64,000 bases of DNA from an uncultured Actinomycetota bacterium (GTDB lineage Bacteria > Actinomycetota > UBA4738). The notes under the pieces are model-generated. The model ran no database searches and was not told the DNA's origin. It saw only the letters and a program-made list of their open reading frames with translations. Within the stretch, counting starts at the first letter, position 1; the number at the start of each line of letters is the position of its first letter. The position numbers were made by a program, and so were the translations under genes. Positions 1 to 64,000 of this stretch are shown here, one piece after another. Where the stretch lies: positions 906,745-970,744 of the forward strand of contig CAVYRK010000011.1 in assembly GCA_963770955.1 (NCBI GenBank), given 5' to 3'.

Positions 1-1818
1 ATGGAGGAGATCGAGCAACTCACACGCGAGCTTCCGGCCTTGGAGGACATCGAGCGCGTCTCCGGAGAAGGAGAAGAGGCGGCAGCCGCCGTTCGAGAGG
101 CGACCGCGTCGGCGAAGGCGGCCGAGGAGCGGCGGCGCGCGGCGGACACCGACGCGGCCGACGCCGAGAAGAAGGCAGGGGGACGCGAGCGCCTGGACGA
201 GGCCGCCAACCTCATCGTCCGTCGGGACCACGAGATCTCCGCCGCGGAGGGGTGCCGGGCGAGGGCCGACGCCTCCGAGAGCGACGTCGCGTCGGCGGAC
301 CGGGCCGCGGTCTCCGCCTCGGCCGCGGTCTCCGCTGCCGACGGCGCGGTCGCGCACGCCGAGGAGGCGGCCCGCGCCGCGCGCGACGCCGTGGCCGAGG
401 CCGAGGCCGCCCTGGAAGCGGCGGTCCATGCCGACATGGCCGCGGAGCTGCGGGCCGGCCTGGGCAAGGGCGAACCCTGCCCGGTCTGCGCCCAGCCGAT
501 CGCGACCCTGCCGGCGAAGGGGCCGCGCGCCGCGAAAGCGGCGGCCTCGCAGAAGGCACTGGACCGGGCGCGGGCGGCAGAGGAGAAGCGCCGGACCGCT
601 GCGGACGGTGCACGCGGATCACTGGCCGCGGCGACGGAGCGAGCCGCCGCCTCGCGCGAGACCCTCGTCGCCGCACGCGCGGCGCAGAAGCGGAGCGCGA
701 CCGAGCTCGCCGCGGCGGCACGCGCGCTTGCGCAGACCGAGCGCCGCCTCACCGTCCTGCTCGGCACGGGCGACCCCGTCGAGGAGTTGGCGGTCCGGAG
801 GAAGGCCGTGACGGCCGCGCGCGAAGCGCTCAAGGAGGCCGAGGACGAGGCGCGCGCGGCCGTCACGGCGCTCGACGCGGCCCGGCAACGCGCCGACCAG
901 CTGCGCGACGAGGTCGCCGGCGTCGCCGTTCGACTGAGCGGCGTGTGGGGGCGCCTCGGGGAGAGCCGCACCATCGAGCGCACGCCGGAGGCACTTCGGG
1001 CGGCGTTTCGCGACATCGGCGCCATGCTGCTGTCGACGCACGAGCAGGCCGTCGCCGCGCGCGACGCGGCATCGGCCACGGAGGCGGAGACATCGACCGC
1101 GCTGGATGCCCTGTACCGGAGCGCGGGCGTGGCGTCCGACCGCCCCTTCGCGGACGCGGTCACCGAGGCAGCGACGGCGCACGGCGCCGCGAGGACCCGG
1201 GTCGAAGAGCTCCGGCGCGTCCTGTCGAGCCGGCGCGCGCTGTCGGCTCGCGTGAAGAAGATCGAGCGGCGCCGCGACCTGGCCGACCGCCTGAGCGAGG
1301 ACCTCCGGCCGTCGGCGTTCCTTCGGTTCCTGTTGGAGGAAGAGCGCGCGGAGCTGGCCGCGCTCGGCAGCGAGCACTTCCAGGATCTGTCGGGCGGGTC
1401 CTACCGGTTCAGCGACGACGGCGAGTTCGCGGTGTTGGACATGAACGCCGGCGCGACGGAGCGCCGCGCGGACAGCCTGTCGGGCGGCGAGACGTTCCTG
1501 GCGTCCCTCGCGCTCGCGCTCGCCTTGGCCGAGATGGTGGCGCGGGGGGGCGGCCGCATGGACGCCTTCTTCCTGGACGAAGGGTTCGGCAGCCTGGATC
1601 CCGACCACCTCGACAAGGCGATGGAGGGGATCGAGCGACTCGTGGCCGAGTCCGAGCACCGACTCGTGGTGGTCGTGAGCCACGTCGCAGCGATGCGCGA
1701 GGCCATCGACGATCTCGTCGTGCTCGACAAGGATCCGACGACCGGAGACACGATCGTCCGCGGCGGCGCGGAATCGGGTCGTTCATTTGACAGCCCGAAG
1801 CGCGCGGGCCTAGAGTGA
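1..1818 (+). CDS. sbcC: SbcC/Rad50-family double-strand-break repair ATPase, C-terminal part (5' end outside window)
   Basis: ORF is open at base 1. It has a long Ala/Glu/Arg coiled coil with a CxxC zinc hook (GEPCPVCAQP), then the ABC signature LSGGETFLASLALALALAE and D-loop FFLDEGFGSLD. Confidence 0.8.
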   Translation: MEEIEQLTRELPALEDIERVSGEGEEAAAAVREATASAKAAEERRRAADTDAADAEKKAGGRERLDEAANLIVRRDHEISAAEGCRARADASESDVASADRAAVSASAAVSAADGAVAHAEEAARAARDAVAEAEAALEAAVHADMAAELRAGLGKGEPCPVCAQPIATLPAKGPRAAKAAASQKALDRARAAEEKRRTAADGARGSLAAATERAAASRETLVAARAAQKRSATELAAAARALAQTERRLTVLLGTGDPVEELAVRRKAVTAAREALKEAEDEARAAVTALDAARQRADQLRDEVAGVAVRLSGVWGRLGESRTIERTPEALRAAFRDIGAMLLSTHEQAVAARDAASATEAETSTALDALYRSAGVASDRPFADAVTEAATAHGAARTRVEELRRVLSSRRALSARVKKIERRRDLADRLSEDLRPSAFLRFLLEEERAELAALGSEHFQDLSGGSYRFSDDGEFAVLDMNAGATERRADSLSGGETFLASLALALALAEMVARGGGRMDAFFLDEGFGSLDPDHLDKAMEGIERLVAESEHRLVVVVSHVAAMREAIDDLVVLDKDPTTGDTIVRGGAESGRSFDSPKRAGLE

Positions 1819-2016
1819 GCGCGTTCGCGACCCCCGGGTCGCGGGCGCGAGGACCCAAGAGGCCGAGTAGACAACGCGGCGCCCCGGCGCCGCGGTTCCA
1901 AAGGTTTCTTGGGTCCTCAACTTTTCCCCCTCGCCCGGAGCCATCCGGGAACATTCTTGGCACTTTCGCCGTTTTCGCACGCGTCTGTGGCCCCACCGGC
2001 CGCAACCCCGCGTACA

Positions 2017-2427
2017 ATGCCGCACCAAACGCGGGGTACCGGAAACGAGACCGAGCTTCTGGACCCGAAAGAAGGACCCGTGGAAGACGAAGAACTGGAA
2101 GAGGAGTCGGCCGAGGACGAGGAGTTCCCCGAAGACCTCGCCGACGGCGAGGACGAAGAGGAACCGGCGCCGGCCGCGGCCGAGCCGCCCGAGGAGGGCG
2201 AGGCCAGCCTCGACGAGCTGCTGACCTCTCGGGCGGAGGAGGCTGGGGGAGAGGAGGAGGACGACGAATCCGTCCTCTCCCTGGACCGGGACGAGCGAAT
2301 CGAGACGCTCTCGGTTAAGGTCGTTCCCCAGCAACCCACCGAGTTCACCTGCCGGAAGTGTTACCTGGTCAAGCACCGCAGCCAGCTCGCGGACAAGAAG
2401 CGGATGCTCTGCAGGGACTGCGCCTGA
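2017..2427 (+). CDS. DUF4193-family small acidic protein with C-terminal CxxC..CxxC
   Basis: Asp/Glu-rich N-terminal half followed by the conserved tail VVPQQPTEFTCRKCYLVKHRSQLADKKRMLCRDCA. ATG at 2017 lies inside track ORF 1909..2427, so the start is uncertain. Confidence 0.7.
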   Translation: MPHQTRGTGNETELLDPKEGPVEDEELEEESAEDEEFPEDLADGEDEEEPAPAAAEPPEEGEASLDELLTSRAEEAGGEEEDDESVLSLDRDERIETLSVKVVPQQPTEFTCRKCYLVKHRSQLADKKRMLCRDCA

Positions 2428-2532
2428 GCATCCGGTCGCTGCGCCCACCCCCCTCCCCGAGCTCGGCGGCCACCGCGATCGCTGCCGGGCTGCTGTCGGG
2501 GCTGCTCCTGAACCTGGCCAACCCGCCCGCCG

Positions 2533-4764
2533 ATGCAGGGCCCGTTGGCGTTCGTGGCGCTCGTGCCGCTCCTGTGGGCGCTCCGGGGCGCGCGGCCGGG
2601 CCGCGGGGCGGCCGCCGCCTTCGCGTTCGGCGTCGTCTACTACGGCTTCCTGCTGAACTGGCTGGTCGTGTTCGGCACCATCGCGTGGCTGCCGCTGGTG
2701 GTGAGCCAGGCGCTGTTCGCGGCCGCGTTCGGCGCGCTCGCGCCGCTGGTGGCCCGAGGCGACCGGCCGGTGCGATCCGCGTTCGCGTTGGCCGGCCTGT
2801 GGACGGCGATCGACTGGATCCGAGGGATGTGGCCGATCGGGGGATTCACCTGGGGGGGGCTCGGCTACACCCAGCACGGCAACGGCCTGACCCTGCCGCT
2901 CGCGACCGTGACCGGCGTCTGGGGCGTGACGTTCGTCGTGCTGCTGGTGAACGCGTTGCTGCTGGAGGCGGCGGTCGTCCGCCGGCCCGGCCGGGCCGCG
3001 CGGCTGGGCCCCGCGATCCCGGTCGCGATCGCGCTCGGCGTGACCCTGCTGCCGGCCGCGATCCCGGTGCGCGGGGCGTCGGGCCCGCCGATGGACGTCG
3101 CGGTGGTGCAGGGGAACGTGCCGCGCGCGCTGGCGTCGGACCGCCTGCTGCAGAGCGATCAGGTCGCGCTGAACCACATCGACCTGAACCGCACGCTGGC
3201 CCCGGACCCGCCGGACCTGGCGGTGTGGCCGGAGAACGCGCTCGCCGACGACCCGGCGCGCGACGCGACCCTGGGCGCAGCGGTGTCCGCGTCGATTCGC
3301 GCGGTGGGCGCGCCGACGATCGTCGGCGCGATCACGCCGGGGCCTGGAGACACCCTGTTCAACGTCGCGCTGCTCTACGACGCGCGGGGCTCGATCGTCG
3401 ATTCGTACGCGAAGATCCACCTGGTGCCGTTCGGCGAGTACATCCCGTGGCACTCGGCGCTCGGGTGGACGCAGCGGTACCGGCATGGCCTGGGGACGTT
3501 CTCCTCGGGCAGCCGCGTGCACGCGTTCGACGTGAACGGCACGCTCGTCGGCACGCCGATCTGTTTCGAGAACACGTTCCCGGGGCTGTTCCGGCAATTC
3601 GTGGCCGACGGGGCGGAGCTGATGGTCGTCACCACGAACGACTCCTCGTACCTGGACTCGCCGGCGTCGCGTGAGCACGTGATCATGAGCCAGCTGCGCG
3701 CGGTGGAGACGGGGCGGTGGGTCGTGCAGGCGGCCGTGTCGGGGGAGAGCGCCATCGTCAACGCGCACGGCCAGGTGGTGAGCCGGACCGGCCTGTTCGA
3801 GCAGACGGTCCTCCGCGGGGACGTGCCGACCGCGACCGCGCGGACGCCATACGTGCGGTTCGGGGACTGGTTCCCGTTCCTGTGCGCGATGACCATGCTC
3901 GTGCTCCTCGCCATCGGCATCGCCGGCCGGGTCCGTGCCCGTCGTCGGCGGCCTGCCGCGGCCGGGAGCCCGGTTGCCGCCGATCCCCCGGCGGGGGAGG
4001 GGATGGCGGCGGCGCACGCCCCCATCGCCGGGGGCGCGCAGCCCCGCGTCCTGGTCGTCCTCCCGACGTACAACGAGCGGGCCACCATCGAGGCCGCGGT
4101 CCGCGGCGCCCTCGAGGCGGGGCCGGCGGTCCACGCCCTGATCGTGGACGACGGGTCGCCGGACGGCACCGGACGCATCGCGGACGACCTGGCGGCATCC
4201 GAATCCCGCATCCGGGTGCTGCACCGCGAGGGAAAGCGGGGGTTGTCGTCCGCGTACCTGGCCGGCTTCCGCGTCGGCCTCGACGAGGGGTACGACGTCG
4301 TCGTGGAGATGGACGCCGACCTGTCCCACCGCCCCGAGGATCTGCCGGCAGTGATCGCGGGGGCCGAGACGAACGACCTCACCATCGGGAGCCGGTACAT
4401 TCCCGGCGGCGGCGTCTCCAACTGGAGCCGATTCCGCGTGGCCCTGTCCAAGGGCGGCAATGCCTACGCCCGGACCCTGCTCCGCCTGCCCGTCAAGGAC
4501 GCGACCAGCGGGTTCCGGAGCTACCGCCGGGAGTGCCTGGCTTCCCTCGTGCAGGCCGGGTTCCACTCGCAGGGGTACGGATTCCAGATCGAGCTCGTCT
4601 ACCGAGCGGTGCGGATGGGCTTCCGGCTCGGCGAGGTCCCGATCACGTTCCGGGAGCGGGAGCACGGACATTCGAAGATCTCCCGCGCCATCGTGGTCGA
4701 GGCGCTCTACGACGTCGCCCGTTGGGCGATCCGCGATCGCCTGCCCGGGCACCGGTCACCCTGA
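2533..4764 (+). CDS. ppm1: Fusion of apolipoprotein N-acyltransferase (Lnt, CN-hydrolase) and polyprenol-phosphate mannose synthase (Ppm1-type GT2)
   Basis: N-terminal polytopic part carries the Lnt E-K-C triad contexts (AVWPENAL, YAKIHLVPFGEYIP, GTPICFENTFP). The C-terminal part has GT2/DPM1 motifs (VVLPTYNERATI, IVDDGSPDGT, EMDADLSH). The first Lnt TM helix (AIAAGLLSGLLLNLANPPADAGP) is encoded just upstream (about 2470-2540) in another frame, so the true start is probably upstream and is lost to an indel near 2540. Confidence 0.8.
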   Translation: MQGPLAFVALVPLLWALRGARPGRGAAAAFAFGVVYYGFLLNWLVVFGTIAWLPLVVSQALFAAAFGALAPLVARGDRPVRSAFALAGLWTAIDWIRGMWPIGGFTWGGLGYTQHGNGLTLPLATVTGVWGVTFVVLLVNALLLEAAVVRRPGRAARLGPAIPVAIALGVTLLPAAIPVRGASGPPMDVAVVQGNVPRALASDRLLQSDQVALNHIDLNRTLAPDPPDLAVWPENALADDPARDATLGAAVSASIRAVGAPTIVGAITPGPGDTLFNVALLYDARGSIVDSYAKIHLVPFGEYIPWHSALGWTQRYRHGLGTFSSGSRVHAFDVNGTLVGTPICFENTFPGLFRQFVADGAELMVVTTNDSSYLDSPASREHVIMSQLRAVETGRWVVQAAVSGESAIVNAHGQVVSRTGLFEQTVLRGDVPTATARTPYVRFGDWFPFLCAMTMLVLLAIGIAGRVRARRRRPAAAGSPVAADPPAGEGMAAAHAPIAGGAQPRVLVVLPTYNERATIEAAVRGALEAGPAVHALIVDDGSPDGTGRIADDLAASESRIRVLHREGKRGLSSAYLAGFRVGLDEGYDVVVEMDADLSHRPEDLPAVIAGAETNDLTIGSRYIPGGGVSNWSRFRVALSKGGNAYARTLLRLPVKDATSGFRSYRRECLASLVQAGFHSQGYGFQIELVYRAVRMGFRLGEVPITFREREHGHSKISRAIVVEALYDVARWAIRDRLPGHRSP

Positions 4765-4816
4765 GGAGGCCGCTCACCAGCCTCGACCGGGTCTTCGTCC
4801 CCTCTCGTGAACGCCG

Positions 4817-4830
4817 ATAATGGACATTAT
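4817..4830. promoter_or_regulatory. AT-rich inverted repeat ATAATG-GA-CATTAT upstream of the peroxiredoxin gene (possible operator)
   Basis: A 6-2-6 inverted repeat in an otherwise about 70% GC intergenic region, about 140 nt upstream of the ATG at 4968. It loosely resembles Fur/PerR-type ATAAT/ATTAT half sites. Confidence 0.25.
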
Positions 4831-4967
4831 GGAAAGTCGAGCGAGCGCAACCTCACCCCCGCGGGGCGACCCGCGTTGTCGGCACCAATGGATAGAGTGG
4901 CCCACATTCGTCCGGACGACTGCCACGCTTGGTCCGGGAAGAACCTCGACGAGAAGGAGCGCTGCGC

Positions 4968-5485
4968 ATGAGCGTGAAGGTTGGCGATCCGGCCCCCGAC
5001 TTCGAGCTGTTCGGCGAGCGGGACCCCGAGACCGGGACGTACCACACGTACCGGCTCAGCGAGGGACTGAAGGAGGGGCCGATCATCCTTCATTTCTTCC
5101 CGGCCGCCGTTCACGCGGACCTGCCAGCTCCAGATGGAGGAGGTACGGGACCGCGCGGACGACCTCTACGGGGCCTCCAGCGTCCGGGTCTGGGCCGTGA
5201 CCGGTCACTACCCGTGGCTGATCCAGCAGTGGGAGCGGGAGTACCACTTCAGGGTGCCGATCCTGGCCGACTACGAGCACACCGTCAGCGAGGAGTACGT
5301 CGGGACCTACGCCCCCGATCTCATGTCCGGGCTCCGGCACACCTCGAAGCGCGGGCGTGATCGGGGTGGGGACCGACGGGATCGTCCGGTCCGTGTGGAT
5401 CACCGACGAGCCGGGGGTCGCCCCCAGCGAAGAGGACATTCAGGCGGCCATCGAGGCGGTCCTGGCTCCCCCGGTCCCGGCCTGA
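4968..5485 (+). pseudogene. Peroxiredoxin (AhpC/TSA, BCP-like), reading frame broken twice as assembled
   Basis: Begins MSVKVGDPAPDFEL..ILHFFPAA, with GAAGGAG upstream as a ribosome-binding site. Skipping one base near 5108 restores FPAAFTRTCQLQMEEVRD with the peroxidatic Cys. Skipping one base in the G-run near 5353 restores GVIGVGTDGIVRSVWITDEP and the stop at 5483-5485. Confidence 0.8.
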
Positions 5486-5498
5486 TCGTCAGGCGCGC

Positions 5499-7007
5499 TT
5501 ACGAGCCCGCCTCGGCCTCGGCGTCCCCATCCGAGCCCCAGCGGAGCCTGAGCTCGCGTGCCGCCTTCGCCTCGTCCAGCCGGCGGACGGGCGTGGTGAT
5601 CGGCGCCTCGTGGAGCAGGTCGGGGTCGTCCTCGGCCTCCCGGGCGACCTGCAGGAGCGCCTCGGCGAACGCGTCGAGCGTCTCCTTCGACTCCGTCTCG
5701 GTGGGCTCGACCATCATCGCCTCGTCCACGATCAGCGGGAAGTAGACCGTCGACGGGTGGAACCCGAGGTCGATCATCCGCTTCGCGATGTCCATGGCCC
5801 GCACCCCGTGCTTCTTGAACCGCTTCGCGGTCGCGACGAACTCGTGCATCGGCGGCTGCTGGTACGCCAGCGGGTACGCCTGGGTCACGAGCGCGGCCAG
5901 GTAGTTGGCGTTCAGCACCGCCCGCTCTCCCACGGCCTTCAGCCCGTCGTGCCCGTGCCCGAAGACGTAGGCGAACGCGCGCACCAGGATGCCGAAGTTC
6001 CCGTAGAACCCGTGGACCGGTCCGATCGAGTCCGGGCGGTCGCGGTCCCAGAAGTACCGGTCCGCCGTCCGCGTCGTACGCGACGACCGGCGCGGGAAGG
6101 AACGGCTCGAGCTCCTCGGTCACGCTGACCGGGCCCGGCGCCCGGCCCTCCCCCGCCGTGCGGGGTGGCGAACGTCTTGTGCGTGTTCATGTGGACGATG
6201 TCGAAGCCCATGTCGCCCGGCCGCACGCGCCCGATGATCGCGTTGAGATTCGCGCCGTCGTAGTAGACGAGCGCGCCCACCCGGTGGACGATCTCGGTGA
6301 TCCGCTGGATGTCCACCTCGAACATGCCGAGCGTGTTCGGATTCGTCAGCATCAGGCCGGCGGTGTCCTCGTCCACGATGCGCTCGCAGGACCTCCACGT
6401 CGACCAGCCCCCTCGGGTCGGAGGGGATCTGCACGACCCGGTACCCCGAGAGCGTGACGCTCGCCGGGTTGGTGCCGTGGGCGGAGTCGGGGATGACGAT
6501 CGTGGACCGCGGCTTCCCCCGCTTGGTGTGGAAGGCGCGCATGATGAGCAGGCCGGTCAGTTCGCCCGACGCGCCGGCGGGCGGTTGCAGCGTCGCGCGG
6601 TGCATGCCGGTGATCTCGCACAGCGCGCGCTCCAGCCGGTGGAGCAGCTCGAGCGCGCCCTGCACGCTGTCCTCGGGCTGGTGGGGATGCAGCCGCTGGA
6701 ACCCCGGCATCGCCGCGACCGTCTCCGCGACCTTCGGGTTGTACTTCATCGAGCACGACCCGAGCGGGTAGATCCCCGTGTCGACCCCGTAGTTGAACTG
6801 CGACAGCGCGGTGAAGTGGCGCACCACGTCTCGCTCGGCCAGCTCGGGCAGGCCGAGCGCGCCGGCCCGTGCGTGCTCGGCCGGGATCCCGGCGTCCGGG
6901 ACGTCCAATGTGGGGAACGTCGACGCCCGCCTCCCGGGCCGCGACAGGTCGCGAAGGGTGCGGGGAACCGGCGGACCGCCGCGCCGGACCGGCGCTCCGG
7001 TCACCAC
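5499..7007 (-). pseudogene. gcvPB: Glycine dehydrogenase (decarboxylating) subunit 2, split over four frames as assembled
   Basis: Collinear GcvPB segments appear in four frames: [30 protein letters not shown], then [38 protein letters not shown], then [23 protein letters not shown], then [32 protein letters not shown]. Junctions lie near 6388, 6132 and 6060, each needing one base skipped. GTG start at 7007 or 7004. Confidence 0.85.
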
Positions 7008-7038
7008 GTGCCGCTCCCCTCCCCCGCCGCGTCCCACC

Positions 7039-8370
7039 TCATGCGGACGCCACCTCCTCGAACGCCTTCGCGAGCGCGTCGATCTCCTCGCGGGTGCGCC
7101 GCTCGGTGACCGACGCCAGCAGGACGTCCCCGTCGTCGTCGCCGATGACGGGCCCGACCAGGAATCCCCGGTCGAGCAGGTCCCGCTGGACGTCCCGCGG
7201 GTCGCGGTCGGTGCGCAGGCCGAACTCCTTGAAGAAGGACGCGTCCGGGTGGGCCAGCCGCACGCCGGACGCCGAGCCCAGGCGGTCCGCGGCGTAGAGT
7301 GCCTTCGCCGCGCACTGCCGGCCAAGCTCCTCGAGGCCCGCGGGCCCCAGCCACGCCAGGTACACCGTCGCGGCGACGGCCATGAGCGTCTGGTTCGTGC
7401 AGATGTTGGACGTCGCCTTCTCCCGGCGGATGTGCTGCTCGCGCGCCTGCAGCGTCAGCACGTAGCCGGGCCGGCCTTCCACGTCGGTGGTCTCCCCGAC
7501 GATGCGCCCCGGCATGCGCCGCACGTCGGTCATGCGCGCGGCGACGATCCCGAGATACGGACCGCCGTATCCCAGGTGGTTCCCGAGGCCCTGTCCTTCC
7601 GCCACCGCGATGTCGGCACCGACCTCGCCGGGCGGGGCCAGCACGCCAAGCGACAGCGGATCGAAGACCTGGATGGCGCGCGCGCCACCTGCGGCGGCGG
7701 CGGCGAACAGCTCGCGCGCCGGCTCGAGGTTCCCGAAGACGTTCGGGTGCTGGACGACGACCGCAGCCACGTCCTCGTCCACCGCCGACGGGACGGGCGT
7801 CAGGCCGTTCGAGATGCGTATCGGTTCGGGCTCGTAGCCCGCGCCGCGTCCGTACGTGCGGAGCGCGGCCCAGTACCGGGGGTCCACGGCCTCCGACACC
7901 AGGACGCGCGTCCTCCGCGTGGCGGCCAGGGCCATGTGGACCGCCTCCACCAGCGCCGTCGCGCCGTCGTACAGCGACGCGTTCGACACTTCGAGGGCCG
8001 TGAGGTCGCAGACCATCGATTGGTACTCGAACAGCGCCTGGAGCACACCCTGCGACAGCTCGGGCTGGTACGGGGTGTAGGACGTGTACAGCTCGGACCG
8101 CCCGGCCAGGGCCCACACGACGGCCGGTACGTAGTGGTCGTATGCGCCGCCACCCGCGAAGCACACCGCCTCGTCGGCATGGCGGTTCCGCGCCGCAAGG
8201 GCGGCCATCTCCCGCACGAGGTCCAGCTCGGAGAGGCCCTCGGGGATGTCGAGGTTCCGGTCGAGCACCACACCCGGCGGGAGGTGGGCGAACAGGTCGT
8301 CCAGGGAGTCCAGGCCGCAGGCGGCCAGCATCTCGCGGACGTCGTCGTCCGTGTGCGGGGCGAATTGCAT
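7039..8370 (-). CDS. gcvPA: Glycine dehydrogenase (decarboxylating) subunit 1
   Basis: Begins MQFAPHTDDDVREMLAACGLDSLDDLF. It is collinear with the GcvPA family and intact over 443 aa. ATG at 8370 lies inside the longer track ORF. Confidence 0.9.
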   Translation of the reverse strand: MQFAPHTDDDVREMLAACGLDSLDDLFAHLPPGVVLDRNLDIPEGLSELDLVREMAALAARNRHADEAVCFAGGGAYDHYVPAVVWALAGRSELYTSYTPYQPELSQGVLQALFEYQSMVCDLTALEVSNASLYDGATALVEAVHMALAATRRTRVLVSEAVDPRYWAALRTYGRGAGYEPEPIRISNGLTPVPSAVDEDVAAVVVQHPNVFGNLEPARELFAAAAAGGARAIQVFDPLSLGVLAPPGEVGADIAVAEGQGLGNHLGYGGPYLGIVAARMTDVRRMPGRIVGETTDVEGRPGYVLTLQAREQHIRREKATSNICTNQTLMAVAATVYLAWLGPAGLEELGRQCAAKALYAADRLGSASGVRLAHPDASFFKEFGLRTDRDPRDVQRDLLDRGFLVGPVIGDDDGDVLLASVTERRTREEIDALAKAFEEVASA

Positions 8371-8420
8371 CCTGAGGCGAGAGTGTACCCCGGCAGGCGC
8401 GAACGACGACCCGGAGCGGG

Positions 8421-8801
8421 TCAGGAGGCCTTGGTGTTGTCCAGCCCGTACTTGGTCACGAGGGACAGGTAGTCGCGCTGGTAGAAGATCTTGCAGCGGA
8501 CCTCCGGGTAGAGCTCGCGGAGCCGGCGCACCTTCCGGTTCTTGCGGGTCACCAGCCGCTGGTTCAGCGTCGTGATCTCGATGTACAGGTCGTAGGCCGG
8601 CAGGTAGAAGTCGGGGGTGAACCGCTGGACGACGTTGCCGTCCTTGTCGCGCTCCAGATCGAAGGAGGTCGGCTCGTACTGCCACTCGATCTGGTAGAAG
8701 TCGAGGAGACTGGCAAACTGGCGCTCGCTCGCGTGCGCGAACTCGACGAGATCACTGGGCAGCGCGTCGGGCGGGTGGTGTGCGGTCCGCTTGCGGCTCA
8801 A
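8421..8801 (-). CDS. Conserved hypothetical protein with a PD-(D/E)xK nuclease-like motif
   Basis: A 126-aa ORF with ordinary protein composition. The segment TPDFYLPAYDLYIEITTLNQRLVTRKNRK resembles a D..(D/E)xK restriction-endonuclease-fold core. It occupies the slot between gcvP and the MerR gene. Confidence 0.55.
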   Translation of the reverse strand: MSRKRTAHHPPDALPSDLVEFAHASERQFASLLDFYQIEWQYEPTSFDLERDKDGNVVQRFTPDFYLPAYDLYIEITTLNQRLVTRKNRKVRRLRELYPEVRCKIFYQRDYLSLVTKYGLDNTKAS

Positions 8802-8808
8802 AGGCCTC

Positions 8809-9264
8809 CTACGCGCCCCCGGCCCCGGCGAGCGAGAGGTGGGCGGGCGCCCTCCCCTTCGGGAGCTGCTTGGTCAGATCGTCCCACACCCGATCCAACG
8901 CGATGGCGAACACTCCCTGACCTTTCTGCAACAGATCGACGATCTCTTCGGGCGACTGGGCCGCGTAGATGCGATTTCCGTCGGACATCAGCGTGACGCC
9001 CGAGGGCTCGGCCTTCAGGTGGGTTTGCAGGTAGTCGACGGCCTTCCGGATCCGCTGCAGCGACACCCCCGTGTCCAGGAGCTTCTTGATGACGCGGAGC
9101 ATCACCAGGTCCTGGAACGAATACAGGCGCTGGGTCCCCGATCCTCCGGCGTCCCGGACGCTCGGGGTCACCAGATCGGTCCGCGCCCAGTAGTCGAGCT
9201 GTCGATAGGAGATGCCAACCAGCTTGCAGACCTCGGGCACCCGGTAGCCTTCTGAGTCGCGCAT
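8809..9264 (-). CDS. MerR-family transcriptional regulator (Rv1830/McdR-like position)
   Basis: N-terminal MerR helix-turn-helix: YRVPEVCKLVGISYRQLDYWARTDLVTPS..RLYSFQDLVMLRVIKKLLDTGVSLQRIR. Confidence 0.85.
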   Translation of the reverse strand: MRDSEGYRVPEVCKLVGISYRQLDYWARTDLVTPSVRDAGGSGTQRLYSFQDLVMLRVIKKLLDTGVSLQRIRKAVDYLQTHLKAEPSGVTLMSDGNRIYAAQSPEEIVDLLQKGQGVFAIALDRVWDDLTKQLPKGRAPAHLSLAGAGGA

Positions 9265-9271
9265 GACAGCT

Positions 9272-9283
9272 CCGTAATTACGG
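9272..9283. promoter_or_regulatory. Perfect 12-nt palindrome CCGTAATTACGG next to the MerR start codon
   Basis: Perfect dyad 8 nt upstream of the ATG at 9264, overlapping the GGAG ribosome-binding site. It is locally AT-rich. Confidence 0.25.
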
Positions 9284-9404
9284 GGGCGTTGGCGTGGAGA
9301 AGGCTACCACCACCAGGTGTTCTGTCAATCATCCGGCGTGGGTTCGACAGACTCGGACGAGACTGGAAAACCGCTGGTCAGGAACCCGGAACGACCGGTC
9401 CGGG

Positions 9405-9881
9405 TCAGGCGAAGTCCTCGGGCTGCACGTTCTCAAGGAACTCGCGGAAGCGCTCCACTTCCTGCTCGTCCTCGTCCCCCTCGGGGACGTCGATCGCGGC
9501 CTCGGCGAGCACCTCGTCGTTGGCGAAGATCGGGACGCTCGCGCGGACGGCCAGCGCGATGGCGTCGCTCGGACGCGAGGAGACCTCGAAGCTCGAGCCG
9601 TTCCGGGACATCTGGATGACGGCGTAGTAAATGCCTTCGCGAAGCTCGGTGATCACGATGCGATCGACCTGGACGCCGGTCTCGTCCAGCAGGCTCTTCA
9701 TGAGGTCGTGGGTCAGCGGCCGGGGCGTCGGCACGCCCTGCTGGGCGAGCGCGATCGCCTGCGCCTCGTTCTGGCCGATCCAGATCGGGAGGTAGCGACG
9801 CCCCTCGCGCTCCCGGAGCAGCACGATCGGGCTGTTGGTGGGCAGTTCCAGCCGGACGCCTTCCAGGTTCAGCTCGATCAT
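9405..9881 (-). CDS. Bifunctional nuclease family protein (DUF151, Rv1829-like)
   Basis: MIELNLEGVRLELPTNSPIVLLREREGRRYLPIWIGQNEAQAIALAQQGV.TPRPLTHDL..SRPSDAIALAVR is collinear with the DUF151 family. Confidence 0.85.
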   Translation of the reverse strand: MIELNLEGVRLELPTNSPIVLLREREGRRYLPIWIGQNEAQAIALAQQGVPTPRPLTHDLMKSLLDETGVQVDRIVITELREGIYYAVIQMSRNGSSFEVSSRPSDAIALAVRASVPIFANDEVLAEAAIDVPEGDEDEQEVERFREFLENVQPEDFA

Positions 9882-9950
9882 GACCGAAGCCAGGGTACCG
9901 ACACTCCCCACATGAGGCAACCGGTCCGCCCGGCGGATCGCGCCGCGGGA

Positions 9951-10574
9951 TCAGCCGGCGGCGCCGACCGTCCCGGCGTCGCCCTGCGGAAGGCTCCCCG
10001 CCAGGTACGGGACCAGCGCGTCCGGGTCGTCGCCCTGCGCGCGCTCGCGATCCAGCGCCAAGATGAACGGCAGGTTCCGGTAGCGCTCGCTCACGTCCAG
10101 GCCGTATCCGACCACGAAGACGTCGGGGCAGTCGAACCCGCGATAGCGAATGTCGAGCGGAGGGATCCGTCGCGCGCTCCGATCGAGCAGCGTGCACACC
10201 TCGAGCGACGCCGGCTCGCGGGCCTGAAGCGCCGCGAGCAGGTACGACAGCGTGAGCCCGGTGTCGATGATGTCCTCCACCAGGATGACATCGAGCCCGA
10301 TGACGTCGTCGTCGAGATCCTTCAACACGCGCACCACCCCGGATTCGTCGTCCCCTTCCGCATAGTGCGAGATCGACATGAAGTCGACCCGGACGGGGAG
10401 GTCGATCTGCCGGAACAGATCGGCCAGGAAGACGCTGCCGCCCTTGAGGACCGACACGAGGGTCGGCGTGCGGCCCCGGTAGTCGCTGGTGATCTGCTCG
10501 CCGAGCTCCCGGACGCGGGACTGGATCTCGTCGGTCGTGAACAGCATCCGGGTCCCCTCCATCCCCCGCATCAT
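9951..10574 (-). CDS. hpt: Hypoxanthine phosphoribosyltransferase
   Basis: Contains SVLKGGSVFLADL and the PRPP loop VILVEDIIDTGLTLSYL. ATG at 10574 overlaps the restored dac stop as ATGA. Confidence 0.9.
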   Translation of the reverse strand: MMRGMEGTRMLFTTDEIQSRVRELGEQITSDYRGRTPTLVSVLKGGSVFLADLFRQIDLPVRVDFMSISHYAEGDDESGVVRVLKDLDDDVIGLDVILVEDIIDTGLTLSYLLAALQAREPASLEVCTLLDRSARRIPPLDIRYRGFDCPDVFVVGYGLDVSERYRNLPFILALDRERAQGDDPDALVPYLAGSLPQGDAGTVGAAG

Positions 10575-11885
10575 AGGAGCGACCCCCACGCCGACCGCAG
10601 GGCGGCGTGCAGCAGGCGCAGCGCGCTGTCGAACGCCGGCGCCAACTGGGCCGGGGGCGGCGCCTGCGCGACGGTCCCCGGGCTCGCCGGTGGCGCGTCC
10701 ACGGACTCGTCGGCCATCACGGGAACCGCGCCGAGCCGAAGCGCGCCCGTCCGGAACAGCCAGCGAGCCCACGCGCTGACCTTGGTGGACCGGCAGCGCC
10801 ACGCCCGGCGCCGGCACGAACGTCGACCGGACGTCGTCGAGGCGATCCCGGCGCACCAGCGCCGTCAGCGGATCGGTGGCCGACACCAGGACCGGCTCGC
10901 CCTGCAACAGCACGATGCCCTCGGTTTCCCCCGGCACGGCGAGGTCGCTCTCCTGGAACTCCGCGAACCCGTAGTTGAGCAGTGCGGCCGCGTTCGAGAA
11001 GGACGCGCCCTGTGACGGCTCACCGAGGACGACCGCGACCAGGTGCCGGCCGCCGCGCGCGGCGCTCGCCACCAGGCACCACCCCGCGCCCTCCGTGAAC
11101 CCCGTCTTCACACCCGTCGCTCCGCGGTAGAGCCACAGCAGCACGTTGCGGTTCTGGAGGTGCCGGCCGGGCTGCTCTTTCCCGTTCTTGGGAGGCGGCC
11201 CGGGGAGGTCCACGAACTTCGTCGCCACGATGCGCCGGAATCCCGGCTTGGCCATGGCGGCCCGGGCGAGCGTCGCGAGATCCCGCGGCGTCGAGTACCC
11301 GTGGTCGTTCAGGCCGTTGGGGCTCGCGAAATGCGTGTGCCGCATGCCGAGCGCCGCCGCCCGCCGGTTCATCATCGCGACGAACGCCGGCTCGCTGCCG
11401 GCCACGTGCTCGGCCAGAGCCACGGCGGCGTCGTTGGCAGACGACAACAGCAGACCCTCCAGGAGCGCGTGCACCGTGACGCGCTCGTCCTCCACCAGCC
11501 CCATGTCCGACGGGGGCGTGAAGGCGGCGGTGCGGCTGACGGTGACCAGGTCGCCCGGATGCGTCTTCCCGAGGACGACCAATGCGGTCATCATCTTCGT
11601 GAGGCTCGCGATCGGCTGCCGCCTGGTCGCTTCCTTCCCGTACAGGATCTGCCCCGTCGCTTGGTCGACCAGGACCGCCTTGCGCGCCGCGATCGCCGGC
11701 GGCCGGGGCACGACGGGATGCGGCGTCTGCAGGACGGTCGGGAACGGCGACGGCGATGCCTCCTTGCCGACCGGCGTCGGCGGCGGGGTGGAGGTGGCCG
11801 CGGCCGCGGACGCGAGCGCTCCAGCGACGAGCGTGGCGGCGGTGACGACGGCAGCGGCCGTGGGCAGGCCGGCACGCCGACGCAT
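10571..11885 (-). pseudogene. D-alanyl-D-alanine carboxypeptidase (peptidase S11), one frameshift near the 3' end
   Basis: Has a signal peptide, the SxxK motif (IASLTKMMT), SSAND and KTGFT. As assembled it reads through into hpt as a 751-aa track ORF. Skipping one G near 10760 gives GSL-LFRTGALRLGAVPVMADE.. and a stop at 10571-10573. Confidence 0.85.
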
Positions 11886-11908
11886 CCGCACCCGAATCGA
11901 CCCGGCTG

Positions 11909-12607
11909 CTACTGGGACTGGAGGTACGGGCGCAGGTTCGTCCGCAGCAGGGCCTGCTTGAACTTGCGGGAGATGGCCGACAGCTCGCCGAGGCTCTCCG
12001 TGGCCGACCGCTTGGCGTCCGGGTTCCGCTGCCGAAGGATCGGCATGACGATGCCCTCGAAGAACGACGCTTCTCGCTCCGCGAAGTGGCGGTACATGGT
12101 GAGGTGGCGCGGCTCGATGCCGAACTTGAAGAAGTCCTTCACGATGGAGAGGGTCACGAAGTCGTCGCCGTCGTAGTACTTGTCGCCGTTCATCCCGTGC
12201 GAGCACAGGATACCGAAGCCCTCCAGGTCCTTGATGCGATCGCGCTCCACGCCGGTCGCGGCGGCGAGCTCGTCCATCGACATGTGCAGGCCCGTCGGCG
12301 GGGTGGCGATCTCCTCCACGGCGGAGACGTCCTCCTTCACCATGGTGGCGGCGGCGGCCTCGTCTCCCGCCGGGTCCTGTTCGGCGCGCAGGAGGCGCTC
12401 CTTGATGACCTTCAGCGGGAGGTACTCGTCGCGCTGCAACCGCAGGATCATCCGCAGGCGGTCGACGTCCTCGTCGTAGAACTTGCGGTACCCGGAGGGG
12501 GTGCGCTCGGGATCGATCAGGCCCTCGCCCTCCAGGAAACGGATCTTGGAGATCGTGATGTCGGGGAACTCCGTCTTCAGAGTCACCAGGACCTCACCGA
12601 TCGACAT
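11909..12607 (-). CDS. MerR-family regulator (Rv1828/FtsR-like)
   Basis: MSIGEVLVTLKTEFPDITISKIRFLEGEGLIDPERTPSGYRKFYDEDVDRLRMILRLQRDEYLPLKVIKERL. It sits immediately downstream of the FHA gene, as in mycobacteria and corynebacteria. Confidence 0.85.
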   Translation of the reverse strand: MSIGEVLVTLKTEFPDITISKIRFLEGEGLIDPERTPSGYRKFYDEDVDRLRMILRLQRDEYLPLKVIKERLLRAEQDPAGDEAAAATMVKEDVSAVEEIATPPTGLHMSMDELAAATGVERDRIKDLEGFGILCSHGMNGDKYYDGDDFVTLSIVKDFFKFGIEPRHLTMYRHFAEREASFFEGIVMPILRQRNPDAKRSATESLGELSAISRKFKQALLRTNLRPYLQSQ

Positions 12608-12627
12608 GTAACTGCGCGTCGCCACAT

Positions 12628-13098
12628 TCACCCCCCGATGAAGAAGGTCAGCTTGAACTTCCCGATCTGCAACTCGTCGCCGTCCGCGAGCTCCGCCTCC
12701 TCCACGCGCTGCAGGTTCACGTACGTGCCGTTGAGGCTCCCGAGGTCCTTGACGAAGAAGTGACCGTCGTCACGACGGATCTCCGCGTGTCGTCGCGAGA
12801 CCGTCACGTCGTCCAGGAAGATGTCGCTCTCCGGGTAGCGGCCTGCCCCCGTCACGTCCTTGTCGATCAGGAACTTCGACCCCGCGTTCGGGCCACGCTT
12901 CACCACAACGAGAGCCTGTCCAGGCTCGAGGTCTCCGTAAGGGGCACCCGACTCATCCCCAACCTCATCTTCCTGCTCCACGGGATTGAAGCTCATGGTC
13001 GCGTCTTCCTGTAGCGAAGTTCCACAGTTCGCACAGAAGTGAGCGCCCTCCGGATTGCGATGTCCACAACTGGTGCAGAACACGTTGAGCCTCCCCAT
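12628..13098 (-). CDS. FHA-domain protein (GarA/OdhI-like) with an N-terminal zinc ribbon
   Basis: N-terminus has CTSCGHRNPEGAHFCANCG. The FHA core is RYPESDIFLDDVTVSRRHAEIRRDDGHFFVKDLGSLNGTYVN. ATG at 13098 is preceded by GAGG. Confidence 0.85.
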   Translation of the reverse strand: MGRLNVFCTSCGHRNPEGAHFCANCGTSLQEDATMSFNPVEQEDEVGDESGAPYGDLEPGQALVVVKRGPNAGSKFLIDKDVTGAGRYPESDIFLDDVTVSRRHAEIRRDDGHFFVKDLGSLNGTYVNLQRVEEAELADGDELQIGKFKLTFFIGG

Positions 13099-13142
13099 GA
13101 CCTCGGTCTGCCAGTGAGGTCGAGAGTTGAACGGCAAAGGAG

Positions 13143-13172
13143 ACTCTACCGTCGATCGAGCTGGATGGTCAA
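13143..13172 (-). promoter_or_regulatory. Putative sigma-A promoter of the FHA/MerR operon (TTGACC-18-TAGAGT)
   Basis: On the minus strand, -35 TTGACC lies at 13167-13172 and -10 TAGAGT at 13143-13148, about 45 nt upstream of the start at 13098. Confidence 0.3.
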
Positions 13173-13248
13173 TGGAAGGTGAAGGTTCTCCCGAGCCGTC
13201 AGGTAAGACCAACCGAGAGCTGTCGTCCCAGCTCAGAGTGCGAAATCT

Positions 13249-13646
13249 CTACGACGAGGAGCCTTCCGTCTCCGTCAACTGGCGGTATGCCCCCGGCTCG
13301 AGCAGAGCCTCGACCTCCGCCGCGTCCGCCGGCGAGATGGCCACCATCCAGCCTTCACCGTACGGGTCACGGTTGACCAGCTCCGGATCATCCGCGAGCT
13401 GGGCGTTGCGATCCACGATCGTTCCCGAGACCGGGCGCGTACACGTCCGACACCGACTTCGTCGACTCGACCTCGCCGAACGCCTCCCCCGCCTTCGACC
13501 TGCGTCCCCGTCTCGGGCACGTCCACGTAGACGACGTCACCGAGCGCGTCCTGCGCGAAATCGGTGATCCCGATGATCACCCGGTCTTCGTCCACGCGCA
13601 CCCATTCGTGTTCCTTCGTGTACTTGAGATCCTCCGGGACGTTCAT
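13249..13646 (-). pseudogene. gcvH: Glycine cleavage system H protein, two frameshifts as assembled
   Basis: [45 protein letters not shown]. After skipping one base near 13497 (G-run) it reads [18 protein letters not shown], which contains the lipoyl-Lys. After skipping one base near 13431 it reads [29 protein letters not shown]. Confidence 0.85.
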
Positions 13647-13692
13647 CCCGCGCCGCTCCCCCTCTCCCGTCTCCGTTGTCCAGGCATCGTGC

Positions 13693-16231
13693 TCATTCTC
13701 TCCGCCGCGCGCGCTCGCCGCCAAAGTTGCCCTTTGCCTCCTCCACGATGGCGGCCGTCTCGGCGACGAGCGCCTCAGCGCCCGCCTGGGACCCGGCCTC
13801 CGCCCACACGCGCACCAGCGGCTCCTCCGCGTGGGGGACGACCAGCACCCAGTCGTCTCCTCGGAACAGCTTGACGCCGTCGATCGTCATGATGTCCCCG
13901 CCCAGCTCCTGTGCCCACTCGATCACGTGGCGCATGACCGTCCCCTTCGCCTCCCACGGGGTCGGCACGTCGCGCCGCACGACGTGGGTCTGCGGCAGCT
14001 CGTCCACCACGCTCGTCCAGCGATCGATGCAGGCGCGCGCTCAGCTCGAGCAGCTTCGCGAGGGCGACGACCGCGTCGAACGCGGGCATGAACCGCGGGA
14101 AGATCACCCCGTCCTCGGAGGCCGGCGAACACCACGTCCTCCTCGTCGGCGGCCTGCATCAGGGCGGCCGACGAGGTCCGCGTCCAGACCACCTCACCGC
14201 CGCCGGCCGTGACGATCCCCTCGGCCGCCCGGGACGTGGAGACCGGCAGGGCGATGCGGGCCCCCGGCTCGGCCGCGGAGACGAGACCGACGAACGCCAG
14301 GATCTGCTCCTGTGGGGACAGGACGCGCCCCACCCCGTCCACGAGGCAGAGCTTCTCCCCCACCGCGTCGATGAGCGCGCCCACCTCGGCGCCGCTCGAC
14401 CGAACGAGCCGGGCCAGGTGCGCTGTGTGGGCGTCGAGCTCCTCCCGGGTGAGCACGGCGCGGTCCTCGTCGATCACGCGCGTTGGCCGACAGGACGTCG
14501 CCGCCCAGACGGCCGAGGATCTGGGGCCCGGTCACCGAGGCCGCCCCGTAGCGCGTAGTCGACGACGAGCTTGGGGGCCCTGCGCCCTGATGAGCGCGGC
14601 GTCCACGGAGTCGAGGACAGCCCCGGACGTAGAACTCCCGGCCGCGGGCCGGGAACGAGAGCTCGCCGATGTCGAACTGGAAGGCGCGCCGCAGGTCGTC
14701 CCGGTAGTAGGCCCGCTCGAGCCGGCGCTCGGTCGTCGGGTCGAGGTCGAGGCCGCGCTCGTCGAAGAACTGGATCTCCACCGAGGAGGCGTCCGCGGCC
14801 GAGGAACGCACCGCGAAGCCGCCCAGCGCGCGGGTGGACCGCGCGTAGAAGCGCGCGACGGGGATGGGCACCAGCTCGAGGTCGTTGCAGTCGATCCCGG
14901 ACGAGTTGGCGCCGGCCACCATGGCCCGCTTCACGATGCGGGCCGTCCGCGACGCGTCCCGGCAGGCGGCGATGACCGACCGCTTGGGCAGGAGACCTCC
15001 GTAGGCAACGGCCAGGCGAAGGGCCATCTCGGGAGTGACGTCGACGTTCATGACGCCGGCGACCCCCCGCTCGCCGAAGAGGTTCCGGGCGCCCCCCGAC
15101 TGCCAGACGATCGACTCGGAGACGATCGCACCGGGGTCGACCACCTTGAAGGGGTAGACCTTCACGTGAGGGTTGATGAGCGCCCCCTCGCCCACGTAGC
15201 ACTCGTCGGCGACGACGACGCCTTCCTCGAGCCGCGCACCTGCCTTGACGTCGGAGTTCTTGCCGAGCACGCAGCCCCGAAGGCTCGAGTTCGCCCCAGG
15301 TACGCGCCATCGTGGACGATGCTCCGCTGCAGGGTCGCGCCGGAGTTGACCATGACGCTCCGCCCCAGCACGGTGTGGTCGCAGTATCTGGGCGCCGGCC
15401 TCGACCCTGCTGTTCTCCCCGATGTAGGCCGGACCCACAACGTGAGCATCAGGGCTGAGCTCGGCGCCGGTGCCGAGCCAGACGCCGTCGCTCACCTCGA
15501 AGCCTTCGATCTCGACCTCCACTTGACGGTCGAGCACCTCCCAGTGAGCCTCGAAGGTAGGCCTCGAGGTTGCCGACGTCTGTCCAGTGCCGGTCGGTCA
15601 CGTATCCGAACACCGGCAGGCCCTTGTCCAGCAGCAGCGGGAACAGGTCCTGGGAGAAGTCGAACTCCTGCGCCGGCCGGGATGTGGTCAGGACCTCACG
15701 CTCCACCACGTAGATGCCCGTGTTGATGGTGTCGCTGAAGACCTCTCCCCAGCCGGGCTTCTCCAGGAAGCGTTCGACCCTGCCGTCCTCGTCGGTGATC
15801 ACGATGCCGAAGTCGAGCGGGTTCGTCCACCCGCTTCAGGGTGACGGTCACGGCCGCGCCGTTCTTCTCGTGGAACTGGATCAGCTCGGTCAGGTCGACG
15901 TCGGTGAGCGAGTCGCCGGAGAGCACCAGGAACCGGTCGTCCAGCAGCGCCTCGGCGTTCTTCACGCTGCCGGCCGTGCCCAGCGGCTCCTCCTCGGTCA
16001 CGTAGGAGAGCGACGATGCCCAGGTCGGAGCCGTCGCCGAAGTAGTTGCGGATCGACGCTCGCCAGGAACTGCACCGTGGCCACGACCTCGGTGATGCCG
16101 TGCCGGCGCGCCAGAGCCAGGATGTGCTGCATCATCGGCTTGCCGACGATGGGCAGCATCGGCTTGGGCTGGTTGCTGGTGAGCGGGCGAAGCCTGGTGC
16201 CCTGTCCCCCCGCCATGACCACGGCCTTCAT
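13693..16231 (-). pseudogene. Bifunctional sugar-1-phosphate nucleotidyltransferase / phosphomannomutase-like protein, about 12 indel frameshifts as assembled
   Basis: [31 protein letters not shown] (NTP-transferase), then hexapeptide repeats, then a PGM/PMM-like C-terminal half ([36 protein letters not shown]). The pieces lie in alternating frames with junctions near 16043, 15998, 15815, 15550, 15385, 15290, 14619, 14575, 14551, 14475, 14100 and 14010. Confidence 0.75.
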
Positions 16232-16241
16232 GGCCGGGCCA

Positions 16242-16817
16242 TCATACCGAGCGTGCCGCGAGGGCCCTCCTGGCGTCACGGGCGTACTGCACCGCGGCCG
16301 CGTAATAGAGGACGATCCCCACCGTGTACAGGGTCCAGCCGGCCACCCGGGCGAGGTCCTCCGCCCACAGGCCGAAGTTCGCCCACGCGATCATGGGGAT
16401 GCCGAGCATGAGCGCCATCGTGGCGGCCTTGCCGATCCATCGCACGTCGATCCGTACCCGCGAACGGGTCGCCAGGAACCCGCCGGCGATCAGGACGGCC
16501 AGGTCCCGGAGGATCACGAGGAGCCCGGCCCAGACGGGGACGGCGCCCCGGATCATCAGCGCGATGAGCCCGGCGGCGATGGCCAGCCGGTCGGCGACGG
16601 GGTCCAGGAGCTTCCCCAGGTTGGTCACCTGGTTCGTCCGGCGGGCGATGTAGCCGTCGACCCAGTCGGTCGCCAGGATCAAGCCGAAGAGCAGCAGCCC
16701 GGCCGCCTCGGTGCCGTCGTTCAGGAGCAGCCAGACGAAGACCGGGATGAGCAGGATCCGGATGGCCGACAGGGCGTTGGGGACGGTGACGATGCGGTCG
16801 AGCGGATCGTCGCTCAC
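16242..16817 (-). CDS. pgsA: CDP-alcohol phosphatidyltransferase (PgsA-like)
   Basis: Contains the CDP-OH-P transferase motif [27 protein letters not shown] and multiple TM helices. The GTG start at 16817 overlaps the upstream stop as GTGA. Confidence 0.85.
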
Positions 16818-17065
16818 TCGCTCGGCCCCGGCCGGGTCACGCCGTCGTCCCGCAGAACGGTGCCGGCGATCGTTCGTCCGCACACGCCGCAGAAGACGAG
16901 GTCGACCTCGCGCGTCTCGTCCCCACCTTGCTGAGTCGCCGTCACGGTCCGATACGAGAGCGCCTCCTGCAACGCGGCCCAGCAGTTCGGACAGCGGGGC
17001 TCCTGCGGATCGCTCCGGCCGCGCCACTCCTCCTGCCGGGATGGACCACCGGACTGGGAGCCCAC
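16814..17065 (-). CDS. Small zinc-ribbon protein, or C-terminal zinc-ribbon tail of the upstream Clp_N protein
   Basis: CPNCWAAL..(28 aa)..CGVCGRTI. It overlaps the R/P/G-rich, non-protein-like tail of the Clp_N ORF, so an indel-split single gene is possible. Confidence 0.45.
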   Translation of the reverse strand: MGSQSGGPSRQEEWRGRSDPQEPRCPNCWAALQEALSYRTVTATQQGGDETREVDLVFCGVCGRTIAGTVLRDDGVTRPGPSE

Positions 17066-17547
17066 CCAGGATGCCGCGGGTGGACCACGGCGGCCTCCAG
17101 CGCTTCGCCCGTGTACCCGGCGAGGATCTCGATCACCCTCTGACGGACCACGTCCAGGGTCAGGCCGCGCTTCTGAAGTACTTGCGCCGCAACACCATCG
17201 CCCTCTCGCACGATCCCCAGCAGGATGTGCTCGGTCCCGATGTACTCGTGCCCGAGCCGGAGTGCCTCCAGCAGCGCCAGCTCGAGGATCTTCTTCGCGC
17301 GCGGGGTGAAGGGAACGTGCCCGGACGGCTGCGTCCCGCCGCGTCCGATGATTTCGACGATCTGCTCACGGATCGCGACCAGGGAGACGCCGAGCGACAC
17401 CAGCGCCCGCGCCCCAACACCCTCGCCTTCCCGGCAGATGCCGAGCAGGAGGTGCTCGGTCCCGATGAAGTTGTGGTTGAGCTCCCTCGCCTCTTCCTGC
17501 GCGAGGACGATGACGCGGCGCGCGCGATCGGTGAACCGCTCGAACAT
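16942..17547 (-). CDS. Clp N-terminal (Clp_R repeat) domain protein
   Basis: MFERFTDRARRVIVLAQEEARELNHNFIGTEHLLLGI..FTPRAKKILELALLEALRLGHEYIGTEHILLGIV gives two Clp_N repeats. The last 45 or so codons (to 16942) look out of frame. Confidence 0.75.
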   Translation of the reverse strand: MFERFTDRARRVIVLAQEEARELNHNFIGTEHLLLGICREGEGVGARALVSLGVSLVAIREQIVEIIGRGGTQPSGHVPFTPRAKKILELALLEALRLGHEYIGTEHILLGIVREGDGVAAQVLQKRGLTLDVVRQRVIEILAGYTGEALEAAVVHPRHPGWAPSPVVHPGRRSGAAGAIRRSPAVRTAGPRCRRRSRIGP

Positions 17548-17584
17548 GGAAGGAAGCGTACGCCCACGCGGAGTGCCTCTTGGG

Positions 17585-17658
17585 TCGGGCCGGCGGGATT
17601 TGAACCCACGACCTTCTGACCCCCAGTCAGACGCGCTGCCAAGCTGCGCCACGGCCCG
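17585..17658 (-). tRNA. tRNA-Pro (anticodon GGG)
   Basis: Sense sequence is CGGGCCGTGGCGCAGCTTGGCAGCGCGTCTGACTGGGGGTCAGAAGGTCGTGGGTTCAAATCCCGCCGGCCCGA. It folds as a cloverleaf with a 7-bp acceptor stem, anticodon loop CUGGGGG and T-loop GGTTCAAATCC. Confidence 0.9.
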
Positions 17659-17689
17659 GATGCTGCGCGGCGAGTCTAAGCCATCGGGC

Positions 17690-19030
17690 TCAACGGGCGC
17701 CCCGGCCCCGGCGCTCCTTCTGTGGACGGCCGCGGAAGCGGAGCCGGATGGGCACGCCGGCGAACCCGAAGGCGTCGCGAAGGACGTTCTCCAGGTATCG
17801 CTCGTATGACTGCGGCAGGCGCTCGGCCCCGAACAGGACGAACGTGGGCGGACCGGCGGTGACCTGCGTCCCATAGCGGATCCGACCGGCGTCCCGCGGC
17901 GGCGGGTGGGCGCCGGTGGCCCGCTCCAGCACCCGGTTCACCTCCGCCGTGGACACCCGGCGCCCCCACCGCTCGTGGGCGCTCAGCAGCACTCCCCCGA
18001 GACGTTGCACCCCCGACCCGGTCAGCGCGGAGGTGCGCAGGACCGGGGTCCCGGGAATCGCCCGGACCGACTCGGCCATGCGCTCGAATCGCTCGGCGCG
18101 CTCGCCCGACGGGATCAGGTCCCACTTGTTCAGGACCACCGCGAGCGCCCGCCCCGCGTCTCGAACCCGCCCCGCGATCTTCAGGTCCTCGACCGCGACC
18201 CCCTCGATCGCGTCGATCACCAGGAGGGCCACGTGGGCGGCCTCGATCGCCTGCTCGGCCCGCAGGAGACCGTAGTACTCGATCCCCTTCGTTCGGATCT
18301 GCCTGCGGAAGCCTGCCGTGTCGACGAACCGCACGCGCCGCCCGTCGAGGGTCACCACGGTGTCCACCGCGTCCCGGGTGGTTCCGGGGAGATCGTGCAC
18401 CACAGCTCGATCCTCGCCCACCAGGCGGTTGAACAGGGACGACTTGCCGACGTTGGGCCTCCCAACCAGGGCGAACCGAACCTCATCCTCGACTCGAGCC
18501 TGAGGACCCTCGGGTATCAAGGCCAGGATGCGGTCGAGGAGGTCGCCGCTCCCCCGGCCGTGGAGGGCGGAGACCGGGATCGGCTCGCCCAGCCCGAGGC
18601 GGTAGAAATCGGCGGCCGCGGACTCCTGTCGGTCGCCATCCACCTTGTTCGCCACCACGAGGACGGGCACGCCGGCCCGGAGCAAGCGGCGGGCGATCGC
18701 GGCGTCCTCCTCCTGGACGCCGGTGAGCGCGTCGACCACCAGGAGCACCAGGCTGGCGATCTCCTCCGCCCGCGCGGCCTGCGCGACGACGGAGGCATCG
18801 ACCCCTTTGGCGCGCTGGACGTAGCCGCCGGTGTCGACCAGCCGGAACGTCCGGCCACGCCACGTCGCATCCATCTCCACCCGGTCGCGGGTCACTCCGG
18901 GAGTCTCGTGCGCGATGGCCGCGCGACGGCCGACGAGGCGGTTCGCCAGGGTGGACTTCCCGACGTTCTGGCGGCCGACCAACGCGACGACCGGTGGCGC
19001 CGGCGCGGCACCGGCCTCCTCGCCGGTCAC
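17690..19030 (-). CDS. der: Ribosome-biogenesis GTPase Der (EngA)
   Basis: Two tandem GTPase domains (GRQNVGKST..DTGG; GRPNVGKSS..DTAG..NKWD) plus a KH-like C-terminus. Intact at 446 aa. Confidence 0.92.
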   Translation of the reverse strand: MTGEEAGAAPAPPVVALVGRQNVGKSTLANRLVGRRAAIAHETPGVTRDRVEMDATWRGRTFRLVDTGGYVQRAKGVDASVVAQAARAEEIASLVLLVVDALTGVQEEDAAIARRLLRAGVPVLVVANKVDGDRQESAAADFYRLGLGEPIPVSALHGRGSGDLLDRILALIPEGPQARVEDEVRFALVGRPNVGKSSLFNRLVGEDRAVVHDLPGTTRDAVDTVVTLDGRRVRFVDTAGFRRQIRTKGIEYYGLLRAEQAIEAAHVALLVIDAIEGVAVEDLKIAGRVRDAGRALAVVLNKWDLIPSGERAERFERMAESVRAIPGTPVLRTSALTGSGVQRLGGVLLSAHERWGRRVSTAEVNRVLERATGAHPPPRDAGRIRYGTQVTAGPPTFVLFGAERLPQSYERYLENVLRDAFGFAGVPIRLRFRGRPQKERRGRGAR

Positions 19031-19701
19031 GGTTCGCTCCGGGACAGGTCGGGGCGCGCCGCCGCGACCACCTCCAGGGCCCGGTCCAGGACCTCCTCCA
19101 GCGAGAGGTCCGTGGAGTCGATCACGACGGCGCCATCCGCCGGCTCGAGTGGGTTCGTCCTGGAGTCGAGCGCGTCCCGGCGCTCGAGCGCGCCGCCGGC
19201 GGCCGCCTCCCCTCGCTCGCGGAACCGGCGGGCCGCCCGCACCTCGGGCGACGCGGTGACGAAGATCTTCACGTCGGCGTCCGGGAACACCGCGGTGGCG
19301 ATGTCGCGTCCCTCCATCACCGCGCCGCGCTCCCCCAGCGCCCGCTGGGCGGATCGCATGATCTCCCGAACGGCCGGGTGTCGGGACACCAGCGACACCG
19401 CGGCTTCCACCTCCCGGGTCTCGAGCTCCGGCCCCGGCGGCCCGCCGTTCACGTGGAGCGAGGGCGGATGGCCGCCGTCGAGGTCGAACCGGATATCTCG
19501 TGCCGCCTGCTCCAGCGCCCCCGTGTCCGACGTGTCCAGGCCCAACCGCAGGGCTGCCTCAGCCAGGGCGCGGTACATGAGCCCGGTGTTCACATAGGCG
19601 ACGTGGAGGGCCTCGGCCAGGCCACGCGCGAGCGTGCTCTTTCCGGCCCCTGCGGGACCGTCGATCGCGACCACCACGTTCCGAGCGTCACCGGTTGTCA
19701 T
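19027..19701 (-). CDS. cmk: Cytidylate kinase
   Basis: P-loop IAIDGPAGAGKSTLAR, collinear with the Cmk family. It overlaps der by 4 nt. Confidence 0.9.
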   Translation of the reverse strand: MTTGDARNVVVAIDGPAGAGKSTLARGLAEALHVAYVNTGLMYRALAEAALRLGLDTSDTGALEQAARDIRFDLDGGHPPSLHVNGGPPGPELETREVEAAVSLVSRHPAVREIMRSAQRALGERGAVMEGRDIATAVFPDADVKIFVTASPEVRAARRFRERGEAAAGGALERRDALDSRTNPLEPADGAVVIDSTDLSLEEVLDRALEVVAAARPDLSRSEP

Positions 19702-19842
19702 GTGGGCTCCAGATTCTCACCCAGACCGGCATCGTGACCTCAGCTGGAGAGTTCCCCCGGTTGAGGGTTTCACATGAAATAGGAGGTGGGCAGCCCGATG
19801 TCGAACCCTCGACCTCCACGAGAGACACGTCCGACCCTCCCC

Positions 19843-20610
19843 TCACCGCGTGTGTCGACGTGTGCCGGACGATGCCTCGAACAGCGCCCGGACCTCCTCC
19901 GGAGCGAGTTGCCGGACCTGGCCGGCGCGCAGGCTTCCCAACTTCAGGGGCCCGATCCGCGTCCGCACCAACCGCAGCACCGGGTGGCCGACGGCCTCCA
20001 TCATCCGCCGCACCTCCCGCTTGCGGCCTTCGACCATGACCACGCGCACCGCCGCCGTGTCGCCCTTCGTCCCGACGAGCCGGGCCGCGACGGCCCGCGC
20101 CGGACCATCGTCGAGCCGCACCCCCGACGTGAGTCGGTTCGGCACCCCCCTGCCCGGGTGCCCGCTCACCTCGGCCAGGTACTCCTTCTCGATGCCGAAC
20201 CGCGGGTGCTGGATGCGGTTGGCGAGCCGGCCGTCGTTCGTCAGCAGCAGCAACCCCTCCGAGTCGCGGTCGAGGCGCCCTACGGGGAAGAGCCGGGGAC
20301 CCTTCGGGATGAACTCGGCGAGCGTCCTTCGCGCGTGTGGATCGTCCAGGGTCGTCGTGACCCCGCGCGGCTTGTTCAACGCGTAGTAGCGAAGCGCGGG
20401 GTCGGCCGCGATGGGGACGCCGTCCACCGTGATGGCGCTCCGCGACGGATCGGCCCGGTCGCCCAGGACGGCCACCCGCCCGTCCACGCGGACGCGCCCG
20501 TCACGGATGAGGTCCTCGCAGGAGCGGCGGGAACCGAAGCCCGCGCGGGCGAGGCTCCGCTGCAGCCGCTCGGGCTCAGCGGGACCCGAGGCCGTCGACC
20601 GCCCCGGCAT
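19843..20610 (-). CDS. rluB: rRNA pseudouridine synthase (RluB/RsuA family)
   Basis: N-terminal S4 domain (RLQRSLARAGFGSRRSCEDLI..GRV.VDG) and catalytic motif GRLDRDSEGLLLLTNDG. Confidence 0.88.
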   Translation of the reverse strand: MPGRSTASGPAEPERLQRSLARAGFGSRRSCEDLIRDGRVRVDGRVAVLGDRADPSRSAITVDGVPIAADPALRYYALNKPRGVTTTLDDPHARRTLAEFIPKGPRLFPVGRLDRDSEGLLLLTNDGRLANRIQHPRFGIEKEYLAEVSGHPGRGVPNRLTSGVRLDDGPARAVAARLVGTKGDTAAVRVVMVEGRKREVRRMMEAVGHPVLRLVRTRIGPLKLGSLRAGQVRQLAPEEVRALFEASSGTRRHTR

Positions 20611-21181
20611 CGGACTCGACCAGCAACGGCGCGATCGGCGGAAGGTCGGAGAGCGAGGCCAGTCCGAGCCGCTCCAGGAACTCGACCGTCGTCCCGTACA
20701 GCGCGGCTCGCCCCGGCCCGTCGTCCTTGCCGACCTCCTCGACCAGACCCCGGTCCTGGAGCGCCCGAAGGACGCCGTCGACGTTCACGCCCCGGATGCT
20801 TGCGATCTGGTGCCGGGTCACCGGCTGCTTGTAGGCGACGATGGCGAGGGTCTCGAGAGCGGCCCTCGTGAGGCGCGCGTGCCGGGACGTCAGGACGAAC
20901 CGCTCCACCCACGGCGCCAGCTCGGGGTGCGTGTAGAGGCGCCAGCCACCGGCCACCTCCCTGAGCACGAGTCCCGAGCCGCGGTCCTCGAGCTCCTGCG
21001 CCAGCTCGCCAAGGAGCAGCTCCACCTCGCGTCGCGGCACCTCGACCAGCTGGGCCAGGGCCGAAGCCGTCTGCGGCTCGTCGGCCAGGAACAGCATCGC
21101 CTCCAGTGCGCGCCTGGTCTCAAGTCCCGACGTCATGTCCATCTCTCCATCTGCCTTCAGCTCTCCTCGGGGTCGTCCCAT
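20576..21181 (-). CDS. scpB: Segregation and condensation protein B
   Basis: ALEAMLFLADEPQ..LVLREVAGGWRLYT..TRAALETLAIVAYKQPVTRHQIASIRGVNVDGVLRAL. Start is uncertain (21181 or an internal Met at 21139). Confidence 0.88.
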   Translation of the reverse strand: MGRPRGELKADGEMDMTSGLETRRALEAMLFLADEPQTASALAQLVEVPRREVELLLGELAQELEDRGSGLVLREVAGGWRLYTHPELAPWVERFVLTSRHARLTRAALETLAIVAYKQPVTRHQIASIRGVNVDGVLRALQDRGLVEEVGKDDGPGRAALYGTTVEFLERLGLASLSDLPPIAPLLVESDAGAVDGLGSR

Positions 21182-21211
21182 CCGTGAGACTCCGAGTATC
21201 TCGGCTGACCG

Positions 21212-21967
21212 TCAGCTTGACCCTCCTGCCAACGGATCCTCGATTTCCCCGAAGTGCTCGGCCTGCTTCAGCTCAACCTCTCCTTGACGGTGAAGTTCCA
21301 GGATGGCCAGGAACCGGACCACCACGTCGATGCGCTCCAGGTCGTCCTCGAGCAGGTCCCGGAAGCGCGCCTCGCTCATCTCTGCCAGCCGCCGGCGCAG
21401 CGTCTCCAGGGCCCCCTCCACGGTCGCGCGGATCGGGGTGACGTGGGACAGGTCGACGGCGGGCGGAGGCGCCAGGAGCTCGTCCGCCAGCGCCCCGAGG
21501 TCCCCCGCGGACACCTTGGCCAACACGTCCGGGTACAGGTGGGCGAACTCGGCCGGCGGCCCCGCCATCCGGGCCATCATCAGGGACGCCTCGGCGATCC
21601 GGTCGCTCAGTCCCGCGGCGGCCAGCCGGAAGGCCGCCAGCTCGATGGTCCTGGCGTACAGCAGGTCGGGCGAGGCCCCGCCCAGCAGGTCCTCCTCGGT
21701 CTCCACCGTCGGACGGGGCAGCAGCCGCCCCACCTTCAGCTCCAGCATGACCGCGCACACCGCCAGGAACCAGGTCGACTCCTCCAGGGTCCAGGAGATC
21801 ATCTCCTCGCTCCCACGCCGCAGGAACGACTCGGTCAGGAGGGCGACCGGGACGTCGCAGACGTCCACGCGCTGGTCCAGGATCAGCTCTGCCAGCAGAC
21901 GGAACGGGCCCGAGAACACGGGCAGCTCCACCAGGAACTCCTGGTCCGTGGGCGCGGATTCCGTCAT
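21212..21967 (-). CDS. scpA: Segregation and condensation protein A
   Basis: FLVELPVFSGPFRLLAELILDQRVDVCDVPVALLTESFL..VVVRFLAILELHRQGEVELKQ. Confidence 0.88.
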   Translation of the reverse strand: MTESAPTDQEFLVELPVFSGPFRLLAELILDQRVDVCDVPVALLTESFLRRGSEEMISWTLEESTWFLAVCAVMLELKVGRLLPRPTVETEEDLLGGASPDLLYARTIELAAFRLAAAGLSDRIAEASLMMARMAGPPAEFAHLYPDVLAKVSAGDLGALADELLAPPPAVDLSHVTPIRATVEGALETLRRRLAEMSEARFRDLLEDDLERIDVVVRFLAILELHRQGEVELKQAEHFGEIEDPLAGGSS

Positions 21968-22107
21968 CGCGAGGAGGGGGAGTCGAAGCAAGGGCCCCGC
22001 CGGGGCCCCGGAACCGGCACGAAAGGCGCTCTCGAGTCGATGGGCGTCATGCTATCCACGCCACAGGGGCCCTTCAATGACCCGGCGCGCAACCGGGCGG
22101 GGAGGGC

Positions 22108-22752
22108 TCAGATGCAGGAGAACCCGGCCGCGAGGTTGCAGATGCCGTTGCCGATGAGTCCGACGAAGCTCAGGATCGGCCCCCCGAAGATGAAGAGGAC
22201 CACCAGCATGAACAGCGCCAGGTACTGCTCGAGGTTGAGGAAGACGTCCTTCGCGCGCCCGGACAGGAACCGCGCCACCACGCGGCCACCGTCCAGGCCC
22301 GGGATGGGCACGATGTGGAAGGCGGCCATCGCGACGTTCACCTGAAGGCACCGGATCAGGAACAGGGCCACCTGCCCCGACTTCGCCACCCGCAAGAGCG
22401 CCCCGAAGACGAACGCCAGGGCTACGTTCGCCAGGATGCCCGCCACGGCGATCCAGATCGCGTCGGCGTCCTTTCGCCGCAGGTTCCACGGGTTGAGCGG
22501 CATCTGCTTCGCATAGGCGAATGGGATCCAGAGGAGCTTTCCCGCGAGCAGCATCGGCAGGAGGAGGATTCCCGGAAGGACCAGCGTCCCGAACGGGTCC
22601 ACGAGCGGCTTCGGGTTGAGGGTCAGGCGCCCCATCGCGCGAGGGGTCTGGTCGCCGAAGCGGGTCGCCACCCACGCGTGGGCGTACTCGTGGAGGTCGA
22701 CGGCGATCAGCAGCCCCACGACGAAGTAGATCGTGTTCTCGATGTTCTGCAC
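22108..22752 (-). CDS. Site-2 protease family (peptidase M50) membrane metalloprotease
   Basis: HExxH motif (VDLHEYAHAW), polytopic, with a downstream AFHIVPIPGLDGG motif. Confidence 0.85.
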   Translation of the reverse strand: MQNIENTIYFVVGLLIAVDLHEYAHAWVATRFGDQTPRAMGRLTLNPKPLVDPFGTLVLPGILLLPMLLAGKLLWIPFAYAKQMPLNPWNLRRKDADAIWIAVAGILANVALAFVFGALLRVAKSGQVALFLIRCLQVNVAMAAFHIVPIPGLDGGRVVARFLSGRAKDVFLNLEQYLALFMLVVLFIFGGPILSFVGLIGNGICNLAAGFSCI

Positions 22753-22783
22753 TCATCCGTCCCGTTCGGCCCTCGCCCGGGCC

Positions 22784-24006
22784 CTAGAGCGCCAGGAGAC
22801 CCGCGAAGCTCTCCCCCGCCAGCCCCTCCGTGCCAACCCCCAGCACCTCCGCGACGGTGGCGCCCAGGTCCCCGAAGCAGGCGCGCGTCCCGAGGTCGAC
22901 CGCCGGCGCGCCGGGCAGACCCGCCACCAGGACCGGAGTGTACTCGCGGGTATGGTCCGTCGAGGGGAGATCCGTCGGATCGCAGCCGTGGTCCCCCGTG
23001 AGGAAGAACAGGCCCCGGCCGTCGCCGCACGCGGCCTCCAGCAGGGCCGGCAGCCGCGTGTCCAGTGCCTCGACGCACCGCGCGTACCCCTCGGGGTCGT
23101 TGCGGTGGCCGTACTTGGAGTCGAAGTCCACCAGGTTGGCCATCACCAGGCGGGGGCCGGCGCCGCTGCAGGTACTCGATGGAGATGTCGACCGCGTCGT
23201 CGTTGGAGCGGCAGTAGCGCGACTCCGTGACGCCGTGGCCTGCGTAGAGGTCGATGATCTTCCCCACCCCGCACACGCGGACGCCGGCGCCCTCGCAGAA
23301 ATCCAACAGCGTGGGACGCGGCGGGGCGACGGAGAAGTCACGGCGGTCGGGCGTTCGCGCGTAGGCGCCCGGCTCGCCGGCGAACGGCCGCGCGATCACG
23401 CGGCCGACGCGGTGCGGCCCGTCCAGGATGCCCCGGGCAACACGGCACCACTCGTACAGCCGATCCAACGGCACGACGTCGACGTGGCAGGCCACCTGGA
23501 ACACGGAATCGGCGCTCGTGTACACGATGGGCCGCCCGGTGCGGACGTGCTCGTCCCCGAGCTCCGCGATGATCTCCGTTCCGGAGGCCGCGACGTTGCC
23601 GAGAACCTCCCTGCCGACGGCCTCCTCGAACGGCCGGATGACCTCAGGCGGGAACCCGTCGGGATACGTGGGGAACGGCTCGTCCAAGACGACACCCGTA
23701 ACCTCCCAGTGGCCGGTCGTGCTGTCCTTGCCCGCCGATCGCTCGGTGAGCCTGCCGTGCGCCGTCCCCGGATCCTCCCTGCGCGACAAGTCCTTTCATG
23801 GGAGTCACGGCGCCCAATCCGAGCGCCGTCAAGGCCGGGGCATCCAGCCCGGCCACCGCGTCGGCGACGTGGCCCAGTGTGTTCGTCCCGGCGTCCCCGT
23901 ACGCGGCTGCGTCGGGCGCCGCGCCCACACCGAACGAGTCGCAGACCATGAGCATCACGCGGTCCACGCGACGATCTGCCGTCACGCCTCCCCCCGGATC
24001 AGCCAC
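22784..24006 (-). pseudogene. deoB: Phosphopentomutase, two frameshifts as assembled
   Basis: [30 protein letters not shown], then [41 protein letters not shown], then LVMANLVDFDSKYGHRNDPEGYA..FFLTGDHGCDPT. Junctions lie near 23786 and 23153 (G/C runs). Confidence 0.85.
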
Positions 24007-24999
24007 GTCGACGTCTGCCGGGCGCCGCCGTCGCCTTCGCGGCGCGACCGTGGTCCGGAGACCGGCGTGCCCGCGGGTGCGCCGTGAAGTATTCCTCGCG
24101 GAGTCGGTCGCCCGTCACCAGCGTGTAGATCTGCGTGCTCGAGAGCGACGCGTGCCCCAGGAGCTCCTGCACGACTCGCACGTCGGCCCCTCCCTCCAGC
24201 AGGTGTGTCGCGAACGAGTGGCGAAGCATGTGCGGGGTGACGCGCTTGCGCACCCCGGCGCGACGCACGGCCGCCTGCAGGATGTTGGACACGCCCTGCC
24301 GGGTGAGCCGGCCGCCGCGCTGGTTCAGGAACATTGCCGGCCCTGATCGCGCGCGCGCCAGCACCGGGCGCGCCCGCGTCAGGTACGCGTCGACCGCAGC
24401 CAGTGCGTACGAACCAAGCGGCACGATCCGCTCCTTGCTCCCCTTGCCCATGGCGCGCACGATCCGTCCTCCGCGTCGATGTCGTCGACGTCCAGACCGA
24501 CCAGCTCCGAGATCCGCAGGCCCGCACCGTACATGGTTTCCAGGATGGCCGAGTCCCGCAGCGCGACCGGGTCGGCGTCGCCGGGCGCCTCGAGGATGGC
24601 CTCCACCTGGTCGATCGAGAGCGGCCGTGGGAGCGACCGGGGCACCTTGGGCCGCACCACCGCCGCGGCAGGGTCCGAGTCGGCCTCACCCTCGCGCAGC
24701 AGGAACCGGTGAAACATGCGCACGGCGGCGAGCGCCCGCGCGATTGAGGAAGCGCGATACCGCCGGCCCTCACCCAGGTTGCGCGACGACAGCCACTCGA
24801 CGTAGCGGGCGATGTTCGTCTCGCTTGCGTCCGCGCCATCGATGACCCCCTGTTCGTGCAGGTACGCAACGTATTTCGCCAGGTCGCGCCGGTACGCGTC
24901 CAGGGTGTTCTGCGACAGCCCGCGCTCGACTGCAAGGTGATCCAGGAACAAACGGGCTTGCTCGTCGACCGTGTCGCGACCCTTGCGCGCGGGCGCCAT
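23999..24999 (-). pseudogene. xerD: Tyrosine recombinase XerD, one frameshift as assembled
   Basis: N-terminal SAM-like domain (FLDHLAVERGLSQNTLDAYRRDL). The catalytic domain has RISELVGL, then [51 protein letters not shown]. The junction near 24462 looks like one missing base. Confidence 0.88.
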
Positions 25000-25022
25000 G
25001 CGGGACGCGACTCCCCCGGCGC

Positions 25023-26153
25023 TCAGGCGCCGGGAATCGCGGATGCGACCGGGACCCAGTCCATCTGGTGCGCGTCGGCCACGGGCTCGTTCGTGAGCGC
25101 ACCGCCGTAGGCGTTCACGCCGCCTGCCAGCGCCGGGTCGGCCCGGACGGCATCCTCCAGCCCGTGGTCGGCGATGGCCAGCGCGTACGGCAGCGTGACG
25201 TTCGTCAGCGCGTAGGTCGAGGTGTTGGGAACGGCGCCGGGCATGTTTCCCACGCAGTAGTGGACGACGTCGTGCACCACGTACGTCGGGTCGGAGTGGG
25301 TCGTCATGTGGGACGTCTCGAAGCAGCCGCCCTGGTCGATCGAGATGTCGATGATCACGGAGCCGGCACGCATCGACGCCACCATCTCCTCGGTCACGAG
25401 CTTCGGGGCGCGGGCTCCCGGGATGAGGACGGTACCGACGATGACGTCGCTCTCCTTGACGCGTTGCTCGATCGTGAGCCGGTCGGACATGAGCGTCATG
25501 ATGCGGCCACGCTGCATCTCGTCGATGTAGCGCAGACGGTCCAGGTTCTTGTCGATGACGACGACCTCGGCCTCCATGCCCGCGGCGATCCAGGCCGCGT
25601 TCATGCCCGCCATGCCGGCGCCGAGCACCAGCACCTTCGCCGGACGCACGCCCGAGACGCCGCCGAGCAGAATCCCCCGCCCGCCGTACTCACGCTCCTG
25701 TAGCCGCGCCCCGACGTGGGGCGCCATGCGCCCGGCCACCTCGCTCATGGGCGCGAGCAGCGGAAGCCGGCCGTCGGGAAGTTGCACGGTCTCGTAGGCG
25801 ACCGCCGAGACCTTTCGGTCGACCAGCGCCTGCGTCAGGTCCTTCGCCCGCCGCCAGGTGCAGGTACGTGAACAGGATCTGGCCCTCCCGCAGGTGCTCG
25901 TACTCGTCGGGGATGGGCTCCTTCACCTTGAGGATCATGTCGGACTCGCGCCAGACCTCCGCTGCGGTCGCCAGCGACCTCGGCGCCGGCGCGCTCGAAC
26001 CGCTCCTGGGGGATGTTCGACCCGTGGCCGGCGCCGTCCTGGAGCAGCACCCGGTGTGCCCGAGTGGGTCAGCTCACGGACGCCCTCGGGCGTCAACGCG
26101 ACCCGGTACTCGTTGTCCTTGACCTCGGAGGGAACGCCGACGATCACGCCCAA
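25023..26153 (-). pseudogene. ald: Alanine dehydrogenase, three frameshifts as assembled
   Basis: [25 protein letters not shown], then [27 protein letters not shown], then [40 protein letters not shown], then [32 protein letters not shown]. Junctions lie near 26058, 25982 and 25850. Confidence 0.88.
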
Positions 26154-26237
26154 CCCCCTTCGGAAGGCGGTCCTCGGCGGGACGATCGGGACCGCTCGGC
26201 CGGACCAGCATAGTCACTCGGCTGGACGGGCCCGTCG

Positions 26238-26759
26238 TCAGCCCCGCTGGTCGCCGTGGCGCCGCCGCGCGGCCAGCAGCAGCCCCGCCACCGACTTGGC
26301 GTCGCGTATCCCGCCGGCGGCGGCCATGTCCACGGCGTCCCCGAGCGGCATCCGCACGACCTCGATGCCGGGCTCGGCGGCCTGGTCGGTCGGTTCGGCC
26401 TCCACCAGGAACAGGTCGACGCGCTCGTCCAGGAATCCCGGCGACGCGTAGAGCCAGCCGAGTGGCTCGACCCGGACCGCACGGTGGCCGGTCTCCTCGA
26501 GTACCTCGCGCGCGGCGCAGACGGACGCCACCTCGCCCTCGATGTCGCGGGTGCCCGCCGGGATCTCCAGCAACGACTCGCCGACGGCGTCCCGAAACTG
26601 GCGGACGAGCAGGACGTCCCCGCCCACCAACGGCACGGCCGCGCACGAGCCGGGATGGCGGACGATCTCGCGGTAGCGCTCCGGCCAGACCTCGACGCTC
26701 ACCAGGCGGCCGTGGAAGACCTCGCTCCGGCCGGAAGGATCGTCGCCGCCGGAGGTCAC
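26238..26759 (-). CDS. NUDIX hydrolase (ADP-ribose pyrophosphatase-like, Rv1700 position)
   Basis: Nudix box [24 protein letters not shown]. The GTG start at 26759 overlaps the restored pyrG stop as GTGA. Confidence 0.85.
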
Positions 26760-28403
26760 GCCGACGGCGCGCCGACCGCCTTGGACAGCCGCTGTCGCCG
26801 CCGTTCGACCGCCGCGGACACCAGGCCGTCGAACAGCGGATGCGGCCGCGTCGGCCGCGACTTCAGCTCGGGGTGGAACTGCCCGGCCATGAAGAAAGGA
26901 TGGTCGGCAAGCTCGATGATCTCCACCAGGCGCCCGTCGGGTGACAGCCCCGAGAACCGCATCCCGTTCTTCTGGAGGATCTCGTGGTACTCGGGGTTGA
27001 CCTCCCAGCGGTGCCGGTGGCGCTCGTGCACGACGGGCTCGCCGTACAGCTCGCGCGCCTTGGTGCCCTCGACGAGCTCCGCCGGGTACGAGCCCAGCCG
27101 CATCGTCGCCCCCATGTCGACCACGCCGTGCTGCTCCGGAAGCAGGTCGATCACCGGGTGCGGGGTCTCCGGATCGAACTCGGAGGAGTTCGCGCCCTCC
27201 AGCCCGCACACGTCCCGGGCCAACTCGATGACGGCGCACTGGAGCCCCAGGCACAGCCCGAGGTACGGGCACGCCCTGCTCGCGGGCGAACCGGATGGCC
27301 TCGAGCTTCCCCTCGATCCCGCGGAAGCCGAAGCCACCCGGCACCAGGATCGCGTCCATCTCGCCCAGCTGGTTCGCCACGTCGTGGCCGGCGAGCTCGT
27401 CGGAGGGAAGCCATGCGATGCGCACGTCGACGCCGTGCGCGAAGCCGGCGTGCTTCAGGGCCTCGATCACGGAGAGGTACGCGTCGCGCAGGTGCACGTA
27501 CTTCCCCACGATGGCCACGTCGATCGGGTCGGTCGCGCGGTGGATGCGATCCACCAGCGCCTGCCATTCGGTGAGGTCCGGTTCGGCCTCGGGCAGGTGC
27601 AGGATGCTCGCCAGGAACGTGTCCAGGCCCTCCCGGTGCAGCGACAGGGGGACCTCGTAGATGGACGCGGCGTCCGGCGCCGAGACCACGGCCCGCACCT
27701 CGACGTCGCACAGGAGCGAGATCTTCTCCTTCAGGTTGGACCCGATCGGCCGGTCCGAACGACAGATGATGGCGTCGGGCTGGATACCGATCGAACGCAG
27801 CTCGCGCACCGAGTGCTGCGTCGGCTTGGTCTTCAGCTCGCCGGTCGGTCCGATGAACGGCGTCAGGGCCACGTGCACGAACGCCACGTTCTCCTTGCCC
27901 ACTTCGTTCCGGAACTGACGGATAGCCTCCAGGAAGGGCAGGCTCTCGATGTCGCCGACGGTGCCGCCCACCTCCACGATGGCAACGTCCGCCTTCTCCA
28001 CGGCGGCGTGGGCGCGGATGCGCTCCTTGATCTCGTTCGTGACGTGGGGAATGACCTGAACGGTCTTGCCCAGGTAGTCGCCCCGGCGCTCCTTGGCGAT
28101 GACGCTCTGGTAGACGGAGCCGGAGGTCACGTTGGCCCCTCGGTGCAGGTTCTCGTCGGTGAAGCGCTCGTAGTGGCCGAGGTCGAGGTCGGTCTCGGCG
28201 CCGTCGTCGAGCACGAACACCTCGCCGTGCTCGAACGGGTTCATCGTGCCCGGGTCGACGTTGATGTAGGGGTCGAGCTTCTGGTGGGTGACGCGGAGTC
28301 CGCGGGACTTGAAGAGGCGGCCGAGCGACGCGGCGGCGATCCCCTTCCCGAGGCCGGATGCCACTCCCCCGGTGACGATGACGTATTTCGGTCGCTCAGG
28401 CAC
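26756..28403 (-). pseudogene. pyrG: CTP synthase, one frameshift as assembled
   Basis: [34 protein letters not shown]. After skipping one base near 27268 (G-run) it reads [22 protein letters not shown], which is the GATase domain. Confidence 0.9.
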
Positions 28404-28473
28404 TCCGGAAGGTGATGCTAGCAGAGCGCGAACCGACCGTCGTCGGTTGACGCTCGCGCTGCCGAGAATTTCT

Positions 28474-29322
28474 TCAACTCGCGTGAGGATCCGGCGCCGG
28501 AATGCGCCACAGGTCGTCCAGCCACCGAAGCGGCGGCGTCGCGCGGATGATCCTGGTCAGGGTGACCGTCTCGGCGAGCGCGTTCAGGAGCAAGACAAGT
28601 GCGAGCGCGGCGGCCATCCAACCGATCGACAGCGACTCGAACACCACAACACCCAGCACGAAGCCGAGCAGGTTGGCGCCGCCGTCTCCGAGCATCGCCC
28701 GTTCCCGCACGTCGAACGGAAGGAGTACCGCAGCTTGGCCGGCGGTTGCCCATCCGAGACCTGTCGGCTCGATGAGGAGTGGGAGCACGACCGCAACAAG
28801 GGAGAACTTGAGTGCCCGGCCGGGGGCCACGTCGAGCACGTTGACCAGGTTGGTGGTCCCCGCCACCAGCAGGACCGCCACGACTGTCGTGACGCCCTCG
28901 GCCCCGCCCGAGACCACGACGATCACGGCCGCGACCAGCCCAGCGACGACCTTCACGATGCCCGACGTCACATGACCCTGCGCCAGCGCACCGAAGTGGG
29001 CGCGGACACCGTGGACCTGTGTCGACTGGCGATCGTCGTAGAGGCCGGCGCTGAACACCAGAGTCATCGCCAGCGCGAACCAGAGCCAATCCCAGCCTGT
29101 CAGACGCGGATCCACGTCGAAGATGGCCCCTCCGAACCCCGCGACAAGGCAGACCATGCCGTACCCCATGGCCAGCCCGTAGCCAAGCGACAGCGGCACC
29201 TGGCTGCCCCGGTGGTTCGTGGCAGTGGGAAGTGGGAAGTGCCCGTTTCCCGACTTCCAGGCGGTGAGCCAGGCCAAGGCTGCCGCAGAAAGACCGAGGA
29301 CGAGATCATCGATTTGCGTCAT
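28474..29322 (-). CDS. Glycosyltransferase family 4 (MraY/WecA-like polyprenyl-phosphate sugar-phosphate transferase)
   Basis: Polytopic membrane protein with AGLYDD and [12 protein letters not shown] motifs. The ATG at 29322 overlaps the upstream stop as ATGA. Confidence 0.7.
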
Positions 29323-29993
29323 CGGATCCGGAGCAGGCGGGGCACCATCGCCGACAGCACATGGACCCCCTGCCGGCCGCGGTGGACGAACCCGCCCACA
29401 TTCCTGCCGGTCGGGCGGTGCGACATCTCGACGTCGATCTCGACGGCCCGGTACCCGAGCCGGACCGCATCCACGGTCATGGCTGCGTCCACCCCGAACC
29501 CCGGCGCGAGTGGCCGGCACCCGCGCATGACCTCGCGCGTGGCCGCCCGCTGGCCCGACATCGGCTCCGTGGCCTCGAATGCGCACGCGAGCTTCACGAG
29601 ACCCGCGGTCATTCCCTTGATCAGGCCAAAGCCGCCATCCGTAGCCTTCGGGAGCCGGCCGATCGCCAGGTCGGCGTCGCCGCCCATCACCGCCCCCAGT
29701 AGCGGCGCTGCGCCCTCGGCGGTCGCGCCCGTGTCGCCGTCCACCAGCAGGTACCAGGGAGCATCCACGTGCCCGAGCCCGGCGTCGAGCGCGCGCCCCT
29801 TGCTGCGCGCACCACCCGACCCGATCACCTCGGCCCCGGCGCGGACCGCAAGCCCGGCGGTGTCGTCGCTGGAGCCGTCGTCGACCACGACCACGCGGCC
29901 GACGCCGGGCACGCGCCACAGCGCCTTCACGGTCTCCGCGATCGATTCGGCTTCGTTGCGGGCGGCCACGATGGCCGCCGCGTCGGCGGTCAT
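29319..29993 (-). CDS. Glycosyltransferase family 2
   Basis: IVAARNEAESIAETV..VVVVDDGSSDDT..LLVDGD (DxD motif). Translationally coupled to both neighbouring genes. Confidence 0.75.
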   Translation of the reverse strand: MTADAAAIVAARNEAESIAETVKALWRVPGVGRVVVVDDGSSDDTAGLAVRAGAEVIGSGGARSKGRALDAGLGHVDAPWYLLVDGDTGATAEGAAPLLGAVMGGDADLAIGRLPKATDGGFGLIKGMTAGLVKLACAFEATEPMSGQRAATREVMRGCRPLAPGFGVDAAMTVDAVRLGYRAVEIDVEMSHRPTGRNVGGFVHRGRQGVHVLSAMVPRLLRIR

Positions 29994-30928
29994 GGCGTGG
30001 ACGACGGAGCCGGCACCAACGAGCAGGAGCCACAGTCGATGCCGTAGTCGCCGCCGCCCTTGCCGGCGATCAGGTCGTCGAGCCCCCACACGAGCGCGAC
30101 CTGGCCGGGCACCATCTCGATGTTGTCCACGGTGACGATCTTGCCGTGCACCTGGCCGTCGGACCGGACGACCGAAATGAACGGCGACCCCGTCGTGCTC
30201 GGCTGGAGCGCGGCGGTGTCCGTCCCGGTCGTGACGAGCTCCTGGATGAACGGCAGGTAGAAGGTCTCCGCGGGGATCACCGGCGTCGACGACGTCCCGG
30301 ACAGGATCGAGACCGCGGTGCCGGCGCCCCCGACGGCTCCGGGCCCCTCCCGGGCGTCCGACAGGGTGACCAGACCGGCGTCCACCAGCTCGACGAGCAG
30401 GTCGGCGGTCCCCGCCTCGGCCGGCGGCCCCGTCGCGAGCCGTTCCGCGAGGGCGCGGGCCAGGGCATCCGACAGTCGCTCGGGGCTCTCATTGGGCGAG
30501 CGGCCCAGGATGGAGGCCACCTTCTGCCGAGTCGCGGGATCCTGCATGGAAAGATCCTTGCTGAGGACCAGGACGCCGTCGATCGTGGCGCCCGCGCCCC
30601 CGGCGCCGCTCAGCGTCTCCCGGACGGCGTTCAGGTCCGACAGGTCGACCCCTTCCTCCGTCACGATCACCACCCGGGTCCCGCCCAGCCGCCCGTTCAC
30701 CGCCAGCGACCGCGTCTGGTCCGCCCACCGCTGAGAGGTGGCCAACTGCGCCTGGGTGCCCTTCACCTGCCCTTGGAGTTGGCTCACCTTGTCGGAGAGG
30801 CTCGCGGTCCGGTTTCGAAGATCGCTCACCAGGCCCTGGTCGAGGAAGGCGGTCCCCATCAGCAGCCCGACCGCGAGCGCCACGAACACGGCGACGATCG
30901 TCACGACGTGGTACCGGAAGGAGATCAT
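29990..30928 (-). CDS. mctB: Copper transporter MctB-family protein (DUF3186, Rv1698 position)
   Basis: N-terminus MISFRYHVVTIVAVFVALAVGLLMG matches the family signature. It lies between steA and pyrG, as in mycobacteria. Confidence 0.75.
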   Translation of the reverse strand: MISFRYHVVTIVAVFVALAVGLLMGTAFLDQGLVSDLRNRTASLSDKVSQLQGQVKGTQAQLATSQRWADQTRSLAVNGRLGGTRVVIVTEEGVDLSDLNAVRETLSGAGGAGATIDGVLVLSKDLSMQDPATRQKVASILGRSPNESPERLSDALARALAERLATGPPAEAGTADLLVELVDAGLVTLSDAREGPGAVGGAGTAVSILSGTSSTPVIPAETFYLPFIQELVTTGTDTAALQPSTTGSPFISVVRSDGQVHGKIVTVDNIEMVPGQVALVWGLDDLIAGKGGGDYGIDCGSCSLVPAPSSTP

Positions 30929-30932
30929 GCAG

Positions 30933-32093
30933 TCAGTTCGTCACGTTGAAGAGCCACAGGCGGAGCTGGTCCCACCACAGATGGAACTCGAGCCGCAGGG
31001 GCGGCGAGAGGGCGATGACGATCACGACGAGGGCCACGGCCGCGCCCACCAGCAACATGGTGTCCCGCAATCGGATTCGAGCTCGATAGAGGCGCGACAC
31101 GCCCTTCGCGTCGACCAGGATCTCGCCGACCCGCAAGCGGACGAGGAACGTCGACGCCATGCCCATGCGGCCCTTGTCCAGGAACTCGCGGAGGTTGCCG
31201 TGGCTGCCGACGGCCACGATCAGGTCGGCGCCCTTCCCGTGCGCCAACAGGAACGCCGCGTCCTCGCTCGTGCCCGACACCTGGAGGACCTTGTACGGCA
31301 GGCCGAGCGCTGTGATCCGCTCGCGGCCCGGCGCGTTCCCGTCGCGGTACGCGTGCAGGACGATCTCCGCGCCGGACAGCAGCCCCTTCTCAGAGACCGA
31401 GTCCATGTCGCCCAGGACGATGTCCGGCTTGTAGCCCTCCTCGCGCAGCGCGTCGGCACCGCCGTCCACGCCCACCAGCACCGGGCGCAGCTCCCGGATG
31501 TACGGGCGCAGGGCCGCCAGGTCCTCTTTGTAGTGATAGCCGCGAACGACCACCAGGACGTGCCGGCCGGATAGGTCGTGGTCCAGATCGGGCAGCCCCG
31601 AGCCGCCGAACAGGAGGTCGCGTTCCCGCGCCATGAACTCCAGCGTGTTCGTGGCGAAGCTTTCGAACTGGTCGTCCAGGCGGCGCTGCGCGGCCTCCAT
31701 GGCGGCCGCCAGGGTCGGGATCGACTGCGTGATGCCGACCCCGACCAGCCGGTCGCCCACGTACACGCGGTCGCCCTCGAGGCGGACCTCGTCGCCCTCC
31801 CGTACCTTGCCCATGAGGAGCTTCCCGACGTTGTCGATCAGCACGATGCCCGCCTCCACCACGATCAGCGGGCCGAGGGTCGGGTACCGGCCGCTGATGG
31901 ACGGAGACGCGTTGACCACGGCCGAGACGCCCTTCGCGACGAGCTCCTCGGCCGCGACCCGGTCGAGGTCTTCGTGGTCGATGATCGCGACCTCGCCCGG
32001 CTCCACGCGCTGCAGCAGGTTCTTCGTGCGGCGATCGACGCGCGCGGCGCGCGTACCGACCCGCTCTCGACGTCTGGTGACTCTGAGGGCCAC
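30933..32093 (-). CDS. steA: SteA-family putative cytokinetic ring protein (Rv1697 position)
   Basis: RVDRRTKNLLQRVEPGEVAIIDHEDLDRVAAEELV.., a thiamine-pyrophosphokinase-like middle region and a C-terminal TM helix. Confidence 0.75.
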   Translation of the reverse strand: MALRVTRRRERVGTRAARVDRRTKNLLQRVEPGEVAIIDHEDLDRVAAEELVAKGVSAVVNASPSISGRYPTLGPLIVVEAGIVLIDNVGKLLMGKVREGDEVRLEGDRVYVGDRLVGVGITQSIPTLAAAMEAAQRRLDDQFESFATNTLEFMARERDLLFGGSGLPDLDHDLSGRHVLVVVRGYHYKEDLAALRPYIRELRPVLVGVDGGADALREEGYKPDIVLGDMDSVSEKGLLSGAEIVLHAYRDGNAPGRERITALGLPYKVLQVSGTSEDAAFLLAHGKGADLIVAVGSHGNLREFLDKGRMGMASTFLVRLRVGEILVDAKGVSRLYRARIRLRDTMLLVGAAVALVVIVIALSPPLRLEFHLWWDQLRLWLFNVTN

Positions 32094-32188
32094 GCCTCAC
32101 CTCGGCCAAATCGCTCGGATTCCGCACCAACCTTAGCCGGTCGCCCCCACGTCCGGGTAGGGACCGCGCTTTCCCACCGCCTGCTCGC

Positions 32189-33835
32189 TCAGCCGCGACT
32201 TCCCGCGTCCATCAGGTCCCGGGCGTGCGCCAGCGACACGTCCGTGACGTCGCCCGAGAGCATGCGCGCGAGCTCGGCGGGCCGGTCGGCGTCGTCCAGC
32301 TGCCGGACGGTGGCCGCTCCCCCCTCCTTGGTGACCAGGAAGTGCCGGTCGGCGTGCGCGGCGATCTGGGCCAGATGCGTCACCACGACCACCTGCCGGG
32401 TTTCCCCCAGCGCCGCCAGCCGCCGCCCCACCGCCGCCGCCGCCCGTCCGCCGACGCCGGCGTCCACCTCGTCGAACACGAGCGTCGGGACGTCGTCGAG
32501 CTCGGCCAGCACGCTCCGGCAGGCGAGCATCGCGCGGGACAGCTCGCCGCCGGAGGCAACCTTCGACAGCGGCCGGACCGGCTGCTTCGGCCCTGCCGAG
32601 AAGACGAACTCGGCGACCTCCGCGCCGGAGGGACCGGGCTCGGACAGCGCCGGGAGCTCGATCGACACCTCGGCGCCCTGCATGCCGAGCTCGCGCAGCT
32701 CGGCGGTGACGGCCGCCGCCAGGCGAGGCGCGGACTCCCGCCGCGCCGCGGTCACCCGTTCGGCGAGCGCTCCGACCTCCCGTGCGCCGTCCTCCACCTC
32801 CCGCTGCAGCGAGTCGCGTTCCGTCTCCTCGGCGGACAGGGCCTCGAGCCGCGCCTGTGCCTCGGCGAGGAACGCCAGCACGCCGTCCACGCCGTCGCCG
32901 TACTTGCGCTCGAGCGCGCGGATGGCCTGCGTTCGCTCCCGCACCTCGTCGAGGCGGGACGGGTCGAGCGCCACGCCCTCGCGGTACGCGCGTAGGTCGG
33001 CAGCGAGGTCCTCCGCCTCCGCCGAGAGCGCCTCCGCCCTCGCTCCCGCGGCCTCCGCGGCCGCATCGAGGCTCGCGACGGCGCGGAGCGCGACGGCCGC
33101 CTCGCGAAGGCGGTCCAGGGCGGCGCCGTCGTCGGCAAGCGCCGACTGGGCGCCGCCGGTGAGGTCGATGATGCGCTCGGCGTGCGCCAGCCTCGATTCC
33201 TCGGACTCGAGCTCCTCCGGCTCGCCGGGGCGAAGCGCCGCCGACTCGATCTCGCGGATCTGGTACGCGAGCAGGTCGCGTTCGCGCTCCCGTTCGCGCG
33301 ATTCCCGTTCGAGCCGCTCCAGCCGGGACCGCGCGGCCCGCAGCTGCGCGAACGCCCCACGGTGCGCCTCCAGGATCCCTCCGTGCTCGTCCCCCGCATA
33401 GCGGTCGAGGAACGCGGTCTGCGCGTCCGACGCGAGCAGCCGGTCGGTCTGGCGCTGCCCGTGGATCTCCACCATCCCCTCGCCGACGGAGGTGAGGGTC
33501 GAGACCGATGTCAGGTGACCGCCCGCACGAGCCGTCCCCCTGCCGTCGGCTCGCACCGCGCGAGCGAGGATGACCTCGCCGTCCTCGGCCCACTCGGCCA
33601 GGTGCTCGGGCGGCGGATCGGACACGGAGAACCGTGCCTCCACGGACAGACGGTCGCGCCCCGGCCCGACCAGGTCGGCGCCACCCCGCGCGCCCAGGAC
33701 GAGGCCCAGCGCCAGGGTCACCATGGTCTTGCCGGCGCCGGTCTCGCCGGTCAGCACGTTGAGCCCGGGCGACAGCTCCAGGGCCGCCTCGTCGATCACC
33801 CCCAGGCCCGCGACGTTCAATTCCTCGAGCATCAT
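32189..33835 (-). CDS. recN: DNA repair protein RecN
   Basis: MMLEELNVAGLGVIDEAALELSPGLNVLTGETGAGKTMV, a coiled-coil middle region and C-terminal SGGELSR..VFDEVDAGVGG. The 893-aa track ORF runs beyond the real start. Confidence 0.9.
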   Translation of the reverse strand: MMLEELNVAGLGVIDEAALELSPGLNVLTGETGAGKTMVTLALGLVLGARGGADLVGPGRDRLSVEARFSVSDPPPEHLAEWAEDGEVILARAVRADGRGTARAGGHLTSVSTLTSVGEGMVEIHGQRQTDRLLASDAQTAFLDRYAGDEHGGILEAHRGAFAQLRAARSRLERLERESRERERERDLLAYQIREIESAALRPGEPEELESEESRLAHAERIIDLTGGAQSALADDGAALDRLREAAVALRAVASLDAAAEAAGARAEALSAEAEDLAADLRAYREGVALDPSRLDEVRERTQAIRALERKYGDGVDGVLAFLAEAQARLEALSAEETERDSLQREVEDGAREVGALAERVTAARRESAPRLAAAVTAELRELGMQGAEVSIELPALSEPGPSGAEVAEFVFSAGPKQPVRPLSKVASGGELSRAMLACRSVLAELDDVPTLVFDEVDAGVGGRAAAAVGRRLAALGETRQVVVVTHLAQIAAHADRHFLVTKEGGAATVRQLDDADRPAELARMLSGDVTDVSLAHARDLMDAGSRG

Positions 33836-33909
33836 CCCCTCACCCGCGGGAGCGCTCCTCCTCCCCGAGGATCGTAGCGAAGGCTGCCGACGCCGGGACG
33901 CGGACGGGC

Positions 33910-34821
33910 TCAGCGACCGGAACCGGAGTCGGGGCGCGTGGGGTCGGCCGGGGCCTGCTCGGGAAGCCCGAACTTCTCGCGGAGCAGCGAGAAGAAGGGG
34001 ACGCCGCCGTGGCGGCGCACCAACCGCGACGGGTGCTCGGCCCGCCGGATGCGAACGCGCGCCCCGGGCGGCATCTCGATGCTGGGGCGGCCGTCGGCGG
34101 ACAGGATGGCGGGCTCTTCCCCCTGTACCTCGAGCACGACCTGCTGGTCGGGCGCCAGCACGATCGACCGGTCGAAGACCATGTGCGGCGAGACGGGCGT
34201 GAGCACGATGCAGTCGAGCCGGGGAATGACGATCGGCCCCCGGGCCGAGAACGAGTAGGCGGTCGAGCCCGTGGGCGTCGCGACGATGACGCCGTCCGCG
34301 GAGAACGTCGTGACCTTCTCCCCGTCGACCCACGATGCGAGCGTGACCAGGCGATGCCGCGAGCGCTTCTCGACGATGACCTCGTTGAGGGCCCACTGCG
34401 GCTCGGACATCCAGCCCGCCGGGCCGTCGCGGTCGGCTTCCGCGACGACCGCCATGCGCTCCTCGATGGTCACGTCGCCGGCCAGCGTCCGTTCGAGGAC
34501 GGCGGTGGCCTCCGCCGGCTCGACCTCCGTGAGGAACCCGAGCCGCCCGACCTTGACGCCCAGGAGCGGCGCCCCGGCGCGGTGCGCGACCTCGGCCGCA
34601 CGGAGCAGCGTCCCGTCGCCGCCGACCGAGACCACCAGGTCGAGATCCAGAGCGAGCGATTCGTCGTCGTGCGTCTCGGTCGCACCGACGTCCGCGCCCC
34701 GCACCGCGCGCGTCTTCACGCCGCGGTCGCCGAGCCACACCACGAGCGAGCGAGCGGCCTCCACCGCGGCCGGCCGGCCCTCGTGGACGACGAGGCCCAC
34801 GGACCTGATGCCGTCGGTCAC
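33910..34821 (-). CDS. nadK: NAD kinase
   Basis: Contains the GGDGTLL motif and is collinear with the NadK/PpnK family. Confidence 0.9.
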   Translation of the reverse strand: MTDGIRSVGLVVHEGRPAAVEAARSLVVWLGDRGVKTRAVRGADVGATETHDDESLALDLDLVVSVGGDGTLLRAAEVAHRAGAPLLGVKVGRLGFLTEVEPAEATAVLERTLAGDVTIEERMAVVAEADRDGPAGWMSEPQWALNEVIVEKRSRHRLVTLASWVDGEKVTTFSADGVIVATPTGSTAYSFSARGPIVIPRLDCIVLTPVSPHMVFDRSIVLAPDQQVVLEVQGEEPAILSADGRPSIEMPPGARVRIRRAEHPSRLVRRHGGVPFFSLLREKFGLPEQAPADPTRPDSGSGR

Positions 34822-35612
34822 CGCGGCTCGCCCTCGTCCAGGGCCCGTTCGAGCTCGGCATCGAGGTCATCCGGTTCGTCGCCCGGCCGCGACGCCCACA
34901 GGAGCAGCTCGACGTTCCCCGCCGGGCCTGCCAGCGGGGACGAGGTGACGCCGCGAACAGCCAGCCCCGCGTCGCGGCACGCCGACGCCACGCGCTCCAC
35001 GGCCCGGCGCCGGTCGTCGCGCGAGCGGATCACCCCCCCGGCGCCCACCGCCTCGCGCCCGGCCTCGAACTGCGGCTTCACGAGCAGCACGAAGTCCGCG
35101 CGGTCGCCCGCGCACCGGGCGAGCGCCGGCAGGACCAGCTCGAGCGAGATGAACGACAGGTCGGCGGTCACCAGGTCGGGGCGGTACGGGAGCACCGCGG
35201 GCTCGATCGTGCGGGCATTCGTCCGTTCCATGACGGTCACCCGCGCGTCGGTGCGCAAGCCCCAATCCAGCTGTCCGTAGCCGACGTCGACGGCGATCAC
35301 GCAGGCGGCGCCGCGGGCGAGCAGGCAGTCGGTGAACCCCCCGGTCGACGCGCCGGCGTCGAGAGCGCGGCGGCCCCCGACGTCGATCGAGAACCGATCG
35401 AGCGCGGCCTCCAGCTTCTCGCCCCCGCGCGAAACGAACTTGCGTGCCGGCTTCGTGAACACGATGGGGTCGGCCGCGGCGACCAGCGCGCCGGACTTGC
35501 GCGCGGGGCGGCCACCCACCAGGACCTTCCCGGCTCCGACGGCCATGGCAGCCTCGGTCCGGCTGGCGGCGAGGCCCCGCCGGACCATTTCGACGTCCAG
35601 CCGCCGCCTCAC
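34818..35612 (-). CDS. tlyA: TlyA-family rRNA 2'-O-methyltransferase (hemolysin A-like)
   Basis: S4 domain (RRRLDVEMVRRGLAASRTEAAMAV..GKVLVGG) followed by an FtsJ-like SAM methyltransferase (ALDAGASTGGFTDCLL). Confidence 0.88.
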   Translation of the reverse strand: MRRRLDVEMVRRGLAASRTEAAMAVGAGKVLVGGRPARKSGALVAAADPIVFTKPARKFVSRGGEKLEAALDRFSIDVGGRRALDAGASTGGFTDCLLARGAACVIAVDVGYGQLDWGLRTDARVTVMERTNARTIEPAVLPYRPDLVTADLSFISLELVLPALARCAGDRADFVLLVKPQFEAGREAVGAGGVIRSRDDRRRAVERVASACRDAGLAVRGVTSSPLAGPAGNVELLLWASRPGDEPDDLDAELERALDEGEPR

Positions 35613-36007
35613 CGAGCGGTCGACGACCCGGCGCTCCCTGACGATTCGGATGTGTGAGTCGGGGCCTTCTCGGCCGTACCGGCGCGCTTCTTCTTCTCCT
35701 TCGCCGGCTCGGCCGTGCTCGCGGCGCCCGCGGGCTTCTCCAGCTTCTTCACCCGCTCGGCCAACGCGTCGAGCTCCTTCTTCGAGGCCACGCCCATCTC
35801 GCCCACGACGCGGTAGACCATGTCGGTGACGTCACCCTGGAGGCGTTCCCGGGCCGACGTGCTCCATTCGAGGAGCCCCGCCGCGAACCCCGCCACCTGC
35901 TCGCCGAGCTCCTTCGCCTTGCCGAACACGGCGGCGCCCACCTCGTCGGGCTTCTTGGGCATCGAGCCGATCCCCGACTCAACCTTCTTGCGGATGTCTT
36001 CGATCAT
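35609..36007 (-). CDS. Hypothetical small coiled-coil protein with Lys-rich tail (phasin-like)
   Basis: MIEDIRKKVESGIGSMPKK..MGVASKKELDALAERVKKLEK. Composition is protein-like and the gene overlaps tlyA by 4 nt. Confidence 0.55.
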   Translation of the reverse strand: MIEDIRKKVESGIGSMPKKPDEVGAAVFGKAKELGEQVAGFAAGLLEWSTSARERLQGDVTDMVYRVVGEMGVASKKELDALAERVKKLEKPAGAASTAEPAKEKKKRAGTAEKAPTHTSESSGSAGSSTAR

Positions 36008-36090
36008 CTCCAGGAGAGCATAGCAACGGCTCCGTGCCATAATCTCGCCGGTCTCGCGGCCCCGGGCCCCCGGCCCCCTGGAGGGCGACG

Positions 36091-36969
36091 TTGCTGCCGC
36101 TCCGAGACGACAACCCGACGCTCGGAACCCCCTGGGTCAACCTGGCGATCATCGCGCTGAACGTGCTCGCCTTCCTGGCCTGGGAGCCGACGTTCGCCTC
36201 CGGCCAGGCCGGCCAGGTCCGGCAGGAGGTCTTCTTCTTCTGCCAGGCGGAGATCCCCTGGGAGGTGACCCACCAGACGACGCTCGGGCAGGGCGGGGCC
36301 GCCGCCCGCGAGTCCATGGAGCAACAGGGCCTGACACCTGCGCCCGAGGTCCAGCGGGAGCTCGCGCGGCGGTGCCGTCACAAGAGCTGGCTCCTGTCGG
36401 TCTTCGCGGCGATGTTCCTGCACGCGGGGTGGCTGCACATCGGGGGCAACATGCTGTTCCTGTGGATCTTCGGGAACAACGTGGAGGACCGGCTGGGCCA
36501 TCTGAAGTACGCGCTGTTCTACCTGGCGTGCGGGATCGCGGCCACGCTGGGCCAGCTGGCCGTCGGTCCGAACTCGGTCATCCCGAATCTGGGCGCATCC
36601 GGGGCGATCGCCGGCGTGCTGGGCGCCTACCTGGTGATGTTCCCGAGGCGCAAGGTCCTCACGCTGATCTTCTTCTTCATCATCACGTGGGTGTACGTGC
36701 CGGCGGTGGTGGTGCTCGGCGCGTGGTTCGTCCTGCAGCTCTACAGCGGGTTCGGATCGATCGCGCGCCACGCGAACGCGGGCGGCGGCGTGGCGTATTT
36801 CGCGCACATCGGAGGCTTCGCGTTCGGCGCGCTGATGGCGCTCCTCTTCTTCCCGAAGGAGGGGTTCCGGAACCGGCCGGCACCGCCGCGTCCCGACCTG
36901 CCCGGCAGGCGAGGGTTCCGGCGGCGCCCACCTACTCCCCCACCCCCGGACATCACGTGGGCGAGCTGA
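36091..36969 (+). CDS. Rhomboid-family intramembrane serine protease
   Basis: HAGWLHIGGNMLFLWIFGNNVEDRLGH, the catalytic GASGAIAGVLGAY and AHIGGFAFG. Confidence 0.9.
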   Translation: MLPLRDDNPTLGTPWVNLAIIALNVLAFLAWEPTFASGQAGQVRQEVFFFCQAEIPWEVTHQTTLGQGGAAARESMEQQGLTPAPEVQRELARRCRHKSWLLSVFAAMFLHAGWLHIGGNMLFLWIFGNNVEDRLGHLKYALFYLACGIAATLGQLAVGPNSVIPNLGASGAIAGVLGAYLVMFPRRKVLTLIFFFIITWVYVPAVVVLGAWFVLQLYSGFGSIARHANAGGGVAYFAHIGGFAFGALMALLFFPKEGFRNRPAPPRPDLPGRRGFRRRPPTPPPPDITWAS

Positions 36970-37011
36970 CGCACGAGAGCCGGCGGTCGCGTTCGGCCCG
37001 GCGCCGGTGCA

Positions 37012-37953
37012 TCATCCCGGCCGATCGTCTGCCCCATCACCCAGCCGGACCAGGCCGCTGGCCGACAGCGCGGCCTCGAGGGCGGGCAGGTCTCCGGCGT
37101 GCGCCGCCCGTGCACGAGCCAGCGGTCGCGTCTCGAGGAGGGCCGTGAGCCCCCCCGCCACGAACGTGGGCAGCGCAGCCGACTCTGGAAGGTCTTCCAG
37201 GCGCGAGGCCCCCGTCAGGACGAGCAGCGAGTCCCATCCCATGGCGGCCGCGCCGGCGATGTCGGTGTCCAGCCTGTCCCCCACCACCAACGGGTGCCGT
37301 GCGCCGGTGTCCTCGGCCGCGGCCTCGAACATCGGCCGGGAGGGCTTCCCGACGACGGTCGGGGTGGCGCCCGTCGCGGTGGTGACCGCGGCCAGAATGG
37401 CGCCGCCGCCCGGCCAGAGACCGTCCGGCGCCGGGTACGTCGCGTCCGCGTTGGTCGCGACCAGGCGGGCGCCGCGCTGGATCAGCAGGGCGGCCGTGCG
37501 CAGCCGGTCGTAGGTCAGGTCGCGGTCCCAGCCGACGACGACCAGGTCGGCGCGCTCCGGTGACCCGTCCACGACGCGGATCCCGATGCCGGCCAGTGCG
37601 TCACGGATGCCTCGCTCACCGATGACGAACGCGGTCCCCGTCGCTCCCTCCCGGTGCAGGAGCGCGGCGGTGGCGTTCGCCGACGTGATCACCTCGGAGG
37701 GCGCCGCAGCGATGCCCATGCGCTCCAGCCGCCCGGCCACCTCGTCCGGCGTCCGTGCGGAGTTGTTCGTGAGGAAGCGGATGGTCGCGCCCTGTTCCCG
37801 GACCCGGCCGATCGCCTCGCCGGCCCCGGGGACCGGGTCGTCGCCCCGGTACAGGACGCCGTCGAGGTCGAACAGCAGCGCGTCGTAGACCCTGTGCAGG
37901 GGTTCCGCCCGCGTCGGGCCGGAGCCCGGTCCGGGATCGGCCACCGAGCCCAT
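37012..37953 (-). CDS. HAD-IIA family phosphatase (Rv1692-like)
   Basis: DALLFDLDGVLYRG..FLTNNS..GKPSRPMF..VVGDRLDTDI. Confidence 0.85.
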   Translation of the reverse strand: MGSVADPGPGSGPTRAEPLHRVYDALLFDLDGVLYRGDDPVPGAGEAIGRVREQGATIRFLTNNSARTPDEVAGRLERMGIAAAPSEVITSANATAALLHREGATGTAFVIGERGIRDALAGIGIRVVDGSPERADLVVVGWDRDLTYDRLRTAALLIQRGARLVATNADATYPAPDGLWPGGGAILAAVTTATGATPTVVGKPSRPMFEAAAEDTGARHPLVVGDRLDTDIAGAAAMGWDSLLVLTGASRLEDLPESAALPTFVAGGLTALLETRPLARARAAHAGDLPALEAALSASGLVRLGDGADDRPG

Positions 37954-38324
37954 CACGCGGAGAGCCGGCGGAGGGCCTTCTCGTACTCCTCCTGCCCCGG
38001 TCGCATGGCGAGGGCGAGCTTCAGGTGGGCGATCGCGCGCGTCCGCTGCCCGGTCTTGGCGCACGAAAGGGCCAGGCCGAAGTGCGCGTAGTCGTTCACC
38101 GGATCGATCTGGAGCGCCTTCGCGAACTCCCGCCGCGCGCGGTCGTTGCGGCCCGCGAGGTACAGAGCCCGCGCCAGGGTCTCGCGGATCGAGCCCTTCT
38201 CCGGCTCGATGAGCTTCGCGCGATCCAGCAGCATGGCGGCCTGGTGCGGATGGCCGCCGTCGATCAGCTCGCGCGCTCGCACGAGGAGGTCGTACGCGGA
38301 TGAGGAGTGAGCCGTGATCGCCAC
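37953..38324 (-). CDS. Tetratricopeptide-repeat protein
   Basis: TPR-like repeats (ARALYLAGRNDRARREFAKALQIDPVNDYAHFGLALSCAKTGQRTRAIAHLKLAL). The GTG at 38324 is chosen as start but is uncertain. Confidence 0.65.
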   Translation of the reverse strand: MAITAHSSSAYDLLVRARELIDGGHPHQAAMLLDRAKLIEPEKGSIRETLARALYLAGRNDRARREFAKALQIDPVNDYAHFGLALSCAKTGQRTRAIAHLKLALAMRPGQEEYEKALRRLSA

Positions 38325-39525
38325 GCGCCTCCGATTATCCCCTAAGGTTGCCGCCGTGCCGACTGCCGCCCCGTTCGTGGGACTGCTGTACGACCCGGCC
38401 GTGGCCGGCGACCTGCAGACCCTGACCACCCCGCCGTACGACCAGATCTCGCCGGAGGATCAGGAACGGTACGCGCATGAGAGCGCCTTCAACGCGGTCC
38501 GGCTCGAGCTCGCGATCGGAGCGAAGGGCACCGACGCGCGTCGGTACGCGGAGGCCGCGGCCCTGCTGTCGGACTGGCGCGAGCACGGGGTGCTGAAGGA
38601 GGTCGGAGGGCCGGCCGTGTACCCCTACGAGATGGATTTCCGCGGATTCGGGGCCGACCGCCGCGTCCGCGGCGTGATCGTGGAGATCGACCTCGAGCCG
38701 TACGGCGGCTCGATCGTGCCCCACGAGGGGACGCTGCCGGAGCCACTTCGCGACCGGCTCGCGCTGCTGCGATCGGTGCGGGCAAACCTGTCCCCCGTCT
38801 TCGGTGTCTTCCAGGAGCGGTCCCCGGACCTGTCCGCGTTGCTCGACGACGTGATGCGGCGCGACCCGGACCGGAGGGTCACGGACGAGGCCGGCACTCG
38901 TCACTCGCTCTGGGTGGCGCCCGAGGGCAATGATGTCGTGCCCGAGGTGCTCGGATCGCGCACCGTCATGGTCGCCGACGGCCACCACCGGTACGAGGTC
39001 GCGCTCGCCTACCGCGAGGAAATGCGCGCGACGCACGGACCCGGGCCCTGGGACCGGCTGATGATGCTGATCGTGGACGCGGGAACCGATCCTCCGCTCG
39101 TCCTGCCGTTCCACCGTGTGCTGACCCGCGATGCGCCCATGCCGGAGAACGCGCAGCCGGTCCGCGACCTGCAGGAGGCGCTCGCCGGGCTGCGCGACGA
39201 CGACCTGACGGTCGGCGCCGTCCGGATGGACGGCCCGGACGCGGTCCATCTGCTCGGCACGATCTCGGGCGAGCCGCCGACGGTGCGCGCCCTCCATGCA
39301 AGCCTCCTGGCCGGCGTCGATGCCGGCGACCTCCGCTACGTGGCGGATGCCGGCGAGGCCGAGGCCATCGTGCGCCGCGGCGAAGGTGCGGCCGCATACC
39401 TCCTTCCGGCAACCACGGTAGACCGCATCCGCCGGGTCGTGGACTCGGGCGGCCGGCTCCCCGAGAAATCGACGTACTTCTGGCCGAAGCCCCGCACGGG
39501 GATGGTGTTCCGGCTGGCGTTCTAG
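38314..39525 (+). CDS. DUF1015-family protein
   Basis: Contains PFVGLLYDP, TPPYDQISPED and MVADGHHRYEVAL. The start may instead be the GTG near 38355. Confidence 0.8.
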   Translation: MIATRLRLSPKVAAVPTAAPFVGLLYDPAVAGDLQTLTTPPYDQISPEDQERYAHESAFNAVRLELAIGAKGTDARRYAEAAALLSDWREHGVLKEVGGPAVYPYEMDFRGFGADRRVRGVIVEIDLEPYGGSIVPHEGTLPEPLRDRLALLRSVRANLSPVFGVFQERSPDLSALLDDVMRRDPDRRVTDEAGTRHSLWVAPEGNDVVPEVLGSRTVMVADGHHRYEVALAYREEMRATHGPGPWDRLMMLIVDAGTDPPLVLPFHRVLTRDAPMPENAQPVRDLQEALAGLRDDDLTVGAVRMDGPDAVHLLGTISGEPPTVRALHASLLAGVDAGDLRYVADAGEAEAIVRRGEGAAAYLLPATTVDRIRRVVDSGGRLPEKSTYFWPKPRTGMVFRLAF

Positions 39526-39582
39526 CGACTCGCCCTCGCCCCGCGGGGCCCGCGGAGCGCCTCTTCGTCTGTTTTCCCCTCG

Positions 39583-39894
39583 CTACTCCTCGACCGCCTC
39601 CAGCTTCTTCACCTCCGTCGCAACCACTTCCGTGACCGAGCGTCCGCCGCCGCCGTCCCGGTAGAACCGCCGGATCAGGTGTCCGCGAACCAGAACGGGG
39701 TCGCCCTTCGCCAGGGCCTCGCAGGCGCGGCGCGGCAACCGGTCCCAGGCGGAGACGGGCAGGGGGAGGAGACGCCTGCCCTCTTCGGGGATCGCCAGAC
39801 GGAATCTGGCGACCTGGTCGCCGGAGGGCATCGTCTTCAGCTCGGGAGCGTCCGACAGCCGGCCGGCAAGCACCACCACGTTGACCGAAACCAT
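39583..39894 (-). CDS. Short single-stranded-DNA-binding-protein-like OB-fold protein
   Basis: MVSVNVVVLAGRLSDAPELKTMPSGDQVARFRLAI resembles an SSB N-terminus. At 103 aa it lacks an acidic C-terminal tail. Confidence 0.5.
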   Translation of the reverse strand: MVSVNVVVLAGRLSDAPELKTMPSGDQVARFRLAIPEEGRRLLPLPVSAWDRLPRRACEALAKGDPVLVRGHLIRRFYRDGGGGRSVTEVVATEVKKLEAVEE

Positions 39895-39987
39895 GATGAC
39901 GTTCGTCCTCCTCTCGGGCGGACGCTACCGCGAGGCACCGACGCGCGGTTGCGGATCCGAACCGTGCGGCGACCGTAGACTGAGCCC

Positions 39988-40944
39988 GTGAACGTCACCT
40001 TCCAGGCGGCTCCCGGCATCAGCGGGATCGACACGAAGATGATCGGCCGCGAGATGGTGACGTCGGCGTACCTGCTCCACGGCGACGAACCCGCGCTGGT
40101 CGAGACCGGCCCGAGCCTGTCGCGCGAGGCCGTCGGCGAGGGGCTCTCGGAGCTCGGGATCGGACCCGACGACCTGGCCCACGTGGTGGTCACGCACATC
40201 CACCTGGACCACGCGGGCGGCGTGGGCACGCTCGCGCGCTCGTTCCCGAGGGCGACGATCTGGGTGCATCAGCGCGGCGCGCCGCACCTCGTGGACCCCA
40301 CGAAGCTCGTCTCGAGCGTCGAGCGCGTCTACGGCGCCGAGCGGGCGCACGCGTTCTTCGGCGGGGTCGAGCCGACACCAGCCGACCGGCTTCGCGCGGT
40401 CGACGACGGCGACGTGATCGCGTTGGGCGCCAGGTCGCTCGAGGTGCTCTACACGCCGGGACACGCCTCGCACCACGTCGCGCTCGCGGACTCGGAGACC
40501 GGCGCCGTCTTCGCGGGGGACGCGATCGGGGTGCACCTGCCGGACGTGAAGGTGCTCCGTCCGGCCACTCCCCCGCCGGACATCGACGTCGAACTTGCCG
40601 TGCAGAGCATCGAGCGGATCCGCGAGCGAACCCGATCGGTGCTGCTGCTGTCCCACTACGGGGCGGTTCCGGAGGTGAACGCCATCTGCGACCTGGCCAT
40701 CCTTCGGATCCGCGGGTGGGCCGAGGACGTGCGCGAGGCGCTCGGGCGGACCGACGACGTCGACGAGATCGTGAAGGTTCTCGAGGATCGCGTCGCTGCC
40801 GAGGACGTGGCCGACGCGGGCGAAGGCGCCGACATGGAGCGGTACGAGATGCTCTCGAGCGTTCAGGTGAACGCGATGGGCTTGATCCGGTACTGGCGCA
40901 AGCGCTGGGAGCGGGAGGCCGCCGAATCGGGAGCAGGGAGCTGA
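39988..40944 (+). CDS. MBL-fold metallo-hydrolase
   Basis: Contains the HxHxDH motif (VVTHIHLDHAGG) and a downstream YTPGHASHH. Confidence 0.85.
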   Translation: MNVTFQAAPGISGIDTKMIGREMVTSAYLLHGDEPALVETGPSLSREAVGEGLSELGIGPDDLAHVVVTHIHLDHAGGVGTLARSFPRATIWVHQRGAPHLVDPTKLVSSVERVYGAERAHAFFGGVEPTPADRLRAVDDGDVIALGARSLEVLYTPGHASHHVALADSETGAVFAGDAIGVHLPDVKVLRPATPPPDIDVELAVQSIERIRERTRSVLLLSHYGAVPEVNAICDLAILRIRGWAEDVREALGRTDDVDEIVKVLEDRVAAEDVADAGEGADMERYEMLSSVQVNAMGLIRYWRKRWEREAAESGAGS

Positions 40945-40986
40945 AGCTGTTCGGCGGCGTCGGCAGGTACCGCGTTCGGGTAATGA

Positions 40987-42273
40987 TCAGCCGGTCAGCG
41001 CCGCGAGCCGTTCGGCCGCGTCGAACGCGCCGGCGTCGTACCGGATGACCTTGCGAAACTCCTCGGCTGCCTCCGAGGAACGGCCCGCTCGCTGGAGCAC
41101 GTCGCCGGCCACGTACCAGACGCGGAGCTCCCAGGCATCGGCCTCGTCTCGGCGCCCCGGGAAGCCGCGGAGCAGCCCGAGCGCCTCGTCGTAGCGGCCC
41201 AGATCCGCGAGGGCGGACGCGCCCACGATGGCGGCCTCGGCTCGCGGCTCGTCGCGCAGGCGCGACCGAACGGCCTCCACCGCAACGGGAACGGCTTTGT
41301 CCGGCATGCCGAGTCCGCGGTACGAGTCCGCGATCAGGTGGTTCTGATCGAGGCGCCCCGTCATGCGGCGGTAGGCCTGGAGCTCTCGTAGCGCGTCGCG
41401 GTAGCGGCCGGAGCGGTAGAGGGCCACGCCGTAGAGCTCCCGCACGGCCCCCGAGCGCGGGGCGAGGCGCTTGGCGTCGGCGGCGGCATCGGCCGCGGCG
41501 CCGTCGCGCCCGCGTCGCAGCAGATCACGCGCGTGCTCGAAGGCCGCGATGGCGGCCTCTTGCTTGGCCTTCGGGGTTGCGGCGCGAATCTCCTCGATCA
41601 GGGGATCGCGGGGTCCCCGGCGGCCGGTGGCTGCACGGCGCTGGTCGGTCCCGAGCGACGTCCGCTGATGGGAGGAGGAGGGCTCGGTCCGGGAGGATCG
41701 TTCCCAGCCGGGTTGGGAATCGCGATGGTGACCCGTCGATGCGCGGCCACCGGCCGACGACCGTGACCCGCTCGTGGAGCGCGCGCTGCTCGCGCTCTGG
41801 CGCCGGCCGCCCGTGGAGCGGCCATGCGCTTCCGAGTTCGACGATTTCGATCCGGCCGTGTACCGCTTCGCCGACGACCCGCGCGCGTCCGTGGCCCGGC
41901 TTCGCCCCGACCCGGTCGGGCGCCCACTCCCGCCGCGGTCGGCCGCGGACGTCCGCCTTCCACCGCGGCCGGATGCCGTTGACCGGCTCTTCGCGCCGCG
42001 ATCATCGAAGGTCTTTCCCTTGCCGTACGACGTGCCCTTCTTCGCGTCGAATCGACCGGAGCCAGTTCGGCCGCTGGCGCCGGCGCTACGGCCGCTGGCG
42101 CCCTTGCCCGCGCTCTTGCCGGCAGTCTTGCCCGCGCCGCTTCCACGAGTCGAGCTCTTTCCGTGTCCTCCGGAGCCGCCGCGCGTCGCACCACTCGACG
42201 CGGAGCGAGCCGGCGCACCACGCCGGCTTGTCCCCGAGCCTTTCGGTCGTGGTGATGGCTTGCGGTCGCTCAT
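40987..42273 (-). CDS. TPR-repeat protein with a long basic Gly/Ser/Arg-rich N-terminal region
   Basis: ATG at 42273 (MSDRKPSPRPKGSG..). The first 240 aa or so are low-complexity G/S/R/K/T. The C-terminal 190 aa or so are TPR-like (YGVALYRSGRYRDALRELQ..). The track ORF extension to 42564 overlaps the 5S gene and is rejected. Confidence 0.65.
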   Translation of the reverse strand: MSDRKPSPRPKGSGTSRRGAPARSASSGATRGGSGGHGKSSTRGSGAGKTAGKSAGKGASGRSAGASGRTGSGRFDAKKGTSYGKGKTFDDRGAKSRSTASGRGGRRTSAADRGGSGRPTGSGRSRATDARGSSAKRYTAGSKSSNSEAHGRSTGGRRQSASSARSTSGSRSSAGGRASTGHHRDSQPGWERSSRTEPSSSHQRTSLGTDQRRAATGRRGPRDPLIEEIRAATPKAKQEAAIAAFEHARDLLRRGRDGAAADAAADAKRLAPRSGAVRELYGVALYRSGRYRDALRELQAYRRMTGRLDQNHLIADSYRGLGMPDKAVPVAVEAVRSRLRDEPRAEAAIVGASALADLGRYDEALGLLRGFPGRRDEADAWELRVWYVAGDVLQRAGRSSEAAEEFRKVIRYDAGAFDAAERLAALTG

Positions 42274-42299
42274 CGCCGGACACTCTATCCGGGAAACGA

Positions 42300-42325
42300 C
42301 AGGAGCCCCCTTTCGGGGGCTCCTG
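42300..42325 (-). terminator. rrn operon terminator hairpin
   Basis: CAGGAGCCCCC-TTTC-GGGGGCTCCTG, a perfect 11-bp stem about 10 nt downstream of the 5S 3' end. Confidence 0.6.
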
Positions 42326-42334
42326 TGCACGATG

Positions 42335-42453
42335 TCTCGGCGGCGACCTACTCTCCCACCCCGTTGCCAGGGCAGTACCATCGGCGCTGGAGGGCTTAAC
42401 TTCCGGGTTCGGAATGGGACCGGGTGTCTCCCCTCCGCAATGACCGCCGAAAC
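42335..42453 (-). rRNA. rrf: 5S ribosomal RNA
   Basis: Sense sequence is GTTTCGGCGGTCATTGCGGAGGGGAGACACCCGGTCCCATTCCGAACCCGGAAGTTAAGCCCTCCAGCGCCGATGGTACTGCC..GGGAGAGTAGGTCGCCGCCGAG. Confidence 0.92.
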
Positions 42454-42856
42454 GGTCTCTCCTCGCCGAGCCGACCCAAAGAGCCTGCCCTGCAAGGAAT
42501 CTTGCGAGGGTGCGAGCTTCGAGCCACATGCGTGGACTCGGAACTCGATAGCGAGCGCGAGCAAAGGTCAAGTCCTCGGCCTATTAGTACCGGTCGGCTG
42601 AACACGTTGCCGTGCGTACACCTCCGGCCTATCTACCTCGTAGTCTTCGAGGGGCCTTACTCCTTGCGGATGGGAAGCCTCATCTTGGGGCGAGCTTCGC
42701 ACTTAGATGCTTTCAGCGCTTATCCCTGCCGTACGTGGCTAACCAGCCATGCCGCTGGCGCGACAACTGGCACACCAGAGGTACGTCCGCCCCGGTCCTC
42801 TCGTACTGGGGGCAGCTCCCCTCAAGCTTCCTACGCCCACGGCGGATAGGGACCGA

Positions 42857-43576
42857 CACGTCTGTTACCACCGAACGGCCATCCGTTCGGGGGCCGGGTC
42901 ATTTCTGCCCGGCTCTGCATGTCGCCATGCAGGTCGGACCATATCTTCACCTCAGACCGTGAGGTGTTCGGCGTATGGTCTCTGAGGATTCTGGCTGCCT
43001 ACACACGATGGATCCGGCGATAGCGGCCGCCTCCGTTCATGGAGACTGCACGTTGCCGAAGGCATCGGAAGCCCTCTGCGCTCAGGTGCTCGCCTTGCTC
43101 CATCGCTCTCACGATGGACACGAAGGTCTCGAGCTCCTGCTGTTTCGCGCTCAGAAGGGGGTTCGTCTCGAAGAATGGGATGACCCTGGTCAGAAGGTCG
43201 GTTCGCTTGCGAACCACGTACACCAGCGTCGCGTCGGCCGAGCCGGCATGGTTCTGCCGGATGCGGCCGCAGCCGAGGCGTCGCGCTCTCAGGTCGAGGA
43301 CCTGACGGCGCTCCGCGTTCTGGCTGACATGGAACTCAGGGACGAGTTGCCAGCCGGCAACCGTCGATGCGTTCCTCTGTACGGCGACGTGGAACGTTCC
43401 CTCCCCGTCGACGAAACCCGCGATGTAGGCATCCAGCCTTTCCTGCTGATTGACCGCACCTGACGCATTGTCACTGCACACGACGGGAAGCTAACAGCAG
43501 CCTCCGACGTGGCGAGTAGCGCAGGATGCTCGGCGTTTCCAGCATTTGGCCGAATTTAGAGACAGCAAGGTCTCCT
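42857..43576 (-). mobile_element. Group I intron in 23S rRNA after E. coli U2604, carrying a LAGLIDADG ORF
   Basis: 720-nt insertion between GAGACAGU and UCGGUCCC. The guide sequence GCUGUCUC pairs with the 5' exon GAGACAGU, including the U.G wobble. Core elements are P AAAUGCUGGAAAC, Q AAUCAGCAGG, R CCUCAGAGACCAUA and S GAAGAUAUGGUCC. The last nucleotide is G. Confidence 0.88.
42999..43481 (-). CDS. LAGLIDADG homing endonuclease (single-motif type) inside the L2604 intron
   Basis: Contains YIAGFVDGEGTF and family blocks LGCGRI, VIPFFETNPLLSAKQ and MNGGG. The ORF lies between the intron Q and R elements. An ATG in the P element (43545) is one frame off and may be the true start. Confidence 0.85.
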   Translation of the reverse strand: MCSDNASGAVNQQERLDAYIAGFVDGEGTFHVAVQRNASTVAGWQLVPEFHVSQNAERRQVLDLRARRLGCGRIRQNHAGSADATLVYVVRKRTDLLTRVIPFFETNPLLSAKQQELETFVSIVRAMEQGEHLSAEGFRCLRQRAVSMNGGGRYRRIHRV

Positions 43577-43613
43577 ACTGTCTCACGACGTTCTAAACCC
43601 AGCTCGCGTACCG

Positions 43614-43652
<39 letters not shown>

Positions 43653-43653
43653 G

Positions 43654-43694
<41 letters not shown>

Positions 43695-43913
43695 TCCGTC
43701 GATGTGGACTCTTGGGAGCGATCAGCCTGTTATCCCCGGGGTACCTTTTATCCGTTGAGCGACGGCCCTACCACGAGGAAGCCGTCGGATCACTAGGCCC
43801 TGCTTTCGCACCTGCTCGACATGTCTGTCTCGCAGTCAAGCACCCTTGTGCCCTTGCACTCGACGCCTGATTGCCAACCAGGCTGAGGGTACCTTTGGGC
43901 GCCTCCGTTACTG

Positions 43914-43950
<37 letters not shown>

Positions 43951-44202
43951 GCGCTGTCCCTGACCCGGATCACGGGTCGAAGTTAGAGTCCCAGCACACG
44001 AAGAGCGGTATTTCAAGGTTGACTCCACTCGAGCCAGAGCCCGAGCTTCAAAGTCTCCCGCCTATCCTACGCAACGCGTACCAAAACCCAACACCAAGCT
44101 GCAGTAAAGGTCCCGGGGTCTTTCCGTCCTGCCGCAGGTAACGAGCATCTTTACTCGTCGTGCAATTTCGCCGAGTCCCTGGTTGAGACAGCGCCCAAGT
44201 CG

Positions 44203-44249
<47 letters not shown>

Positions 44250-44588
44250 GGATTCTGTTACTTGAAGACCGGTCGAGGCTGCACGATCCACTCGATCGGC
44301 GGGCTGGTCGTTTCCGCCAGCCTCCTCACGTCGCCGTGAGGTCCGGACCATCTCATCCTCTTCCGGGTCGAAGGAAGAGGGCCGGCATATGGTCTCTGAG
44401 GATTCCCGATCCCTATCGGAGGGCTCGGGCCTTTCCTGCTGGTTTTCCGCACCTCTCACGTTGTCACTGCCCGACTCACTCGGACGAGTAGTGGAGGATC
44501 CACCGGGTTTTCCAGCATATAGCCGGCTGCTCACCGCACCATCACTGATGCGGGGGGCAGCGCCCCCGGCCTGCCTGGGGGCTTTCCT
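44250..44588 (-). mobile_element. ORF-less group I intron in 23S rRNA after E. coli U1931
   Basis: 339-nt insertion between CCUAAGGU and AGCGAAAUUCC. It has the same P/Q/R/S core as the other two (UAUAUGCUGGAAAAC, AACCAGCAGG, CCUCAGAGACCAUA, GAUGAGAUGGUCC). A short hairpin replaces the endonuclease ORF. Boundaries are ambiguous by 2 nt because of an AG repeat. Confidence 0.8.
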
Positions 44589-44596
44589 ACCTTAGG

Positions 44597-45380
<784 letters not shown>

Positions 45381-46309
45381 CGCTTCGGTTCAGAGCTTCG
45401 CTTCCCGAAGGAAGCTAACCCATCCCCTTAACGTTCCGGCACCGGGCAGGCGTCAGTCCATATACAGCGCCTTACGGCTTCGCATGGACCTGTGTTTTTA
45501 GTAAACAGTCGCTTGGGCCTGGTCTCTGCGGCTCCCTCCAGCTCGGGACGCGAAGTCCTTCACCGGTAAGAGCCCCCCTTCTCCCGAAGTTACGGGGGCA
45601 ATTTGCCGAGTTCCTTAACCAGGGTTCTCTCGATCGCCTCGGTATTCTCTACCTGCCCACCTGCGTCGGTTTGGGGTACGGGCACCTCGAATCGCTCGCT
45701 AGAGGATTTTCTTGGCAGCATGGGATCACTCGCTTCGCCTGAAGCGGCTCGGCGTCGTGTCTCGGAGTTAGTGCCCTCCCGGATTTGCCTGGGTGGGCCT
45801 CCTACGCACTTGCCCCAGGACGACCATCGCCTGGGTCGAGCTACCCTCCTGCGTCCCCCCTTCGCTTCCCTAGTACCGAGCGGGTCGGTAGCCCCTCCAA
45901 GGTGGAGGGATTTCCTTAGCAGCTCGGATTTGGGATGGGCGCGATTGAGGTGGTACTGGAATATCAACCAGTCGTCCATCGCCTACGCCTCTCGGCCTCG
46001 GCTTAGGGCCCGACTAACCCTGGGCGGATGAACCTTCCCCAGGAACCCTTGGGCATTCGGCGGAGGGGTTCCTCCCCCGTCTTTCGCTACTCATGCCGGC
46101 ATTCTCACTTCCGACGCGTCCACGGCTGGGTTTTCCCGCCGCTTCACTCGCGTCGGAACGCTCCCCTACCGATCCCTCGACCTGGACGTACACGGTCGCC
46201 CGTGTACGCCGGGTTATTCGAGGAATCCCGCAGCTTCGGTGCTGTGCTTGAGCCCCGCTACATTGTCGGCGCGGAATCACTTGACCAGTGAGCTGTTACG
46301 CACTCTTTC

Positions 46310-46344
<35 letters not shown>

Positions 46345-46384
46345 CTGGGCAACTCCACATCCTTTCCCACTTAGCACAGACTTC

Positions 46385-46417
<33 letters not shown>

Positions 46418-46917
46418 CTCGGCTACGGAGCTTAGCCCCCGCAGCCTCACTCCCGGGCTCTTGAGTATCGGCATTCGGAGTTTGACTGAGATCGGTAAGC
46501 TTGTAGGCCCCCTAACCCAATCAGTGCTCTACCTCCGATACTGAACGCCCGAGGCTGCCCCTAAAGGCATTTCGGGGAGAACCAGCTATCACCGAGTTTG
46601 ATTGGCCTTTCACCCCTATCCACAGGTCATCCCCCAGGTTTTCAACCCTGGTGGGTTCGGCCCTCCACGAGGTCTTACCCTCGCTTCAGCCTGCCCATGG
46701 ATAGATCACTCGGCTTCGGGTCTAGAGCACGCGACTAAACGCCCGGTTAGGACTCGCTTTCGCTACGGCTTCGTCTTATGACTTAACCTCGCCACGTACC
46801 ACTAACTCGCCGGCTCATTCTTCAAAAGGCACGCCGTCACCCCCCGCTGGTTGCCCAGCGAGGTAGCTCCGACAGCTTGTAGGCTCACGGTTTCAGGTGC
46901 TATTTCACTCCCCTCCC

Positions 46918-46963
<46 letters not shown>

Positions 46964-47803
46964 GCCAGGGAGTACTTAGCCTTGGGGGGTGGGCCCCCCG
47001 GATTCACGCGGACTTGCACGTGGACCGCGCTACTCGGGAACACCACTCGGAGGCCGGTCGGCTTTCGCCTACAGGGCTGTTACCTTCTATGGCCGCTCTT
47101 TCCAGAGACATTTGGCTAGCTGTCGGCTTTGTAACTCCGTGATGGCGCTGCCGCACCATCGTGTGGGTCCCACGACCCCCGCATAGAAACGCCGGCAGGC
47201 TATCGCGCTATGCAGGTTTAGGCTCTTCCCCGTTCGCTCGCCGCTACTGAGGGAGTCGCTGATTGCTTTCTCTTCCTCGCCCTACTGAGATGTTTCACTT
47301 CGGGCGGTTCCCTCCTCATGCCCTATGTGTTCAGGCACGGGTGACTGGGCATGACCCCAGCCGGGTTTCCCCATTCGGACACCTTCGGATCAAAGCCTTG
47401 TTGGCGGCTCCCCGAAGCTTTTCGCAGCCTCACGCGTCCTTCATCGGCTCCTGGCGCCAAGGCATCCACCGTAAGCCCTTTACAACTTGACCGTTAGATG
47501 CTCGCGCTCGCTATGGAGTTCTCAAGGTCCATGCCCCGGACGCACGAGAAGACACCCTTCGGGGGCGTCTCCATCGTGGAGGTCCGTGGCTCGAGGGCTC
47601 GCACCCTCAGGACCGGACAGTGTGCCCGGCCGGCGTCCCGCCGCGTCCGCTTCCCGTTCCACTCCCGATCGCTCGGGCGTACTGGACGAAGCGTCTTTGG
47701 CGATCTTCCGGCCGAATAACCAGTGGATTGATTGGAGCTCCCGCCTCGTCGTGACCGTTCACCGCTGAACGGCTCGTCTCGCGGTCGGGATATGCCAATT
47801 GCT

Positions 47804-49332
<1,529 letters not shown>

Positions 49333-49522
49333 AGATGTTTCATCCCGGCCGGTATGAACCGTCCGGTTCTTACTTGGTTGTACGTTCCGCGTCACTCCAC
49401 CGAGACACGCCCGAGGGCGCACCCGGTCTCATGACGGGATGCACTGGCTTTTGGCACACTGTTCGGTTCTCAAGGTGCGAGGCCTCCCCGTTCAGGTGCA
49501 CCCGTTCCTCTGACATGCAAGA

Positions 49523-49545
49523 GGTCGCCGGCTCAGCCGGCGACC
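49523..49545 (-). other. Perfect 10-bp GC hairpin in the tyrS 3' region / 16S leader
   Basis: GGTCGCCGGC-TGA-GCCGGCGACC (sense), about 190 nt upstream of mature 16S. It could be the tyrS terminator or a leader processing or antitermination structure. Confidence 0.3.
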
Positions 49546-49672
49546 CTGGCGCTTCCGGACCGAAGATCATGGCCGGCTTACGTCAGGTCTCCACCTCTTC
49601 CCATGTCAGGGACGGGGTTCCCATCCAGGGTTCTCCTCTGCCCGGGATCTCACTCCAGGGCCAACCGGAGAT

Positions 49673-49701
49673 ACTGTACGGCCCTGCCCAGAGGCCGTCA
49701 A
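49673..49701 (-). promoter_or_regulatory. Putative rrn promoter (TTGACG-17-TACAGT)
   Basis: On the minus strand, -35 TTGACG lies at 49696-49701 and -10 TACAGT at 49673-49678 with a 17-nt spacer. It sits just after the tyrS stop, about 335 nt upstream of 16S. Confidence 0.4.
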
Positions 49702-49706
49702 CCGGC

Positions 49707-50943
49707 CTACCCGCCGGACGGCCCAATCCGGACCCAGGCGCGCCGGCCAACCTGCAGAGTTCGCCCCTCGAGCTCGGCCGGCTCGTACTCCCTGGCTCCA
49801 TCCGTCACGGGAACGCCGTCCAGACGAACGGCGCCCTCCTCGATCTTGCGCCGTGCGTCCGAGTTCGAGCTGGCCAGTCCCCACTCGGCCATGAGCCGCG
49901 GCAACCAGAGCCGTCCGCCCGGGGAGGCCGTCAGCGAGACCTGGCGGACGTCCTCCGGGACCTCGTGCCGCTTGAACACGCGATCGAACGCGGCCTCTGC
50001 CGCCGCCGCCGCCTCCGGCCCGTGGTACCCGGCGATGACCTCGCGGGCCATGCGGCGCTTCTCGTCGTTCGGATGCCGCGACCCATCGGCCAGGCCGGTC
50101 TCGACCGTCCGTACCTCCGCCTCCGGCAACGGCGTGCACAGGATCAGGTACGGAACGATGAGTCCGTCCGGCAGGCTCATCAGCTTGCCGAACATCTCCT
50201 CGGGCGGCTCCTCGATCCCCACGTAGTTCCCGAGCGACTGGCTCATCTTGTTCACGCCGTCCAGGCCGACCAGCAGCGGCATCGTGAACGCGACCTGCGG
50301 ATCCTGCTCGGCGTGGCGCTGCAGCTCGCGCCCGACCAGCAGGTTGAACTTCTGGTCCGTGCCTCCGAGCTCGACGTCCGCCCGGACCGCGACCGAGTCC
50401 TGCCCCTGCAGCAGCGGATAGAGGAACTCCATGATGGAGATCGGCTTGTTGTCCGCGAAGCGCTTCGCGAAGTCGTCGCGCTCCAGCATCCGCGCGACCG
50501 TGTACTGCGCCGTCAGCCTGAGGATGTCCTCCATGCCCATCGGACCGAGCCATTCGGCGTTGTACTGCACCTCCGTACGGTCCTCGTCCAGGATGCCGCC
50601 AGAACTGGCCCAGCAGCCGGTCGGCGTGCGCGCGCACCACGTCCGCCTCCAGCCGCGGCCGGGTCTCCGACTTCCCCGACGGATCGCCCACCTGCGCGGT
50701 GAAGTCGCCGACGATGAGCACCGGCGTGTGGCCGAGGTCCTGGAACTCGCGGAGCTTGCGCAACACGACCGCCCATCCGAGTGTCACGTCCGGCGCCGTG
50801 GGGTCGAGCCCGAGCTTCACGCGCAACGGCGTTCCCGATGCGACCGAGCGTTCGAGCTTGTCCAGGAGCTCCGCCTCGGGTACGACCTCGGCCGCGTTGC
50901 GGGTCAGGAACTCGAACTGCTCGCGCGCGTCGGTGCCGGCCAT
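49707..50943 (-). pseudogene. tyrS: Tyrosyl-tRNA synthetase, one frameshift as assembled
   Basis: [58 protein letters not shown]. After skipping one base near 50596 it reads [28 protein letters not shown] (KMSKS-like), followed by a C-terminal S4 domain. Confidence 0.88.
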
Positions 50944-50975
50944 GACCGGCGGATCGTAGCAGGGGGGGTCGCGGG

Positions 50976-51587
50976 CTATGCCCCGCGCCGGGAGACGAAG
51001 GCGCTGCCGGCGACCTCGAAGCGCCACGGGACGTCCGTCGCGCGCCGGATCCCGATCCGCGGCCCCGTTCGGACGTCGCCGTCCGGCGTCCGACGGCCGG
51101 TCGCGATCCAGAGGTCGCCGCCCGCGACGAGATCCACCCCGTTCTGCTCCCGCGTCACGCCGAACGCCTGCGTCAGCCGCGCCGGGCCGGAGCACAGCAG
51201 CCGCTTCGACGAGACGCCGCGGCGCCGCGCCATCACGGCCTCGCCCGACAGCGGCTCGGCGGCGCGCAGCAGGACCGCGCTCCCCTCACCCGGGCGCCGC
51301 CGTGACCACGTTCATGCAGAAGTGCATGCCGTACGTGAAATACACATAGAGGAAGCCGGCCGGTCCGAACATCACGTCGGTGCGCGCCGTCCGCCCCGCG
51401 AACGAGTGGCTCGCGGGATCGTCCTCCTGGTACGCCTCCGTCTCGACGATCCGCGCGACCAGCACCTCGCCGTCCAGCCTCCGGACCAGGAGCCTCCCCA
51501 GCAGCTCGCGCGCAACGACGGGCGAGGGCCGCGCGAAGAACCGGCGCGACAGCGGCCGGGGCGGCGCCGCCGTCCGCGACGCGCCCG
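50976..51587 (-). pseudogene. mpg: DNA-3-methyladenine glycosylase (Mpg/AAG family), one frameshift as assembled
   Basis: VARELLGRLLVRRLDGEVLVARIVETEAYQEDDPASHSFAGRTARTDVMFGPAGFLYVYFTYGMHFCMNVV. After skipping one base near 51289 it reads [27 protein letters not shown]. The start codon is unresolved. Confidence 0.8.
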
Positions 51588-53315
51588 TCAGGCCCGGCCC
51601 TTCTTCAGAAAACGCCGAAGCCTCGATAGCGGCCACGCGTTGATCACGTCGTCCTTCGTCACCCATCCGCGCTGCGCCGTCCCGATGCCGTACTTCAGGT
51701 GCTCGAGGTGGACGGTCGAGTGCGAGTCCGTGTCGATCGAGAACTTCACGCCGTGGCGCTTCGCCCACATCACGTGCTCGTCGCGCAGGTCGAGGCGATC
51801 GGGATACGCATTGATCTCGAGTGCCGTTCCGGTGCGGGCGGCGGCGGCGAACACCTCGTCGAGGTCGTACTCGATCGGCGCCCGCTGGCCGATCTTCCGC
51901 GCGGTCGGGTGGCCGATGATGTTCACGTACGGGTTCTCGCACGCCCTCACGATCCGGCGAGTCATCTCGTCCTTCGACTGGTTGAACATGCGAGTGGACG
52001 GAGGCCACGCGAGACGTCGAACCCCGACAGGAACTCCGGCGCCCCAGTCCACGCCGCCGTCGGCGTCGATGTTCAGCTCGGTGCCGTGCAGGAGCGTCAT
52101 CTTCGTGCCGGCGGCGATCTTCGCCAGCTGCTTGCGCTGGGCGAGCATCTTGGCGTCGGTCATCCGCTGCATGTACAGGTTCGGGCGCGTGGTCGGTGAC
52201 CGCGTAGTACGCGTACTTCCGGGCCGCGGCCGTGTCGATCATCTGCTCGAGTGTCGCCAGGCCGTCGGTCAGGTTCGTGTGCGTGTGCAGGTCGCCGCGG
52301 AGGTCCTTCAGCTGGATGAGATCGGGAAGCTCCGTGCGCGAGCGCGGCCTCGACCTCGCCACGGTCCTCGCGGAGCGTCGGCGGGATCCACTGCATCCCG
52401 AGCCGCTCGTAGACCTCCTCCTCGGTCTCCGCGACCAGCAGCTCGTCGCCGTCGACGCGGAACAGTCCGTACTCCGACAGCTTCAGCTTCTTCCGCACGG
52501 CGATCTCGCGGATGCGGATGTTGTGCGCCTTCGAGCCCGTGAAGTAATGCAGAGCGGCGCCCCAGGCCCCCGGCGGCACGACACGCAGGTCGACCTGCAG
52601 CCCGCGGCTGGTGCGCACCGACGTCTTCGTCTCGCCGCTGCCGATCACCTCGGCCACCAGCGGGAGCCCGACGAACGCCTCCATGATCGGGGCCGACGTC
52701 TCGGATGCCACCAGGATGTCGACGTCCCCGATGGTCTCCGCCATGCGACGGAGCGACCCCGCGTACTCGATGCGCCGGACGCCCTTCACGTCGCGCAGCG
52801 CGGCCACGATCTCGTCCGCGAGCTCCAGCGGCCACCGAGATCAGCACCCGGTCGCCGGACTGCTGCAGGAGGTCGATGCCGTGCAGGATGTTCTCCTCGG
52901 TCTTCGCGCCGAAGCCTTTCATGCCCTTCAGGCGGCCGGCCTTGATCGCGTCCGCAAGGTCGGGTACGGACGCGATGCCGAGCTCCTGGTACAGCACCCA
53001 GGCCTTCTTCGGACCGAGCCCGGAGATCGACATCATCTCGAGCACTCCGGGTGGGATCTTTGCCCGGAGGTCCTCCACCGCCTGGATTGAGCCGGTCTCC
53101 AGGAACTCCTGGACCTTCTCGGCAATCGACTTCCCCACGTTTGGTATGCCCTGTAGACCTTTGAGGTCCATGCCCGAGATGTCGTCGTGGTAGCCCCCGA
53201 TCGACCGGGCGGCCTTCTCGTACGACCGGGACCGGAATGGGTCCCCGCCGGAGATGGCTCGGAGATCGGCGTACTCCTGGAGGAGCGCCTCCACGCGCTC
53301 GTTGGCTCGCGGCAT
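51588..53315 (-). pseudogene. polX: DNA polymerase X family protein with C-terminal PHP domain, six frameshifts as assembled
   Basis: N-terminal HhH/PolX region (RSRSYEKAARSI..IPNVGKSIAEKVQEFL..ISGLGPKKA), a palm region (IGDVDILV..VDLRVV..HYFTGSKAHNI) and a PHP domain (LRGDLHTHTNLTDG..VASVHS..IIGHPT). Junctions lie near 52830, 52341, 52184, 52037, 52012 and 51990. Confidence 0.85.
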
Positions 53316-53443
53316 GGCCCCGATTTTAGGGACATCGGCCGATGTACCTAGCCTCCGGCCGAGGGCACAATCCACTGGCCGCCCCCTGGGCGGGGAACCC
53401 CCCGGGGGCCGATACCTGGAGGACGAGTGGAAAAGAGGCATCC

Positions 53444-53821
53444 GTGCGAGTGCTGAGACCAGCCGACTCCCCCGGCCCCGCGGTCCCGGACGGCCAGCTC
53501 CCGGACCCCGGCGACCCCTTCTCGCCCGCCCCCGAACCCGATGCCTGCCCGCCCCTCGTCCTGGTGCGCTGGCGCGACGCCTGGTTCGACCCCGAGCAGC
53601 TCGGCTCGGAGGACTGGCGCTCCGACTATCCCGTTCAGACGGTCGGCTTCCTCGTCCGCAACGACAGCACGATCGTCTCGGTCGCCCAGGAGATCCTGCC
53701 CGACGGCGACGGCTACCGGGCCGTGACCCACATCCCCGCCGCCATCGTCACCAGCATCACGATGCTGTCCGAGGGCCGGCAGGCCGGTTCGAACGGATCA
53801 GGACTGATCGCGGGGGTCTGA
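53444..53821 (+). CDS. Hypothetical protein
   Basis: Protein-like C-terminal half (LVLVRWRDAWFDPEQLGSEDWRSDYPVQTVGFLVRNDSTIVSVAQEILPDGDGYRAVTHIPAAIV). No family recognised and the start is uncertain. Confidence 0.45.
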   Translation: MRVLRPADSPGPAVPDGQLPDPGDPFSPAPEPDACPPLVLVRWRDAWFDPEQLGSEDWRSDYPVQTVGFLVRNDSTIVSVAQEILPDGDGYRAVTHIPAAIVTSITMLSEGRQAGSNGSGLIAGV

Positions 53822-53829
53822 CCGGCCGC

Positions 53830-54764
<935 letters not shown>

Positions 54765-54788
54765 TGATGGGGATCGTACCCCGAGAGG

Positions 54789-57167
54789 TCAGCCCGCCCG
54801 CAACTCGCCCCCGGTGCGCTCCCCCACCAGGGCCGCGATCCGGGCAACGACGCCGTCGACCTCCTCGTTCTCCAGGGTGCGATCGGCCGCCCGGAACTCC
54901 ACGGAGAAGGCCAGGTTCTTCTTGCCCTCCGGTAGCGGGGAGCCAGAGAACGCGTCGAACAGCTCCACCGCGAACAGCAGGTCGCCGCCCCCGGCGCGGA
55001 CGGCGTCGGCCACCGATCCGGCGGGGACCGACGCGTCCACCAGGAAGGCCAGATCGCGTCGCACCGGCGGGAACCGCGGCACGTCGGCCACCGACACCTC
55101 CCGTGACGACCCACCAGACAGGGCGGCCACGTCGAGCTCCAGGATGCCCGCGCGCCCGGGGAGGTCGAAGCCGGCCGCGGCACGCGGGTGGACCTCGCCG
55201 ACGATGCCCGCCGGCGAGCCGGCGATGAACACGGTCGCCGACCGGCCGGGATGCAGGGGCCAACCCGGCGGATCGCCCAGGGTCCATGCCGTCACGCCGA
55301 GGTTCGCCAGGACGGCCTCCAGCACCCCTTTCGCGTCGAAGAAGTCGCCGTCGTGTCGCTCGCCCGGATGGCCGGACCCCATCGGACCGGTCAGCGCCGC
55401 CGTCAGGCGTTCACCCTCCGCCACGCCGTCCGCGCCCAGCGCGAACACGTGGCCGACCTCGAACAGGGCCGCCGAGCGGACCTGCCGCGCGACGTTCAGC
55501 CGCAGGGCCCGCAGCAGCCCCGGCACCAGGCTCGTCCGCAGGAAGGCGCGCTCGGCATCGATCGGATTGGCGACCGCGACGGGCGGAGCGCCCCCCATCA
55601 GCTCGATCTCGGCCCGGGAGGCGAACGACAGCGAGCTGGTCTCCCGGAGCCCGGCTCGGACCATCGCCTCGCGCAACCGACGGCGAAATGCGGAGGAGTC
55701 GGCCAGGCCCCCGGCCTGCGAGATCCCCGGCACCGTCGACCGAAGGGTGTCGTACCCGCGGAGGCGGGCCACCTCCTCGATCAGGTCCTCCTCGATCTCG
55801 AGGTCGACCCGGTAGCCCGGCACCTCGACGCCGACCGAGTCGTCCCCGGAGACCGTCGCCTCAATGCCGAGACGGCCGAAGGCGTCGCGTACGTCCCCGG
55901 CGGCGAGGCTCGTCGCCAGCAGGAACCCGGCCCGGGACGGGCGCACCGAGACGTGACGGCGCGGCGCGGCTCCCCCGGCGTCGACCGCACCCGCGAGCAC
56001 GCGGCCCCCGGCCCAGCCGGCGATCAGCGCGGACGCGTATTCGGCGGCAGGACCGGGAAGCTCCGGATCGACACCGCGCTCGAAGCGGCTGGACGCCTCG
56101 GTCGAGACCCCGAGCCGGCGCGTCGTGAACAGGACGCCCTTGCGCTCGAAATGCGCGGCCTCCAGCAGCACGTCGGTCGTTTCCTCGGACACCTCCACTC
56201 GCGCCAGGCCGATCACCCCGGCGATGGCCACGGCCTGCGCCCTGTCGGCGATGACCAGATCCTGGGCGGACAGGATCCGCTCGACGTCGTCGAGGGTGGT
56301 CATCCGCTCGCCGTCGGTCGCCCGACGGACGACGATGCCGTGGCCCTCCAGCAGGTCGAGGTCGAACGCGTGCAGCGGCTGGCCCCGTTCGAGCATCGCG
56401 TAGTTGGTCGCGTCGACCACGTTCGAGATCGGGCGCATGCCGGCCGCCGTCAGCCGCGCCTGCACCTCGGGGGCCGATGGCGCCACGCGCACGCCCCGGA
56501 TGACGCGAGCCACGTACCAGGGACACCGCTCCGGATCGAGCACCTCCACGGTCGCGCATGACGACGCACGTTCCTCGTCCTCCTCGACGGCCGGCGCGAC
56601 AACGGTCAGCGGGACGCCGGTGGCGGCCGAGGCCTCCCGCGCGACGCCGCGAACCGACATCAGGTCGGGACGGTTCGGCTCGATCTCGATGTCCAAGACG
56701 TCGTCGTCCAGCCCGAGCAGGGCGGCGACGTCGCGACCGGGCTTCAGGTCCTTCGACAGGATCAGGATGCCGCCGTGGTCCCCAGAGATCGCCAGCTCGT
56801 GTGGAGAGCAGATCATCCCCTGCGACTCCTCGCCGCCCATCCGCCGGACCGAGAGCGGCTCGGGCAGGACGGGAACGCGCGATCCGGGCGGCGCGTACGG
56901 GACGCGATCGCCCACTTCCCAGTTCGCCACTCCCGCGGCCACTCGCGCTTCTCCGGAGCCGGTGCCCAGACGGGCCAGCGTCAGGTGGTCGGAGTTCGGG
57001 TGGGGCCGCTTCTCCAGCACCTCGGCGACGATCACGCCGGAGAGCCCATCCCAGGGGCGGAGCACGCCCTCGACGTGCACGCCCTGCTGGCTGAGGCGGT
57101 CGGCCAGCTCGCCGACCTCCATGTCGGTCGGGCAGTGCTCGCGGAGCCAGCGCAGCGGAATCCTCAT
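54789..57167 (-). CDS. pheT: Phenylalanyl-tRNA synthetase beta subunit
   Basis: MRIPLRWLREHCPT... It is collinear with PheT over 792 aa (tRNA-binding, B3/4, B5 and FDX-ACB domains), intact, and overlaps pheS as ATGA. Confidence 0.92.
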   Translation of the reverse strand: MRIPLRWLREHCPTDMEVGELADRLSQQGVHVEGVLRPWDGLSGVIVAEVLEKRPHPNSDHLTLARLGTGSGEARVAAGVANWEVGDRVPYAPPGSRVPVLPEPLSVRRMGGEESQGMICSPHELAISGDHGGILILSKDLKPGRDVAALLGLDDDVLDIEIEPNRPDLMSVRGVAREASAATGVPLTVVAPAVEEDEERASSCATVEVLDPERCPWYVARVIRGVRVAPSAPEVQARLTAAGMRPISNVVDATNYAMLERGQPLHAFDLDLLEGHGIVVRRATDGERMTTLDDVERILSAQDLVIADRAQAVAIAGVIGLARVEVSEETTDVLLEAAHFERKGVLFTTRRLGVSTEASSRFERGVDPELPGPAAEYASALIAGWAGGRVLAGAVDAGGAAPRRHVSVRPSRAGFLLATSLAAGDVRDAFGRLGIEATVSGDDSVGVEVPGYRVDLEIEEDLIEEVARLRGYDTLRSTVPGISQAGGLADSSAFRRRLREAMVRAGLRETSSLSFASRAEIELMGGAPPVAVANPIDAERAFLRTSLVPGLLRALRLNVARQVRSAALFEVGHVFALGADGVAEGERLTAALTGPMGSGHPGERHDGDFFDAKGVLEAVLANLGVTAWTLGDPPGWPLHPGRSATVFIAGSPAGIVGEVHPRAAAGFDLPGRAGILELDVAALSGGSSREVSVADVPRFPPVRRDLAFLVDASVPAGSVADAVRAGGGDLLFAVELFDAFSGSPLPEGKKNLAFSVEFRAADRTLENEEVDGVVARIAALVGERTGGELRAG

Positions 57168-58219
57168 CCCGCTCCTTCGAAGCGCTCCAGGAACCGGACG
57201 TCGCCGTCGAACAGCATGCGGATGTCGGGGACCCCGAACCGGATCATGGTCAGCCGGTCGTAGCCCCCGCCGAAGGCGAAGCCCGTGTACCGCTCGGGGT
57301 CGTAGCCGACGCCCCGCAGGACGTTGGGATGGACCATGCCGGCGCCCATCACCTCGATCCATCCGTTCCCGCAGACACGGCAGCCGACGCCGCCGCAGAC
57401 GAAGCACGACACCTCGACCTGCGCGCCCGGTTCGACGAACGGGAAGAACGACGGCGTGAAGCGCAGCCGGACGTCGTCGCCGAGCAGCGCCCGGTAGAAC
57501 GTCTCGAGCGTCCCCTTCAGGTCGGCGAAGGTGATCCCCTCGTCCACGGCGAGTCCCTCGACCTGGTGGAACACCGGCATGTGCGTCGCGTCGATCTCGT
57601 CGCGACGGAAGACGCGGCCGGGCGCGATGACGTACACGGGCGGCGGCTGCTTCTCCATCGTCCGGATCTGCATCGCGGACGTCTCGGTCCGCAGCAGCAG
57701 GTCGGGATGACCCGGGACGTCGACGTAGATCGAGTCGCTCACGCGGCGGGCCGGATGCTCCGGCGGGATGTTGAGCGCGTCGAAGTTGTAGTGCTCGGTC
57801 TCCACCTCGGGGCCCTCGACCACGCGGTAGCCCATGCGCGTGAAGATGTCGACGATCTCGTACTCGACGATCGTGAGCGGGTGGAGCGAGCCGGGGCGCG
57901 GCCGCCGCCCCGGCAGGGTCACGTCGACAGCATCGGACTCCAGCAGCGCGTCCTCGCGCTCCGCCTCCAGAGCGGCACGCCGCTCGTCGAGCGCCGCGCG
58001 GAGGGCGTCGCGGACCTCGTTCGTCCTACGCCCGACGTCACGACGGTCCTCGGGGGGCATCGACCCGAGCGCCCGCTGGACCTCCTGGAACCGCGACCGG
58101 CGGCCCAGCACCGACGTCTCCGCCGCTTCCAGGGCAGCCAGGTCCTCGGCCCCGGCGAATGCGGCGGTCCCCCTCGTGCTCTCTTCTTCCAGGATGCCCA
58201 GCGCCTGCACGGCGTCCAT
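57164..58219 (-). CDS. pheS: Phenylalanyl-tRNA synthetase alpha subunit
   Basis: Class II core: HPLTIV..FRRDEIDATHMPVFHQVEGL..FPFVEPGAQVEV..GAGMVHPNVL. Confidence 0.92.
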   Translation of the reverse strand: MDAVQALGILEEESTRGTAAFAGAEDLAALEAAETSVLGRRSRFQEVQRALGSMPPEDRRDVGRRTNEVRDALRAALDERRAALEAEREDALLESDAVDVTLPGRRPRPGSLHPLTIVEYEIVDIFTRMGYRVVEGPEVETEHYNFDALNIPPEHPARRVSDSIYVDVPGHPDLLLRTETSAMQIRTMEKQPPPVYVIAPGRVFRRDEIDATHMPVFHQVEGLAVDEGITFADLKGTLETFYRALLGDDVRLRFTPSFFPFVEPGAQVEVSCFVCGGVGCRVCGNGWIEVMGAGMVHPNVLRGVGYDPERYTGFAFGGGYDRLTMIRFGVPDIRMLFDGDVRFLERFEGAG

Positions 58220-58306
58220 CCGTGTCCCCTCGATGCGAAGAGCGCGGCCCGGCCGCGCGGATCGCCCATTGTAGGGCGGTGCGGAGCGCCTTCCGAGCGG
58301 TGCCGC

Positions 58307-59335
58307 TCAGTCCTGGCGGAGCACCTGTCCGGTGGCGGGGTCGATCGCCACCCGGATCGCGGGCAGCGGCGAGGGGGCGGGGCCGGCCACGACCGCCGCA
58401 CGCTGCTTCGGATCGAACTGGGCGCCGTGGCAGGGACAAACCATCAGCTCGCTCGCCTGGTCGTAGCCGACCAGACATCCGGCATGGGTGCAGACCCGGC
58501 TGAACGCAGCCACGTCCGACGAGGCGGTTCGCACCAGGATCGCAGGACCGGCGTTCGGGTCCTGGAAGCCGACCGCGCCACCGACGGGAATGCGGTCCAG
58601 GGTGGCGATGGGCGTGCCCGCAGGCGGATGCTGCCGGGACCGGTGTGCGTGCCGTGACGGTGGCGTCGTCGCGGTTCCGCCCGAGCCCGGCAGGGATTCC
58701 GAGGCCGTCACCGGACGGGTGCCGGCGGCGGTCCTTGCGACGGCGCCGATCAGGAGGGCACCGACGCCGACGGCAGCTCCCCGCAGGAAGCTGCGCCGGC
58801 CCTCGTCGGGGACGTGACCCGAGCCCCCGGCTCGCCGGCGGCCGGCCCGGCTCACGGTCGGTTGCCGCTCGGGCAGGGCCACCCCCGCCAGGTACGCGCC
58901 CCAGGCGACCGCATAGATGGAGTCGGAGCCGAGGAAGTAGGGATGGACGTGCCACGTGGCGGACAGCCACAGCACGACGTTGAGGACCAGCCCGGTCGCG
59001 GCCGCCGCGACGGGCGCCACGCCGAACAACGTGGCCAGGCCGATGGCGATCTCGAGGAGCGCGACGGAGACGCCGACCAGGATCGGGGCGTGACCGAGGG
59101 CGTTCAGCAACGGCCTGAGGGGGCTCGTCTGGGCGAACTCCCGCAGCTGTGTCTGGATGGAGCCGGGATCTGCGGCACGCAGGAAGGTCGGATCGGCGAA
59201 CTTCTGCACGCCCGCGTAGAGGAAGGTGCCCCCCAGGAAGGCGCGAAGGATGCGGAGCGTCGGCGACTGCCGGCGCCAGTCCGCGCCGAGGCCGGCCAGC
59301 GGCGAGGCGTCGGCACGACCGTACGCACGGGACAT
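58307..59335 (-). CDS. Membrane-anchored Rieske [2Fe-2S] protein: DoxX-like 4-TM N-domain, internal twin-arginine motif and Rieske C-domain
   Basis: The N-terminal 150 aa or so are polytopic. The mid-protein motif EGRRSFLRGAAVGVGALLIGAV matches the Tat consensus. The C-terminal Rieske boxes are CTHAGC and CPCHGAQF. Confidence 0.8.
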   Translation of the reverse strand: MSRAYGRADASPLAGLGADWRRQSPTLRILRAFLGGTFLYAGVQKFADPTFLRAADPGSIQTQLREFAQTSPLRPLLNALGHAPILVGVSVALLEIAIGLATLFGVAPVAAAATGLVLNVVLWLSATWHVHPYFLGSDSIYAVAWGAYLAGVALPERQPTVSRAGRRRAGGSGHVPDEGRRSFLRGAAVGVGALLIGAVARTAAGTRPVTASESLPGSGGTATTPPSRHAHRSRQHPPAGTPIATLDRIPVGGAVGFQDPNAGPAILVRTASSDVAAFSRVCTHAGCLVGYDQASELMVCPCHGAQFDPKQRAAVVAGPAPSPLPAIRVAIDPATGQVLRQD

Positions 59336-59411
59336 GGCGCCCAGTATCGGGTGCGGACGTTAAAGGATTGGTTCGAAGAACGATGAGGAGTCGTGGAGAA
59401 GATGCGGCGCG

Positions 59412-60146
59412 TTAGCGACGGCGGGCCAGGGCGGCGGCGTGGGCCGCGGCCTCCAGGCGATCGTCGAGCGGGTCCAGCCGCCCATCCATCAGCCGCCCCG
59501 ACAGCGCCATGGTGAGGATTGCGTCGGCGAGCCCGGGGTTCACCGGCAGGACCGGACCGTGCAGGTACGAGCCGATCACTCGATCCTGCACCGCCCCCTC
59601 CGTTCCGTCGACCCCGTTGTTCCCCTGTCCCCTCGGGACCGTCGCGAGCGGCGTGGCCGCTGGCCCCAGCGTCGTGCGGCCGCCGTGGTTCTCGAACCCG
59701 ATCAGGTCGAACGCGGCGCCGCCGAGCGATCCGTGCGCCCGCACGTTCCCGATGATGCGGTCCGACCCGGCCACGGTTTCCACGTCGAGCAGGCCCAGCC
59801 CCTCGATGGGCACACCGTTCGCGTCGACGTACCGCCGGCCCAGGAGCTGGTAGCCGCCGCACACGCCGACGACGGCGGCGCCGCGGGCCGCGGCGTCCGC
59901 CAGCTCCGACGCGCGCGACCGGAGGTCCGCGCCGATGATCTCCTGCACGCGGTCGGTCCCCCCGCCCATGAACACCACGTCGGCGTCGGACGGCACGCGG
60001 TCGCCCCGGGTCACGGCGTCGACGCGGACGGAGAATCCCCGCCACTCCGCCCGACGGGCGAGCGCGAGGACGTTGCCTCGGTCGCCGTACGTGCGCAGCA
60101 GGTCCGGATAGAGGTGCGCGACGACGACCGGCCCGGGATCCGTCAC
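59412..60146 (-). CDS. gatD: Lipid II isoglutaminyl synthase glutaminase subunit GatD (CobQ-type amidotransferase)
   Basis: Contains GVCGGYQLLG (Cys nucleophile) and IGFENHGG. The GTG at 60146 overlaps the murT stop as GTGA. Confidence 0.85.
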   Translation of the reverse strand: MTDPGPVVVAHLYPDLLRTYGDRGNVLALARRAEWRGFSVRVDAVTRGDRVPSDADVVFMGGGTDRVQEIIGADLRSRASELADAAARGAAVVGVCGGYQLLGRRYVDANGVPIEGLGLLDVETVAGSDRIIGNVRAHGSLGGAAFDLIGFENHGGRTTLGPAATPLATVPRGQGNNGVDGTEGAVQDRVIGSYLHGPVLPVNPGLADAILTMALSGRLMDGRLDPLDDRLEAAAHAAALARRR

Positions 60147-61522
60147 GGCGCGTCCTCCAGCCGGTCCCGGCGGCTGCGGGTGAGCGCCCGCCGGACGTCG
60201 AGCATTGCTGTGTACGTGGCGAGCACCGCCACTCCCCGGCCGTCGCCCGCGGCGGCGACGGCGGCGCGCAGCGCCGCTCGCGGTTCCGGCTCGGCAGGCA
60301 CGGACTCGACGCCGGCATAGCGCAGGCGAACGGCGACGTCCGCCGCTCGTCTGCCGCTGGGGACGACGGGAAGCCGCGCGTCGCTCAGGCGCTCGAAGTC
60401 GGCGTCCCAGATCCACGAGATGTCGCGGCCGTCGGCGATCTGGTCGCTGACGGCCACCACGGCCGCACCGATGCGAGGGTCCTCCACCACCTCACGGATC
60501 ACCACGCCGGCGCCGGCGGGATTCTTCATCAGCAGCAGCCACCCCTGGTGCCCGTCGAACGAGAACTCCTCCGACCGGCCGAAGCGAGGCCGGAACGCGG
60601 AGAGCGCCCTTGCCGACGACGCGATCCGAATGCCGAGCGCGTCCGCGGCGGCGACGGCGGCCGCGGCGTTGTACGCGTTGTGCACGCCGCCGAGGGCGAG
60701 ATCGATCTTCTGCCCCCTGATCTCCAGGCTCAGGCCCGCCAGACCGCGCGACTCGAGGATGCGGGCCTCGAACTCCGGAGTGACCGAAGCCCACGAGCAC
60801 GAGGGGCAGCGCGCCCTCCCGAGGTGGGCGATCGTGCGTCCCGTGTACTCGAGCGGCGCCCCGCACCGCGGGCAGGCCTCCGGCTCGGCGTCTGCCCCCG
60901 ATGCCTCCGCCCCCGGGATCGGCTCGACGCCGAACCCCGCGCCGTCGTGCTCGCGGGCGCGGTGCCACAGCATGGGGTCGTCGGCGTTCGCCACGACGTG
61001 CGCTCCGGGCGGAAGCGCGCGCATCGCCGCCGCCAGGTGTGCCGCGATCGTCTCGGTCTCACCGTAGCGGTCGAGCTGGTCGCGGAAGACGTTGGTGAGG
61101 ACCAGGATCTTCGGACGCAGCTCGGGCGTCAGTGCCGGCAGCGCGGCCTCGTCCACCTCGAAGATGCCCAGGCGAGCCGACGCCGGCGTCTCTATCAGCG
61201 CGCTGAGTATCCCCCGTCGAAGATTGGAACCGCTCTCGTTGCCGGCCGTCTCGATCCCCGCGGCGCGAGCGACCGATCGCAGCATGGACGCGGTCGTCGT
61301 CTTCCCGTTCGTGCCGGAGACTACGACCACGCCGTCCGCGAGTGCACGGACGCGCCTCTCGAGGTATCCGGGGCTCAGCCGGTCGAGCACCGTGCCCGGC
61401 AGCGCCGTGCCGCCGCCCGCGCCCGTCAGGCGCAGGCCCAGTCCCAGCGTCCGCGCGACTCCGCGAGCCGCGCGATCACGGGCCGTTGCCCGAACCGAGC
61501 GCCCCTCTCGGCTCTCGTCCAT
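60143..61522 (-). CDS. murT: Lipid II isoglutaminyl synthase MurT (Mur ligase family with DUF1727)
   Basis: Contains VSGTNGKTTT, the Cys4 ribbon CPRCGAPLEY..CPSC and a DUF1727-like C-terminal domain. Intact at 459 aa. Confidence 0.88.
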   Translation of the reverse strand: MDESREGRSVRATARDRAARGVARTLGLGLRLTGAGGGTALPGTVLDRLSPGYLERRVRALADGVVVVSGTNGKTTTASMLRSVARAAGIETAGNESGSNLRRGILSALIETPASARLGIFEVDEAALPALTPELRPKILVLTNVFRDQLDRYGETETIAAHLAAAMRALPPGAHVVANADDPMLWHRAREHDGAGFGVEPIPGAEASGADAEPEACPRCGAPLEYTGRTIAHLGRARCPSCSWASVTPEFEARILESRGLAGLSLEIRGQKIDLALGGVHNAYNAAAAVAAADALGIRIASSARALSAFRPRFGRSEEFSFDGHQGWLLLMKNPAGAGVVIREVVEDPRIGAAVVAVSDQIADGRDISWIWDADFERLSDARLPVVPSGRRAADVAVRLRYAGVESVPAEPEPRAALRAAVAAAGDGRGVAVLATYTAMLDVRRALTRSRRDRLEDAP

Positions 61523-61534
61523 GCGGCCACGACT

Positions 61535-62338
61535 CTAGTGGACCCGCATCGCGGGAGGGAGCCCCCGGCGGCGGCGCGCCGCCTCGAAGAGGATCACCGC
61601 CGCCGCTGCGGCCAGGTTGAGCGACTCGGCGCCCTCACGCATCGGGATGCGGACCACCATGTCCGATCGCTCGCGGATCGCGCCGTCGAGCCCGTGCGCC
61701 TCGTTACCGAACAGGACGGCGACCGGTCCGGCGAGCGACGCCCCCACGGCGTCGTCATAGAGCTCACGATTCCCGTCGGCCGCCGCCGCCAGGAGGGTCG
61801 CGCCCCGGGCCCGGAGGGTCGCCATCGCCGCGCCGGGTTCCACCTCGCGCGCGAACGGCACGTGGAAGAGCGCGCCCGCGGAGGCGCGCGCAGCCTTCTC
61901 GTTGTAGACGTCCACGGATCGCGCCGACACGATCACGCCGCCGCACCCGGCCGCGTGGGCCGTGCGCAGGATGGTGCCGGCGTTGCCCGGGTCGCGGACC
62001 TCCACCAGCACGACGACCGGTCCGCCCGCGGGATCGAGCGCTTCATGCGGGACGTCCACGAAGCGACACACCGCCACGGGCCCCTGGGGGCTGACCGTGC
62101 CCGCCAGGCGGCGCATCACGGCCGGGGCAACGACGTGTTCCTCTGGCGCAGCGCCACCCCCGCGCGGGGGAGCCGGACCGTCGGGCGTGACGAAGAGCGC
62201 TTCGACGGCGCCGGACCGCACGGCTTCCGCGACGGGTGCAGGCCCCTCGACGAGGAAGCGTTGCGCACGCTCACGGCGGCTGCGCGCGCGCAACGCGAGA
62301 GCGGCGGCGACCGTGGTGTTGCGGGGAGAGGTGATCAC
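61535..62338 (-). CDS. TrmH/SpoU-family RNA 2'-O-methyltransferase
   Basis: SpoU motifs: VRDPGNAGTILRTA, LLFGNEAHGL and IPM.GAESLNLAAAAAV. Confidence 0.85.
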   Translation of the reverse strand: MITSPRNTTVAAALALRARSRRERAQRFLVEGPAPVAEAVRSGAVEALFVTPDGPAPPRGGGAAPEEHVVAPAVMRRLAGTVSPQGPVAVCRFVDVPHEALDPAGGPVVVLVEVRDPGNAGTILRTAHAAGCGGVIVSARSVDVYNEKAARASAGALFHVPFAREVEPGAAMATLRARGATLLAAAADGNRELYDDAVGASLAGPVAVLFGNEAHGLDGAIRERSDMVVRIPMREGAESLNLAAAAAVILFEAARRRRGLPPAMRVH

Positions 62339-62368
62339 GCGGCCCCCGCGGGCTGCCGACGTGACCGG

Positions 62369-62779
62369 CTAGTCCGCGGCCTGGGCGGCGGCGGGCGCAC
62401 GCGTACGTTTCGGCTTGGCCTCGGCGTTCGTTGCGCCCTTCGACACCTCGACCAGCGACGCGAACGCGGCCGGATCGTGCACGGCCATGTCGGCGAGCAC
62501 CTTGCGGTCGAGCTCGACGCCGGCGACGGTCAGGCCGTGGATGAAAGCCGAGTACGTCGTCCCGTTGATCCGCGCCGCCGCGCCGATGCGCGTGATCCAC
62601 AGACGGCGGAACTGGCCCTTGCGGTCGCGTCGGTCCCGGTAGGCGTAGTTCAGGGAGTGGGCGAGCTGTTCCTTGGCCGCGCGGTAGCGGCGGGATCGCG
62701 CGCCGTAGTACCCCGAGGTCTGCTGCAGGACCTCGCGGCGCTTCTTTCGCCCGTGAACGCTCCGCTTCACCCGTGCCAC
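62369..62779 (-). CDS. rplT: 50S ribosomal protein L20
   Basis: [38 protein letters not shown].. Confidence 0.95.
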
Positions 62780-62810
62780 TGTGTGCTCCCGTCGCTCGTC
62801 GGTTCGCCCG

Positions 62811-63002
62811 TCACTGCCCGAGCAGGCGCTTGACGGTCTGGGCCTCCGGCCCGACCTCTTCCATGCCGGAGATGCGCCGCTTGCGGCTGCCCGACTTCTT
62901 CACCAGGAAGTGGTTCCCGGTCGCCTTGCGGCGCATGACTTTGCCGGTCCCGGTGACCCGGAACCGCTTGGCCGCTCCGCGGTGCGTCTTCATCTTCGGC
63001 AC
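62811..63002 (-). CDS. rpmI: 50S ribosomal protein L35
   Basis: [33 protein letters not shown].. Confidence 0.95.
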
Positions 63003-63028
63003 GATTCAGCCCCTCGTCCTTCTCACGC

Positions 63029-63643
<615 letters not shown>

Positions 63644-63735
63644 CCGGCATCACCTCGTGAAGCCAGGGGGAGCCAGAGCCGGGGAGTGGGCGTTCAAGGC
63701 TGGCAGGAGCGTACAGACCACGTCACAGGGCATCG

Positions 63736-63764
63736 AGTATAGGCAGCCACCGGAGGCCCGTCTA
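63736..63764 (-). promoter_or_regulatory. Putative promoter of infC-rpmI-rplT (TAGACG-17-TATACT)
   Basis: On the minus strand, -10 TATACT lies at 63736-63741 and a -35-like TAGACG at 63759-63764, about 90 nt upstream of the infC start. Confidence 0.3.
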
Positions 63765-63809
63765 GACGACCCGAGTGGTTTCCCGGCCGGCGGCCGCTGG
63801 GCGGGAAGA

Positions 63810-63837
63810 GAGACGGGCCTCGCACGAGGCCCGTCTC
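63810..63837 (-). terminator. Intrinsic terminator-like hairpin downstream of the cold-shock gene
   Basis: GAGACGGGCCTCG-(loop)-GAGGCCCGTCTC followed on the sense strand by TCTTCCC. It lies 25 nt after the csp stop. Confidence 0.5.
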
Positions 63838-63861
63838 CACGAACTTGGACGACGCCGGGCG

Positions 63862-64000
63862 TCATGCAGGCTTGACGTTCGCCGCCTGCTTGCCCTTCGG
63901 CCCGTCCACGATGTCGAACTCAACCTCCTGACCCTCCGAGAGGGTGCGGTAGCCGTCGCCGACGATCGCCGAGAAGTGAACGAAGACGTCATCGCCCTCT
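63862..64000 (-). CDS. cspA: Cold-shock protein (CspA family), C-terminal part (5' end outside window)
   Basis: Minus-strand frame open to the window edge: ..[45 protein letters not shown]. Confidence 0.85.

Follow-up and report, generated by a model that had tools for sequence, protein, structure and literature searches.

Insertions carrying LAGLIDADG_1 ORFs have been described in the 23S genes of CPR bacteria at positions 1917, 1931, 1952, 2593, 2604 and 2657 (PMC11270868, J Bacteriol 2024), and group I introns at several of the CPR sites were new for bacteria. In that study, the 2604 insertion was named 23IS13, group I introns at this position being unreported in other bacteria, and the enzyme that was characterised, I-ShaI, is that of the L1931 site. 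Earlier compilations for non-CPR bacteria contain only L1917, L1931, L1951 and L2593 (PMC1995217). The L2593 introns, of the I-CreI type, are those of the Chlamydomonas chloroplast, Synechococcus C9 and C1, and Thermosynechococcus; the 23S gene of Synechococcus sp. C9 alone holds three endonuclease-encoding group I introns, at L1917, L1931 and L2593 (PMC1995217). In the open-access literature, we found no report of the 2604 site outside CPR and no paper on group I introns in actinobacterial 23S genes. A literature search for the name 'L2604' gave no relevant use, position 2604 was mentioned in PMC11270868 only, and it is not mentioned in the archaeal group I survey (PMC6125680) or in the 2025 intron database paper. 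Likewise, no characterised enzyme for 23S position 2604 was found in the literature.

The intron that we describe here occupies this position in an actinobacterial host, not in a member of CPR, and the closest relatives of its exons are Actinomycetota MAGs. It lies in an rrn operon on the minus strand of the window, by which we mean the whole stretch of 64,000 nucleotides that was analysed. An Rfam search placed the 23S gene (Table 1) together with a 16S gene at 47810-49332 and a 5S gene at 42335-42451. The 23S match covers the full-length model, yet it spans 4929 nt for 2925 model positions, so that some 2 kb must be inserted in the gene; by reading the minus strand, three insertions were recognised with a total of about 1.8-2 kb. 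The exons of the host gene are intact and full-length by the Rfam model. At the gathering threshold, Rfam returned rRNA only and reported no intron in this 23S gene.

On the minus strand, the junctions of the insertion studied here read ...GUCGUGAGACAGU for the 5' exon, AGGAGACCUUGCUGUCUC ... GGUAACAGACGUG for the two ends of the intron, and UCGGUCCCUAUCC... for the 3' exon. Positions were numbered on E. coli rrlH, in which GAGACAGT corresponds to 2597-2604 and UAUAACGGU to 1915-1923; the intron is therefore inserted between U2604 and U2605, 2 nt from A2602 of the peptidyl-transferase centre, and this numbering confirms the site given in the original prediction. Since the first base of the intron is A and the last is G, its boundaries have no freedom, and its removal would join GAGACAGU to UCGGUCCC. 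An assembly artefact was rejected, as the same architecture was present on 30 independent contigs.

Table 1. Features of the L2604 intron, its host 23S gene and the two paralogous introns (positions in the window; nt, intron nucleotide)
Feature	Position	Strand	Basis
23S rRNA gene, intron host	42564..47492	-	Rfam LSU_rRNA_bacteria, model positions 1-2925, 2537.9 bits
L2604 group I intron, 720 nt	42857..43576	-	Exon continuity; Rfam Intron_gpI; covariation on 30 related introns
Last 8 nt of 5' exon, GAGACAGU (E. coli 2597-2604), exon strand of P1	43577..43584	-	Sequence and rrlH numbering
3' exon from U2605 (UCGGUCCCUAUCC...)	42564..42856	-	Rfam span, sequence, rrlH numbering
Candidate P10 strand GACC, nt 5-8, for 3' exon GGUC	43569..43572	-	Chance-level match
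Internal guide sequence GCUGUCUC, nt 11-18	43559..43566	-	Direct complementarity to 5' exon
P3 5' strand UUCGGC, nt 23-28, partner 42967-42972	43549..43554	-	6/6 pairs, 100% of cells paired, 2 pairs compensatory
P4 5' strand UGCUG, nt 33-37, partner CAGCA 43444-43448	43540..43544	-	Invariant 30/30, 100% paired
P5 (nt 43-46 with 121-124) and P5a (nt 52-58 with 111-118)	43453..43534	-	98-99% paired
P6 5' strand CUGGAUGCC, nt 141-149, partner GGCAGCCAG 42991-42999	43428..43436	-	Covariation
LAGLIDADG homing-endonuclease gene, 160 aa, GTG start	42999..43481	-	Pfam, PDB homology, codon-position diversity
P7 5' strand GACCAU, nt 597-602, partner AUGGUC 42937-42942	42975..42980	-	97% paired, 2 pairs compensatory
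P3 3' strand GCCGAA, nt 605-610	42967..42972	-	Covariation helix 1
P8 hairpin, nt 612-628	42949..42965	-	6/6 pairs compensatory
P9 (invariant GCGA tetraloop), P9.1 and P9.2 hairpins, nt 645-706	42871..42932	-	Covariation helices 9-12
Terminal guanosine (omega-G), last intron base	42857..42857	-	G in 30/30; final UG invariant
Predicted endonuclease target sequence, CGTCGTGAGACAGTTCGGTCCCTATCCGCC			
Intron 1, after U1923 (...UAUAACGGU), 754 nt	44597..45350	-	Exon continuity; Rfam Intron_gpI 40.1 bits
LAGLIDADG ORF of intron 1	44700-45317	-	Pfam E 7.6e-19
Intron 2, ORF-less, ~339 nt, at 1931-1933	about 44248..44588	-	Rfam Intron_gpI 38.6 bits

When Rfam was run in E-value mode, the Intron_gpI model (RF00028) matched all three insertions with 40.1, 38.6 and 32.2 bits (E 4e-8 to 9e-6), and the alignments cover the J6/7-P7-P3-P8-P7 core, UCAGAGACCAUACGCC...GAAGAUAUGGUCCGA. 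The L2604 intron scored 32.2 bits (E 8.6e-6) and did not reach the gathering score of 50. The ORF interrupts the model, and 38.6 bits was all that the ORF-less paralogue obtained; the sub-threshold result reflects the limited sensitivity of the model and does not speak against the fold. Because the scores remained below the threshold, the fold was tested independently by covariation. We collected 30 complete related introns at the 2604 site from public genomes, aligned them with MAFFT in a structure-blind manner, and wrote the helices P3, P4, P5, P5a, P6, P7, P8, P9, P9.1 and P9.2 together with the P3/P7 pseudoknot on the window sequence.

Standard pairs were found in 95.0% of the 1906 cells of the 30 introns, against 27-38% when the partners were slid by 1-3 columns; changes on both sides occurred in 41 of the 64 pairs of the L2604 core, and the values observed were reached by none of 500 shuffles on any measure. 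Within this set, P3 changes from UUCGGC/GCCGAA to UCCGGC/GCCGGA and UCUGGC/GCCAGA, and P7 from GACCAU/AUGGUC to GACUGU/ACAGUC, in both cases with pairing preserved. P8, P9 and P9.1 are rich in compensatory changes (10/13 pairs in P9 and P9.1 taken together, which are 100% paired), and 8/11 pairs of P5/P5a show them as well. The two helix segments of P6, which closes the ORF-bearing loop, are paired in 91% and 82% of the cells, and 6 of their 9 pairs are compensatory. P7 is the guanosine-binding site in group I introns; that of the L2604 intron agrees with the Rfam consensus core and is pseudoknotted with P3. All core helices are intact in the window copy, with the exception of one A·G mismatch in P6. 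These results speak strongly for a group I ribozyme conserved at L2604, such that the group I assignment made originally is now backed by covariation over the core from P3 to P9.2, pseudoknot included.

The L2604 intron has no P2, P1 being followed by UAAAU and then by P3, and it shows an extended P5, three hairpins after P7 and a conserved GUAACA...UG tail. Its P1 had been proposed as an 8-bp helix ending in a U·G pair, and indeed GCUGUCUC and the exon GAGACAGU form a perfect 8-bp complement that ends in U2604·G; the guide core GCUGUC is invariant in 30/30 related introns, and the G foreseen as the last base is present at the end of every one of them. The proposed P10 did not fare so well, as a match equal to the 4 bp of GACC/GGUC was obtained with 58% of shuffled P1 loops, and in most relatives the match is at chance level too. 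In the alignment consensus, ACCG directly precedes the guide sequence of many relatives and is the complement of CGGU in the 3' exon, and a short P10 in the L2604 intron family is plausible.

The ORF of 160 amino acids had been recognised as a LAGLIDADG gene, and homology bears this out. The protein matched Pfam LAGLIDADG_1 (PF00961) in a single stretch with E 5.5e-18 and 66 bits (cut-off 23), and its one motif is IAGFVDGEG, in which E27 is the acidic residue at motif position 8; 26 of the 30 related introns retain the motif. Across the 30 introns, the mean pairwise difference was 0.30 at codon position 1, 0.23 at position 2 and 0.58 at position 3; third positions are thus about twice as variable, which indicates a protein under purifying selection. 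A few ORF copies among the relatives look disrupted (L094 is an example). The P6 loop houses the body of the ORF, and the stop codon abuts the P6 3' strand. The ribozyme strands of P5, P4' and P6 also serve as its first ~19 codons, the conserved RNA AAUCAGCAGGAAAGG being read as NQQER. ORFs that run into the ribozyme core are also found in cyanobacterial 23S introns (PMC1995217). As the start codon overlaps a ribozyme helix, it is not certain where the ORF truly begins: the related introns usually have ATG or GTG here, and by direct reading no convincing Shine-Dalgarno sequence was seen before the GTG, the nearest GGAGG being ~20 nt upstream.

Searched against the PDB, the 160-aa protein returned LAGLIDADG enzymes with E values from 3e-30 to 2e-10, the best being domains of the I-OnuI family. 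By sequence it has the LAGLIDADG_1 fold in common with I-SmaMI, I-OnuI, 5gkk, I-Vdi141I (3e54) and I-CeuI (2ex5). Most of the best matches are two-domain monomers of fungal mitochondria, whereas the L2604 protein is single-domain; the single-domain 5gkk and I-Vdi141I, as well as I-CeuI, scored below the I-OnuI-family domains. To our knowledge, none of the matched PDB enzymes targets 23S position 2604, and an exact look-up of the 160-aa protein gave no record. A literature search for a paper on PDB entry 5gkk found none, and I-MG11 was set aside as irrelevant, its comparison in the source (bioRxiv 2026) being with I-SceI, a monomeric enzyme. As the literature yielded no characterised enzyme for the site, the L2604 enzyme may have an uncharacterised specificity. 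The exons joined at the insertion site have a palindrome score of 5/11 symmetric positions, with other centres equal or higher; the score is uninformative and gives no support to a homodimeric mode.

A neighbouring system on the rRNA is that of the L2593 introns. They are group I introns with a single-motif LAGLIDADG gene, as is the case here, and their site is only 11 nt upstream in the same 23S helix region, such that the two targets would overlap in GAGACAG. However, both the site and the guide sequence differ, and the L2593 introns are described with P7.1/P7.2 insertions and with both P2 and P5 short (PMC1995217), in place of the extended P5, the three P9 hairpins and the lack of P2 seen at L2604. 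The proteins are also apart: in the PDB search with the L2604 protein, an I-CreI-derived chain scored far lower (E 5e-15) than the I-OnuI-family domains (E 3e-30).

To see how widely the intron is distributed, we turned to homologues of its protein, of which there are 1810 at E <= 1e-3, the best 120 all being at least 71% identical. The protein search of a species-representative genome collection gave 34 loci that encode relatives of the endonuclease. In 32 of them, the intron is inserted exactly at U2604/U2605 (26 with both junctions and 6 more with the 3' junction); another, only 40% identical, proved to be an L1931 intron of a Saccharimonadales MAG, and to the remaining locus no site was assigned. 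Two more copies, in Acidimicrobiia MAGs, came independently from a scan with a DNA pattern for the P1 hairpin; together with the 32 loci they make 34 species-level genomes with the same ribozyme and endonuclease gene at 2604. The hosts are mainly Actinomycetota MAGs, mostly from soil, with Acidimicrobiia, Streptosporangiaceae and long-read 'Actinomycetes' chromosomes among them; the others are Woeseiaceae, a Dadabacteria MAG and another gammaproteobacterium. OY970233.1 is an example of a relative with a complete long-read sequence. The original prediction had suggested that 2604 might not be a catalogued site. This part did not hold: the site is already catalogued and commonly occupied, for it is listed in PMC11270868 and 32 of the 34 loci have their relatives there, so that the description of a common catalogued position with orthologous introns largely applies to 2604. 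What appears to be undescribed is the presence in Actinomycetota, together with the properties of the enzyme at 2604.

By the exons, the closest relative is that of a soil MAG, GCA_965609595.1 (locus L098), with exons 94.6% and intron 77% identical, whereas distant relatives have about 86% exon and 66% intron identity; the host was placed by this similarity to the soil MAG. Intron identity broadly tracks exon identity, and this suggests substantial vertical descent; at the same time, the occurrence of relatives in distant phyla at one exact site implies horizontal spread.

The insertions of CPR at 2604 resemble the window intron in their position and in the single-domain LAGLIDADG_1 ORF. The DNA pattern also recovered four differently built introns at 2604, from two Microgenomates (CPR) MAGs (L055 and L061), an unclassified bacterium (L027) and a gammaproteobacterium (L047, 5' junction only). 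All four have the GCUGUCUC guide sequence in common with the window intron, and L055, L061 and L027 also follow GAGACAGU and end in G. Unlike the window intron, L027, L055 and L061 end soon after P7 and are devoid of the P9/P9.1/P9.2 domain and the GUAACA tail. Their endonucleases, with 40-41% identity to the window enzyme for L055 and L061 and 45% for L027, are no closer to it than the L1931 enzyme at 40%.

The two other introns of the same 23S gene are paralogues of this one. The carriage of several introns in one gene recalls Synechococcus sp. C9; here, however, the sites are L1923, L1931/1933 and L2604 and one of the introns is ORF-less, whereas those of C9 all encode endonucleases. Intron 2 lies inside GGUAG/CGAAAUU, with irregular and ambiguous boundaries, and only 8-10 nt of exon separate it from intron 1; among the introns at 1931-1933, some are devoid of a terminal G or of a U at the splice site. 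The RNA parts of the three introns are 72-85% identical, and they share GCUAUAUGCUGG, AAUCAGCAGGAAAGG, CCUCAGAGACC, GAAGAUAUGGUCCGAC, the GCGA-capped P9 and the GUAACAG tail. Each guide sequence matches its own site (GCCGUU for AACGGU at L1923, for example), and the two endonucleases, of the L1923 and L2604 introns, are only 36% identical. Evidently, to judge from these alignments, one ribozyme scaffold colonised several rRNA sites. A bolder proposal joins two points, namely that the L2604 clade, with more than 30 species-level genomes, would represent a new meganuclease specificity with a ~20-bp target at 23S 2594-2615, and that the three ribozymes would be one scaffold moved by changing only the guide and the endonuclease; we hold this joint proposal with slightly more doubt than confidence.

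Given the anatomy of the intron, its covariation, the conservation of its site and the selection on its protein, all of them observed, and relying for splicing, cleavage and dimerisation on the known behaviour of group I introns and LAGLIDADG families, we infer that this is very probably an active mobile group I intron, which would splice from the 23S precursor and would enter intron-less 23S rDNA at 2604 through the homing activity of its single-domain LAGLIDADG enzyme. In its host, of a high-G+C actinobacterial lineage, the intron would be transcribed within the rrn operon; the guide GCUGUCUC would pair with the exon GAGACAGU to form P1, and the P3-P9 core would fold with the P5 extension and the three P9 hairpins. 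An external guanosine would then attack after U2604, the terminal G would enter the P7 site, and ligation of the exons would give an intact 23S rRNA. The 160-aa single-motif protein, most likely as a homodimer, would cut intron-less 23S rDNA around 2604, whereupon repair would copy the intron into the cut rDNA (homing); the protein may also aid RNA folding as a maturase.

One could also imagine that the ribozyme splices, and that the LAGLIDADG protein is mainly a maturase which no longer serves homing, the intron being inherited vertically with occasional reverse splicing. Long vertical descent would fit the manner in which intron identity roughly follows exon identity, from L098 to the distant relatives; a maturase-like LAGLIDADG protein has been reported for a Thermotoga 23S intron (PMC3984707), the ORF overlaps strands of the ribozyme core, and the predicted target has no clear palindrome. 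Nevertheless, most relatives have retained the catalytic acidic residue in their motif, and the same intron with its gene occurs in Actinomycetota, Woeseiaceae, Dadabacteria and other Gammaproteobacteria, a horizontal spread that is the signature of endonuclease-mediated homing. We thus regard a protein confined to the maturase role as rather improbable. Far less probable still, with hardly any chance in our estimate, is a decayed relic that does not splice, lying in an rrn operon that is dispensable or a pseudogene, or a 23S rRNA broken at this point in the manner of an intervening sequence processed by RNase III. The irregular boundaries of the neighbouring ORF-less intron 2 would suit a relic. 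Against it stand the core helices of the L2604 intron, intact save for the P6 mismatch, and the compensatory changes seen across the family. Purifying selection acts on an ORF of full length, the score of the exons is that of an entire 23S rRNA, and neither the guide sequence nor the terminal G varies. Moreover, no ribosome could work with an unspliced insert of 720 nt beside A2602. A simple RNase III-type intervening sequence was rejected, since a covarying group I core is present.

The active mobile intron that we favour implies no change to the accepted working of group I introns or homing endonucleases. The L2604 ribozyme family is unannotated because it falls below the Rfam threshold; a 23S gene gains about 2 kb from such introns, which can break rRNA-based annotation and primer sites. 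The 2604 site, published so far only for CPR, is widely occupied in soil Actinomycetota and in a few other phyla, and the introns found there constitute a large natural pool of candidate single-domain LAGLIDADG enzymes for a target adjoining the peptidyl-transferase centre.

The three group I introns of the 23S gene include two that lie next to each other, such that the exon separating the intron after U1923 (intron 1) from the ORF-less intron at 1931-1933 (intron 2) is merely 8-10 nt long (CCUAAGGU[AG]). Intron 1 has a canonical P1, AACGGU/GCCGUU with the U·G pair, and its last base is G. Its ORF, 205 aa as listed, matches LAGLIDADG_1 with an E value of 7.6e-19; the encoded protein is 36% identical to that of the L2604 intron, and the ribozyme parts of these two introns are 72-85% identical.

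In intron 2 the guide sequence is GCUGCC, so that U1931 forms the U·G wobble, which is also the arrangement in the canonical L1931 introns of relatives. The intron ends in G under one placement only, after G1933 (...GAAUCCAG|CGAAAUU), and with that placement a G-C pair would stand at the 5' splice site. The boundary pattern recurs in 13 further genomes, in which AG always begins the 5' side; in nine of them, C, U or A takes the place of G immediately ahead of the 3' AGCGAAA.

Features of the rRNA operon and its surroundings (window coordinates)
Feature	Position	Strand	Remarks
Intron 1, group I, 754 nt	44597-45350	-	endonuclease-encoding; same 23S gene, after U1923
Intron 2, group I, 339 nt	within 44248-44596	-	ORF-less; third intron of the 23S gene
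16S-23S spacer, ~317 nt	47493-47809		no tRNA genes inside
tRNA-Pro(GGG)	17583-17658	-	sole tRNA in the 64-kb window
525-aa frame	40987-42564	-	from the ORF listing; adjoins the 5S gene and extends into the 23S gene end

A search of the 16S-23S spacer for tRNA genes returned none. At the other end of the operon, the N-terminal half of the 525-aa frame is of very low complexity, rich in Ser, Gly and Arg. The listed frame is probably far longer than the true gene at this place. In L098, a soil MAG that is the closest relative by exon sequence (GCA_965609595.1), a 200-aa gene with weak TPR matches lies downstream of the 23S gene.

Genome contigs were scanned with the pattern AGTAACAG-N2-9-AGCGAAATTCC (loci L101-L219), and at least 119 species-level genomes matched; therefore the ribozyme family at 23S 1931-1933 is very widespread. 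Hosts among the matches listed are Solirubrobacterales, Thermoleophilia, Gaiellales, Acidimicrobiia, Planctomycetes, Omnitrophota, CPR and two Bacillus. Despite this wide spread, the family scores under the gathering threshold of the Rfam model Intron_gpI. To the same family belong the ORF-less introns, ~295-303 nt long, found at 23S 1931 in five Solirubrobacterales MAGs (L132, L182, L184, L135 and L166). Their boundaries are fixed and their final base is A, not G: AGCGAAA follows a tail of CUCA or CACA. In a sister intron of nearly the same sequence, L168, the tail is CUAG, and P7 is the same in both. The A-ending introns may fail to splice or may splice at a cryptic site; alternatively, they may represent natural introns that lack a terminal G.

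Follow-up and report, generated by a model that had tools for sequence, protein, structure and literature searches.

The terminal guanosine (ωG) of group I introns is treated as invariant and mechanistically essential, as it fills the guanosine pocket of the ribozyme for exon ligation. The 23S rRNA gene considered here, which belongs to an uncultured member of the Actinomycetota, raises the question of whether an insertion that resembles a group I intron, but whose last nucleotide is a cytosine, can be an intact representative of this class of ribozymes. The missing guanosine might instead reflect a misplaced splice junction, an artefact or a decayed gene copy, or an intron that no longer ligates its exons.

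The window, by which we mean the entire stretch of 64,000 nucleotides that was analyzed, carries an rrn operon on its minus strand, with the 16S rRNA gene at positions 49332-47810, the 23S rRNA gene at 47492-42564, and the 5S rRNA gene at 42451-42335. All three genes are full-length, high-scoring matches to their respective models. The 23S rRNA match is complete with respect to the bacterial model (positions 1-2925; 2538 bits), yet it extends over 4929 nt as compared with the 2925 nt of the model; the gene is 90.6% identical to that of an actinomycetotal MAG (L038). Exact exon landmarks place three insertions in it, to which we refer as I1, I2, and I3, and whose sites (U1923, U1931, and U2604) are given in the E. 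coli rrlB numbering. I1 (754 nt; 45350-44597) follows U1923, with an upstream exon that ends in AUAACGGU, while I3 (720 nt; 43576-42857) is located between U2604 and U2605 and is flanked by the exon sequences GAGACAGU and UCGGUCC. Both introns harbor in L6 an open reading frame matching the LAGLIDADG family (PF00961), and both possess a canonical terminal G within the 3'-end sequence GUAACAGACGUG (in its longer form GGUAACAGACGUG). The open reading frame of I1 appears to be frameshifted close to its 3' end.

I2, the subject of this analysis, comprises 339 nt (44588-44250), precisely the span that the initial annotation had assigned to an insertion after U1931. It is positioned between U1931 and A1932, and hence between the exon sequences CCUAAGGU and AGCGAAAUUCC, at the L1931 (I-CpaI) site; the exon landmarks, an alignment with its siblings, the Rfam model RF00028, and an explicit structure of 88 base pairs identify it as an ORF-less group I intron. 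Only eight nucleotides, the micro-exon CCUAAGGU (44596-44589; residues 1924-1931), separate I1 from I2, and this short segment has two roles, as its CUAA can form the P10 helix of I1 and its GGU forms the P1 helix of I2. The same tandem arrangement around the micro-exon recurs in 16 relatives. The three introns of the window align as paralogues over the 5' leader, P3 to P5, the Q element, and the R/P7-P3'-P8-P7'-P9-P9.1-P9.2 segment, in agreement with the earlier statement that I2 has retained the leader and the P/Q/R/S core of the other two. The AUG to which attention had been drawn is indeed present within the P element (UAUAUGCUGG), but its meaning is simply that of a conserved P4 strand. 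Where I1 and I3 carry their LAGLIDADG reading frames, between Q and R, I2 has merely the L6 hairpin CCCGAGCC/GGAUCGGG (44429-44405), as had been observed at the outset, and no single-motif LAGLIDADG ORF is present. L1931 introns related to I2 include ORF-bearing forms of about 780 nt as well as compact forms of about 300-430 nt that lack the ORF, a distribution that fits the suggested loss of the ORF in the course of a homing cycle; derivatives without an ORF are to be expected as one stage in this lineage.

The fold of I2 was derived from an alignment of this intron with 19 ORF-less relatives (20 sequences) by RNAalifold, and P7 and P9.0 were subsequently added by hand. RNAalifold recovered P1, the L1 hairpin, P2, P3, P4, P5 with its extensions, P6/P6a, P8, P9, and P9.1. 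In the resulting model of 88 base pairs, 95.3% of the cells are paired and 48 pairs show changes on both sides among the 20 sequences. None of 500 shuffled alignments was as good, a statistic that is inflated by the kinship among the sequences; when the pairing partners are slid by one to three columns, pairing drops to 32-46%. The minimum free energy of I2 has a z-score of -4.2, and every column that is invariant in its clade is present in I2. The group I core, consisting of P3 to P9 with the P3/P7 pseudoknot and the P4-P6 domain, is thus found in I2 by RNAalifold and in the explicit structure, and the core aligned by Rfam agrees with it. The fold with a group I covariance model that had been proposed as a check gave a divided answer: the P3-P9 core of I2 aligns with RF00028 (Intron_gpI) at E-values of 4e-8 to 2e-7, while the scores of 37.1 to 38.6 bits do not reach the gathering score of 50, which is likewise not attained by I1 (40.1 bits) and I3 (32.2 bits). 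The splice sites lie outside of the Rfam model.

When the structure is followed along the RNA, the first element beyond the splice-site region is P2 (44551-44536), a hairpin that is absent from I1 and I3 and in which all six pairs show double changes and 100% are paired. P3 is formed by strands at 44527-44522 and 44386-44381, as found consistently in the alignment, by RNAalifold, and by Rfam. It encloses, within the span 44527-44381, P4 (44516-44512/44442-44438), the P5 domain (44506-44447), P6 (AGGA/UCCU) together with the P6a hairpin CCCGAGCC..GGAUCGGG (44437-44399), where the LAGLIDADG ORF resides in I1, I3, and many relatives, and the 5' strand of P7. The latter (GAGACCAU; 44396-44389) contains G44396, the bulged A44395, and G44394 of the guanosine-binding site, and it pairs with the 3' strand AUGGUCC (44351-44345), which is supported by the RNAalifold alignment and by Rfam. 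P7 is nearly invariant and 97.5% paired. The guanosine-binding site itself, as read off the sequence, consists of the G44394-C44346 pair beside the bulged A44395, and this pair is G-C in all 20 sequences. A change in the specificity of the pocket (P7 G-C to A-U) that would match a non-G ω was considered and discarded on the basis of this invariance. P8 (44380-44357) shows double changes in six of its nine pairs, and the catalytic core as a whole (P7 pocket, J8/7, and P3/P8) is invariant in the alignment. J7/9 (44344-44342) begins with the invariant G44344, followed by G44343 and A44342, which by covariation constitute the 5' strand of P9.0. The peripheral hairpins P9 (with a GCGA tetraloop), P9.1, and P9.2 occupy positions 44341-44268. 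Upstream of the 3' end, a GUAACAG motif (44261-44255) is invariant in the family, a property that is partly the result of selection since the motif was also contained in the search pattern. The intron then closes with the 3' strand of P9.0, U44252 and C44251 (ω-2 and ω-1), which pair with A44342 and G44343, and with C44250 as ω.

At the 5' splice site, which is located after U44589, RNAalifold (columns 8-12 with 43-47) pairs G1929, G1930, U1931, and the first two intron nucleotides, A1 and G2 (44591-44587), with the CUGCC of the internal guide sequence CGCUGCC (44562-44556). The GCC of the guide pairs with the GGU of the exon to form P1, while its CGCU pairs with AGCG, the first four nucleotides of the 3' exon (A1932-G1935; 44249-44246), to form P10. 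From G42 of the alignment onward, the guide (GCUGCC; 44561-44556) is invariant in 20 of 20 sequences, and it directly follows the L1 hairpin (44581-44563; arms 44581-44576/44568-44563), which caps P1 and shows double changes in five of six pairs. P1, written as GGU(AG)/(CU)GCC, is 99% paired, and U1931 (44589) forms the wobble pair with G44558 that marks the 5' splice site; this position is U.G in all 20 sequences. The P1 helix of I2 is hence short but canonical and closed by a hairpin. The initial annotation had described a weak P1 composed of GGU/GCC plus CCU/AGG around an internal loop within GCCCCCAGG, a proposal that has to be abandoned: this stretch makes up the 5' arm of the L1 hairpin together with its loop, the arms of this hairpin covary, and the GCC..AGG combination is found in only two of the 20 sequences. 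The GCC that this proposal pairs with GGU belongs to AAAGCCCCCAGG and sits in the covarying L1 hairpin.

P10 (AGCG/CGCU) contains three invariant pairs and is 92.5% paired, as compared with 37.5% when it is slid by +2. It should be noted that P10 cannot covary since the exon is invariant, and that its CU also pairs with the intron AG in P1, so that only G42 informs on P10 alone. A contiguous P10 of at least three base pairs is found in 48 of 48 relatives that end in a nucleotide other than G, while it is absent in 18 of 50 G-ending members. Both of the helices that dock the 3' splice site of a group I intron, P10 and P9.0, are present in I2.

The position of the 3' junction needs particular scrutiny, as the initial annotation had pointed out that an AG repeat at both junctions would permit the boundaries to be moved by 2 nt. 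The intron would then be inserted between G1933 and C1934, start with GAAAGCC, and end in ..AAUCCAG with a regular ωG, and the exon nucleotide at position -1 would be a G paired to a C. The repeat exists, 35 of the 48 non-G relatives start with AG as does I2, and G1933 can be paired to C44560 within GGUAG/CUGCC; up to this point the displaced register is workable. The P9.0 helix, however, argues against it. Following P7' (..GGUC), all members of the family continue with C-G-n3-n4, which is then followed by P9. In the G-ending members, n3 pairs with ω-1 in 40 of 49 cases, which therefore identifies P9.0. If ω is taken to be the base before A1932, the non-G members pair n3 with ω-1 in 47 of 48 cases and n4 with ω-2 in 39 of 48, through G-C, A-U, and U-A pairs; in the displaced register, with G1933 as ω, the corresponding values fall to three and 22 of 48. 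Among the unique P9.0 combinations, none of 5000 shuffles reached the value of the U1931 register, and the displaced register was no better than chance, although kinship inflates these statistics as well. An independent count on the 20-sequence alignment gave a covariation score of 0.847 and 89.5% of cells paired, versus 20% at a slide of +2, and P10 declines in parallel to the 37.5% given above. Furthermore, the first two nucleotides are UG, AA, GA, UU, or GG in 13 of the 48 non-G relatives, which are thus unslidable, so that a displaced junction would yield a mutated rRNA. The displaced register also forfeits the invariant U.G wobble exactly at U1931, and in canonical relatives ωG follows P9.0 immediately, without an intervening 2-nt spacer. 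A canonical relative (locus L004) shares with I2 both the J7/9 sequence CGGA and the tail CAUC, but it has a G where I2 has its C. Because the P9.0 and P10 counts and the unslidable relatives favor the U1931 register, the displaced junction, which we consider very unlikely, is rejected; the U1931 register holds, and the ω nucleotide of I2 is C44250.

The absence of a terminal G at the U1931 junction, as originally noticed, is thereby confirmed: I2 ends in AGUAACAGAAUCC, with GUAACAGAAUCC directly before the AGCG of the 3' exon. C44250 could pair with the invariant G44344, and the same state is found in five further loci (L035, L051, L053, L065, and L089). I2 accordingly is an example of an ωG-less type, with a non-G end in an otherwise intact ribozyme. 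Is this an idiosyncrasy of a single gene? A pattern scan with one genome per species, which relied on the 3' motif before AGCGAAAUUCC, retrieved at least 119 loci, almost all of them from Acidimicrobiia, Solirubrobacterales, or other actinomycetotal MAGs. Among the 97 relatives with both junctions, A1932 is preceded by G in 49, by A in 33, by C in 14, and by U in one, which amounts to 48 non-G ends. Two additional scans used probes from the 23S exons, so that there was no selection on any intron motif. In the Solirubrobacterales, 18 of 46 genomes contain an L1931 intron, 12 of which end in A and six in G. In the Acidimicrobiales, the clade to which the type of I2 belongs, such an intron is present in 57 of 116 loci among the matches listed, and the 52 complete introns among the matches listed end in A (30), G (14), U (5), or C (3), i.e., in a non-G nucleotide in 38 cases. 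A non-G end is hence common to about half to three quarters of the relatives of I2 in soil Actinomycetota. When a cultured host was looked for, an L1931 intron proved to be absent from Aquihabitans sp. G128.

These data also bear on the suspicion that the terminal C of I2 stems from a miscalled base or an indel at its 3' end, and on the idea that the operon is a dead rrn copy. I2 was initially known from a single window, and the apparent frameshift in the I1 reading frame could be taken as a sign of decay or of faulty sequence. However, the same UCC tail before AGCG, together with the complementary GGA in J7/9, is present in six other genomes, which were assembled by Illumina k-mer/SPAdes as well as by long-read methods, and non-G ends are a trait of the family and the majority state in two orders (the Solirubrobacterales, and the Acidimicrobiales among the matches listed). 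The 16S, 23S, and 5S rRNA genes of the window are full-length, and I2 has all columns that are invariant in its clade. With respect to a dead copy, rrn copies of one genome are normally near-identical, although a strongly divergent second copy would be missed by the 43-nt 23S probe used here. In a scan with a complete listing, this probe matched once in each of six complete chromosomes of the Solirubrobacterales (OY969707.1, OY970161.1, OY969580.1, OY970237.1, OY970282.1, and OY970274.1), and in every case this single match was the gene that carries an L1931 intron ending in A. As the sole detectable 23S rRNA gene is interrupted by an ωA intron, the functional ribosomes of these bacteria must be derived from a precursor of this kind. 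We thus give hardly any credence to an artefact or to decay, and neither the suspected indel nor the dead rrn copy is upheld.

The freedom of ω is a property of one insertion site. Introns at L1917 that belong to the GUAACAG superfamily end in G in 112 of 114 cases, and all L1923 introns seen, about 25 in number (a set of eight, 16 tandem partners of L1931 introns, and I1), do so as well. Since G-ending L1923 introns reside in the same rRNA as their non-G L1931 partners, 8 nt upstream, the lability of ω is specific to L1931 introns. On a neighbor-joining tree of the core sequences, the state of ω has changed at least 16 times, with at least eight changes from G to a non-G nucleotide.

Such lability might arise if the fold had been kept while exon ligation had become defective, so that the intron does not proceed beyond the first, G-dependent cleavage, if it reacts at all, the ribosome tolerates either the insertion at 1931 or a break between 1931 and 1932, and ω is free to drift. 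The behavior of ω as a free position on the tree and the confinement of its lability to L1931 are in keeping with this interpretation. In addition, L1931 is the very site from which a group I intron of Simkania has been published as unspliced. Set against this are the invariant catalytic core and the fact that P9.0 and P10 serve only in the docking of the 3' splice site, and yet the non-G members hold these second-step elements more strictly than do the G-ending ones. Many non-G members still possess a full-length, ORF-sized insert, so that endonuclease-bearing introns without ωG seem to keep invading genomes with a single 23S rRNA gene. Moreover, position 1931 belongs to the H69-H71 interface region, in which an insertion would be expected to do damage. 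On balance, we regard a ligation-defective intron as unlikely, although it deserves more consideration than a displaced junction or an artefact.

We therefore favor, with a probability of roughly 0.6, the view that I2 represents the L1931 lineage of group I introns with its structure intact, that it has lost its homing-endonuclease ORF, and that it belongs to a large actinomycetotal clade in which ω has been freed from G, with P9.0 and P10, instead of ωG, probably determining the 3' splice site. It is the selection on P9.0 and P10 from which we infer that I2 ligates its exons. In the envisioned reaction, the first step would be canonical: exogenous guanosine bound in the P7 pocket (the G44394-C44346 pair with the bulged A44395 beside it) would attack after U1931, which is held in its wobble with G44558 in the short, hairpin-capped P1 (GGU plus AG/CUGCC). 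In the canonical mechanism, ωG takes the place of the exogenous guanosine in the P7 pocket for the second step. In I2, this step would proceed with a pocket devoid of guanine, and the 3' splice site would be held by the 2-bp P9.0 (G44343 and A44342 with U44252 and C44251) immediately before ω, and by the contiguous P10 (AGCG/CGCU). P1 and P10 together would turn the guide sequence into a continuous 7-bp splint over the junction GGU^AGCG, and the 3'-OH of U1931 would then attack the C44250-A1932 bond. Ligation might proceed unaided, or it might be aided by a maturase of the LAGLIDADG type that I1 and I3 encode.

The stricter maintenance of P9.0 and P10 in the non-G members fits a compensation for the lost ωG contact, although shared ancestry may explain it in part. 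Substitutions of ωG in model introns strongly impair ligation, and we know of no experimental precedent for a pyrimidine at this position. Apart from its role in ligation, ωG drives full-length circularisation of the intron, which leaves the exons unligated; by our own reasoning, its loss would abolish this harmful side path, and it may likewise disable the 3'-hydrolysis, a further ωG-dependent side reaction that damages the host rRNA. When the sequence comparisons are extended to the family as a whole, we see an even chance that L1931 introns form a large natural clade that ligates its exons without ωG, tolerates A, C, or U in its place, and has its 3' site specified only by P9.0 and the P1-P10 splint. 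This clade would be present in about half of the sampled Acidimicrobiales 23S rRNA genes (among the matches listed), and its share in a Solirubrobacterales group would be about 40%.

To our knowledge, there is one precedent for splicing without ωG, an intron of Coxiella burnetii, which reportedly ends in A, splices both in vitro and in vivo, and was presented as a unique exception. While the Coxiella intron was reportedly a single exception, non-G ends (A, C, and U) are the common state of whole clades here. This intron, Cbu.L1917, has been described as a self-splicing 23S group I intron that lacks the canonical ωG (Raghavan et al. 2007, J Bacteriol 189:6572), and both Coxiella 23S introns are reported to be spliced. 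Cbu.L1917 resembles I2 as a bacterial 23S group I intron of the 1917-1951 cluster with a non-G terminal nucleotide; it is also one of two introns that flank a very short exon (34 nt in Coxiella, 8 nt here). It differs in its site, L1917 versus L1931, and in that the ω of I2 is C, a pyrimidine. The scan for L1917 introns of the GUAACAG superfamily, which found 114 of them, did not retrieve the Coxiella intron.

L1931 group I introns with LAGLIDADG ORFs have been described from Thermotoga, Synechococcus, Simkania, green-algal organelles, and Acanthamoeba, at what is known as the I-CpaI site (Haugen et al. 2007). I2 shares with them the insertion after U1931, a complex P5 domain, and a classical P7, and its relatives share the single-motif LAGLIDADG ORF that I2 itself lacks; the published introns are, however, described without a P2 (Haugen et al. 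2007), while in I2 a covarying P2 is present along with an L1 hairpin. The hosts are different as well, being uncultured Actinomycetota in the case of the I2 family. I1 and I3 encode paralogues of the LAGLIDADG proteins of the Thermotoga neapolitana type, and the 23S intron protein of that organism, whose intron is listed at L1931 (Haugen et al. 2007), is described as having a maturase-like activity. SnLSU.1 of Simkania negevensis occupies the very same L1931 site and is reported to be unspliced, which suggests that an L1931 intron may persist in the rRNA; the conservation of P9.0 and P10 in I2, by contrast, argues for use of its 3' splice site. Insertions with LAGLIDADG ORFs that Rfam classifies as group I introns have also been catalogued in CPR bacteria at 1917, 1931, and 2604. 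In the literature searched, the coverage of which was incomplete, there was no account of a C or U at ω, of a clade-wide loss of the ωG constraint, of its restriction to L1931, or of its prevalence among Actinomycetota.

At a single site, the independently assembled introns that end in A, C, or U thus number in the hundreds; they keep their core and strictly covarying 3'-docking helices, and they interrupt the sole-copy rRNA genes of bacteria that abound in soil, while sister introns in the same rRNA retain their terminal G. For annotation pipelines, this is a warning against "correcting" intron boundaries to the nearest G, and ribozyme specialists should find the ωG-less L1931 family of interest. 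Either outcome, splicing or not, is informative. If these introns splice, they would provide a natural mutational series on a second step that operates without ωG and on the suppression of harmful circularisation; if they do not, ribosomes would have to tolerate an insertion of 300-800 nt or a break at the subunit interface. Judged from the sequences, the L1931 family would thus either splice without a feature thought to be essential, or be tolerated by its actinomycetotal hosts in some other way.

The L1923 and L1931 introns of the window (I1 and I2) are separated by a micro-exon of 8 nt (window 44589-44596), and the same tandem arrangement was found, among the matches listed, in 16 other genomes (relative loci L007, L008, L017, L025, L034, L036, L040, L044, L057, L067, L078, L094, L101, L104, L105 and L117). 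Among these matches, the tandem partners are exclusively L1931 introns whose P1 is restricted to GGU. Since such a P1 uses just GGU, the CUAA of the micro-exon is left free for P10 of the upstream intron, which in I1 can be formed with UUAG. With GGU allotted to the L1931 P1 and CUAA to the upstream P10, the micro-exon thus appears, from these pairings, to be partitioned between two ribozymes. Exon skipping has reportedly been observed in Coxiella for an analogous exon of 34 nt; by analogy, it may be a risk for the 8-nt micro-exon as well.

When both reading frames are considered, the LAGLIDADG ORF of I1 exhibits an apparent frameshift close to its 3' end (window 44700-44810, minus strand). 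Frame 0 reads ..RIVELAFFHEPARQ.. and runs on to a late stop, while in the +1 frame the sequence ..SSMNQRGKQRRYTLEEVL.. agrees with the C-terminal end of the protein encoded by I3 (..AVSMNGGGRYRRIHRV, followed by the stop). Possible causes of the frameshift are degeneration of the homing gene and, around TTTCTTCC, a homopolymer error. I3 itself (window 42857-43576, minus strand) is inserted between U2604 and U2605, both of which are pseudouridines in E. coli. It carries an apparently intact LAGLIDADG ORF of 160 aa, a long P1 of 8 bp (GAGACAGU/GCUGUCUC) and a canonical omegaG at its 3' end. Position 2604 is among the insertion sites listed for CPR bacteria (PMC11270868).

Non-G ends also occur outside the main L1931 lineage. 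The same superfamily includes two introns at L1917, from Fraserbacteria and Acetothermia MAGs (L147 and L149), that end in ..GUAACAGAAGACA before the exon sequence AACGG; their omega is A, and the P9.0 complementarity is retained (J7/9 CGGU). They share both the site and a non-G omega with the Coxiella precedent, and such cases are rare. Furthermore, in four Solirubrobacterales loci (L230, L239, L253, L254) the L1931 site is occupied by an intron of a second type, about 740 nt long, that lacks the GUAACAG motif and ends in GAGUAAGA(C/U)AUUA before AGCG. Because this type likewise ends in A, the non-G omega is not bound to a single sequence lineage; judged from these sequences, it is a property of more than one. 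The few members of the hairpin clade with a terminal G (L026, L071, L094, L113) show poor P9.0 pairing in the standard register. The end of L071 (..GUUUCG) is better fitted by P9.0(UU)-C-G, as if an extra G had been placed after the usual omega position, a hint that the terminal G may have been gained and lost more than once.

The GUAACAG heptamer (window 44255-44261 in I2), located between P9.2 and the 3' strand of P9.0 in all family members, is invariant in I1, I2, I3 and their relatives, an invariance that is partly selected, as the heptamer was also part of the search pattern. A search within the intron for a partner complementary to it found none.

Presence of the L1931 intron was counted in Acidimicrobiales loci and Solirubrobacterales genomes that have the same 43-nt 23S probe sequence in common. 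Aquihabitans sp. G128, which is in culture, has no L1931 intron, and the relatives examined thus yielded no cultured host for experiments. The intron is present in 57 of 116 Acidimicrobiales loci among the matches listed (L256-L358) and in 18 of 46 Solirubrobacterales genomes (L229-L255). In both orders, very close relatives thus differ in whether they carry an L1931 intron, a pattern consistent with intron gain and loss that are still under way.

Follow-up and report, generated by a model that had tools for sequence, protein, structure and literature searches.

The 23S rRNA gene analysed here, from an uncultured soil actinobacterium, is interrupted by two group I introns that stand only eight base pairs apart, and the question raised by this locus is how two ribozymes can share so short an exon and still leave an intact rRNA. 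The window (the whole stretch of DNA that was analysed, 64,000 nucleotides) contains one rrn operon, located by Rfam on the minus strand, with the 16S gene at 47810-49332, the 23S gene at 42564-47492 and the 5S gene at 42335-42451. In the source assembly (G000; 3.19 Mb, 11 contigs, about 71% G+C) the exon flanks match one place, giving a 23S copy number of one. With no second rrn copy in the assembly, the gene must yield a working rRNA. The best explanation, which we consider probable, is that two independent and complete group I introns lie 8 bp apart, and that each would be directed by its own guide and removed one by one, with the octamer retained.

The 23S gene was detected over the full Rfam model (RF02541, 2537.9 bits) and spans 4929 nt, compared with 2925 model positions; three inserts explain 1813 nt of this excess. 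Intron A (754 nt, window 44597-45350, minus strand) follows U1923 (window 45351) and was detected with RF00028 at 40.1 bits (E = 3.7e-8). Intron B (339 nt, without ORF, 44250-44588, minus strand) lies at the U1931 site when its junctions are set in register 0, and was detected at 38.6 bits (E = 1e-7); its alternative register, +2, corresponds to 44248-44586 on the minus strand. A third group I intron (720 nt, 42857-43576, minus strand) follows U2604 (32.2 bits, E = 8e-6). The scores of all three are under the Rfam Intron_gpI gathering score of 50. Core blocks are common to the three introns, and the group I core (P3, P4-P6, P7, P8 and a AAGAUAUAGUC-like J8/7) is present in introns A and B, where the pairing of P3, P7 and P8 was seen by direct reading. 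The intron sites (after U1923, at U1931 and after U2604) were assigned by E. coli numbering, CCTAAGGT representing nt 1924-1931 and GTGAGACAGT nt 2595-2604. Placement of the third intron at the I-CreI site, 2593, was rejected, as E. coli numbering leads to U2604. The P1 of this intron is formed by GAGACAGU/GCUGUCUC and its last base is G; besides the core blocks, it has the tail GGUAACAGACGUG in common with intron A.

Lying within the 23S gene at window positions 44589-44596, the octamer between introns A and B reads ACCTTAGG on the plus strand and CCUAAGGU on the minus strand. Upstream of intron A, exon 1 ends in ...UAACUAUAACGGU, and downstream of intron B the exon resumes with AGCGAAAUUCC, A1932 being window position 44249. 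Beyond A1932-G1933 the 3' exon reads CGAAAUUCC, and exon joining with both introns out would read ...AACGGUCCUAAGGUAGCGAAAUUCC. By itself the octamer is statistically unremarkable (2 occurrences in the window, 0.33 expected) and it is the sequence context that makes the case. In a genome of the same genus (G002; 16S 98.6% identical), exon 1 is joined directly to CCTAAGGT, which is followed by intron B, and intron A is absent. Conversely, a genome of the same family (G015) carries a homologue of intron A, 77% identical, followed by CCTAAGGTAGCGAAATTCC, and has no intron B. The two introns thus show a precise presence/absence polymorphism among related genomes, and since G002 lacks only A and G015 lacks only B, they represent independent insertions. 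Rfam, the E. coli alignment and these empty sites together bear out the first-pass annotation, which had identified the octamer as 23S nt 1924-1931 between L1923 and L1931 group I introns, with exact coordinates.

Its size, which had been given as 8 nt, stands at the DNA level by alignment and is doubtful at the RNA level, intron B having no terminal G in the U1931 register. Both intron B and its 3' exon begin with AG, so the DNA leaves the junctions of this intron ambiguous over 0 to +2 nt. As RNA, the spacer could therefore be 8-10 nt, the micro-exon of the +2 register being the 10-nt CCUAAGGUAG at 44587-44596. That the tandem layout or the odd 3' end of intron B is an artefact of misassembly or indels in a long-read metagenome bin is very improbable, as a like layout and a like 3' end are found in many independent assemblies, short-read ones included (L079, L080, L093), and the exon letters around the inserts are perfect (...GCGGCCGUAACUAUAACGGU / intron A / CCUAAGGU / intron B / AGCGAAAUUCCUUGUCGGGU).

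How far the octamer is shared follows from the internal guides. That of intron A, UUAGAG-GCCGUU (45333-45344, minus strand), was found by direct reading. Its GCCGUU part (45338-45333) pairs with AACGGU in P1 (duplex -7.8 kcal/mol), closing on a U1923.G wobble, and UUAGAG (45344-45339) has CCUAA as its P10 partner (-2.0 kcal/mol), C1924 and C1925-A1928 pairing with UUAG(A)G with one A bulged. The guide of intron B, CGCU/GCC (44556-44562, minus strand), was placed by comparing more than 100 U1931-site introns from a pattern scan, in which its position is conserved. In candidate-phyla-radiation (CPR) copies the guide is obvious, UUCGUU-GCCUUAG, and the homologous position in actinobacterial-type copies reads (C)GCU-GCC; because of this homology to the clear GCCUUAG, the GCC further 3' was taken as the guide of intron B. 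A first P1 model (CCU..GGU with GCCCCCAGG) was rejected, as the stretch involved is a hairpin with compensatory changes in relatives.

The P1 of intron B consists of 3 bp only, GCC pairing with G1929-U1931 and U.G at U1931 (-2.2 kcal/mol). It can be lengthened by 2 bp by the intron's own first AG, giving -5.2 kcal/mol. P10 is formed by CGCU with A1932-G1935 (AGCG), the alternative for CU being to pair with that same first AG. In both introns, then, the U at the end of the 5' exon is paired with a guide G (AACGGU/GCCGUU in A, GGU/GCC in B); with the +2 junction of intron B, cleavage would take place at a G-C pair and this feature of P1 would be absent. As had been proposed, the octamer serves both ribozymes by guide reading and duplex energies, with 1924-1928 as P10 partner of intron A and 1929-1931 as P1 partner of intron B, the arrangement of Coxiella/Twort-type tandems in which a short exon carries the P10 of one intron and the P1 of the next. 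The two footprints do not overlap in this copy, so the pairings need not compete for bases; in the tandems of some other genomes (L080, L122, L078), P10 of the L1923 intron reaches G1929-G1930 and would overlap. A fold of aligned relatives also showed a possible helix in which GCUGC of the guide region is paired with GCAGC, just ahead of P3; such a helix conflicts with P1 and P3.

Splicing, its order, retention of the micro-exon and the origin of the pair are what we infer from this anatomy. Each ribozyme would find its splice sites by its internal guide, and introns A and B would be excised singly, in either order, the micro-exon being kept in the mature rRNA. Either intron occurs alone in relatives, which suggests removal one at a time with no forced order, and since a stretch of 8-10 nt would not fit both active sites at once, the two excisions should be sequential events. 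Removal of intron A first is most likely, as it precedes intron B in transcription and the exon bases of its P10 would be available before the core of intron B exists. The concern of the first-pass annotation over splicing order and folding interference is eased to the extent that the pairings use separate parts of the octamer and impose no obligatory order, but it returns as another risk, in that the guide of intron B fits the U1923 site.

This risk arises because GGU ends both 5' splice sites and the 3-bp P1 of intron B is weak, making exon skipping possible. On the end of exon 1 the guide of intron B reaches -2.8 to -3.1 kcal/mol, compared with -2.2 kcal/mol on its own site, and the sole discrimination between the two GGU sites is the 2-bp AG extension. 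Introns A and B and the octamer might then leave as one unit, regularly or as a frequent side product. Exon skipping is documented around a 34-nt exon in Coxiella and a 23-nt exon in phage Twort (PMC10136302), and one scanned locus, L070, holds a hybrid intron with the 5' half of the B type and the 3' half of the A type between two octamer copies. We nevertheless hold joint removal to be improbable, since the only 23S rRNA would lose eight universally conserved bases, pairing at the proper site is favoured by the AG extension (-5.2 kcal/mol) and the tandem layout persists in at least 15 other genomes. Removal of the introns one by one is the reading followed here.

Intron B itself is a complete ribozyme by its pairings. 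P3 (GCCGGC/GCCGGC), P7 (GACC/GGUC) and P8 were read directly, and an alignment fold of 29 ORF-less relatives recovered P2, P4-P6, P8, P9 and P9.1. J8/7, the 3' strand of P7 and the J7/9 triplet (GAUGAGAUGGUCC-GGA) occupy 44342-44357 on the minus strand. An optional 5' hairpin, GCCCCC...GGGGGC with loop GCAGG (44562-44582, minus strand), shows compensatory changes across relatives, and its loop is complementary to 23S 1961-1965. In loci L021-L132 nearly every hairpin loop is a fragment of CGUGCAGG, which is complementary to 23S 1961-1968 (CCUGCACG), a site about 30 nt into the 3' exon. The length of the match to 23S 1961-1968 was no greater than in shuffles (5.5 vs 5.2), though the matches cluster there.

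Compared with its homologue in G002 (L005), intron B is 96% identical over the first 245 nt, with compensatory changes in the P2 hairpin. After GGUCC, at the 3' strand of P7, only 39 of 92 positions are identical and the sequences are unrelated. Within a single genus, then, the 3' domain (J7/9, P9, P9.1, P9.2 and tail; window 44250-44345) was exchanged, taking the canonical terminal G with it.

The 3' end of intron B is where the size of the micro-exon is decided. Intron A ends in a terminal G (omega-G, window 44597), as does the third intron, whereas intron B in the U1931 register ends in C and reaches a G only if the junction moves 2 nt, to exon G1933. Its tail, GUAACAGAAUCC (44250-44261, minus strand), is directly followed by exon A1932-G1933 (window 44249-44248). 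The last three intron bases, UCC (44252-44250), form the 3' strand of P9.0 by pairing with GGA of J7/9, which follows GGUCC. The last base was read in the 87 U1931-site introns listed for which both junctions were available, and was G in 52, A in 19, C in 12 and U in 4, the last group including the hybrid L070; among the matches listed (window 44250-44261; loci L015-L133), 35 of 87 therefore end in a base other than G in the rRNA-restoring register. All 34 short-3'-domain copies among the matches listed end in G, and the three bases before it pair with J7/9, covarying as UAG/CUA, GAG/CUC, AUA/UAU, ACG/CGU, UUC/GAA, AGG/CCU, GGA/UCC and CGA/UCG. Where a long-tail copy has C or U as its last base, the last three bases themselves form P9.0 (GGA/UCC here; GAG/CUC, GAG/CUU, GAU/AUC and GGU/ACC elsewhere), a pairing found in at least 10 other C/U-ending relatives with five pair combinations. 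For one C-ending copy, L080, P9.0 was not called, the motif search having matched an upstream site; direct reading gave GUU/AAC.

With the exon AG included, intron B has the layout P9.0-A-G at its 3' splice site, the same as canonical long-tail relatives (AUU-A-G; GUU-C-G in G002), the exon A-G occupying the position of their spacer and terminal G. Close relatives are distinguished by a single A, present or absent ahead of the exon AG, as in intron ends reading ...AAUCC and ...AAUCCA. Such a difference could be tolerated only with G1933 as the functional G, which suggests that 3' cleavage follows G1933. For the rRNA to be correct, the 5' splice site would in turn have to follow the intron-encoded AG, with a micro-exon of 10 nt. 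We give this placement of both junctions at +2 a little less than an even chance. It accounts for P9.0 in the last three nucleotides, as in 10 other C/U-ending copies, and for the canonical P9.0-A-G layout, but it puts 5' cleavage after a G-C pair, 2 bp beyond the only U.G wobble (at U1931), and so goes against the most firmly established rule on where group I introns are cut at their 5' end; the guide of intron B is moreover identical to that of canonical copies. The AG start of intron B was dropped as an argument for the +2 register, since canonical short-tail copies begin with AG just as often (73%). In the copies without terminal G, P7 was inspected for a change in its G-binding base pair, and the G-C pair proved unchanged. 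Extended to the group, a tentative reading, to which we lean somewhat less, is that a widespread set of U1931-site introns has lost its own terminal G, and that in the present copy G1933 would serve instead, the first AG staying in the rRNA as a natural 2-nt slide. Splicing without any terminal G would be as unorthodox as such a slide with G-C cleavage.

The other placement, register 0, would have intron B cut exactly at U1931/A1932 without a terminal G, P10 and P9.0 choosing the 3' site and the micro-exon measuring 8 nt. In its favour, U1931 forms the U.G wobble opposite an invariant GCC with P10 (AGCG/CGCU) abutting, a G stands exactly there in 52 of the 87 homologues listed, including the near-identical G002 copy, and the tail from GUAACA (5-7 nt) fits the canonical copies in that register. 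The last base, C, is however itself paired in P9.0, leaving the G-site slot without an occupant, and the one-A difference before the exon AG of close relatives would shift or remove the terminal base. On balance register 0 is unlikely for intron B. The A-ending copies are compatible with a simple terminal A in register 0; the Coxiella Cbu.L1917 intron, too, reportedly ends in A.

A further possibility is that intron B is not accurately spliced at all, being either retained in 23S rRNA or excised without ligation, so that the rRNA would be fragmented and the octamer never joined to A1932. The missing canonical terminal G would agree with this, as would the A, C or U at the end of 35 of 87 listed relatives, suggestive of a loosened constraint on that base. 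There is also a precedent, the L1931 intron of Simkania, which is said to remain unspliced in 23S rRNA. P9.0 nevertheless still covaries in copies without terminal G (five combinations), the ribozyme core is intact with compensatory changes relative to G002, and the insertion lies at the subunit interface of the product of a sole rrn copy. We rate inaccurate splicing as rather doubtful.

The layout is not confined to this genome. The pattern scan for U1931-site introns returned at least 119 loci, mostly from Actinomycetota (mainly Acidimicrobiia and Thermoleophilia-type bins); the remaining loci listed are from Planctomycetota, candidate-phyla-radiation bacteria and others. Tandems were recognized by CCTAAGGT being flanked immediately by an L1923-type 3' tail (...GUAACAnnnnUG) upstream and an L1931-site intron downstream. 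The search of other genomes proposed with the first-pass annotation found the same 8-nt layout in at least 15 other species-level genomes (L023, L024, L033, L036, L042, L045, L053, L078, L080, L088, L090, L097, L105, L119 and L122), so that it is recurrent. In L078, whose 23S is 92.7% identical to that of the window, the roles are reversed, an ORF-less L1923 intron being followed by an endonuclease-bearing L1931 intron. Longer shared exons occur as well, of 12 nt in an L1911+L1923 pair (G040, L006), 14 nt in an L1917+L1931 pair (G027, L012) and 20 nt in L1911+L1931 pairs among related genomes. Anatomy, pairings, empty sites and recurrence are established.

Several scan loci deserve separate mention. 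Close pairs in helix 69-71 with 12-, 14- or 20-nt exons occur in related and in unrelated metagenome genomes, further loci being L031, L038, L060, L079, L081, L084, L107, L129 and L132. Locus L070 (CAWJPT010000008.1) carries a single 808-nt hybrid, with an L1931-type 5' half, an L1923-type 3' half and the octamer CCTAAGGT on each side. Such a hybrid is the product that would be expected of recombination between A-only and B-only alleles, and it may be dead, as its P3 strands are mismatched. In the tandem of L090 (CAVYFE010000015.1) the first six bases of the L1923 intron are followed at once by a stretch of over 40 A, either an assembly artefact or a real poly-A insertion. In G015 (L004, about 1869-2140) a further intron is found near 23S 1951-1955, in helix 71, with a junction that needs one U added or dropped.

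As to origin, intron A is taken as a mobile unit with its own LAGLIDADG gene, and intron B has no endonuclease gene. The ORF of intron A (44700-45317, minus strand) encodes up to 205 aa and contains a single LAGLIDADG domain at aa 48-151 (Pfam PF00961, 68.9 bits). Its best PDB matches are I-SmaMI/I-OnuI halves (4e-39 for I-SmaMI), and I-CeuI (2ex5) was matched at E = 1.3e-9 (41 bits), a distant sequence relation despite the common insertion site. This ORF can begin at an AUG within the P3/J3-4 block (UAUAUGCUGG) and ends within P8/J8-7, entering the P7/P3'/P8 region and thereby overlapping the ribozyme core; a coding sequence overlapping the core has likewise been noted for the Synechococcus L1917 intron (PMC1995217). 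The third intron also holds a LAGLIDADG ORF (42999-43481, minus strand, 160 aa, PF00961, single motif), the nearest solved relatives of its product being I-SmaMI/I-OnuI-type halves, with I-CeuI distant. On the RNA strand of intron B, no ORF of at least 60 aa with a LAGLIDADG domain was found, and many of its U1931-site relatives carry an endonuclease gene (versions of about 700-790 nt).

These genes bear on the proposal that the split makes the rrn copy immune to both cognate endonucleases by removing an I-CeuI-type recognition sequence. Two cognate enzymes are not at work in this genome, as intron B encodes none, and "I-CeuI-type" holds for the insertion site but not for the protein sequence, which is I-SmaMI/I-OnuI-like. 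Any intron-bearing allele is without an intact target, which would make the predicted immunity generic. The tandem is probably the outcome of homing, one intron having entered an allele in which the other was already present. The B-only allele keeps 10 bp, CCTAAGGTAG, to the right of the intron A insertion point, and the enzyme of intron A could plausibly still cut it, offering a route from the state seen in G002 to the tandem.

As a layout the tandem adds little, being already on record and recurrent; in uncultured Actinomycetota and other metagenome genomes, closely spaced group I introns prove common around 23S helices 69-71. The single unusual feature is the absence of the usual final G from intron B. 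In this respect intron B is a clean case, as the congener G002 has a 96%-identical core with a canonical 3' domain, a contrast that bears on two alternatives, a terminal G that can be dispensed with and a junction shifted by two bases. The series of micro-exons of 8, 12, 14 and 20 nt in related genomes provides natural material on two ribozymes sharing a very short exon, and on what prevents exon skipping between two 5' sites that both end in GGU.

Among known systems, the intron SnLSU.1 of Simkania negevensis reportedly occupies L1931 and carries an endonuclease ORF. It is like intron B in its identical insertion site in a bacterial 23S gene and is a reported precedent for an unremoved intron, but differs in having the endonuclease ORF and in being a single intron. 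One of the two Coxiella 23S introns is likewise reported to be without terminal G; the atypical end there is reportedly an A, at L1917, compared with C at the 1931 site here, where the neighbouring bases form P9.0. In Coxiella burnetii, Cbu.L1917 and Cbu.L1951 flank a 34-nt exon and exon skipping was observed (PMC10136302). The two systems have in common a bacterial 23S gene, a single rrn operon and two group I introns around a short exon, and differ in sites, in exon length (four times longer in Coxiella) and in subgroups (IB2/IA3). Introns 2 and 3 of phage Twort orf142 flank a 23-nt exon that is skipped or included (PMC10136302); here, too, a short exon is enclosed by similar group I introns, but they are of the IA2 subgroup, the gene is a protein-coding phage gene and the exon is longer.

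In the 23S gene of Synechococcus sp. C9, LAGLIDADG introns are located at L1917, L1931 and L2593, the first two 14 nt apart (Haugen 2007, PMC1995217). Here again a bacterial 23S gene holds three group I introns at classic homing sites with single-motif LAGLIDADG genes, but in the cyanobacterial host all three introns have an endonuclease and the sites are 1917/1931/2593 instead of 1923/1931/2604. For the archaeal contig KP308720.1, intron IB4.7 is placed at LSU/1923 (21440-21763) and IB4.15 at LSU/1931 (21772-22514) (Nawrocki, Jones & Eddy 2018, PMC6125680); in the available part of that paper the coordinates are tabulated and the micro-exon is undiscussed. This contig comes from an archaeal metagenome and has the ORF-less intron at 1923 and the long one at 1931, but by comparison of coordinates it shares with the present locus the identical two insertion sites in one LSU gene and the same 8-nt gap between them (21764-21771).
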